From contig JABIHA010000080.1 in the NCBI GenBank assembly GCA_018649885.1, positions 46,621-66,620 of the forward strand: a stretch of DNA of 20,000 nucleotides, in the 5' to 3' direction. Source of the DNA: Bacteriovoracaceae bacterium (GTDB lineage Bacteria; Bdellovibrionota; Bacteriovoracia; Bacteriovoracales; Bacteriovoracaceae). The notes beneath the pieces were generated by a model that was not told where the DNA came from, made no database searches, and saw nothing but the letters and a program-made list of their open reading frames with translations. A program made the position numbers and the translations under genes. Positions 1-20,000 of the stretch are shown piece after piece; the stretch's first letter is position 1, and each line of letters starts with the position of its first letter.

Positions 1-350
1 ATAGAATCATCACCTCTTTCTGATTTATCGATTGTATCAAAATATGTTCGGTTATAGTTTTCGCCAGAAATTGGGTCGATTCGTCCAAATGTATAATCAC
101 CCATTTTTAAACATCCACCTAGTGGGTTGGCGTGCGGGACAATTGTAAAACTTCCTTTAAACGGAAGACTTTTTAAGGCCGACATTATTTTATAGATTAC
201 AGCATTGCCTTGAAGTTCTGCTCCATGAACAGAGGATTGAATGTATATATGGGGGCCGGGAATTTCTGAATCTAGATTAAACACAAGTATATCTTGAGTT
301 TGACCATTCACTTTTCTGGCTATGGTTTTCCTTTCTTTGGTAAATTTCAT
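1..350 (-). CDS. M14-like succinylglutamate desuccinylase/aspartoacylase (AstE/AspA) family zinc hydrolase, partial (runs off the left edge)
   Basis: Not in the ORF track; translated by hand from ATG at 350, one base after the lysA-like stop: MKFTKERKTIARKVNGQTQDILVFNLDSEIPGPHIYIQSSVHGAELQGNAVIYKIMSALKSLPFKGSFTIVPHANPLGGCLKMGDYTFGRIDPISGENYNRTYFD... Open to position 1. Has GP-x-IYI, HGAE (HxxE zinc ligands), vPxANP and NxNR, typical of the family. Confidence 0.85.
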   Translation of the reverse strand, partial: MKFTKERKTIARKVNGQTQDILVFNLDSEIPGPHIYIQSSVHGAELQGNAVIYKIMSALKSLPFKGSFTIVPHANPLGGCLKMGDYTFGRIDPISGENYNRTYFDTIDKSERGDDS

Positions 351-351
351 T

Positions 352-1575
352 TTATTTCATCCATTCAGAGGGAGGGCCAGGCCTTCTTATAAAGTTAATT
401 TCGCCTTCATCAAAGATGGCCTCACCAGGGAGAGTATGACACAGGAAAAAAGGCATGCTCTCTGTAAATCCGTAGGCACCACAATGTGTGAAGGCAATCC
501 AATCATCGATTTGTATATTTGTACTTAGCTTAAATGTTCCCAAGCGGTCTAGAGCTGTACAAAGTGGGCCGTGTAGCGAGTATTCTATTTTTTTATCAGC
601 ACTTTGATCTTTAAGGGATGTACAAGGAAAGTAGCTATCCGTGAGGACAGGTCTCAATATATGATTGACTCCCCCTTCAGTAATAATAAGGTTTTCACCT
701 CTTACTTTTTTCATATCTCCCACCTTCGTGAGATAACTCCCTATAGGTCCCGTTAAAATGCGGCCCAACTCTAGCCACAACTCTTCAAGGCCACTTTCTT
801 TTTTTAATTTTTGAAGAATGCTTTTAACACTGGCCAGATCTAGCTCATCACCGCTTTGCTCATAATCTAGTCCAAGTCCACCACCAAGATCGACCACTCG
901 AATGGGAAGAGAGAGTTTATTTGCGAACTTTTTTGAAAGAGTTATAATATGCTTCCAAATACTTTCTAGCTCACCACTATCAGTGATATTCCCCCATTGA
1001 AAGGCATGAATTCCTTTAAAATTGAGAACCTTAAAATAATCTTTCTTAGCAAGGGCATTTTCCCATTCATCTGGCGTCATACCAAAGGGGGTTTTTTGAT
1101 TGCCACCGAGGACGCTAAATTTTGTTGTCTCCCATTCCAGTTGGAATCTTAAAAGGATATCTATATCGCTAACCCCGTTGTCTGCGCAAATTTGATAGAG
1201 GTCATCTAGTTGGCGAGGTCCTTCGAGCACAAATGTTTTAACTCCAGAGTTAACTAGGGTTTCCAGGTACTTCCTCGACTTCAAAGGACCCGTACACAAA
1301 ATATTTTCTGGAGGGAAACCAGACTTTAGCCCGGCAATGAGTTCACCCTCGCTAGCGACATCCAGGCCAAGGTCTTGGCCTGCAATAGTTTTCAAAATAC
1401 TAGAAAGGGGATTTGCTTTACAGGCATACCAAAGTTTTATCCCTGGAGTTCTTAGTAACTGAATACGCTCAGAAAGTTGGTCCAACCTGTAAATAAAAAA
1501 TGGATGCTCGCAGTTCTTTGCAAACTCTGTGAGACTCTTCCAAAAACTGGAGCTATAATCCACCATTTTCTCCAT
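352..1575 (-). CDS. lysA: Fold-type III PLP-dependent decarboxylase, probable diaminopimelate decarboxylase (divergent LysA-like)
   Basis: YACKAN (PLP lysine), DVASEGE, DLGGGLG, ELGR, HGPLCTALD and GAYG motifs; lies in the dap operon and overlaps the dapD stop by 1 nt (TAATG). Confidence 0.8.
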   Translation of the reverse strand: MEKMVDYSSSFWKSLTEFAKNCEHPFFIYRLDQLSERIQLLRTPGIKLWYACKANPLSSILKTIAGQDLGLDVASEGELIAGLKSGFPPENILCTGPLKSRKYLETLVNSGVKTFVLEGPRQLDDLYQICADNGVSDIDILLRFQLEWETTKFSVLGGNQKTPFGMTPDEWENALAKKDYFKVLNFKGIHAFQWGNITDSGELESIWKHIITLSKKFANKLSLPIRVVDLGGGLGLDYEQSGDELDLASVKSILQKLKKESGLEELWLELGRILTGPIGSYLTKVGDMKKVRGENLIITEGGVNHILRPVLTDSYFPCTSLKDQSADKKIEYSLHGPLCTALDRLGTFKLSTNIQIDDWIAFTHCGAYGFTESMPFFLCHTLPGEAIFDEGEINFIRRPGPPSEWMK

Positions 1576-2324
1576 TATCTCAGTGCATCCTCAAGGGCCA
1601 AAGAAGCATTAGATTTTTCATCACGGTATTTAATAATAATAGGGCAATTGATATTGAGTCCTTGCTCGTGACCCCAAAATTGACCATGTGAAACGGGTCT
1701 TGTTCCTGGAACAACTACTGCATTTTCTGGAATGTCGGCACCTCTTTCTAAGATTTTTTGGTTAACGATATCGTAAACAGGTGTGGCCTTAGAAAGAATA
1801 ACTCCAGGAGCAATGACGGCCCCTTTTCTGACACAAATTCCCTCTACTATGACAGCTCCTGCTCCAATAAAGCAGTCGTCTTCGATCACAACTGGCGCAA
1901 GTCCTATTGGTTCGAGAACTCCTCCGATTTGAACACCTGCTGAAAGGTGAACATTTTTTCCAATCTGAGCACAACTTCCAACGAGGGCATGGCTGTCAAT
2001 CATCGTACCTGCATCTACGTAGGCACCAATATTGATATAGGCCGGTGGCATGATGACGACACCTCTTGCTACGAATGAGCCTCTTCTTACTGATGATCCA
2101 CCGGGGACAAGTCTAATTCCTTGTTCTGGGGTGAAATCTCTGGCCCAGATATTGTGTTTGTCTACAAAACCATCTTTTTCAGTGAGAATCCCTGCTCTAA
2201 AAACTTCCAGGATACCCTCTTTGACACTTGTATTGGCACTCCAGTTTCCCTTGTCATCTTTTACTGCTGCTCTTACTTCGCCGGACTGTAGTTGATCTAA
2301 CAACATTTCCAATTTATCACTCAT
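1575..2324 (-). CDS. dapD: 2,3,4,5-tetrahydropyridine-2,6-dicarboxylate N-succinyltransferase
   Basis: Hexapeptide-repeat protein with [50 protein letters not shown] and C-terminal LEDALR. Confidence 0.93.
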
Positions 2325-2341
2325 TACTTTTCACCTTTATC

Positions 2342-3226
2342 TTATGCGTTTTTCTTATACCAAGTATCGATTTGTGAATCGATTTCTTTGATTGATTCTA
2401 ATTCATGGAAATCTTCATGTGTAAGTGGAGGTCTGAGAAATGGTGTCTCAATCCACTCTTTAGCATGAAGAAGCGCCTTTGCAGGGATTGGGTTAGATGC
2501 CGTAAATAGTGAGGCAGAAGCTTTCTCCCACAGTGGCAGTGTTTCACTTCCTCTTCCAGTGAGGCAAAATTTTGTATACAAGTGAGTCTGTGCTGGCCAG
2601 ACATTTGCCGCAACAGAAACGAGTCCCGTAGCTCCTCTTAAAGCAAAGTAGGGCAGAAGCGCATCATCACCGCTAAATACTTTTTTGCTCGGCAAAGAGT
2701 CTACGAATTCACCAAATCTCTCAATGCTTCCACTAGCTTCTTTTACTGACCAGAAATTGGGGTGATCTTGTAATTCAATAAGTGCTTTCAAGCTAATTGG
2801 TGTTCCGGTTCTTCCTGGAACATTGTAGAGCATACAAGGTCTTGATGCTTTATCAAGTAGGGCCTGAAACCAATTTTTCTGTCCGATATCATTGGGTTTT
2901 GCATAAAGTGGAGTCACCATTAGGTAGCCTTGAACTTTTTGTCCCTCAAGATATTTGACCCACTCTAGAGTTGTTCCAAGGTTTACTCCTCCCACGCCTA
3001 CAAGTAGGGGAATACTTAAATTGAGGTCAGTGGAAAATTCAACTATTTTCTTTCTCTCGGATAGATCTAGGTTTAATGACTCACCCGTGCTACCAAGAAT
3101 CACCACACCATTTGAAGCTTCCTCTTGTTTTTTTAGTAATAGCTCTAGTTTTACAAAGTCTACAAGGCCATCCTGGTCTAGTGGGGTAATAATCGCGGTC
3201 CAAAGAGCATATTCGTTAATTGTCAT
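2342..3226 (-). CDS. dapA: 4-hydroxy-tetrahydrodipicolinate synthase
   Basis: TAIITP, GSTGE, TPLYAKP, YNVPGRTG, catalytic KEASG, SGDD and NPIPAK motifs; ATGA overlap with dapB. Confidence 0.95.
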   Translation of the reverse strand: MTINEYALWTAIITPLDQDGLVDFVKLELLLKKQEEASNGVVILGSTGESLNLDLSERKKIVEFSTDLNLSIPLLVGVGGVNLGTTLEWVKYLEGQKVQGYLMVTPLYAKPNDIGQKNWFQALLDKASRPCMLYNVPGRTGTPISLKALIELQDHPNFWSVKEASGSIERFGEFVDSLPSKKVFSGDDALLPYFALRGATGLVSVAANVWPAQTHLYTKFCLTGRGSETLPLWEKASASLFTASNPIPAKALLHAKEWIETPFLRPPLTHEDFHELESIKEIDSQIDTWYKKNA

Positions 3227-3912
3227 GAGTGTGTCTCCTGTAGTGTCTCAAAGTAATCATCGAGAACGTCATCAAATGAGTAAAGACCTGGGGCCTTGAT
3301 ATTTTTGCAAAAATACTCTGCTGCCCAGATTGCGCCTGAAGCAAAGAGTTTTCTATTTTTAGCTTTGTGAGTAAGAGAAATCATCTCATACTCTGATTCA
3401 ATTAAAAGTGTGTGGATTCCCACCACATCTCCCTCTCTGTGAGAAATCATCTCTGCGTCTAGGCCCAGCCAATCTTTCATAGAAAGTGCTGTACCACTTG
3501 GTGCATCTAATTTGTGAATATGGTGGGTTTCTTCGATCCTTATGCTTGGGGAATTCAGAATTTCTTTTGCAGCATTTAGGGTCTTAAGAACTCTTCTAAG
3601 TAAGTTAACTCCCATAGAAAAATTGGAGGCGTATAACCACTTTAGCTTTTGGTCTTTGATTGTCTTTGCAAGCTCACTAGAATAATCAAAACCTGTGGCC
3701 GCACTTACAACAGGAGTTTTAGACTCTAAAAATATTGGTACAAGGGAAGCAAACACTTCTGCAGATGTGAAAGTAATGATCACGTCTGCTTTACTTAGCG
3801 CCTCGGGTGTTGGAGGATTTTTTGAGTTAAAAGGACCTACAATATCACCTTGGTTTATTAGTTGGGTTAAAAGCCCCCCTGATTTTCCCGTTCCGACAAT
3901 GGCGACTTTCAC
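3223..3912 (-). CDS. dapB: 4-hydroxy-tetrahydrodipicolinate reductase
   Basis: N-terminal Rossmann VAIVGTGKSG, ATG, ASNFSMGV and signature ETHHIHKLDAPSGTA; GTG start overlaps the lysC TGA. Confidence 0.95.
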   Translation of the reverse strand: MKVAIVGTGKSGGLLTQLINQGDIVGPFNSKNPPTPEALSKADVIITFTSAEVFASLVPIFLESKTPVVSAATGFDYSSELAKTIKDQKLKWLYASNFSMGVNLLRRVLKTLNAAKEILNSPSIRIEETHHIHKLDAPSGTALSMKDWLGLDAEMISHREGDVVGIHTLLIESEYEMISLTHKAKNRKLFASGAIWAAEYFCKNIKAPGLYSFDDVLDDYFETLQETHS

Positions 3913-5306
3913 AATTTCACTCCTGGACAGGCTTGGGTAGGCTTTATATCAACTGGATTTTCAATGAAGTGCTTGTGTAAGTTTTTTAGTATGTTCTCAG
4001 CTTCATCTCTTTTTACAAGAAAACAAAGATTGTGTTGGCCGGCTCCATGGCATATGAGCCTTATAGAATGCTCACTTGTCACTTTGAAAATTTCTCCCAC
4101 AAGTTTAGGAGTATGGGCAATGTCATTGCCGATAACAGCTATTAAACAGAGGTTTTCTTCTAATTGAATATGGCAGTGCTCTTTTAGCTCTCTGGCAACA
4201 TCTCTTGTAAGGCTGGTTGGCTCGTCTAAGGTAATCGCTACATTAACTTCACTTGTTGTCACTAGATCTACACTTATTTTGTGCCTGGCCAAAATTGTAA
4301 ACACTTTGGCCAGGAACCCTGGGGCATGAACCATCTCCAGGCTGGTTAGGGTTAAAAGCTTTTGCTGGCGTCTCATAGCTAACGCCCTAACAAGAGGTCT
4401 ATTTTTAGATTTGGGCCTTACCCAAGTTCCACCCTCAAGATGATTTTGAGAGTTTCCCACATAGACTGGGATATTTTTTCTGATGGCAGGCCAAAGAGTT
4501 GCTGGATGAAGTACTTTGGCCCCAAAGGTAGATAGCTCTGCTGATTCATTAAAATTTATTTCGTCAATTTTAATGGCAGCTGAAACAACCCTCGGATCTG
4601 TGGTTTTCAGTCCTGGCACATCTGTCCATATTTGGAGCGTGCTAGCATCAAGTGCCTCTGCAATAAGAGCTGCGGAGTAATCTGAGCCGCCTCTACCAAG
4701 AGTTGTGGTCTTTCCCTCTTCATCGGAGCCAATAAAGCCCTGAGTAATGACAACATGGTTTTCACAAAGCGGAGTTATTTTCTCTTTTGCAAGGGTTTTG
4801 ATTAATTCTAGATCGGGAATCGCTTTTCCAAAATCAGAGTTTGTTTTCATGACTTCTCTAATATCAAGCCAAGTAGCATTGATACCACAGTCCTGTAATA
4901 ACTCAGTAAAAAGCAGAGAAGAAAGTCTTTCACCTATAGACAGAAGTGAATCGGTGGCCTGGAGTGAAGCCTCACACAAAAGAGACATCCCTATTGCTAA
5001 ATTTTTGGCAGCTAATACTAGCTCTTCGATTTTTTTAAGTGTCTCTGCCCTTACACCAATGTCAGACGCCATAGAGAGGTGTTTTTCTTCAAGATCTTTT
5101 AAGAGCTGTTCTATTCGAGCTTGGTTTTTTTCACCGTATATGGATAGCTTTGCTAGCTCTACAAGAATATTAGTTGTGCCTGAGGTGGCACTGACTAAAA
5201 CTACCCTTAGATCTGGGTAGGCCTTTATAGTTTCACCGCATTTTTCCATGGCCTTCTTACTGCCCATGCTGGTTCCACCAAATTTTGCAACAACCGTTGT
5301 ACTCAT
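3909..5306 (-). CDS. lysC: Aspartokinase, lysine-sensitive AK III-like, with two C-terminal ACT domains
   Basis: VVAKFGGTS, SIGERLS, TTTLGRGGSDYSAAL, WTDVPG, DPR and GAKVLHP; ACT1 SLEMVHAPGFLAKVF...ISVDLVTTSEV closely resembles E. coli AK III. Confidence 0.96.
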   Translation of the reverse strand: MSTTVVAKFGGTSMGSKKAMEKCGETIKAYPDLRVVLVSATSGTTNILVELAKLSIYGEKNQARIEQLLKDLEEKHLSMASDIGVRAETLKKIEELVLAAKNLAIGMSLLCEASLQATDSLLSIGERLSSLLFTELLQDCGINATWLDIREVMKTNSDFGKAIPDLELIKTLAKEKITPLCENHVVITQGFIGSDEEGKTTTLGRGGSDYSAALIAEALDASTLQIWTDVPGLKTTDPRVVSAAIKIDEINFNESAELSTFGAKVLHPATLWPAIRKNIPVYVGNSQNHLEGGTWVRPKSKNRPLVRALAMRRQQKLLTLTSLEMVHAPGFLAKVFTILARHKISVDLVTTSEVNVAITLDEPTSLTRDVARELKEHCHIQLEENLCLIAVIGNDIAHTPKLVGEIFKVTSEHSIRLICHGAGQHNLCFLVKRDEAENILKNLHKHFIENPVDIKPTQACPGVKL

Positions 5307-5308
5307 AA

Positions 5309-6298
5309 TTAAACCTTTAGTTTTTGAACGGCCAGTTCTAGGTTTGCAATGGCCGCGCCAGCAGCACCTCGAACTAAATTGTGACCCATTGAAATTAGGC
5401 CAATGATATTTTTTCTTCCGCCTTGCTTGATTCTTCCTATGTGAGCAAATTGATCAAACTCAGTAAGATCTTTTGCCGGCTGAGGTCGATCCTCCTCAGT
5501 ATATATTTTAAAGGCCTTGGGAAAACGCTCCTCCCAATTATTTAGAACACTGAGCGCATCATCTACTTTTACATCTTGATCAAAACTTACATGCATGGCC
5601 ACGGTGTGGCCGTGGATAACAGGAACCCTGTGGACATGAGTTGTAATACTAAAATCGGCGTCTTTTCCGGCACTTCCTAGTATCTTTAAGGCCTCTTGGT
5701 TAATTTTGTCTTCTTCTCCGCCAATAAATGGAATGATATTGCCCATGATATCCATGGAGGGAATTCCTGGATAGCCTGCACCACTAATGGCCTGTAGTGT
5801 GACTACAGATACGTGAGTTATCTTTCCAAGACTCATCAGTGGAGCAAGTCCCATGGAGAGAAAAACAGTGGCACAGTTGGGATTGGTAATAATTTTCCCT
5901 TTTGTACTTTGACTATCAACTAAGCTTATATGATCACCATTTATTTCTGGGATCATCAGTGGGACATTTGCCTCCATTCTCATAGCACTTGCATTTGAGA
6001 TGACATGTATGCCTTTTTCTGCAAGGGCGGGCTCAACTTCCCCTGCCATATCTCCTGGAAGTGCAGACAGCACAAAGGGGCTTTCAACATCGAGGCAATT
6101 TTTTAAGACCATCTTCCCCACATTTTCGGGAAGGGAGCTTTTTTCTCTCCAAGTACATGCATCACGGTAAATTTTTCCAGCATTTTTTGGAGAGGCGGCA
6201 ATTTCTCCAACGTAAAAATCTGGGTGTCTTTCCACCATAGCGATGAGTTTTTGTCCTACTGTGCCTGTGGCCGCCAAAATGGCAACTGGAGTTGTCAT
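5309..6298 (-). CDS. asd: Aspartate-semialdehyde dehydrogenase (archaeal/eukaryotic/Bacteroidota-like type)
   Basis: ATGTVGQ, SNASAMRM, NPNC (catalytic Cys), QAISGAGYPG, PFIGGEEDK, RVPVIHGH and HNLVRGAAG. Start moved from 6325 to the ATG at 6298 because AAGGAG lies 6 nt upstream of it. Confidence 0.95.
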   Translation of the reverse strand: MTTPVAILAATGTVGQKLIAMVERHPDFYVGEIAASPKNAGKIYRDACTWREKSSLPENVGKMVLKNCLDVESPFVLSALPGDMAGEVEPALAEKGIHVISNASAMRMEANVPLMIPEINGDHISLVDSQSTKGKIITNPNCATVFLSMGLAPLMSLGKITHVSVVTLQAISGAGYPGIPSMDIMGNIIPFIGGEEDKINQEALKILGSAGKDADFSITTHVHRVPVIHGHTVAMHVSFDQDVKVDDALSVLNNWEERFPKAFKIYTEEDRPQPAKDLTEFDQFAHIGRIKQGGRKNIIGLISMGHNLVRGAAGAAIANLELAVQKLKV

Positions 6299-6351
6299 TA
6301 CGTGCTCCTTGATTGAAAAAATCATTATAGTAACTATGAAGTGGTTTGAGG

Positions 6352-6387
6352 AATAAGAAATGAGTGAAAATCAATTTCTTTCTCTCA
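6352..6387 (-). terminator. Putative intrinsic terminator, expression platform of the lysine riboswitch
   Basis: Minus strand TGAGAGAAA-gaaattgat-TTTCACTCA (stem with one A.A mismatch) followed by TTTCTTATT, directly 3' of the aptamer. The stem is AT-rich and weak. Confidence 0.5.
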
Positions 6388-6556
6388 CAAGCGCTCCACA
6401 GCGTAAATTCTGCTCTGGCAGCCAATGGGATTCAACCCACGTGGCCAGCGATAAAAATTAGGATTTCTTCTCGCTTCGGCGTTGATCCCCTTTACTGTAA
6501 GTGACTGTGGTCCTAACCACTACTTTCAGTTATCTGGTCAACGCTCCTCTTGTTGT
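6386..6556 (-). ncRNA. Lysine riboswitch (L-box) aptamer
   Basis: Minus strand has 5' AGAGGAGCG, AAAGGGG, GCCGAA, TTGAAT P4 loop, CTGCC and 3' GGAGCGCT. P2 is GCGTTGA/TCAACGC. The L2 loop TTAGGA (6511-6516) is exactly complementary to the L3 loop TCCTAA (6458-6463), forming the kissing loop. It lies upstream of asd-lysC. Confidence 0.95.
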
Positions 6557-6581
6557 TTGGTGCAGGCACCGAACAGTTCAA

Positions 6582-6610
6582 AAGGTGCCTGAAATAGAGT
6601 TTTCTGTCAA
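6582..6610 (-). promoter_or_regulatory. Candidate sigma70 promoter for the lysine operon leader
   Basis: Perfect TTGACA (6610-6605), 17-nt spacer, then weak CACCTT that keeps only -11A and -7T; would start transcription about 20 nt before the aptamer. An alternative TTCAAA-16-TAAAAT lies near 6647-6674. Confidence 0.3.
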
Positions 6611-6680
6611 CTTCAGACAGCCTGTGCCCGCTCATGTGGCTTGGGAATTTTAAATATTGTGTCCAAACTTTGAATTTGTC

Positions 6681-6710
6681 TTGCTTTGGTTGTTCAGAGA
6701 CAGGTAAAAT
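6681..6710 (+). promoter_or_regulatory. Candidate sigma70 promoter for the response regulator gene
   Basis: TTGCTT-18nt-TAAAAT, followed by a GAGGA RBS at 6735-6739 before ATG 6746. Confidence 0.35.
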
Positions 6711-6745
6711 TAGAGAGAATTTTTTAGAACCTATGAGGAAAAGTA

Positions 6746-7156
6746 ATGATCTCAACCAAGACCAGATTTCTAATTGTTGACGACTATGACATGGTTCTAA
6801 CTATGCTCAAGGAAAACCTCAGAACAATAGGTTTTAAAGGTGATGTTATCAATGCCGCCGATGGTCAGGAAGGCTTTGATGCCTTGGCCGCACAGGAAGA
6901 AAAAGGCGAGCCAGTGCAATTTATCATCTCTGATCTTTTGATGCCTGGAATGAGTGGGCTTGATTTTCTCAAACAAGTTCGCGCAGATGATAAATACAAA
7001 GACATTCCTTTTCTGATTCTTACCAGTGATAACGATAGTGAAAATATGATGAATGTTATCAAGTGTGGCGCCAGCAATATTCTTCTTAAGCCTTGGACGG
7101 CCGATTCTCTAACTGAAAAAATTGCACTTTGTTGGAATAAACACGAAAAAAAATAG
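6746..7156 (+). CDS. Single-domain CheY-like response regulator
   Basis: Stand-alone receiver domain: LIVDD, phosphoacceptor Asp in IISDLLMPGMSGLD, ILT and KPW; the VRAD-x-KYKDIPFL segment is typical of CheY; GAGGA RBS. Confidence 0.9.
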   Translation: MISTKTRFLIVDDYDMVLTMLKENLRTIGFKGDVINAADGQEGFDALAAQEEKGEPVQFIISDLLMPGMSGLDFLKQVRADDKYKDIPFLILTSDNDSENMMNVIKCGASNILLKPWTADSLTEKIALCWNKHEKK

Positions 7157-7165
7157 AGAATGCTC

Positions 7166-7540
7166 TTAGTGCTTTAGCACTCTAATGCCGTAAATGACTT
7201 CTTCTTTTGACAATGTATCGAGGGAAACTCTTCCATAGGTTCTAGCAACCTTTAGCATGTAAGATAGGTTTTTTTGCCAGTACTCGACGTCTCCCTTAAG
7301 TCCAGATTGAAGCCAGAGTAGGGCACTACTAGTTTCTGAAACACTGTAGCCATATTTTTCTCCAATTTCCATAAGCCTTTGTTCTACTTCTTCTAGCTTT
7401 GCTGGAGGGAGATTTCCCATATGCTTTTGAATTTTATGCATATTTCTTAGATGGATCAATTCTAGGTCTTCACCACTTTGAGTTGTGGCCCCATTGAATG
7501 CCTGGGCAATACGAGTTGAAATTTGGTCAATAAATCCCAT
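7166..7540 (-). CDS. Hypothetical helical protein, 124 aa (weak resemblance to the TP901-type tape-measure core)
   Basis: ORF fills the gap between known genes, has an AAGGA RBS 6 nt upstream and its own candidate promoter; no confident family assignment. Confidence 0.7.
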   Translation of the reverse strand: MGFIDQISTRIAQAFNGATTQSGEDLELIHLRNMHKIQKHMGNLPPAKLEEVEQRLMEIGEKYGYSVSETSSALLWLQSGLKGDVEYWQKNLSYMLKVARTYGRVSLDTLSKEEVIYGIRVLKH

Positions 7541-7562
7541 TGTGTTTCCTTTTATAGGAATC

Positions 7563-7592
7563 AGTTTACTTTGCTAAAAGTTTTACCGTCAA
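7563..7592 (-). promoter_or_regulatory. Candidate sigma70 promoter for the 124-aa gene
   Basis: Minus strand TTGACG-18nt-TAAACT; the -35 box overlaps the hydrolase stop codon. Confidence 0.4.
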
Positions 7593-8467
7593 GTGTGCTC
7601 AGCAAGGGGATTGTTGCAGGCAGTTATATCATCGGGATTTTCAATCATTTTGAGAAATGGTTTTCTATAAGGCCTTGCAATTCCATGGAATACTTCAATA
7701 TGGCCAACTTTTTCTATGGCCCAAAAGCATTTTGGAGATTTTAATACCTTGAATATTTCTTCGCCAAATTTATAGGGGACAACCTTGTCGTTGGGTCCAT
7801 GCATCACCAGTGTTTTTACATTGGGGAATAGATGCATGGTATTTTTTGAGGCGAACTTATCGTCAAATAATACAAAGGCCAAAGGAGAGAAGGGCGTCAG
7901 GAGCCAGGACTCTTTCATTTTAGAAAATGCCATTTGACGATAACTGGAAAAAGTTGAATCCAGTACGATTAAATCAATTTTAGATTTGAGCCTAAAATCA
8001 ACGAGCGATCTGGCCAGCACCATGCCCCCTAGGCTTTGGCCAAATGCTATAATCTTTTTAGCGCCAATTTTCTCTTTAAGCTTAAAAGAAAACTCTAATG
8101 CAGATAATGCATCTTTGTAGACTGCCTTATGGTCTGGAATACCGGCCGATCTTCCATAACCTCTATAATCCCAAATCAGCACATCCACATCATGCTCAGT
8201 CAGCCAGGCGAGAGAGGGAAAATGATTAGTAAGATTCATGCCATTACCATGAAAGTGAACTACGAGTGCTTTTGGAGGTGTCGATTTTTTATTTTTCAGG
8301 TGCCAATAGTGGAGAGGAGTGCCATCTTCTGATGAAAAAAAACCGGAGTTATAATTGATTCCAAATTCCTTGGGATCACCATACTTGACTTTATTAGGGG
8401 CATAGAAAAAGTGACCACAGCCTCCCAATGTCAAAATAATCAGAAATTTAAAAGTGGTAGATAACAC
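7589..8467 (-). CDS. Alpha/beta-fold serine hydrolase lipoprotein (YfhR/ABHD13-like)
   Basis: HFHGNG oxyanion region, DYRGYGRS, nucleophile GQSLGG, HGPNDKVVP (Asp) and GH (His). Probable start is GTG 8467 (AAGGA 7 nt upstream), giving signal MLSTTFKFLIILTLGG|C with a lipobox; the ORF track start is 8518. Confidence 0.88.
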   Translation of the reverse strand: MLSTTFKFLIILTLGGCGHFFYAPNKVKYGDPKEFGINYNSGFFSSEDGTPLHYWHLKNKKSTPPKALVVHFHGNGMNLTNHFPSLAWLTEHDVDVLIWDYRGYGRSAGIPDHKAVYKDALSALEFSFKLKEKIGAKKIIAFGQSLGGMVLARSLVDFRLKSKIDLIVLDSTFSSYRQMAFSKMKESWLLTPFSPLAFVLFDDKFASKNTMHLFPNVKTLVMHGPNDKVVPYKFGEEIFKVLKSPKCFWAIEKVGHIEVFHGIARPYRKPFLKMIENPDDITACNNPLAEHT

Positions 8468-10355
8468 CAAGTTTTCCTTCACGGTAAGTTTTATTGCTGT
8501 GACTATCAGGAATGACATGAGTGAGCATCATTCTCGCTTCATAGCTTTGCCCAAATGAATAAGAGCTACCTAACGTCGTGCTGTAAATGGGTTTCATTTT
8601 TTTATTGGTATTGACGTTTAAAAATGCTTTTTCACTCAAGTGAATTTTAAATGGTTCAGTGATTTTTATTATAGATCCTGCATTTATTTGAGGTCCATAC
8701 CTGAAAGAGCGATTCAGCTTATTTCCATACTCAAGCTTTCCTTCCAGTAGTCCGTAGAGAGAAAATCTCTTGTCAAAGAAATCAAAATTCATTCCGGCTC
8801 CTGCAAAAAACTGAGGGGAAAGGCATTTATCACAACTTTTATCCTTGGGCTCAGTAGCTAAAAGTCCTGTTGACCAAGAAACAGACATGATCGCCTTGTC
8901 CACAGGAGTGAGAGAGGTGGCGCCAAAAATTTGAATTTCCTCAACTCTAAAATTCTTATCAGTATAGTTATATCTGAAGCGTCCAGAGAGAAACTCAATT
9001 TGAGAGTTTTTTGGATAACCTCTATCATCATTTAAAAGATCATGAAGTCCCGATCTAAGTCTCAGTTCTGTGAAATTATCCAATTTATTATTGTTGCCTC
9101 CAAACAGCCATGCTGAGTATCCATTGTGGGATTTATCTGGTCTGGCTTCACTATAGGTATGGAATAATTTTTTCTCTTTATAGTCGGCAACTCCACCTAA
9201 AATGGCCCTACTGACAAGGGCATTTCGAAGACTGTCTTTAAAGACCTTTACGCCGCCGGTTTTGGAAGCAAATGTTTTGTATCTAAGAAAGCTAATATAA
9301 GCTTCAAGTGCCTCTCTATCCTGAGTTTCTTTTGGTTGTATTTTACCGTTAACTAGATCGTAAAAAATTTCTTTTTCATCATCTTTTAGCGCCACTCTTC
9401 TTTTATCCAATAATTTTTGAAGAGATGGTCTATAGGTGACATTAACAACTGAGCCGGGGTAGCGGTCAAAGACCTTGATTGTGTCTGCCGGCAGTACATA
9501 AAAAGGAAAGCCTGAGGTCAAATCCCAATCTGGTTTAGCGACTTCAATTAAAGTTAGTAGCTGGTAGGCGCAGTTTTCATCAATGAAGAAGTATTTAAAT
9601 CTATTGTTGTAACCAAGCTCCCAAAAGTGGGCCATCATTCTTGTTAGCTCATCTTTTTTTAAATCGAGGTGGTATTCCCATATATCTCGACTTTCTGATT
9701 TGGTGTATTCATTTAATTTTTCATAGTAAGGCTTTAGTGAGAAGTCTCCCCAATACCCACCTGTCAGTCCATAGACTGCAAACATCAAGCCCCCATTCAT
9801 ATCAGCGGAGGCGGCAAAACTAATTCCATAGTCTGAGATTCTTCCATCCGAGTCTTTTAATTCCTCTAAAGGGACAGAGTTGAGCTTTAAGAAAGTGTGA
9901 CCAAATATAGAGGCAGGGTTTCCAGCGTAGTAGCTAGAAAAGACCAGACTGGCACTTTCAGCATTAATGGCCTTCATCCACTGTTCATATTCGGGGCAAG
10001 ATTTCTTGGCAATGGGAAGGGCGAGCTCTTTCATTAGATAGCGAGATCTTTCAGGAAAAGCACATTGTGGGTGAGTTTTTAGCCGACCAACTTCTATATT
10101 TTGGTCCAGTACCGCCACTGATGCCATCATCTCTTTAAAAGCATCAGTCCGACCATCTTTCGAAAAGAAAAAATCATCTCCATCTGCTTGGGATCTGAAC
10201 CCTCTGATACCGGTACGGTAGTGCATAAGTCGGTGCCAATAGAGTTTCCCCGAGAGGCCCTTAATTTTTTTCTCTAATTTCGCGTCTATTTTAAAGGCGT
10301 GGACAGCAGTAGAGTAAACACATAGTAGCAAAGCAATAAGTCTGGCAGTTTTCAC
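8448..10355 (-). CDS. DUF4105 (Lnb N-terminal-like) domain protein with signal peptide and probable C-terminal outer-membrane beta-barrel
   Basis: Signal peptide; W-x-RLMHY, C-x-FPER, PASIFGHTFL, GLTGGY, ESRDIWEY and YFFIDENCAY motifs recognised as DUF4105-type; alternating beta-strand C-terminal third ending in YHF. Confidence 0.82.
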   Translation of the reverse strand: MKTARLIALLLCVYSTAVHAFKIDAKLEKKIKGLSGKLYWHRLMHYRTGIRGFRSQADGDDFFFSKDGRTDAFKEMMASVAVLDQNIEVGRLKTHPQCAFPERSRYLMKELALPIAKKSCPEYEQWMKAINAESASLVFSSYYAGNPASIFGHTFLKLNSVPLEELKDSDGRISDYGISFAASADMNGGLMFAVYGLTGGYWGDFSLKPYYEKLNEYTKSESRDIWEYHLDLKKDELTRMMAHFWELGYNNRFKYFFIDENCAYQLLTLIEVAKPDWDLTSGFPFYVLPADTIKVFDRYPGSVVNVTYRPSLQKLLDKRRVALKDDEKEIFYDLVNGKIQPKETQDREALEAYISFLRYKTFASKTGGVKVFKDSLRNALVSRAILGGVADYKEKKLFHTYSEARPDKSHNGYSAWLFGGNNNKLDNFTELRLRSGLHDLLNDDRGYPKNSQIEFLSGRFRYNYTDKNFRVEEIQIFGATSLTPVDKAIMSVSWSTGLLATEPKDKSCDKCLSPQFFAGAGMNFDFFDKRFSLYGLLEGKLEYGNKLNRSFRYGPQINAGSIIKITEPFKIHLSEKAFLNVNTNKKMKPIYSTTLGSSYSFGQSYEARMMLTHVIPDSHSNKTYREGKLGVIYHF

Positions 10356-10388
10356 GTAGATTTTTCCTGAAAAAATTGATCAGAAATA

Positions 10389-10417
10389 ATTCTGGCAGGC
10401 TGTCATAGGTGTGTAAA
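10389..10417 (-). promoter_or_regulatory. Candidate internal promoter for the DUF4105-hydrolase genes
   Basis: Minus strand TTTACA-17nt-CAGAAT with an extended -10 TGn, just downstream of the terminator. Confidence 0.45.
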
Positions 10418-10432
10418 GGAGAGTATTTGATC

Positions 10433-10462
10433 AAAAAAAAGGGACCCCGCAAGAGATCCCTT
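10433..10462 (-). terminator. Rho-independent terminator after the DUF3015 gene
   Basis: Minus strand AAGGGATCTC-TTGC-GGGGTCCC-TTTTTTTT, about 23 nt after the stop codon. Confidence 0.88.
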
Positions 10463-10485
10463 CAATATTATCTGAAATTTAACTA

Positions 10486-10929
10486 TTATACGCGAGTACA
10501 GTAGCTTCTGGCAGCTTTAAGAAGCTGTGCAGGAGTGGTATTTTCAGACTTAATGATGCTGTGGTAGTTGCTTTGAACAGCTTTACTGAATGAAGTTGAA
10601 TCACAACCCATTGTAGCAGCAAATCCATTTAAGTACTCACCTTGACCAAGTGCCATTTCAACAACTAGGTTTTCATAGTTGGCTTCAGCAAAATAAAGTG
10701 GTGCAGCGTCATTTTTAACAATAGAGTGTCTAGTACATCCTAAAGTTCCAGAGGTCATTCCAAATGTGTTTGGAACCACTGAGTTTGTTGTCCCTCTAGT
10801 AGTTGTAGCAACTAGAGAAAGTTTTTTGGTTACTTGCCAGCCAAGACCACAGCCATCTGACTTGTCTTCTGCAAAGCTTGAAAGTGAAAATAGTGAAGCC
10901 ACAACAGCTACGATTAATAATTTTTTCAT
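10486..10929 (-). CDS. DUF3015 family secreted protein
   Basis: Signal peptide MKKLLIVAVVASLFSLSSFA; GCGLG, TFGMTSGTLGC, EMALGQGEYL and MGC motifs. Start at ATG 10929 has AAGGAGG upstream; the ORF track start is 10953. Confidence 0.88.
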   Translation of the reverse strand: MKKLLIVAVVASLFSLSSFAEDKSDGCGLGWQVTKKLSLVATTTRGTTNSVVPNTFGMTSGTLGCTRHSIVKNDAAPLYFAEANYENLVVEMALGQGEYLNGFAATMGCDSTSFSKAVQSNYHSIIKSENTTPAQLLKAARSYCTRV

Positions 10930-11183
10930 CCTATTCCTCCTTGAATGATACAAAATGATTCATTAATTCTTTTAAGTATTTAAGATTATACTTATTTTAC
11001 TGCTCTTTTAAATCATTTTTTGAGATAAAATGAGCTGTGTTGAATTTCTTAATGAATGGAAGTGTTGGATAATCTCCTAGCGTTTTTGGCCGGTACCAGT
11101 AGAAAAAAACCAATTAATTTGCTATGTTTACGTCCCACAAGTGTATCCAATTGACTGTGTGTTTATTTAGGTGAGGTTGAGTA

Positions 11184-14100
11184 ATGAGTAGTGAGGCAGA
11201 AGGTAGTAGTTTTTCGTTTGTTGAGGCAGAGCATAAAGTGCTCAAATACTGGGACGAGAACAAGATTTTTAAAAAATCTTTGGAAAATACTGCCGACGCG
11301 GCACCTTATATTTTCTATGATGGCCCTCCCTTTGCCACAGGGCTTCCCCATCATGGCCACCTTGTAGGTGGCACTCTTAAAGATATAATACCCAGGTATT
11401 TCACTATGAAAGGGCGCTATGTTGAAAGACGCTTTGGTTGGGATTGCCATGGGCTACCGGTGGAAAATGAGATTGATAAAAAGCTGGGAATGTCGGCCCT
11501 TGAAGCGGTAGAAAAGCTGGGAGTAGGTGGATACAACGATGAGTGCCGGGGAATTGTCTCTCGCTATACCAAAGAGTGGGAAAAAACAGTCACCAGAATG
11601 GGCAGGTGGGTTGATTTTGAAAATGACTATAAAACTATGGATCCCACTTTTATGGAGAGTGTGTGGTGGGTATTCAAAACTTTATGGGACAAGGATCTCA
11701 TCTATAAGGGCAAAAAAGTGGTTCCGTTTTCCACTGCTCTACACACAACCCTTTCAAATTTTGAAGCTGCATTAAACTATAAAGATATTACTGATCAGGC
11801 CGTCACAGTGCTCTTTAAGGCACGCGGAGAAGATGCCTACTTTGCTGCTTGGACCACCACTCCATGGACCCTTCCCTCAAATTTGTGCCTATGCGCTGGG
11901 GCAGATATTGATTATGTTCTAGTTAGTGACCCGGATGTGGACCTTCCTTACTATTTAGCTGCCGCCAGAATGGACTATTACGGTAAGAAGAAAGAACTTA
12001 AAGTGTTAAAAGAGCTAAAAGGATCAGATTTATTAGGTAATAAATTCGAACCCCTATTACCTTACTTCGGGGAGCTTGAAAAAGAAGGCTGTTTTCAGGT
12101 TCTCAACGATGGATACGTAACCACAGAAAGTGGGACGGGAATAGTTCATATTGCTCCAGGCTTCGGTGAGGATGACTTTAGGGTTATGAGTGAAGCTGGA
12201 ATCAAATCCATCGTCTGCCCAGTTAACAATCTAGGGAAATTTACCAGTGAAGTTGATGATCTAGTCGACGTTTACGTCAAAGACGCCGATAAAGAGATAA
12301 TCAAAAGACTAAAAAGTGAAGGGAAGTTCTTAGAGCAAAGTAGTTATAATCACAGCTATCCTTTTTGCTATAGGACAGACACTCCACTGATCTATAAGGC
12401 GGTGCCTTCTTGGTATGTGAAGGTTGAACAGATCAGAGACAAAATGGTCAAAAATAACCAGCAAGTTAACTGGGTCCCCAATCATTTAAAAGATGGCAGG
12501 TTTGGCAATTGGCTAGCGGGTGCCAGAGATTGGTCAATATCCAGAACCAGAGTGTGGGGTAACCCTCTCCCGGTCTGGATAAATGATGTAAATGAAAAGG
12601 CCATTTGCGTGGGCTCAACTAGTGAGCTTAAAGAGCTATCAGGACAATGTCCTGCAGACTTGCACCGAGAGAATGTGGATGGAATAACTTTTACTATTGA
12701 TGGAGAAGAGGGGACATATCACCGTGTACCAGATGTACTAGACTGTTGGTTTGAGTCTGGCTCAATGCCCTATGCCCAACTTCATTACCCATTTGAGAAT
12801 AAAGAAGTGTTTGAGGGAGGTTTTCCTGCCGAGTTTATCGCTGAAGGGCTCGATCAAACAAGAGGCTGGTTTTATACCCTCAATGTTCTCTCTACGGCCC
12901 TATTTGATAAACCTGCTTTTAAAAATGTCATTGTTAACGGAATGATTCTCGCAGGGGATGGCAAGAAAATGAGCAAGTCTCTTCGAAATTATACAGCTCC
13001 TGATGATCTGATGGAAGAATATGGGGCTGACGCTCTAAGGTTGACCTTAATCACCTCCGGACTTGTGAAAGCAGAGGATATGCGCTTCACAGACGATGGT
13101 GTCAGGGACATGGTCAGGCGTGCACTTCTTCCATGGTTTAATGCTTTTAAATTTTTTCAAACCTATGCAGAGGTAGATGGATGGAATCCAAAAGATCATT
13201 TTAAGCAGGGTGATAATATTCTGGATTCTTGGCTGATCTCAAGACTTCAATCTCTTGTTCAAACTGTAGATGAACAAATGGAAGCCTATCAACTATATAA
13301 TGTGATTCCTGCTCTTTTTAGCTTTATAGAAGATCTTACTAATTGGTATATCAGACTCAATAGGAGAAGATTTTGGGAAGAGGGATTATCTGATGATAAG
13401 CAAATTGCCTACTCTGCTCTTTATCAAACACTTTTAACTCTTTCTAAGCTAATGGCACCACTGGCGCCCTTCTTATCAGAGCATATTTTTCTTGAACTAA
13501 AGAAAATGGGGGCCATAAGTGAGGAGTCAGTTCATCTTTGCCGGTACCCTGCCTCCGATTCGAGTGTGATAAATAGTGTACTCGAAGATGCAGTGGATAG
13601 AATGATCCAAGTTTTACTACTGGGAAGGCAAAAGCGGATCTCTGTAAAGATAAAAGTTAAAACGCCTCTTTCAAAGCTTGTTGTGATTCACAAAGAGCAA
13701 AAAATCTTAGATGAGATAAAAAAGCTTGAAAGGTATATAAAAACTGAACTCAATGTAAAAGATGTATCTTACTCTCTGAATGAGGATCAATTTATCACTT
13801 TATTCGCAAAACCAAATTCGCCTGTTCTTGGCAAAAAGATGGGAAAGAAGTTTGGACTCGTGAGAAAAGAAATTGAGGCCTTGCCAAGCACCACACTTGC
13901 CCAAATAGAAGCTGGCGAGAGTGTTGAAATTTGTGATGAGAAAATGGGAGCCAGTGAAATCCTTATTTTTAGAGAGGCAAAAGAAGGCACAGGGGCGATG
14001 TCCAATAGATTCATTTCTATTGAGCTTGATTGCACCCTGACTGATGAGCTTGTCTTAGAGGGATTAGCACGGGAAGTTGTCAACAGGGTTCAAAAAACTC

Positions 14101-14303
14101 GTAAAGAGAAAGGTTTTAATGTCAGTGACCGCATTAAACTTGAATTTTCTGGTGATGAGAAAATAGTTAAGGCGATCAACGGATATTCTGATTACATAAA
14201 AGGTGAAACTCTTTGTGACAGCATGACAGATCACCCAGGTGTGAGTGGTGAAAGTTTTACAGTTGATGGACTTGATCTTACTTTAAAAATTGAAAGAGTT
14301 TAA
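11184..14303 (+). CDS. ileS: Isoleucine--tRNA ligase, type 2 (eukaryote-like IleRS2)
   Basis: DGPPFATGLPHHGH (HIGH), GWDCHGLP, WTTTPWTLPSN, GTGIVHIAPGFGEDD, WSISRTRVWG, EGLDQTRGWF and KMSKS. Long C-terminus with EGLAREVVNRVQ and no C-terminal zinc finger. Confidence 0.98.
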   Translation: MSSEAEGSSFSFVEAEHKVLKYWDENKIFKKSLENTADAAPYIFYDGPPFATGLPHHGHLVGGTLKDIIPRYFTMKGRYVERRFGWDCHGLPVENEIDKKLGMSALEAVEKLGVGGYNDECRGIVSRYTKEWEKTVTRMGRWVDFENDYKTMDPTFMESVWWVFKTLWDKDLIYKGKKVVPFSTALHTTLSNFEAALNYKDITDQAVTVLFKARGEDAYFAAWTTTPWTLPSNLCLCAGADIDYVLVSDPDVDLPYYLAAARMDYYGKKKELKVLKELKGSDLLGNKFEPLLPYFGELEKEGCFQVLNDGYVTTESGTGIVHIAPGFGEDDFRVMSEAGIKSIVCPVNNLGKFTSEVDDLVDVYVKDADKEIIKRLKSEGKFLEQSSYNHSYPFCYRTDTPLIYKAVPSWYVKVEQIRDKMVKNNQQVNWVPNHLKDGRFGNWLAGARDWSISRTRVWGNPLPVWINDVNEKAICVGSTSELKELSGQCPADLHRENVDGITFTIDGEEGTYHRVPDVLDCWFESGSMPYAQLHYPFENKEVFEGGFPAEFIAEGLDQTRGWFYTLNVLSTALFDKPAFKNVIVNGMILAGDGKKMSKSLRNYTAPDDLMEEYGADALRLTLITSGLVKAEDMRFTDDGVRDMVRRALLPWFNAFKFFQTYAEVDGWNPKDHFKQGDNILDSWLISRLQSLVQTVDEQMEAYQLYNVIPALFSFIEDLTNWYIRLNRRRFWEEGLSDDKQIAYSALYQTLLTLSKLMAPLAPFLSEHIFLELKKMGAISEESVHLCRYPASDSSVINSVLEDAVDRMIQVLLLGRQKRISVKIKVKTPLSKLVVIHKEQKILDEIKKLERYIKTELNVKDVSYSLNEDQFITLFAKPNSPVLGKKMGKKFGLVRKEIEALPSTTLAQIEAGESVEICDEKMGASEILIFREAKEGTGAMSNRFISIELDCTLTDELVLEGLAREVVNRVQKTRKEKGFNVSDRIKLEFSGDEKIVKAINGYSDYIKGETLCDSMTDHPGVSGESFTVDGLDLTLKIERV

Positions 14304-14318
14304 TCACAGAGGGTCTTT

Positions 14319-14936
14319 ATGTTAGCAGCTACTTTCATTATTTCTCTTTTTCTTAACAGTGCTGATGGTGTATCTGCAGAGGCTGAGAAATCTCTACTGA
14401 CTGAAAGCACAGTGAACTCACAGCAAAATGATTTTGGCGCAGAAGCGTCCACTTTCTTTTGGACTATTCCAAATAGTCAAAGTGATTACGACAGTGAGTT
14501 TATTGGAGCAAAACTTGGAGTTAAATATCACCTCGACTCTGGCACCTATATTACAAGTTCACTCGTTTTTGGACAAAATAGACTGGTAAAAGATAGTGGA
14601 GAGCTAGGTCATCAAAATGGATTTGGTATTGATATTGAGATATCAAAAAATATTGCCCTGTTTTCTAATGGCCTAGGACTTTTGGTAGGCGGAGAGATAT
14701 TTGCTGTAAAATCACTTTATCCACAAAGAAGTTATTCCGGAAGTGAGGGGTACTCTGCCGATGCACTTGCTCAGGGGGCACTTTTCTTTGCCTGTCCAAG
14801 TTTTACCAGTGGTACCTATAATGTGAGTTTATGTGGAGAAGCTGGACCTGCAAGGGTGGCAGAACTTGGAGAGAGTCCATTTGTTAAATCTGCTTTGGGT
14901 CTTGGGCTCAGTCTAAAACTTGCATACTTTCTATAG
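14319..14936 (+). CDS. Hypothetical secreted protein, possible small outer-membrane beta-barrel
   Basis: Hydrophobic N-terminus, Gly/aromatic alternating strands, C-terminal LGLSLKLAYFL; starts 15 nt after the ileS stop with AGAGGG upstream. Confidence 0.7.
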   Translation: MLAATFIISLFLNSADGVSAEAEKSLLTESTVNSQQNDFGAEASTFFWTIPNSQSDYDSEFIGAKLGVKYHLDSGTYITSSLVFGQNRLVKDSGELGHQNGFGIDIEISKNIALFSNGLGLLVGGEIFAVKSLYPQRSYSGSEGYSADALAQGALFFACPSFTSGTYNVSLCGEAGPARVAELGESPFVKSALGLGLSLKLAYFL

Positions 14937-14944
14937 TGATATAC

Positions 14945-16399
14945 TTATTCAATTGTATTAAGCTTACAACCATTTCCTAGGACATTTCCGACCAGCTTAT
15001 TTTTGAAGATAAGCTCATTAAGGTTATTGGCCTTCGATTTTACTCCGCAGCCTTCATTTTCCATGATGATATTTCCACTTATGTGAGTGATGTAATCACT
15101 AGTGATGTAGAGGCCGTCACCTTTGTTTCTTTTGATGACATTTCTTTGAATTTCAACTGAGCTACTTTTAATATACTCAATGCCACTTGCCATATTATCA
15201 CTCACAGCATTTTCGTAGATACCCACTTTACCACTTGAATTAATGATAATTCCAGCATCGAGGCCATGGGAAATAAAGTTTTGAATGACATCGGCTTGGG
15301 CCTTTCCTTTGACAGTTATCCCTGTAAAGATGCTTGATTCAACAGTATTATTTCTAAGGGTAGAGGTTGATCTTCTTCTTACTAAAATTCCCTGGTTATT
15401 ATCTCTCAAGGTATTGTTCTCAACAATTGAGCGGGCACTATCTGTGACGTAAATGGCACTGCCTCCTACGCTACTAATGTTATTTCCTTTTACAATAGAA
15501 CTTGTTTCACCCTTAAAAAGCAGACCATAAGCAGAGCTTGTAATTATATTATCAAGAATAATAGGTCTAGAGGTCCCTTTAGTTAAAACTGCCCAAGACA
15601 TGGCCTTTTTAAAAGTATTGCCAATAATTGTAGGCCTTGAAGGCCCCTGAATAGAAACACAGCTTAGAAGGCAATCACTGAATAGGTTGGAATTGAGTTC
15701 AGGAACTGCATCATTTGAAATAAGTACACCGATATGTTTAGGCCCAATAATTTCATTTTTAAGATACTGTCCTGAAGCGTTGTCTGTGATGTAGATTCCA
15801 ACGCCTTGTGAATTTCGAATAACATTGCCCACTAATATTGGAGATGAGTCGTTTCTGACAGAAAAGACCTCGCCACTGGCATTTGGAAATTCATTATCAA
15901 TGAAAACGGGTCTACTAAAATTCTTAATTGAGACAATTGTTCGGCCACCAATAAACTCATTGTTATGAAAGATTCCCTTAGCATGGGAAGTTGTTAATAC
16001 ATTTATTTTCCCTTTGGATCTAAGACGACAGTTTTCAATTAGATGACCTGTACCTTTTTGCAGATGCACTACTAGCCCTGCTCTGGAATGAGTTTTGAGG
16101 GTGAGATTTTTAACGTGAACATCTTTGCCAGAAATAGTTAGTACCGGACCGGGCTTGTCGCTTTCTATGGTGGCCAGGCTTCCATCTTCTGGGCCTTGAA
16201 TTGTGACTTCGTTTGAAAGAAAAAGGGGACCTTTGTGAGTACCGGTTTTTAAAATGATAACTTCGCCCACTTTAGCGCTTTTAATTATATCTCTTAGGTA
16301 TGGTCCCTTGGGTGATGACTCAGGCATGGCCACAAGGGCCGCTTTCGAAGCAATAGAATAAAAACAAACAAATAACACCACAACTGCTAAAATTTTCAA
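14945..16399 (-). CDS. Secreted right-handed parallel beta-helix repeat protein (PbH1/NosD/CASH-like)
   Basis: Signal peptide; ~23-aa repeats of the form GI-x-I...P-x-I-x-x-N-x-I-x-x-N along the whole protein; TTG start with AGGAGG RBS. Confidence 0.88.
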   Translation of the reverse strand: MKILAVVVLFVCFYSIASKAALVAMPESSPKGPYLRDIIKSAKVGEVIILKTGTHKGPLFLSNEVTIQGPEDGSLATIESDKPGPVLTISGKDVHVKNLTLKTHSRAGLVVHLQKGTGHLIENCRLRSKGKINVLTTSHAKGIFHNNEFIGGRTIVSIKNFSRPVFIDNEFPNASGEVFSVRNDSSPILVGNVIRNSQGVGIYITDNASGQYLKNEIIGPKHIGVLISNDAVPELNSNLFSDCLLSCVSIQGPSRPTIIGNTFKKAMSWAVLTKGTSRPIILDNIITSSAYGLLFKGETSSIVKGNNISSVGGSAIYVTDSARSIVENNTLRDNNQGILVRRRSTSTLRNNTVESSIFTGITVKGKAQADVIQNFISHGLDAGIIINSSGKVGIYENAVSDNMASGIEYIKSSSVEIQRNVIKRNKGDGLYITSDYITHISGNIIMENEGCGVKSKANNLNELIFKNKLVGNVLGNGCKLNTIE

Positions 16400-16429
16400 G
16401 CGTATCCTCCTGGAATTGTAGGAGACATG

Positions 16430-16459
16430 ATACTAGTGTGAGTGAAGCGAAATAGTCAA
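16430..16459 (-). promoter_or_regulatory. Candidate sigma70 promoter for the beta-helix gene
   Basis: Minus strand TTGACT-18nt-TAGTAT upstream of the AGGAGG RBS. Confidence 0.4.
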
Positions 16460-16571
16460 GATTAATGCTCTGTGGAGCAGGAAATGTGGCATAGTGGCAA
16501 AAAGATCTTATTTGTCATAAAAAAATAAATTATGCTTAAGGCCATGGTCATAACAGGTCGAAATTAAGTGC

Positions 16572-18425
16572 ATGACTACAAAGTTTAGCGGTGCAAAAGT
16601 TTCAAACAAAAAAATCAAGACTAAAAGTCAATGGAATTACTCTGCATTTAATAAAATTGATGGATCGCATCCTTACCGAGATCAAGTGGAAGGCGGGCAC
16701 ATCGGCTATGATGCAAGGCTAAAGCCTGGGGGTAGTATTCTCTACTTTAATTTTGATTTGGCCCGCGAGATGGGGCTTATTCCAAAGGGTCACCCTGAAA
16801 AAATGAGCAAAAAACTTGAGCGTGTTTTGCTTGAGACATTTGGTATCCAAATAATTAATGAGTACGACATCGAAAGTGGTGTGGAAATAGATAAAAGCCA
16901 AATTAAATCAAAGAAATATATGGCCACACGTTATCTGCAACTACAACACCCAAAAAAAGATGGAAGCACATCAGGAGATGGAAGATCTATTTGGAATGGA
17001 CATTTTTCCAATGGTCGAACTACCTGGGATATATCAAGTTGTGGTACTGGAGCGACGAAACTCAGTCCAGCAACTGCTATCCAAGGACGTTACTTTGAAA
17101 CAGGGGACCCCACAATTTCCTATGGGTGTGGACTCGCCGACCTAAGCGATGGTCTTAGTGGAGCAATTTTAAGTGAAATTTTTCATAATAATGGAATAAA
17201 AACTGAGAGGACGCTTGCCTTAATAGAGTACAAAGGTGGTCTTTCTATAAATATTCGAGCTGGTCTTAATTTACTTAGGCCCAGTCATTTTTTCATGTTT
17301 TTAAAACAATCCAATTATCAGTCTCTAAAATCGTCAGTGGATTTATTTATTGAAAGACAAGCTTCAAATGGTGATTTTGATAAGTCGTGTTGCCGGAAAA
17401 ACAAATATGATTATTTTTTGAGACAAATGATAGATTCTTTTGCAGAAATTTGTGCAAAATTTGAAAGTGAATATATCTTTTGTTGGCTTGATTGGGATGG
17501 TGACAATATCCTCGCAGATGGTGGGATTATTGACTATGGAAGTGTAAGACAATTTGGATTATTTCATCATGAGTACAGGTATGATGATGTAGAGAGATGG
17601 TCTACTACTTTGACAGAACAAAAACAAAAGACAAAGCATATCTGTCAAACTTTTGTTCAACTTGTAGATTACCTAAAAACTGGAAAGAAGAAACCTTGGA
17701 AGACTTTTTCTGACAATGAAGAGTTAAAAAAATTCGATACTTTATATTTTCAATATAAGAAGCAGTTTTTACTCGAAAAAATAGGATTTAAAAAGACACA
17801 CATTACATATTTACTTAGATACCACGATAAAAAAGTGGAAAGGTTTTATAAGGTTTTTAGGCTATTCGAAAAATCCAAATCAGATGAGGGGAAAATTAAA
17901 ATTTCTGATGGAGTCACTCATAATGCAATTTTTTGTATGAGAGATATACTGAGAAGTCTTCCCCATATGATAGCTACAAATGATCTTTTTCCAGAAACAT
18001 TTATGGATACTATGAGGTCACAGTATGCCACTGATGCTGATGCACACTTATCAGCTCATAGAGTTCAAAAAATTGAGCAATTTACCAGATACTATATAAG
18101 TCTTCTGGATCTTATATCAAATCATTTTAAAATCTCAGAAAGTCAGCTGCTTAAAGAGTTGGGAATGAGGGCCTCTATTATCAATCGATATGATAGAGTG
18201 ACAGGAGACGCTATAATACTAGTAAGTGATCATCTCCTCAAAAAGAGAAAAAAAGTAAAAGTCGATGACTTTTACAAATTAGTTAGAAAGTTTATTAATT
18301 ATCAAACTCTTATACCAACGATGGGTCGCCGGTCAGAGGAAGCAGCTTCCTTTAAAAGAAAAGACCTGCAGGGTATATTTGGTGCAATTACAAAAATAGT
18401 CCGAAATTTGAGAGAAGGTATATAA
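16572..18425 (+). CDS. Divergent SelO/YdiU (UPF0061) family kinase-like protein
   Basis: Collinear SelO-like motifs: FNFDLAREMGL, SGDGRS, GTGAT-x-LS, GIKTERTLALI, IRAGLNLLRPSHF, DNIL and IIDYG. Several canonical residues are substituted. Confidence 0.72.
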   Translation: MTTKFSGAKVSNKKIKTKSQWNYSAFNKIDGSHPYRDQVEGGHIGYDARLKPGGSILYFNFDLAREMGLIPKGHPEKMSKKLERVLLETFGIQIINEYDIESGVEIDKSQIKSKKYMATRYLQLQHPKKDGSTSGDGRSIWNGHFSNGRTTWDISSCGTGATKLSPATAIQGRYFETGDPTISYGCGLADLSDGLSGAILSEIFHNNGIKTERTLALIEYKGGLSINIRAGLNLLRPSHFFMFLKQSNYQSLKSSVDLFIERQASNGDFDKSCCRKNKYDYFLRQMIDSFAEICAKFESEYIFCWLDWDGDNILADGGIIDYGSVRQFGLFHHEYRYDDVERWSTTLTEQKQKTKHICQTFVQLVDYLKTGKKKPWKTFSDNEELKKFDTLYFQYKKQFLLEKIGFKKTHITYLLRYHDKKVERFYKVFRLFEKSKSDEGKIKISDGVTHNAIFCMRDILRSLPHMIATNDLFPETFMDTMRSQYATDADAHLSAHRVQKIEQFTRYYISLLDLISNHFKISESQLLKELGMRASIINRYDRVTGDAIILVSDHLLKKRKKVKVDDFYKLVRKFINYQTLIPTMGRRSEEAASFKRKDLQGIFGAITKIVRNLREGI

Positions 18426-18437
18426 CCATACTGTTAG

Positions 18438-19112
18438 GTGGAAATGAAGCTCGTTTTGTATAGTGGGGGGAATAACCTCGAAAATTTTGAAATGGATACA
18501 GAACTTAAAGCGCTCTTTACTAAAGAAAATCCAAGCATTACCTTTATTCCTTCATCCTTTGATGATGCCTCTGAAGATTTTGATGAATTTTGCAGTTACT
18601 ACGAAAAGTATCATTTTACTGATTTTTCTATTTTTCCACTTGATGTACCGTTCAATGAAAACTCCCTAGATAAAATTTTTAAAAGGGATATGATTTATCT
18701 GGCAGGTGGAAATACCTATTACTTTTTGAAATACCTCAGAAAGAGTGGATTCAAAAATCGCATAGGACATTTTCTTAGAAGGGGAGGCATATTAGTCGGA
18801 CAATCGGCCGGTGCTATTGTGATGACTCCCAATATTTTAACTGCAGGTTTTCCCTCATTCGATAAAGATGAAAATGAAGTGAAAATCAAAAACCTTACAG
18901 GGTTTAAGTTAGTGAATTTTGAGTTTTTCCCACATTATATTCATTCAAGAAGGTATATTGATGAGCTGCAAAGGTACTCAAGGATTTCAAAGAATCCCGT
19001 ACTTGCATGCTATGATGGATCGGGAGTTGTGATAAATGGTCAAAGGACAACATTTGTTGGAAAGGTCTATCTCTTCCATGGTGGCATTGTTTCAAAATTA
19101 TCAAACGCATAA
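18438..19112 (+). CDS. Peptidase S51 (dipeptidase E-like, class I glutamine-amidotransferase-like fold)
   Basis: ITFIPSS, IYLAGGNT, nucleophile GQSAGA and FFPHY; starts 12 nt after the SelO-like gene. The true start may be ATG 18444. Confidence 0.88.
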   Translation: MEMKLVLYSGGNNLENFEMDTELKALFTKENPSITFIPSSFDDASEDFDEFCSYYEKYHFTDFSIFPLDVPFNENSLDKIFKRDMIYLAGGNTYYFLKYLRKSGFKNRIGHFLRRGGILVGQSAGAIVMTPNILTAGFPSFDKDENEVKIKNLTGFKLVNFEFFPHYIHSRRYIDELQRYSRISKNPVLACYDGSGVVINGQRTTFVGKVYLFHGGIVSKLSNA

Positions 19113-19317
19113 GGTGTGAAATCTTTATCATTTAAGCTCAAATTTTAATCATTTGATTTGCCGGATCGGTAATCACAGTAAAATTTGCATTTTAAGCGTT
19201 CAGTGAAATATAGAATGAGTTTGCATTAATTGATAGAAACTGCCCCCCATGCTTGGGTTGTTCACAGCGCTCTCTAATCCTCATAAGCTCACCGAACTAT
19301 CCAGCGCCGCCCAGGTT

Positions 19318-19474
19318 CCACCACCTTTAAGATAGGCCATACGATGGATATCAGGAATTAATGGTTTCTTAGGTCGAAAAGGAGACAAAGATCCTGGAAT
19401 TATCACTTTTTTGATAGGATGGTGCCAACTTATGTCTGGAGTCGAAATTTACAGTTTTATTGGCAAGGCATGAG
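19318..19474 (+). pseudogene. Remnant of an IS4-family (IS50/Tn5-like) transposase, C-terminal dimerisation domain
   Basis: Hand translation PPPLR*AIRWISGINGFLGRKGDKDPGIITFLIGWCQLMSGVEIYSFIGKA* fits the pattern PP-x-L..A..WIA.LGGFLGRK.DG.PG..TLW.GW..L. In-frame TAG at 19333-19335; no catalytic domain upstream. Confidence 0.8.
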
Positions 19475-20000
19475 AGCGAGGAGAGATTTTTAATGCAGGA
19501 GTTTCGGAATTATTTAAAGAAAAAACCTGGCTGATTTGCTAAAAAGTCCATAAACTTGAAGTGAATTCAAGTATGTGAGACTTGGACATAATCCATTTTC
19601 AAATAATAATTATAATTTTTGGATACTGAATAGAATTAGATCTCTCAAATACATTTAAAAACTGCTTTAACGTAAACCTCTATGTGCTATTTGTATTCAA
19701 GCATATATAGGCCATGAACTGTCTTCGCATACCATTTCCTGAGGTAAAGCTGACTGTCAACAAAGACCTAGGTCAACACTTGGAACCTGTTTAAAGCTTG
19801 TGAGCCCAGCTGCAGTAAATAACTTTTATTTATCCTGCATCTGAAAATCAAAATAAAAGCGTAACTACTCAATAAACTGAGGTTTTCTCTTTTTTGGGCC
19901 CTGTACCTAGGCCAACCAATATTAATCATTTAATATATCTTCATGTCTGAAAATGATTTCAAAAGCTTAGGCCAAAAGCTAATTGATATGTGGTCACCTA

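Follow-up and report, generated by a model that had tools for sequence, protein, structure and literature searches.

To our knowledge, all described diaminopimelate (DAP) routes to lysine meet at meso-DAP and LysA. DAP decarboxylase is called the common final step in passages of PMC8277567. Operons of this pathway under a lysine riboswitch have been published: Mukherjee et al. 2017 (PMC5584792) give lysC-dapB-dapA-dapD-lysA for Bacteriovorax marinus and dapA-dapD-lysA-hypothetical1-hypothetical2 for Pseudoalteromonas. In the passages of that paper on these operons the decarboxylase goes by the plain name lysA, and the gene after it has neither a name nor an assigned function; the words "desuccinylase" and "dapE" are absent from its main text. 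For the replacement of missing DapEs there is a precedent, the recently confirmed metal-dependent amidohydrolase Echvi_1427 (passages of PMC13759103). DapE (M20A) and this Bacteroidota alternative DapE possibly act at the same pathway step as the enzyme described below, but their fold is unrelated to it; "M14", "Bdellovibrio" and "Bacteriovorax" are absent from the main text of PMC13759103.

The CphZ/AotO cyanophycin dipeptide hydrolases (PDB 8EIN/8EIP) act on beta-Asp-Arg/Lys, and their activity on N2-succinyl-Arg was undetectable, according to passages of Sharon et al. (PMC9974463). There, the carboxylate is held by R102, N112 and R113 and the basic side chain by D222 and E223; contacts to the aspartyl part come from D181 and K366 (the K366 position being K, H or R). 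The same passages propose that two proteins which are themselves uncharacterised, PDB 3FMC and 3LWU, are probably CphZs and conserve both pockets. AstE and DoeB/EutE are also M14-type N-acyl amino acid deacylases (PF24827). Among the fold-III decarboxylases, BtrK, SbnH and FigC act on acylated substrates (passages of PMC7857480). In the titles, abstract openings and passages covered by our literature search, which left most subscription journals and supplements outside, neither an M14 substitute for DapE nor a succinyl-DAP decarboxylase is described.

We analysed a window of 20,000 nucleotides from a Bacteriovoracaceae bacterium (contig JABIHA010000080.1 of GCA_018649885.1). It carries, on the minus strand, the gene order asd-lysC-dapB-dapA-dapD-lysA*-M14 under a lysine riboswitch (RF00168, 6381..6559; 89.3 bits vs a cut-off of 30, E 1e-22). 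The genes asd (5309..6325; TIGR00978), lysC, a lysine-sensitive aspartokinase (3909..5306; PRK09084), and dapA (2342..3226; TIGR00674) are above the cut-offs of their models, while dapB, a short form (3223..3912), is below its own (TIGR00036, 115 bits vs 122). DapD (1575..2324; 249 aa) belongs to a short divergent subfamily (PRK11830, 293 bits vs 204). It is followed by LysA*, a divergent fold-III PLP decarboxylase of 407 aa (352..1575), and by an M14 zinc deacylase resembling CphZ/AotO (P0001), the first 116 of whose 385 codons lie in the window (1..350). The genes upstream of M14 overlap by at most 4 nt or are separated by at most 17 nt. The M14 ORF starts at position 350, 1 nt past the stop of the lysA-like gene, in a dapD operon under a lysine riboswitch, just as the initial annotation had described it. 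The leftward extension of the contig which that annotation proposed yields the full enzyme of 385 aa, with a stop at window -807 (G000:C17:45813). The neighbour past this stop is convergent, so that M14 is the final gene of the operon. A scan of L001 15000-19901 gave promoters at chance level (12 vs 10.3 by chance) and 8 terminator-like sites vs 4.3 expected, none of them at the operon end. Within M14 itself, the coding strand holds a hairpin of 14 pairs followed by a T-rich tail (L001:16604-16635, window -16 to 15), which may be due to chance. At the other end of the window (16572-19112) a SelO-like adenylyltransferase gene (PF02696, weak) precedes a gene for a peptidase S51 that does not reach the cyanophycinase cut-off.

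The M14-type motifs HxxE (H42-G-A-E45), ANP (74-76) and NxNR (98-101), which the initial annotation had named, are inside the window; the third zinc ligand H184 and the catalytic E255 fall past its edge and were found by the extension. M14 is not of the M20 type: its sole profile match is PF24827 (AstE_AspA_cat, 51.7 bits vs a cut-off of 25), and the TIGR01246 matches of the genome are on other contigs. No AstE model is listed among its matches at E 0.001; TIGR02994 gives 20 bits vs 403. The predicted structure (pLDDT 95) has its best fold matches in 3LWU and 3FMC (Z 49, rmsd 1.5 Å over 366-367 residues, 35% identity). These are a Shewanella frigidimarina protein and Sama_0604, respectively, and they belong to the subfamily of M14 itself (E 6e-67 for Sama_0604 and 3e-64 for 3LWU). 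Next come CphZ (Z 39.5, rmsd 2.4 Å over 352 residues, 22% identity, E 1e-18), DoeB (Z 27.4) and AstE (Z 17.7-19.6). The closest characterised relative of M14 is CphZ, not AstE. Close homologues come from e.g. Bacteriovoracaceae and Halobacteriovoraceae, and the host is accordingly probably a predator of the Bdellovibrionota.

A role as AstE should nevertheless be weighed, since the host has a partial arginine succinyltransferase cluster (C57; G000:C57:34750-40016, L041) with an aminotransferase, an AstA-like gene, a probable aldehyde dehydrogenase and no astE among the listed ORFs. That M14 is the AstE of this cluster, or that the product of its module is not lysine, appears very unlikely given the structural distance of M14 from AstE, its acidic pocket, which suits a basic side chain, and its control by a lysine riboswitch. 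An amidinotransferase-like gene also lies near the cluster; it and the aldehyde dehydrogenase are judged from sequence.

We compared the active site of M14 with that of CphZ in 144 homologues. The zinc ligands H42 and E45 are present in 141 (3 gaps) and H184 and E255 in 144/144; these four residues align with H50, E53, H179 and E251 of CphZ. The carboxylate clamp R90, N100 and R101 (R102, N112 and R113 of CphZ) is found in 144/144, and D223 and E224, which form an acidic pocket for a Lys or Arg side chain (D222-E223 of CphZ), in 143/144 each. CphZ and M14 thus have in common the zinc H-E-H, the catalytic Glu, the R/N/R clamp and the D-E pocket. Unlike CphZ, M14 sits in a lysine operon, not in a cyanophycin or aot operon, and has Gly or Ala for D181: mapped by sequence alignment, the equivalent residue is A186 here, and Gly in 134, Ala in 9 and Asp in 1 of the 144 homologues. 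The alignments of M14 to 8EIN stop short of CphZ K366. At D181, the alignment does not bear out the proposal that 3FMC and 3LWU are CphZs with both pockets conserved. Clamp, acidic pocket and D181 position together suggest that M14 acts on a basic amino acid acylated at N2, the acyl group itself being free of an amine.

The same comparison bears on a salvage role, in which M14 would be a CphZ-like hydrolase of beta-Asp-Lys or another N2-acyl-lysine, and the lysine so released would account for its place under the riboswitch. The kinship with CphZ and the assignment of 3FMC and 3LWU by Sharon et al. are in its favour, but Gly or Ala occupies the D181 position in 143/144 homologues and no cyanophycinase above cut-off was found in the host genome. 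We consider this role quite improbable for the operon enzyme.

LysA*, which the initial annotation took as a lysA-like neighbour, proves to be non-canonical: it reaches 202 bits with TIGR01048, below the cut-off of 298. A canonical LysA (451 bits) and DapF are encoded on other contigs of the host genome. LysA* retains the PLP machinery and both distal-carboxylate arginines (R272 and R308; K53, H190, E269 and C339 are also kept), but T340 replaces the Glu of DAP decarboxylases. T340 aligns with E315 of the Thermotoga maritima enzyme and is Thr in 95/95 orthologues. E315 binds the distal amine; the change E315T lowers the activity on meso-DAP from 675 to 26 mU/mg, and the mutant is still D-specific on aminopimelate (passages of PMC8277567). 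BtrK shares with LysA* a Cys-Thr motif and an F-L-x-H motif. LysA* is 26-28% identical to BtrK and SbnH; for FigC the value is 20%. BtrK, SbnH and FigC/FslC are fold-III enzymes that decarboxylate acylated amino acids, but unlike LysA* they work in the production of antibiotics or siderophores. The fold search gives no separation, DAP decarboxylases being tied with BtrK/SbnH (Z 39-40). Phe377 of LysA* is present in the canonical LysA of the host too, and for this reason the Tyr/Phe rule for D- or L-specificity was set aside. This canonical LysA (L016:1096-2502, G000:C16) has Phe (SSHFNSRP) at a position that is Tyr in all five solved DAP decarboxylases of the alignment. In view of the shared Phe377 and the fold tie, a specificity of LysA* for an L-centre is putative, which counts against the branch proposed below.

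We favour, tentatively and just short of calling it probable, a branch in which LysA* decarboxylates N-acyl-LL-DAP and M14 releases lysine, so that DapE, DapF and meso-DAP are bypassed. What was observed is how the genes are ordered, the riboswitch, the co-occurrence, the fold and which residues are kept or changed; all substrates and the sequence of the reactions are inferred, as follows. DapD would form an N-acyl keto-pimelate (the acyl group being probably succinyl, possibly acetyl), which an aminotransferase encoded elsewhere would convert to N-acyl-LL-DAP. LysA* would strip the carboxyl at the free L-centre to give N2-acyl-L-lysine, and the zinc hydrolase M14 would release L-lysine from it, the whole branch being under the lysine riboswitch. 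The DAP of peptidoglycan would come from a separate enzyme, for which a short MpaA-like M14 is the best candidate. The absence of dapE and dapF from the operon would be explained by such decarboxylation followed by deacylation. The Thr of LysA* at the distal-amine Glu, the pocket of M14, the co-occurrence of the two proteins and the presence of canonical LysA and DapF elsewhere in the host all argue for the branch. Against it, the free amine of succinyl-DAP could occupy the same acidic pocket, and CphZ is without detectable activity on N2-succinyl-Arg in the passages of PMC9974463 cited above.

For the first two steps of the branch, the operon DapD has IGAG(A/S)V and DSHA where solved proteobacterial DapDs show IGARSE and DTWA. 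We take the R-S-E of IGARSE to bear on acyl specificity; the difference suggests that the acyl group may not be succinyl but possibly acetyl. No clear DapC was found in the host genome; one candidate, which reaches none of the model cut-offs, is the class III aminotransferase next to the astA-like gene. Possible DapC substitutes are seen in metagenome loci: an ornithine-aminotransferase-like gene follows LysA* in place of M14 in two high-GC loci (L252:7332-8630 and L253:7237-8430), and a class I aminotransferase-like gene follows M14 in L251, L259, L267, L280, L287 and L290.

We searched one set of 111 genomes of the host family, each at least 90% complete, for each gene. Long M14, the type of the operon, is found in 63/111; dapD is present in 98/111 and dapF in 105/111. 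Both M14 and LysA* occur in 57 genomes, M14 alone in 6, LysA* alone in 4 and neither in 44, the genomes being related and thus not independent. The long M14 is present in 61 of the 98 dapD-positive genomes and missing from the 37 others; it follows LysA* more closely than dapD. LysA* is the sole match to the LysA* query in 15/61 genomes, so that a diverged ordinary LysA also fits. In addition, 80 metagenome loci were found with a LysA* profile; dapD is present in 72 and M14 in 63. Where at least 500 nt are available downstream, M14 is found in 59/66, an adjacency to dapD-lysA* that salvage leaves unexplained, and is lacking in 7/66. These 7 loci and the 4 family genomes with LysA* but no long M14 count against the branch, as do the 6 with M14 but no LysA*.

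Outside the family, the best 80 M14 loci of named genomes are Alteromonadales-type, with 35-40% identity. Seven of them are dapD-lysA*-M14 and 5 dapA-M14, and the remaining 68 have no dap gene nearby, in line with salvage, for which the unlinked copies of Alteromonas probably serve. A lysine riboswitch is found at 8/8 dap-linked M14 loci scanned and at 0/8 unlinked loci. It is present at 2/11 family dapD regions scanned, so that control by a riboswitch is not universal. LysA* is missing in 43/50 Alteromonadales M14 carriers, a further point against the branch; these include the 5 riboswitch/dapA-M14 loci (riboswitch in 4/4 scanned). The Alteromonadales-type carriers of dapD-lysA*-M14 keep a canonical dapE (6/7), a second dapD of canonical type (3/3 tested) and a further LysA-like gene (7/7). 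The short-type DapD travels together with LysA* and M14, entering genomes in which a canonical dapD is already present, and because these carriers keep canonical dapE and dapD, the module can be argued to do more than duplicate DapE. In a FastTree phylogeny of M14 (102 rows, 53 unlinked Alteromonadales-type rows having been dropped) the unlinked Alteromonadaceae group together in a single clade, whose sister is the Gammaproteobacterial clade with linkage to dap genes. As the root is unresolved, we claim no direction of transfer.

Some other arrangements were seen among these loci. Low-GC marine metagenome contigs (L260, L262, L263, L268-L270, L272 and L274) carry dapB-dapA-dapD-lysA*-M14, several with a convergent dapF, and their M14s cluster in the tree with the family genomes G003 and G079, which hints at transfer. 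Two M14 copies lie within 8 kb at L094, L097 and L121, among some Glaciecola, Paraglaciecola and Alteromonas loci. The M14-bearing Glaciecola genomes G159 and G164, whose completeness is not given, have no TIGR01246 match at E 1e-22, in contrast to 47 of the 50 carriers tested.

The initial annotation had proposed M14 as a non-orthologous replacement of DapE. The gap that this supposes was found: DapE above cut-off is present in 0/111 family genomes, and so is DapL (TIGR03542 only), and neither these two nor Ddh, looked for in the host genome only, is above cut-off there. The host genome is 92% complete, and it is therefore the family-wide searches that carry the claim of absence; with both counts at zero the deacylase gap is real. 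The best M20s of the host are ArgE-like (292 bits vs 298) and YgeY. An M20D amidohydrolase, which has a family resemblance to the Bacteroidota alternative DapE but is not called its orthologue, was rejected as gap filler, being present in the host but in only 9/111 family genomes.

With such a gap, M14 could be a direct deacylase of N-succinyl (or acetyl)-LL-DAP, acting as a lysine-regulated isoenzyme next to a LysA* that is a diverged meso-DAP decarboxylase; we count under this reading also an M14 that acts on both acyl-DAP and acyl-lysine. Besides the zero counts of DapE and DapL and the scarcity of the M20D enzyme, this would agree with the four family genomes in which M14 comes directly after dapD without LysA* (G050, G089, G105 and G108), and with the existence of riboswitch-dapA-M14 units lacking LysA*. 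We nevertheless hold it to be rather unlikely: M14 is missing from 37 of the 98 dapD genomes, it tracks LysA* more than dapD, and the invariant change of Glu to Thr in LysA* is left unexplained. Moreover dapE is found alongside M14 in 47 of the 50 Alteromonadales carriers tested, so that the expected anticorrelation with dapE fails.

The housekeeping role of DapE in the family is better suited to another enzyme, a short MpaA-like M14 of 220-250 aa (E 3e-30 to MpaA). MpaA cuts the gamma-glutamyl-DAP bond, which is chemically near succinyl-DAP. The short M14 exceeds 200 bits in 96/111 family genomes, the host copy being at L042:1114-1803 (G000:C148:9244-9933). It is present in 36 of the 37 dapD genomes without long M14, which speaks against the latter as the DapE replacement of the family. 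Conversely, a strong short M14 is missing from 7 dapD genomes, 6 of which have the long one, so that the long enzyme might still cover the DapE step as direct deacylation supposes; 97/98 hold at least one type. In 4 family genomes dapD is immediately preceded by the short M14, with a second copy retained in 3 of the 4. In other families of the phylum (L351-L376), the short M14 adjoins dapD at 22/26 loci. We see it as the best candidate for the DapE of the phylum. In the host family it is often beside a gene named queD-like from its sequence. A second AstE-like gene, which follows dapD in G183, was also considered and rejected, since it is a weak match (E 3e-5) outside the long-M14 subfamily.

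The initial proposal thus stands in part. A role in lysine synthesis and a conserved linkage to dap genes are supported, and where the annotation named N-succinyl-LL-DAP or a related intermediate as substrate, it is the related intermediate that is now favoured, whereas a general substitute for DapE is not. Taking the branch and direct acyl-DAP deacylation together, it is quite likely that M14 is an undescribed enzyme of lysine synthesis. The operon itself is known; what would be new is the proposed variant of the known lysine pathway.

If acyl-LL-DAP is indeed decarboxylated, the supply of lysine would be uncoupled from that of cell-wall DAP and have its own riboswitch control, and a clade annotated as "lysA" would be misannotated. 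A wider reading, which we put forward with still more reserve than the branch, is that a dapD-lysA*-M14 module common to predatory Bdellovibrionota and marine Gammaproteobacteria makes lysine that never passes via meso-DAP, the MpaA-like M14 being the DapE of the phylum. Together, the module and the MpaA-like DapE would amount to a further branch of the DAP pathway, with up to three new enzyme activities. Even under direct deacylation, an enzyme of M14 fold would act at the DapE step in a family where neither DapE nor DapL is found in any of the 111 genomes.
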